Part shown: in pieces, positions 1-10,681 of the stretch
Numbering within the stretch: position 1 is the stretch's first letter
Layout of the letters: every line of letters begins with the position of its first letter
NCBI GenBank assembly: GCA_965660445.1
Contig: CBFIAK010000003.1
Location: 1-10,681 of the forward strand
Direction of reading: 5' to 3'
Origin: Patescibacteria group bacterium
Lineage (GTDB): Bacteria; Patescibacteriota; Gracilibacteria; UBA4473
Length of the DNA: 10,681 nucleotides
Made by a program: the position numbers and the translations under genes
Notes under the pieces: model-generated
Seen by the model: the letters and a program-made list of their open reading frames with translations, nothing else
The model's database searches: none
What the model was told of the DNA's origin: nothing

Positions 1-97
1 TTTGAATCGTTTTTTTTAACGATTCTAGATCCTTATGAGTGGCGATCCGTATAGGTTCTTCTGCGAGTAATTCATCGTAACGGGGAGTTTCGCTCAT
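1..97 (-). CDS. Hypothetical protein, N-terminal fragment running off the window (MSETPRYDELLAEEPIRIATHKDLESLKKTIQ...)
   Basis: Manual translation: ATG at 97-95 with 32 open codons to the edge, directly downstream of a good sigma70-type promoter. Not in the ORF track. Confidence 0.65.
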   Translation of the reverse strand, partial: MSETPRYDELLAEEPIRIATHKDLESLKKTIQ

Positions 98-103
98 CGT
101 ATT

Positions 104-132
104 ATTATACCTGAAAAAAGCGAAGAATACAA
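104..132 (-). promoter_or_regulatory. Sigma70-type promoter TTGTAT-N17-TATAAT, probably giving a leaderless mRNA
   Basis: -35 at 132-127 and perfect -10 at 109-104 with a 17 bp spacer. Only 6 nt separate the -10 box from the ATG at 97. Confidence 0.65.
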
Positions 133-148
133 TGAGAGAAAATAGTTT

Positions 149-2338
149 CTATTTATCGGGAGGGATTCCCATGTGTTGAAACAAAAATTCTGCCGATTTT
201 CGAAAAGTAACAGCGGCTGTTTCAGAACCCCATTGTGATGACTTTGGATAATCATATTTTACTAAAATTACGAATTTTGGGTCTTGGAGTGGGCCAAATC
301 CTGCATAGGAAGTGATAGTTGTTCCGGCTCCTTCTTGAGCTTTTCCGTTTTTATAGGTTTGTGAGGTTCCTGTTTTTCCCATAATGGTATATCCATAAAC
401 CTGTGAAGCGGTGGCAATCCCTTTTTCGACGGTATGTAATAACATAGCTTTGACGGTATTGTAGGTTTCATTAGAGATAACTCGTTTTATTTTTTGTGGA
501 TGAAATTTCTTCACTGTTCCATCGGGATAACGAATTTCTTCTACTAAGATAGGTTTATTGAGATATCCTCCATTGGCAAGAGCTGAAAAAGCATATGCCA
601 TTTGGAGTGGTGTTGATGTAACCCCTTGTCCGAAACCTCGAGTAACGAGCTCTGATTCAGTCCATTCATTCCAGAAAGGAAGTGTTCCATTGGCTTCTCC
701 GTTTAGTTCAATATCAGTGTATTCTCCGAACCCAAAATCCTTGAGATATGTATAAAGAAGCTGAGAACCCATTTTTTTTGTAATAAAAGCAATTCCGGTA
801 TTGAGCGATCGACTCAAGACCGAAACCATACTTGTCCAACCAGCGTATGTGCTATCAGAGTTTCGAATCTGAAATTCATCTACTTTGATAGGCCCAACGT
901 CATTAAACACAGTTTGAGGTGTTATTTCTTGAGCGTTTATAGCAGCGGCTATCGTAACCGCTTTCATAACAGATCCAGGTTCATATGTGTCAGCAACAAT
1001 TCGGTTTCGAAAAACGAGTGGCCCCCAAGTATTAAAATATCGAAAATATTGTCCTGTTTCTGTTTGTATAGTGGGTATTCGTTTATTAAAATTTTCGTTT
1101 TCCATATCGAACTGGTATTGTTCTTCTGTGATTTCGTATTGAGAAAATGCTTTTGTGTATTGATTTGGATCGAACGTCGGTTGGTGCACCATGGCTAATA
1201 TTCTTCCTGTTTCTGGTTCTATAACAATAATCTGTCCAGCATCAGCTTCAAATCGACGAATGTCATCAGCGAGTATTTTTTCAAGTTGACCTTGAATAAC
1301 TCTATCAATTGATAAGACAACATCGGCTCCGTTTTCGGCTCTTGAAAACTGGTAGTCTTTTCCGAGTATTTGTTGTCCACGAATATTTGTCGCTCCAAAA
1401 ATAACACCACTCTTTCCAGAAAGTATATCGTTAAATCGACCTTCAATTCCGTATTGTCCTACACCATTGTTATTTACAAATCCAATTACTTGAGATGCTA
1501 AACTTCGTTCGGGGTAGTATCGCCACTGTTCATCTTGTAGTTGTATACCCCTTAATATTGTTTGATATTCAGGATTGTTTTTGAGTGCTTCTATTTTTTC
1601 AGATACTTCGGGGTTTATTTTTTCTTGAATCGGAATATATCGAGTCTGTCTGCGCTTGAGAAGTTCGGCTAATGTATCGGGTTCTATATTAATAAGTGGC
1701 GACAATATTTCTGCTGATTTGACTGGATCGGTAATAAGCACAGGGTCTGCAATAAGCTGGTTTTCTTCAACACTTATACCTTGAAGTCGTAGTTGGAGGA
1801 TAGTATTTCCTCTTTCTGGTGTAATTCCATTAACAAGTATGACACGGCGACGCTCAAGTTGTGTAAACTTTTTTTCGAGTTCTTTTTGATATGCTTGGAT
1901 AATGCTTTTTTCTAATGGTGTCCAGTCTGCTGGATCTTCCTTTACTATACATCCTTCGATTCTTTCACAATGTGAGTTTATGAGTAATGGAGCAATGAGT
2001 TGTGCTGCGAGTTGAGGGTTTCCTCGTTCTTGGTTGTCAAGTGGTTCTCTGGGGTTATACCGAGGATAAGCAAGAATAAGTGGATCAACGAATAACATTT
2101 TAAGGGTGTTATTGGTTGCGAGTGGAATGTATTCATCCACTTTCATATTTTTTCGTACTAATATTTTCCCTCTTTGAGCAGGGAGTTCAAACCGTTTTTG
2201 GTGTTGATCTCGAGCAAGGGTTTCATATTTATTATGTTCCAGTATTTGTAATTCAAATAATCGAATAGTAAATACGAGAAATATAATGCTGAACGCATAC
2301 TGCAAAACTCGTATTCTTTTTTTTACTCGAAAATCCAT
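149..2338 (-). CDS. ftsI: Class B penicillin-binding protein (FtsI/PBP3-like peptidoglycan D,D-transpeptidase), 729 aa, with insertions
   Basis: N-terminal TM anchor; class B motifs RGKI, RYYP, GQYGIE, DVVLSID and TGRILAM; catalytic SxxK (EPGSVMK, S456), SxN (SLN) and KTG (GKTGT). FDPN, YEPGS and GFGQG...TPLQ favour FtsI/SpoVD over MrdA. Confidence 0.88.
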   Translation of the reverse strand: MDFRVKKRIRVLQYAFSIIFLVFTIRLFELQILEHNKYETLARDQHQKRFELPAQRGKILVRKNMKVDEYIPLATNNTLKMLFVDPLILAYPRYNPREPLDNQERGNPQLAAQLIAPLLINSHCERIEGCIVKEDPADWTPLEKSIIQAYQKELEKKFTQLERRRVILVNGITPERGNTILQLRLQGISVEENQLIADPVLITDPVKSAEILSPLINIEPDTLAELLKRRQTRYIPIQEKINPEVSEKIEALKNNPEYQTILRGIQLQDEQWRYYPERSLASQVIGFVNNNGVGQYGIEGRFNDILSGKSGVIFGATNIRGQQILGKDYQFSRAENGADVVLSIDRVIQGQLEKILADDIRRFEADAGQIIVIEPETGRILAMVHQPTFDPNQYTKAFSQYEITEEQYQFDMENENFNKRIPTIQTETGQYFRYFNTWGPLVFRNRIVADTYEPGSVMKAVTIAAAINAQEITPQTVFNDVGPIKVDEFQIRNSDSTYAGWTSMVSVLSRSLNTGIAFITKKMGSQLLYTYLKDFGFGEYTDIELNGEANGTLPFWNEWTESELVTRGFGQGVTSTPLQMAYAFSALANGGYLNKPILVEEIRYPDGTVKKFHPQKIKRVISNETYNTVKAMLLHTVEKGIATASQVYGYTIMGKTGTSQTYKNGKAQEGAGTTITSYAGFGPLQDPKFVILVKYDYPKSSQWGSETAAVTFRKSAEFLFQHMGIPPDK

Positions 2339-2473
2339 ATCGTCTCAAACTATGCCATAAGAACAAAAAAAAATCCATATTCTTTTTCTATCTCTATTTC
2401 ATGTTTTTTTATTTTGTCAATGCCATTTTGTGGTTTCTTTTTGTTTTTATTAGTTGTTTTTTTGTTCTCTCGA

Positions 2474-2479
2474 TATAAT
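2474..2479 (+). promoter_or_regulatory. Perfect -10 box TATAAT, 9 nt upstream of ATG 2489
   Basis: Sequence cgaTATAATgatgtggctATG; no convincing -35 and no SD. Confidence 0.45.
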
Positions 2480-2488
2480 GATGTGGCT

Positions 2489-3673
2489 ATGCCATTTCAT
2501 GATTTTCAGCGCACACTTGGAAAAAAGGTCTTTGTGATGATAGGGACGTCCTTTTTTTTAGGTGCTTCTTGGTTTACAATGGAACAATTTCTTATGGATA
2601 TGGAAGTGCCTTTGCCGTTTCTTTCATCGAATTCTTTTTTAAACGAAAAAACCAGAAACCGTATCAGTACATTTCGAGACACTCATATTACTCGACAAGA
2701 ATCTGCTGAATTTGAACAACCTACTGAGCAATTAGTGGTGCGTCCAACATCAGTTCGGAATCAGCATCGAAAAATGCAAGACTTAACGAATTTTGAAACA
2801 AAAGGCAGTACACTTGCTTTTTATGAAAATTTTTATGCTTCAGCCGCAAAGTCGGAATGTAAGGACTCTGATGGAGGTATTAATTATGCTCAAAGAGGAG
2901 AAGTTGTGTATGAATCTGGGGATACAAAAGTCAAAACCATTTTATCAGATCGAGTTTTAGGGACTCATGAGTTACTTGAGTATTATTGTGAGAACGGAAC
3001 ATTGAAAGCTGAGTCAATGCGATGTCCTATTGAACTCAAAGGTCCTGCGTGTGCTTTGTCTTCCAAAGAAGCAATGGCAAAAGAGTTCTTTTATTCAGCA
3101 GATAAGGAATATTCTTCAACTCATATCTTGCAATTGGCTCCCGGATGGAACTGGGTTTCGTTTGCTTTAGATCCGCATACGAAAGTAGTGAAGGATTTAT
3201 TTCAACCACTGTACGAAGTCGATGAGTCTTTCATTATAAAAGAACACACTGGAGATTTGTTTTGGCCAAAGATGGATATTGATTTATTAGGAGTTATTGA
3301 TCCATTTACGGCATACCAAATATACGTCTCTCGTCCGTTGGAACTTGAGATTCCTGGATCGGAATTTGCATATCCTATTTATCAAGAGTTGAAAGCTGGG
3401 TGGAACTTTTTTGGGTTTCATTCGTTTGAACCAGCAAAAGTACAGTGTGTTCTGAAAGATTTGATAGATTCCAACCAGTTATGGGCCGTGAAAGATTCGA
3501 AAGGGAAGGTGATGGCGTCTGTAAATGGTGAATGGGAAGACGAAATTGAATCGTTTGTGCCTGGTCAAGCATATCAAGTGTATGTGTATAACTTTGAAGG
3601 AGAAACACGTCAGTTTGAGTTTCGTGAATCGTTTTTGTGTGAAGAGAATGTTTTAGAGAGGACCGAAGAATAG
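2489..3673 (+). CDS. Membrane-anchored or secreted surface protein (394 aa) with a C-x-DSDGG cysteine module and two LxxGWN repeats
   Basis: The start is better placed at ATG 2489 (MPFHDF...) than TTG 2414. Basic residues precede a hydrophobic stretch (KKVFVMIGTSFFLGASWF). CKDSDGG...EYYC...C...GPAC lies at 2858-3052, followed by LAPGWNWVSF...AYQIYV and LKAGWNFFGF...AYQVYV about 85 aa apart. Confidence 0.75.
   Translation: MPFHDFQRTLGKKVFVMIGTSFFLGASWFTMEQFLMDMEVPLPFLSSNSFLNEKTRNRISTFRDTHITRQESAEFEQPTEQLVVRPTSVRNQHRKMQDLTNFETKGSTLAFYENFYASAAKSECKDSDGGINYAQRGEVVYESGDTKVKTILSDRVLGTHELLEYYCENGTLKAESMRCPIELKGPACALSSKEAMAKEFFYSADKEYSSTHILQLAPGWNWVSFALDPHTKVVKDLFQPLYEVDESFIIKEHTGDLFWPKMDIDLLGVIDPFTAYQIYVSRPLELEIPGSEFAYPIYQELKAGWNFFGFHSFEPAKVQCVLKDLIDSNQLWAVKDSKGKVMASVNGEWEDEIESFVPGQAYQVYVYNFEGETRQFEFRESFLCEENVLERTEE
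3128..3590 (+). repeat. Two tandem ~85-aa protein-level repeats (LxxGWN...AYQxYV)
   Basis: GWN codons begin at 3143 and 3398 (255 nt apart); AYQ codons begin at 3311 and 3569 (258 nt apart). The copies are diverged at DNA level. Confidence 0.75.
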
Positions 3674-3679
3674 TTTTTC

Positions 3680-4711
3680 TTAGTTTTTGTTATGACGTTG
3701 TAGGCTGTTTTCTATTGATTCTTCAACGATTTTTTTGTGTTGAGCAACAGGTCTGTATTTGGGAAAATACGAATTGAAGAGGGAAGCCAACTCGTTTATT
3801 GTGTCTTCATCATTAGGGTTTTCGAGTGCTTTTTTATACATTGCTTCCGCTTTTTTGCTTTGCCCTGTTTCAATATAGTATTGACAGAGCTCGTGATGGC
3901 CAAATGGTTCATAGGGGTTTAATTCATAGAGTTGTTCGAGAATGTGTATTGGCTCTTTGTCTTCCGGTAAGTCAATGAGATCATCGTTGTAGAGTGTGTA
4001 GAGATCTTGGAGTAATTGTTCAAGGGTTTCATCGTCGCCTTCTGTTTCGTTTTGATGAATTGCATCGTATAGTTTTTGTTGGTACAAGTCGACTTTGAAT
4101 TGATATTTAGATTGTTTATTGTGAGCAAGTTTTCCATAGAGTTTACACAATGGATAGAGGAGAAATTGATTTTGAGTTGTATTATAAATCGAATCAAACC
4201 GAATCATAAGAGTGTCAATTGCTTCTTCGTTGGTATGTTTTGTATAAAATTCAAAAATAGCGTTCCAAAAATACTCGTTTTCTGATTTTTGTTCTAAAAG
4301 CCAATCAAGAGTTTCTTTCGCGAATTGAATGTTGTTTTTATTTTTTTCTATAAACGCTTCTCGGAGTTTTTTATCAAAATAAGGGTCGTCAAATAAGGGT
4401 TGATATTGATCGTATGGATTTTCAATATTATGGGCAATAATTTCTAAGTCTTGTTCTAAATCCTCTTTTTCTCTCATAATATCAGTGACATCTTTTTCTT
4501 CTGTTTTCTCTTCTGCTTGTGGATACAGATATTTATAAAGACGTTTTTTAGTGTCATCTTGTATTTTTATAATCAAATCATCTATCGTTTTAATAAGTTC
4601 ATTCGGATTTCCTTTTTTGTATTCAGCAAAGGCTTTTGTTCGTGATAGGGTATTAAAATTTTCTGATAGAAAATTGGAAATATAATCGGGAAGATTTGGA
4701 TATTTTTTCAT
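3680..4711 (-). CDS. Alpha-helical protein with C-terminal TPR-like repeats (about 343 aa)
   Basis: The likely start is ATG 4711 (MKKYPNL), since the track start at 4774 overlaps comM. TPR-like signature LEQLYELNPYEPFGHHELCQYYIETGQSKKAEAMYKKALENPND; acidic, helical composition. Confidence 0.7.
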   Translation of the reverse strand: MKKYPNLPDYISNFLSENFNTLSRTKAFAEYKKGNPNELIKTIDDLIIKIQDDTKKRLYKYLYPQAEEKTEEKDVTDIMREKEDLEQDLEIIAHNIENPYDQYQPLFDDPYFDKKLREAFIEKNKNNIQFAKETLDWLLEQKSENEYFWNAIFEFYTKHTNEEAIDTLMIRFDSIYNTTQNQFLLYPLCKLYGKLAHNKQSKYQFKVDLYQQKLYDAIHQNETEGDDETLEQLLQDLYTLYNDDLIDLPEDKEPIHILEQLYELNPYEPFGHHELCQYYIETGQSKKAEAMYKKALENPNDEDTINELASLFNSYFPKYRPVAQHKKIVEESIENSLQRHNKN

Positions 4712-4739
4712 AAACAGAATAATAAAAATTATTTTATTT

Positions 4740-6257
4740 TCATGATTTTGGTCTGTATCCAATAGCTTCAGCAATATGCTGAGTTTCTATCGAATCGCAA
4801 TCATGAAGATCAGCAATAGTTCTCGCTATTTTTATTATACGATAAAAAGACCGACCTGACAAGTTCATTTTAGCAGTGGCTTCTTTGAGTAAGTCTTGGC
4901 ATTCTTTAGAAAGAGGAGCGTATTTCTTGACGTGCGGAGATGTCATATGTGCATTGAATTCAATTGGTTCGTTTTGAAACCGATCTTTTTGTCTTGCTCG
5001 TGCTTTTTCAACAAATGATCGAAATGTACGAGAATCATGAGATGAGGCACTGCTATTTATTTTTTCAAACGGGAGAGCTGGAATATGAATATGTAAATCA
5101 ATTCTATCAACGATTGGCCCTGATATTCGGTTTTGGTATTTTTGTATTTGAGCGGCTGAACAGGTGCATCGAGTGTCGTTACTTTCAAACCCGCAAGGCG
5201 TTGGGTTTGTAGCTGCCACAAGCATAAACTGTGACGGAAACTGAACTTTTCCTGACGCTCTTGAAATACTGATATATCCGTCTTCAAGGGGTTGTCGTAA
5301 AATATCTATTGTGCGCTGTGAAAACTCACCAAATTCATCTATAAAAAGAACTCCTCCATGAGCGAGTGATATTTCCCCAGGGCTCGGTGGGTTTCCGCCT
5401 CCAGCGAGTGCTACACTACTGGCCGTGTGATGAATAGACCGAAATGGACGACTGCGGATAATTGGGTTTTCGGGGCTTGTGAGTCCAGCGATCGAATGAA
5501 TCTTTGTAATATCAAGGGCTTCTTTAAGGCTGAGCGTTGGGAGTATAGTGATGATTGATTGGGCGAGCATTGATTTTCCTGTTCCGGGGGGACCAGAGAG
5601 GAGAATATTGTGTCCACCTGCTGCAGCGATACACAAAGCTCTTTTGGCGTGTTCGTGTCCTTTAATATGTTTTAAGTCTCGACTGTCGTCGTGGTTTTCG
5701 TTTTGTTCAATAAGGGGGATAAACGATGTTTTTGGTATGTGTTGGTGTTGCGTTATGTGTTGTGTTGCTTCGTGTAGAGTTGTGCCAGCATATATATCAA
5801 TATCTGGTACAAATTGACATTCTCCTTCGTTTTCTTTTGGAATAAATATTTGTTTAAAGTTTTGAGTGTGTGCAAACGCAGTTAAAGGCAGAGCGCCACG
5901 AATGGGACGAATTTGTCCTTGAAAATTAAGTTCTCCTAAAAAGAGAGCATGCTTATATGTTGGAGGAATCGTTATCTGTTCGCTAGCATGAAGGATTCCT
6001 AAAGCAATTGCTAAATCGAACCGAGGACCATATTTTTTAATATCAGCGGGAGCAAGATTGACCGATATGACTTGAGAAGGAAACTCAAATCCACTATTTT
6101 TCAGCGCTGATCGAATCCGTTCTTTTGATTCTTGAATAGCGGTGTCTCCTAGTCCAACAATGGAAAACCGAGGGAGTCCTTTGTGGATATCGACTTCAAT
6201 ATCAATAACAGCTCCATCGAGCCCGATAGTTGTGAGTGACTGAAGAGTGCAAAGCAT
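4740..6257 (-). CDS. comM: YifB/ComM family Mg-chelatase-like AAA+ ATPase (505 aa)
   Basis: N-terminal IEVDIHKGLPRFSIVGLGD...ESKERIRSAL and VNLAPAD; Walker A GPPGTGKS; FRSIHH; GEISLAHGGVLFIDE (Walker B); SGPIVDRID; C-terminal ARTIADL...HIAEAIGYR. ATG 6257 fits the family N-terminus. Confidence 0.95.
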   Translation of the reverse strand: MLCTLQSLTTIGLDGAVIDIEVDIHKGLPRFSIVGLGDTAIQESKERIRSALKNSGFEFPSQVISVNLAPADIKKYGPRFDLAIALGILHASEQITIPPTYKHALFLGELNFQGQIRPIRGALPLTAFAHTQNFKQIFIPKENEGECQFVPDIDIYAGTTLHEATQHITQHQHIPKTSFIPLIEQNENHDDSRDLKHIKGHEHAKRALCIAAAGGHNILLSGPPGTGKSMLAQSIITILPTLSLKEALDITKIHSIAGLTSPENPIIRSRPFRSIHHTASSVALAGGGNPPSPGEISLAHGGVLFIDEFGEFSQRTIDILRQPLEDGYISISRASGKVQFPSQFMLVAATNPTPCGFESNDTRCTCSAAQIQKYQNRISGPIVDRIDLHIHIPALPFEKINSSASSHDSRTFRSFVEKARARQKDRFQNEPIEFNAHMTSPHVKKYAPLSKECQDLLKEATAKMNLSGRSFYRIIKIARTIADLHDCDSIETQHIAEAIGYRPKS

Positions 6258-6273
6258 GTGTGTTTTTTTCTTT

Positions 6274-6302
6274 ACCTTAGTATTTTTTAAAAAAAGACTC
6301 AA
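6274..6302 (-). promoter_or_regulatory. Putative sigma70 promoter of comM, TTGAGT-N17-TAAGGT
   Basis: -35 at 6302-6297 and -10 at 6279-6274; 16 nt to the ATG through an A-rich leader with no SD. Confidence 0.45.
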
Positions 6303-6326
6303 TAGTTTCTGTTTTTTTGAAAGTAA

Positions 6327-6354
6327 TTGACGTATTTTATTTTTCTTTTATATT
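6327..6354 (+). promoter_or_regulatory. Putative sigma70 promoter TTGACG-N16-TATATT, leaderless configuration
   Basis: -35 at 6327-6332 and -10 at 6349-6354; 7 nt to ATG 6362. Confidence 0.55.
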
Positions 6355-6361
6355 AGTCACC

Positions 6362-7141
6362 ATGAATAAACTTCCTTCGTCATTATCTCTTGATGCTCAT
6401 CGTCAAGCTGAGATTGATCGTATAAATGAATGTACTCAAATTTATTGGCAAAAAGCAATAAATGATCCCGTTCATGCGCGTGATTATTTAAGAGAGTTAT
6501 GTGATGTTATTTTTGATGGGGTTCGTATTGAAACATTTCTTCATGATATTGGGAATATTCTTCATATAAAGGAAGGAATTTTGTTTGCTCCCAATCATCC
6601 AGGAGTGCTTGATGAACATAAGATATTTTTTAATAATACACACTCAATACCGTATTATATTTTGCATTTTGATTTTCTTATAGAGTATTTGCTCGACAAA
6701 AAAGTTCATTTCATTGTGAGTGATCCTATTGATGAATCATATCGAGAACTAATTCGACAAATGGAATACATCATAGTACCAGATAAAGCTCATGGAAAAA
6801 AAATGACCACAGAAGAACGAGAAGCTATCAACGCACAAATTCAATCGTATTTAGAAAAAGGAGAACATGTAGCGTTTTTTCCAGAAGGGAAAAGTCATGG
6901 GGAAGGGAATATTGGAAAACTACAAAAAGGAATGGTTCATTTTGTGAACCAAAACCCAAAGACGCCCCTTGTTCCTGTTCGTTTAGATGGGTTTGATAAG
7001 CCATATCATCAGATAGATGTTACGTTTGCTCCTCCAAAAACGGCTGATGATATTTCAGAAAGAAACGAATCAGCAGAAGAAATTGTGGAAGATATTCGTC
7101 GTCGTGTATATCGAGACGGGTTAGGCTTGCGTATGGTTTAA
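6362..7141 (+). CDS. PlsC-like lysophospholipid acyltransferase (LPLAT family), 259 aa
   Basis: Catalytic HxxxxD (NHPGVLD), block III FFPEGK, block IV PLVPVRL and C-terminal VTFAPP. ATG 6362 is preferred over TTG 6317. Confidence 0.8.
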   Translation: MNKLPSSLSLDAHRQAEIDRINECTQIYWQKAINDPVHARDYLRELCDVIFDGVRIETFLHDIGNILHIKEGILFAPNHPGVLDEHKIFFNNTHSIPYYILHFDFLIEYLLDKKVHFIVSDPIDESYRELIRQMEYIIVPDKAHGKKMTTEEREAINAQIQSYLEKGEHVAFFPEGKSHGEGNIGKLQKGMVHFVNQNPKTPLVPVRLDGFDKPYHQIDVTFAPPKTADDISERNESAEEIVEDIRRRVYRDGLGLRMV

Positions 7142-8067
7142 GAATCGGGATCTAAAAATCGTTCGTGAGTTCGTTTCAGGTCTGCATTTGCAACATGTGT
7201 ATAGATTTGTGTTGTAGCGATATTGCTGTGTCCGAGTAGTTCTTGAACAGATCTCAAATCTGCTCCGTTTCGGAGTAGTTTTGTGGCAAAAGTGTGTCTG
7301 AGTACATGAGGGGTGACGGGACGAGTAATGCCAGCGCGTCGGCCACGGTTGCGTATCATTATTTCAATAGAGGTTCGTGAGATGCGTCGAGATTCTCCAT
7401 TGGTTTCAAATTCGTCTTCACGAGTACGAGCATTGATAAATAATGGTGGATACGAATCGTCTCGTTCTTTGATATATAATGTGAGTTTTTCAGTGGCTTT
7501 GGGGGTGAGGTAGACATTTCGAATCTTTTTTCCTTTTCCCATAACAGAAAATTCTCGAGTGGAGAGATTTACGTTTTCTCGATTTAAGGCGCAGAGTTCG
7601 GAAATTCGGAGTCCTGTTGAGAAAAGCATTTCAACGATTGCGGCATCTCTGATATTTATGAATCGGTTTTGCGATGCATCGGTAGATCGGAGTCGATCGA
7701 GTTCTTCTTGGGTGAGTCCGGAAACATTTCTTGGATCAAGTTTTAAGAGTTCTATTTTATCAGGAGAAAGAACAGGATCATCAATTTCTTTTTGTAAACA
7801 AAATTTTAAAAACGCACGAACTGGTGTGAGGTATATGTTTTGGGTGCGTCGAGCGAGTGTTTCTCCTGATTGAGTTTTAATTTCAAACAGAGTGTCACGG
7901 AATGTATCAATGGTGTCGTGCGATATGTCTCGCACATGGGCATCTTCGCCAATGCATTGCACAAGCATGTCGAGACTTCTGCTGTAGTTGCGCAGTGTAT
8001 AGGGTGATGCATTACGAATGGTTTTGAGGTATCGCATATAGCGATCAATAGCGGTGAGTATATTCAT
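7138..8067 (-). CDS. xerC: XerC/XerD-family tyrosine recombinase (309 aa)
   Basis: N-terminal ASPYTLRNY core-binding domain; complete catalytic set: R (TGLRISEL), K (GKGKK), HxxR (TPHVLRHTFAT), H (QELLGHS) and Y (TTQIYTH). NGADLRSVQ is typical of chromosomal Xer. C versus D cannot be resolved by eye. Confidence 0.88.
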   Translation of the reverse strand: MNILTAIDRYMRYLKTIRNASPYTLRNYSRSLDMLVQCIGEDAHVRDISHDTIDTFRDTLFEIKTQSGETLARRTQNIYLTPVRAFLKFCLQKEIDDPVLSPDKIELLKLDPRNVSGLTQEELDRLRSTDASQNRFINIRDAAIVEMLFSTGLRISELCALNRENVNLSTREFSVMGKGKKIRNVYLTPKATEKLTLYIKERDDSYPPLFINARTREDEFETNGESRRISRTSIEIMIRNRGRRAGITRPVTPHVLRHTFATKLLRNGADLRSVQELLGHSNIATTQIYTHVANADLKRTHERFLDPDS

Positions 8068-8996
8068 GAGAAGAACGACAAGAGTGTATCAATTTCGTTT
8101 CGAGATCCTAACAATATACTTTCTGTTTGATGAGTGTTTTGAAGTGGAATAGTGAGAATGGGGACGCCTTCTTGGGTTACTGCTTTTCCTTGAAGTTTTT
8201 CTATGATATGGGCACAGGGAGCACATTCGAATAAGAGTCGGAGTTTTGCTGGTTTGTTTGGTGTTTTGGGGTATAAGAATACCCCTTCTTTTTTTGTAAT
8301 TATATGGTGTAAATCGCTAATCATACCTCCTGAATATCGCAGAGTTTTTTGTTGTTGGATACACGTATCAATATATCGTTTATAGTTTTCGTTTTGTGCG
8401 GCACTCTTGAGGTTTCCAGGGGCGAAATAAGATGTGTTTGGGTTGAGGGTGCTTAATTGTTGAGTAAACACAAATTCTCCAACATCATTGAGCTGAAATT
8501 GAAATACAGTGTTTTCAAGAGTACAGACAAAAATAACTTGAGGACCATAAATACTGTAGCAACTACTTTTTATTTTTGCACCAGTTGTGTTTTCGAAATG
8601 GGGGGTGTCCCAAATACCAAAAACAGATCCCACACTGAAATTACTTTCAAAAATAGAGCTTCCATCCAGCGGATCGTAGCTGACTGCATACGAGTGAGAA
8701 TCGGGATGTGTTTTATGTGAGGTTGGATATTGTTTTTCTTCACTGGCAGAAAGATGACAGTATTCACTGAGTGATAGTTCATACTCTATAAGAGTGTCAG
8801 AAATTCGATCAATTGGAATTTGAGTGTCTCCAGACGGATTTTTCGTTGTTGAGGTGAGGGTTGTGCCAGATCGAATAGCAAAATTTATATATTTTACGCT
8901 TCGAGCAAGAGATTCGATAATGCGCCTGAGCGGTATATCGGTTGTTTGTTCTCGCAAAATATCAAGAAGTGTTTTTTGTTCGAGATAGGGATGCAT
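8064..8996 (-). CDS. fbp: Class I fructose-1,6-bisphosphatase family protein, SBPase-like (310 aa)
   Basis: Metal-binding SEE and [31 protein letters not shown]. Its TGA stop overlaps the xer ATG (ATGA, 8067-8064). Confidence 0.9.
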   Translation of the reverse strand: [310 protein letters not shown]

Positions 8997-9025
8997 ACAA
9001 TGGTTTGTTGATAAATTCTCTTTTA

Positions 9026-10027
9026 TTATAGAGCAGTCGTTGGTGTCTGTATAGGGGGAGAATCGCCTTGTGTTCGTATTTCATCAAAAATATCAATCAT
9101 TTCTTGGAGCGATTCAAGGCGGATAAGTCGTTCTCGGTACTGACTTGCTCCTTTTATGCCTCGAATAATATGGGCAAAATGTTTTCTCATCTCAATCATA
9201 GCCCATCGTTCGTCTTTGTGGGTCACGGCGAGTCGTGCATGGCGTTCAAACAAATTGAGTTGGTCATCAAGCGTAGGTTTTGCAGGAATGGGGGTATTAT
9301 TGAACGCAGCCCGGCATTGTGCAAAAATCCATGGGTTTCGTAGTGCTGCACGACCAATCATCATTCCATCAAGATTCTTCAGTTTTTTTTGAGCGATGGT
9401 ATGTGAGGTGACGTCTCCGTTTCCGAGTATTGGAATAGAATGGATATTCTTTTTTACTTCGTAAATAGGGTTCCAATCGGCTGTTCCGGTAAACCGTTGT
9501 TTTGTGGTGCGTCCATGAATAGCAAGTGATGCAATCCCTGCCGATTCAAAATCTTTGGTAGTTTGGATAAGGTTTGAGTCGTTATAAAACCCAAGACGCA
9601 TTTTTACTGAAACAGGAAGATCTGTTGACTGTGTTATTTTTTCTATAAGACGAGCTGTAGCACATGGGTCTTTTAAGAGTGCTGATCCGTGACCAGATCC
9701 AATCACTTTTGGGGAAGGACATCCAAGATTAAGATCGATTCCATCAGCGCCTAAGTCTTCCACTATTTTTACAGCAAGAAGAAAGGAATCTACGCTTTTC
9801 CCAAACAATTGTACGCAATAATAGTTTTTTTCAGCAAGGGCGAATGCTGCCATTCGCAGTGTTTTTTCTGATTTATGACGAAACGCTTCGCACGACAAGA
9901 GCTCTGAAATAAGAACGGTTGAGGGTTCTATTTCTTTCACGATTTGCCGAAATGGGCTCTCTGTGTATCCAGCCATTGGCGATAGTACGAGTATGGGGCG
10001 AGGAATCTCTTTCCAAAAATTATTCAT
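9026..10027 (-). CDS. dusB: tRNA-dihydrouridine synthase, DusB-type (333 aa)
   Basis: Motifs LSPMAG, VQLFG, IDLNLGCP (catalytic Cys), GSALLK, VSVKMRLG, IHGRT, GNGDV, MIGRAAL-NPW and MRKH. Confidence 0.93.
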   Translation of the reverse strand: MNNFWKEIPRPILVLSPMAGYTESPFRQIVKEIEPSTVLISELLSCEAFRHKSEKTLRMAAFALAEKNYYCVQLFGKSVDSFLLAVKIVEDLGADGIDLNLGCPSPKVIGSGHGSALLKDPCATARLIEKITQSTDLPVSVKMRLGFYNDSNLIQTTKDFESAGIASLAIHGRTTKQRFTGTADWNPIYEVKKNIHSIPILGNGDVTSHTIAQKKLKNLDGMMIGRAALRNPWIFAQCRAAFNNTPIPAKPTLDDQLNLFERHARLAVTHKDERWAMIEMRKHFAHIIRGIKGASQYRERLIRLESLQEMIDIFDEIRTQGDSPPIQTPTTAL

Positions 10028-10039
10028 ATTGTAGTGGTT

Positions 10040-10068
10040 TTTATATGCGGAATACGACTAAAAATCAA
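10040..10068 (-). promoter_or_regulatory. Putative promoter of dusB-fbp-xer, TTGATT-N17-TATAAA
   Basis: -35 at 10068-10063 and -10 at 10045-10040; 12 nt to ATG 10027. Confidence 0.45.
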
Positions 10069-10130
10069 TTTTATTTTCTAGTAAAAAAGTTTTTTATGTA
10101 TTTTTGTCAAGAGATTTTCCCGTTGTTTTG

Positions 10131-10170
10131 TATAAAAAAATTGACCAGAGCTTGCTTTTTTAGATAGAAT
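10131..10170 (+). promoter_or_regulatory. Putative sigma70 promoter TTGACC-N18-TAGAAT with an upstream A-tract
   Basis: A-tract at 10134-10140, -35 at 10141-10146 and -10 at 10165-10170, upstream of ATG 10198. Confidence 0.55.
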
Positions 10171-10197
10171 ACCTTTGTACATTCTTGTTTTTATGAA

Positions 10198-10681
10198 ATG
10201 AAATTTTTGTCGCATTTTTCGGATACTGAAATGAAATTATGGCTTTATGCCAATGCTACACCCAAAAGTGATATAGAATCGAACGATTCTCGAATTGAGG
10301 GGTTAGATGCTACTGCGCTTAAAAAATATGTAGATCGATTTGATTCAGATGTTATTCAAAAAGTCGAGGTGCTTGGGAGAAAAGGAACGGATTCAATGCG
10401 GAAGATTATTGATGGGAGATCTTTTCGTGTACCAGCGGTATTGAAAGTGACTTATTCTGATAAAGCTCCTCATCCCAATACGGAATCGTATTATGCTGTT
10501 GATGAAAATAAAAATATGTATTGGTGGGATGGCGAAACCTATCGACCAGAACTGTATTTGACTGTTCAGTACGAAAAATTAGAGCCACATCGTAATTGGT
10601 ATAAGGAACGATTTGATCTTGATCGATTGGATTTATCCATGCGGATTGATTCATTTCAATTTCAAGGGAATGAAGCTGTGT
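10198..10681 (+). CDS. Hypothetical protein, 5' part (at least 161 aa, runs off the window)
   Basis: Manual translation is open to the edge: MKFLSHFSDTEMKLWLYANATPKSDIESNDSRIEGLDATALKKYVDRFDSDVIQKVEVLGRKG...YAVDENKNMYWWDGETYRPELYL...FQGNEAV. A promoter lies upstream. It is presumably absent from the ORF track because it has no stop in the window. Confidence 0.8.
   Translation, partial: MKFLSHFSDTEMKLWLYANATPKSDIESNDSRIEGLDATALKKYVDRFDSDVIQKVEVLGRKGTDSMRKIIDGRSFRVPAVLKVTYSDKAPHPNTESYYAVDENKNMYWWDGETYRPELYLTVQYEKLEPHRNWYKERFDLDRLDLSMRIDSFQFQGNEAV

Follow-up and report, generated by a model that had tools for sequence, protein, structure and literature searches.

The window analysed here, a stretch of 10,681 nucleotides from a Patescibacteria group bacterium, encodes a bisphosphatase, P0001, which its sequence places in the class I fructose-bisphosphatase (FBPase) superfamily, in the subfamily resembling sedoheptulose-1,7-bisphosphatase (SBPase) (Table 1). 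The ORF listing and the translation agree on a frame that is open over its whole length from an ATG start, and all strings quoted for this protein in the original prediction, made from the DNA alone, are present in the translation. P0001 is flanked by Dus and Xer genes. The ATG of the Xer-type recombinase gene and the stop of the bisphosphatase share an overlap of four bases, ATGA (8064-8067), and a Xer recombinase lies directly downstream, as in the window, in 16 of 20 family loci.

Table 1 Features of the bisphosphatase locus in the window
Feature	Position	Strand	Basis or correspondence
Bisphosphatase gene P0001	8064..8996	-	310 aa, ORF from ATG; translation, Pfam, PDB matches, tree, AF2 model
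LBH-aligned segment, residues 44-60	8817..8867	-	Ungapped alignment to SBPase-specific loop/beta-hairpin (LBH) motif
Thr46; Thr51	8859-8861; 8844-8846	-	At positions of chloroplast SBPase redox pair C115/C120
S85-E86-E87, acidic metal/substrate site	8736..8744	-	E86 = CrSBPase E155; invariant across 31 diverse rows
DPLDGSS 108-114, metal-binding motif	8655..8675	-	D108, D111, G112 = CrSBPase D173, D176, G177
LRYSGGM 219-225, sugar-phosphate pocket	8322..8342	-	Y221, G223, G224, M225 = CrSBPase Y287, G289, G290, M291
Residues 250-260	8217..8249	-	K251, L252, R253, E257 = CrSBPase K317, L318, R319, E323
Xer-type tyrosine recombinase gene	7138..8067	-	Pfam Phage_integrase, 142 bits; conserved downstream neighbour

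P0001 matched Pfam PF00316 (FBPase N-domain; 89.3 bits, gathering cut-off 34.8) and PF18913 (FBPase_C; 113.9 bits, gathering cut-off 27). All nine NCBIfam class 1 fructose-bisphosphatase equivalogs (NF006778-NF006786) stayed below their curated cut-offs, the best being NF006784 with 200.8 bits against 395. The AF2 model reached a pLDDT of 93.2. Its segment aligned to the LBH motif, which is described with the Chlamydomonas SBPase numbering (C115, C120) in PMC11961124, shows two 2-residue strands (51-52 and 58-59) predicted with lower confidence (pLDDT 67-68). The metal ligands and the pocket are kept (E86, E87, D108, D111, G112, Y221, G223, G224, M225, K251, L252, R253 and E257), and across 31 diverse subfamily members 24 columns are invariant, every one of them retained in P0001. 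P0001 also matches each of the 12 residues listed as the CrSBPase pocket; having been defined on the human FBPase:FBP complex, they do not tell fructose-1,6-bisphosphate (FBP) from sedoheptulose-1,7-bisphosphate (SBP). The resulting pocket signature, EDDGYGGMKLRE, is that of Carya (plant) SBPase and is common to 61 of 103 rows. It follows the YGGM...KLRE pattern of plant SBPase, whereas E. coli Fbp shows YGSL (signature EDDGYGSLKLRE), with G-S-L where P0001 carries G223-G224-M225. Ala250 is a lineage-derived state that matches plant SBPase, Gly being the family consensus. No known sequence feature sets the preference for FBP or SBP, a point that weighs against reading a dual role from the protein.

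The original prediction held that the protein leans towards eukaryotic SBPase over E. coli-type Fbp, and a phmmer search against all PDB chains bore this out. The algal and moss SBPases led (Chlamydomonas 7b2o, 176.8 bits, E 6e-51; moss 5iz3, 164 bits), whereas FBPases scored 77-116 bits: Leishmania FBPase 116, pea and spinach chloroplast FBPase about 104, mammalian FBPase 88-96 and E. coli Fbp 76.7 bits, with Toxoplasma SBPase at 110. A typical family member gave the same ranking (SBPases 204 and 192 bits versus 128-159 for FBPases), and the plant SBPase motifs given in that prediction were almost identical to the moss SBPase row of the alignment. Foldseek with the P0001 model ranked SBPases first (E 2e-32); the TM-scores of 0.87-0.91 were equal for SBPases and FBPases, so the fold has no discriminating power. 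The redox cysteines are absent, as had been claimed: C115 and C120 align without gaps to Thr46 and Thr51, and the column check gave T/T. Both cysteines occur in 3 of 103 rows, all plant-type, and since these are merely 3 of the 22 rows of the eukaryotic clade, the pair marks the plant-type subgroup only. Judged from the alignment, the missing cysteines of P0001 are the rule among the rows and carry no special meaning.

We inferred a maximum-likelihood tree (LG+C20 PMSF) from 89 rows, selected from 217 rows plus 6 family orthologues; L045, L062, L070, L064 and L060, which have an internal stop, an in-frame TGA or a partial sequence, were kept out of all trees. In this tree, a check proposed with the original prediction, P0001 stood apart from canonical Fbp, inside an 81-row SBPase-like clade (UFBoot 100 / SH-aLRT 99, stem 0.58) that holds Desulfuromonadia, Campylobacterota, Gracilibacteria/Peregrinibacteria and eukaryotic SBPases and was recovered in the quick tree and in FastTree too. 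Outside it lay E. coli Fbp, C. necator CbbF, other proteobacterial, Saprospiraceae and Planctomycetota enzymes, and Bodo-type cytosolic FBPase, the one representative of eukaryotic FBPase, with no chloroplast or other cytosolic FBPase in the tree. Of 599 genome loci, the best 80 included no archaeal class I homologue.

Within the SBPase-like clade, P0001 grouped with its own Gracilibacteria-type family and Peribacterales in a 24-row clade (95/87). The eukaryotic SBPase clade (100/98) comprised 22 rows, 4 of them named after a eukaryotic source (Carya, Mesostigma, an MMETSP transcript and Blabericola), 2 more JGI-named SBPase without organism and 16 without a name. It was nested among CPR rows in the maximum-likelihood tree and joined by the Peribacteria group L013 + P0123 (100/99), the sister being a bona fide Peribacteria contig gene. 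The original idea is thus borne out in part: P0001 does not nest among canonical Fbp, yet it is not itself a sister lineage of SBPase, the place adjoining eukaryotic SBPase in this tree being taken by the Peribacteria group. We named three hypotheses for AU tests after the first tree had been seen, and none was rejected at the 0.05 level: P0001 forced into the eukaryotic clade (31.4 lnL worse, p 0.064), Campylobacterota joined with the eukaryotic clade (p 0.40), and a single clade of the 42 CPR-like rows that leaves out eukaryotes (p 0.067). The backbone of the SBPase-like clade is statistically not fixed, and the older topology with an epsilonproteobacterial sister is still compatible; Jiang et al. 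2012 (PMC3503850) reported epsilonproteobacterial class I FBPase as that sister. By score, a large set of mostly unnamed CPR enzymes is closer to SBPase than the epsilonproteobacterial enzymes are.

Its linkage to Xer identifies P0001 as the positional orthologue of the enzyme found in its family, a fast-evolving one with no recent transfer from or to eukaryotes. Its identity to the family orthologues is 41.5%, compared with 64.6% for the adjoining Xer, and in family-to-family pairs the gap between bisphosphatase and Xer identity is -2.0 +/- 3.2 points. The divergence of P0001 is accelerated and gene-specific. It is the fastest-evolving copy in the family, a singleton even with 50% clustering, and deviates at 39 of 128 columns conserved at 90% or more in the family. 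Its Pfam N-domain score of 90.8 bits in the scan of 201 class genomes is the lowest of the full-length matches, almost all others scoring 104-160 bits and only fragmentary or recoded matches falling below it. Such acceleration could reflect relaxed rather than new constraint, an observation that tells against a dual role. Convergence on plant SBPase was considered and set aside as too weak: 8 of 40 derived states of P0001 coincide with the eukaryotic SBPase majority, but the count for Campylobacterota is 7 (Peribacterales 2, canonical FBPases 2), and the changes are mostly conservative swaps (L/I/V, E/D, G/A). Class I FBPases in 208 records of a plasmid collection were all at most 33.2% identical to P0001, so no mobile close relative was found there. 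Otherwise P0001 is ordinary, one divergent orthologue of a housekeeping enzyme present family-wide.

The host genome is of CPR type, measures 0.99 Mb and is 100% complete by markers, with 0.74% contamination. Genetic code 25 was checked because the nearest named relatives are 'Candidatus Gracilibacteria', and was rejected in favour of table 11, as no UCA-anticodon tRNA was found among 36 tRNAs and 89 of 610 ORFs that reach 200 aa or more terminate in TGA. P0001 gave the one PF00316 match in the genome and is the sole FBPase of any class found there, profiles having found no GlpX, FBPase_3, Inositol_P or FBPase_2. Transketolase (TKT), class II aldolase (FBA-II), RPE, RpiB and PGI are present. 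Profile searches did not find transaldolase (TAL), PFK, RuBisCO or G6PD_C in the genome, nor GlmS, one of the main F6P consumers; for phosphoketolase, the lone XFP_N match was an 18-bit cross-match on the transketolase gene. No transaldolase remnant was seen in the scanned ORFs of at least 100 aa around PGI and TKT. This inventory, with TKT and class II aldolase present and no TAL, PFK or RuBisCO, fits the transaldolase-free route that had been raised at the outset. Given TKT, RPE, RpiB and FBA-II and no TAL, PFK, G6PD or RuBisCO, aldolase plus P0001 acting on SBP would be the only complete pentose-phosphate route found among the enzymes searched for.

We compared 201 sampled genomes of the class, leaving G030, whose match was below cut-off, out of the FBPase count. 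Among the 141 TKT-positive genomes, 102 have the enzyme, 63 of them together with TAL; of the 39 that lack it, 12 have TAL. TAL thus tends to accompany the enzyme, which gives no support to transaldolase replacement by anticorrelation and indicates that the enzyme is no dedicated TAL replacement. In all, 27 of the 141 have TKT with neither TAL nor a P0001-type enzyme, so an incomplete pathway lacking both is common in the class. Both the co-occurrence with TAL and this commonness speak against a dual role. The combination of FBPase-like enzyme, TKT and FBA-II without TAL was found in 29 of 201 genomes. Class II aldolase, the only class searched, occurred in 29 of 39 TAL-less enzyme-positive genomes versus 12 of 63 TAL-positive ones. 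This enrichment was discarded as evidence, since a few families drive it (f15 11/11, f7 0/23) and the window's own family gave 9/15 versus 4/9. The 10 of 39 TAL-less enzyme-positive genomes without class II aldolase, like the missing GlmS in the host, count against a dual role. The 14 other TAL-less genomes of the window's family carry ordinary bisphosphatase sequences.

We think it somewhat probable that P0001 is an F/SBPase, converting FBP to F6P and most likely acting on SBP too, in a riboneogenic path. The protein, which has the class I FBPase fold, is predicted to be active as a Mg-dependent phosphatase of sugar-1-bisphosphates and, by homology, would hydrolyse FBP to F6P, which would then pass to PGI and transketolase. 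Class II aldolase would condense E4P and DHAP to SBP, and P0001 would most likely hydrolyse this product as well, because aldolase, TKT, RPE and RpiB are present and no TAL, PFK, G6P dehydrogenase, phosphoketolase or RuBisCO was found. The outcome would be an irreversible path, Calvin-like and 'riboneogenic', that leads from triose phosphates to ribose-5-phosphate, and P0001 may in this way allow ribose synthesis without transaldolase. Lacking the Cys pair, it would not be thioredoxin-regulated. Three papers offer precedents: in Toxoplasma, which is non-photosynthetic, an SBPase of the FBPase family drives the synthesis of ribose (PMC7164669), bifunctionality is described for class I CbbF enzymes (PMC3503850), and SBPase hydrolyses FBP too (PMC11961124).

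It is possible, though not what we expect, that P0001 is a plain gluconeogenic FBPase supplying F6P to PGI and sugar-nucleotide synthesis, with SBP a non-physiological substrate, the pentose pathway incomplete and pentoses salvaged from the host or environment. The source names of its close relatives all read 'fructose-1,6-bisphosphatase'; bacterial members of the clade are considered gluconeogenic, the epsilonproteobacterial FBPases being so regarded in PMC3503850, a point against the dual role. Incompleteness is evidently tolerated in the 27 TKT-positive genomes described above, and incomplete CPR pathways are reported in PMC7143001 and PMC7304191. However, a 0.99-Mb genome has kept transketolase, RPE and RpiB, which would have no complete function without a TAL or SBP route, and enzymes of the same fold commonly accept SBP (PMC3503850, PMC11961124).

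The burst of gene-specific substitution (41.5% versus 64.6% identity for Xer) lends itself to two further readings. One would see in it the specialisation of a dedicated SBPase with a plant-like SBP preference and a dispensable FBPase role. The 8 derived states shared with the eukaryotic majority, against 2 each for Peribacterales and canonical FBPases, and the missing GlmS would suit it, yet these matches are mostly conservative and nearly equalled by Campylobacterota, PGI is kept, and TAL-less relatives in the family retain ordinary sequences. Moreover, SBP synthesis needs E4P made from F6P, and without PFK the obvious source of F6P is FBP hydrolysis; we consider this specialisation very improbable. 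Hardly more convincing is relaxed selection, with the genome shedding sugar metabolism (no TAL, G6PD, GlmS or PFK) and the enzyme weakened and heading for loss. It would account for the fastest rate in the family, the lowest full-length N-domain score and the 39 changed family-conserved columns, but the frame is intact, the ATGA overlap with xer is preserved, the fold prediction is confident, and every invariant column and pocket residue is retained; were substitutions evenly spread at 41% identity, 24 kept columns would be very unlikely (~0.41^24).

The enzyme bears on two wider questions. PFK is missing from many CPR genomes, as transaldolase often is, and their pentose pathway has been left 'incomplete' in the literature; an aldolase plus SBPase route would close it using existing genes. 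The prokaryotic source of Calvin-cycle SBPase is debated: Jiang et al. 2012 proposed epsilonproteobacteria, and Gütle et al. 2016 reportedly argued for an archaeal origin. The Peribacteria lineage is nearest in our maximum-likelihood tree, whose backbone is not statistically fixed. A broader reading, in which eukaryotic SBPase came from within the Gracilibacteria/Peregrinibacteria (CPR) radiation instead of from epsilonproteobacteria or archaea and the CPR enzymes, P0001 included, are working F/SBPases in transaldolase-free riboneogenesis, seems to us rather unlikely as a whole; if true, it would fill a long-noted gap in CPR pentose metabolism.

Among known systems, eukaryotic SBPases (Chlamydomonas 7B2O/7ZUV, Physcomitrium 5IZ3) resemble P0001 most, being its best matches in sequence (31-34% identity) and structure (TM 0.87-0.89, E 2e-32), with equal length, an alignment without gaps through the LBH segment, an identical 12-residue pocket and membership of the same large clade. 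Unlike chloroplast SBPase, P0001 has neither the C115/C120 pair nor a transit peptide, its genome has no Calvin cycle (no RuBisCO), and it falls outside the eukaryotic clade in the maximum-likelihood tree. Campylobacterota class I FBPases (PMC3503850) share the SBPase-like clade and the lack of redox cysteines and are 34-38% identical to P0001 (tblastn), but they are shorter (~280 aa) and sit in a separate clade with a long stem (100/99); with plant SBPase P0141, P0001 scores 164.6 bits, against about 138 bits with Campylobacterota-grouping representatives. CbbF of proteobacterial cbb operons (C. necator pHG1) has the same fold and catalytic residues and the dual FBP/SBP activity proposed for P0001. 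It differs in its pocket signature (EDDGWASMRLRE), in its placement next to Caulobacter and gammaproteobacterial Fbp within the canonical clade (100/98) and in its context, a cbb operon with RuBisCO, PRK and TKT, whereas P0001 sits beside Dus and Xer in a genome without RuBisCO.

The role proposed for P0001 is that of Toxoplasma gondii SBPase (4IR8), an enzyme of the FBPase family which, outside photosynthesis, commits carbon from glycolysis irreversibly to the non-oxidative pentose pathway (PMC7164669). That enzyme comes from a eukaryote, its score with P0001 is 110 bits, and Toxoplasma also has a transaldolase and an oxidative branch, neither of which was found in the P0001 genome. Cellulolytic clostridia likewise use SBP and aldolase instead of transaldolase, and there S7P is phosphorylated by PFK in a route that can run both ways (PMC7029132). 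With no PFK found in the P0001 genome, only the phosphatase direction, towards pentoses, would be possible.

The bisphosphatase gene of the window is an intact ORF, and its translation contains all the peptides quoted in the original prediction. Its product, P0001, matches the Pfam class I fructose-1,6-bisphosphatase (FBPase) domains (N-domain 89.3 bits, C-domain 113.9 bits) and all nine NCBIfam class 1 FBPase models. The NCBIfam scores sit far under the curated cut-offs (best 200.8 vs. 395 bits), so P0001 is a divergent member of the class I FBPases. The window is an entire 10.7-kb contig of a 991-kb, five-contig genome for which marker genes indicate 100% completeness and 0.74% contamination. 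This genome uses the standard genetic code; no tRNA-UCA was found among its 36 tRNAs, and TGA is the stop codon of 89 of 610 long ORFs. In the window, GC skew was positive in 19 of 20 1-kb windows, cumulative skew climbed almost steadily, and the minus strand carries six of the nine long ORFs.

Coordinates of the bisphosphatase gene, its neighbours and other loci discussed
Feature	Location	Remarks
Bisphosphatase gene (P0001)	window 8064-8996 (-)	310 codons
Xer-type recombinase gene	window 7138-8067	start shares four bases, ATGA, with the bisphosphatase stop
Dihydrouridine synthase gene		end lies 29 bases upstream of the bisphosphatase gene
PBP2-type transpeptidase gene	window 149-2338	
ORF, 419 aa	window 2414-3673 (+)	no Pfam match
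ORF, at least 161 aa	window 10198-10680 (+)	no Pfam match
Two ORFs, 469 and 399 aa	L108 5288-7889	adjoin transketolase; no Pfam match
Pentose-phosphate operon of a family relative	L110 (G072:C1:1078500-1088500), ORFs 1674-9624	transaldolase, glucose-6-phosphate isomerase (PGI), FBPase-family paralogue, LOG-like, 6PGD, G6PD, GNAT, 6-phosphogluconolactonase
Peribacteria bisphosphatase gene	L013:5998-6894	on a 129-kb contig among uvrA, dnaG, yebC and the dCTP deaminase gene (dcd)

P0001 had been thought nearer to plant and algal sedoheptulose-1,7-bisphosphatase (SBPase) than to E. coli Fbp, and comparison with all PDB sequences bore this out: Chlamydomonas SBPase scored 176.8 bits and moss SBPase 164, followed by Leishmania FBPase (116), Toxoplasma SBPase (110), chloroplast FBPase (about 104), mammalian FBPase (88-96) and E. 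coli Fbp (76.7). P0004, one of the typical orthologues in the bacterial family of P0001, keeps that order with a smaller margin (SBPases 204/192 vs. FBPases 128-159), indicating that the bias toward SBPase belongs to the lineage. An AlphaFold model of P0001, built from a 31-row alignment, was confident (pLDDT 93.2, pTM 0.92), and Foldseek placed SBPase structures on top (E 2e-32 to 1e-30). TM-scores were alike for SBPases and FBPases (0.87-0.91), and the fold was therefore rejected as a discriminator between them. Twelve residues are described as lining the substrate pocket of Chlamydomonas SBPase (PMC11961124), and all twelve, mapped through the PDB-search alignment, are identical in P0001. 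The resulting signature, EDDGYGGMKLRE, is that of plant SBPase and is common to 61 of 103 aligned rows, unlike the signatures of E. coli Fbp (EDDGYGSLKLRE) and of CbbF, the bifunctional enzyme of cbb operons (EDDGWASMRLRE). P0001 also aligns gap-free across the loop/hairpin motif that holds the SBPase redox pair C115/C120 and is called SBPase-specific (PMC11961124). The cysteines are indeed missing, as originally read, with Thr46 and Thr51 at these positions. Both cysteines occur in only 3 of the 103 rows, all plant-type, and within the eukaryotic SBPase clade the pair is missing from 19 of 22 rows; the absence of the cysteines from P0001 is uninformative and nothing special.

Of 2490 candidates from a word-based search, 1507 were relatives at E ≤ 1e-10, and not one exceeded 47% identity to P0001; the few named ones are annotated 'fructose-1,6-bisphosphatase', one being from 'Candidatus Gracilibacteria'. 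The full HMMER scan of 1.84 billion representatives gave 2452 matches at E ≤ 0.001, with a Carya chloroplast SBPase representative at 164.6 bits, and even clustering at 50% leaves P0001 a singleton. In species-representative genomes 599 loci were confirmed, and the best 80 of them include Gracilibacteria (43% and 38% identity), Peribacteria/Peregrinibacteria (30-37%), one Spirochaetota MAG (35%), Campylobacterota (32-38%), Desulfuromonadia and relatives (29-33%), and ordinary proteobacterial and Saprospiraceae enzymes (29-33%). Fused forms were also seen: the metagenomic 661-aa P0122 carries its SBPase-like domain at residues 358-653, behind an N-terminal half, P0139 and P0301 (651 and 730 aa) are likewise listed as fused, the Chromera velia protein bearing the name of a chloroplast SBPase joined to HMB-PP reductase.

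A maximum-likelihood tree (IQ-TREE, LG+C20+F+G4 by PMSF; 89 rows, 313 columns; ultrafast bootstrap/SH-aLRT support) included E. coli fbp and, from the cbb operon on C. necator pHG1, cbbF as canonical references. An SBPase-like clade of 81 rows (100/99, stem 0.58) excluded eight canonical rows. Desulfuromonadia and allies are basal within it, Campylobacterota form a long-stemmed clade (100/99), and a 64-row assemblage (97/70) unites CPR-type rows with the eukaryotic SBPase clade (22 rows, 100/98). P0001 sits at the end of a long terminal branch (1.2), and its own family, Peribacterales and the Spirochaetota group share its clade of 24 rows (95/87). Its membership of the SBPase-like subfamily, apart from canonical Fbp, is thus solid. 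The "sister lineage" of SBPase in the original prediction proved too specific, as the sister of the eukaryotic clade is the Peribacteria gene at L013 together with representative P0123 (100/99). The contig neighbours of the L013 gene mark it as bacterial, and its protein is without the redox cysteines.

The backbone of the tree is soft. Forcing P0001 together with the eukaryotic clade lowered lnL by 31.4 (AU p 0.064), and uniting 42 CPR-like rows in one clade without eukaryotes lowered it by 33.8 (AU p 0.067). An archaeal origin of SBPase has reportedly been argued by Gütle et al. in 2016. Jiang et al. 2012 placed eukaryotic SBPase beside epsilonproteobacterial class I FBPase (PMC3503850), and constraining Campylobacterota with the eukaryotic clade in this way cost 6.9 lnL units (AU p 0.40). 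The favoured reading is that SBPase is nested among CPR sequences: CPR enzymes crowd round the root of eukaryotic SBPase and perhaps enclose it. Among the passages covered by full-text searches of an incomplete collection, none claims an SBPase origin in Patescibacteria, and the sedoheptulose, transaldolase and bisphosphatase passages of a Microgenomates genome report (PMC7143001) do not discuss SBPase origin. This wider CPR pattern is a more interesting lead than the P0001 gene alone.

We next compared P0001 with homologues from 20 genomes of the same GTDB-level family. The Xer recombinase gene lies directly downstream in 16 of the 20 loci, as in the window, so P0001 is the positional orthologue. 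Its identity to the 20 proteins is 38-45% (mean 41), and theirs to one another 46-93% (mean 63). With the neighbouring Xer as a clock, window-to-family identity was 64.6% (57-72) for Xer and 41.5% (39-45) for the bisphosphatase, a gap of -23.2 points that was never smaller than -15.5, whereas 78 family-to-family pairs gave -2.0 ± 3.2 (extreme -10.1). Since family pairs diverge in step and window pairs do not, the acceleration is specific to the bisphosphatase gene, which is unusually fast-evolving. Of 128 columns with at least 90% conservation in the family, P0001 deviates from the consensus in 39, yet it keeps all 24 columns invariant across 31 diverse subfamily members. Several of the letters originally read as plant-like (SSI, NF, V and the Ala of AKLRLL) belong to its derived states, of which 8 of 40 equal the eukaryotic majority and 7 of 40 that of Campylobacterota; most are conservative. 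Fourteen other family genomes without transaldolase (TAL) carry ordinary bisphosphatase sequences.

The original prediction, which raised a transaldolase-independent pentose route, named transketolase, aldolase, transaldolase and RuBisCO as genes to look for. Transketolase (TKT; a full-length 637-aa ORF) and class II FBP aldolase are present in the window's genome, as are ribulose-phosphate epimerase, RpiB, PGI and a single PF00316 gene, that of P0001. Searches of this genome did not find transaldolase/FSA, the RuBisCO large chain, phosphofructokinase (PFK), GlpX, FBP aldolase/phosphatase, IMPase-type or class III FBPase, RpiA, G6P dehydrogenase or phosphoketolase, for which the transketolase gene gave a cross-match of 18 bits and nothing else matched. 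Two of six sampled family relatives (G153 and G167) do have phosphoketolase (XFP_N, about 450-460 bits), so sugar catabolism varies widely within one family. GlmS (TIGR01135), above cut-off in five of six sampled family relatives, was not found in the window's genome, although the window encodes a PBP2-type transpeptidase.

The class was sampled with 201 genomes of 80% completeness or more; an FBPase-type gene occurs in 107, TAL in 76 and TKT in 141. The TKT-positive genomes comprise 63 with both FBPase-type gene and TAL, 39 with the FBPase-type gene only (the window's genome included), 12 with TAL only and 27 with neither. This absence of anticorrelation counts against a dedicated transaldolase-replacement role, and an SBP-dependent pentose route gains no support from co-occurrence statistics. 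The FBPase-type enzyme is a general feature of metabolically richer class members, and pathways without either gene are common. Of the 201 genomes, 29 carry the full proposed set (FBPase-type gene, TKT and class II aldolase, no TAL). Among 31 genomes of the window's family, all have PGI, 9 have G6PD, and PFK was found in 1. Among genomes with TKT and an FBPase-type gene, class II FBP aldolase occurs in 29 of 39 TAL-less and 12 of 63 TAL-containing ones, a pattern driven by few families (11/11 in f15, 0/23 in f7). With lengths of about 216-250 aa, the TAL_FSA proteins in the sample are short, and some might therefore function as aldolases. The FBPase-family protein in the L110 operon is a second paralogue of P0234/P0243 type, 28% identical to P0001; in another relative, G076, a second FBPase match likewise lies near the transaldolase gene, at a distance of about 4 kb.

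By pathway logic, with the genes found, pentose breakdown halts at sedoheptulose-7-phosphate and hexose breakdown at F6P. By established biochemistry, transketolase, epimerase and isomerase could then be employed in a stoichiometrically complete way only in an anabolic Calvin-like sequence. Triose-P would be converted through FBP to F6P; F6P and GAP would yield E4P and Xu5P; aldolase would join E4P and DHAP to SBP; SBP would be dephosphorylated to S7P; and S7P and GAP would yield R5P and Xu5P. Such a sequence would require a phosphatase acting on both FBP and SBP. From this logic we reasonably infer an SBP-dependent pentose route in the window's genome. Proteobacterial class I CbbF enzymes are described as bifunctional (PMC3503850), and SBPase as also hydrolysing FBP (PMC11961124). 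Jaffe et al. 2019 credit a Peregrinibacteria genome with all Calvin-cycle genes but FBPase, hence with an SBPase call, and the relevant passages of Anantharaman et al. 2016 report no FBPase in Peribacteria. CPR metabolism papers describe PFK as missing, and transaldolase as missing in one genome, and propose no SBPase route in those passages (PMC7304191, PMC7143001). Cellulolytic clostridia are reported to run an SBP route in place of transaldolase, but with PFK (PMC7029132), which was not found in the window's genome. In Toxoplasma, an SBPase of the FBPase family is reported to drive ribose synthesis without photosynthesis (PMC7164669), a precedent for the non-photosynthetic pentose role proposed for P0001.
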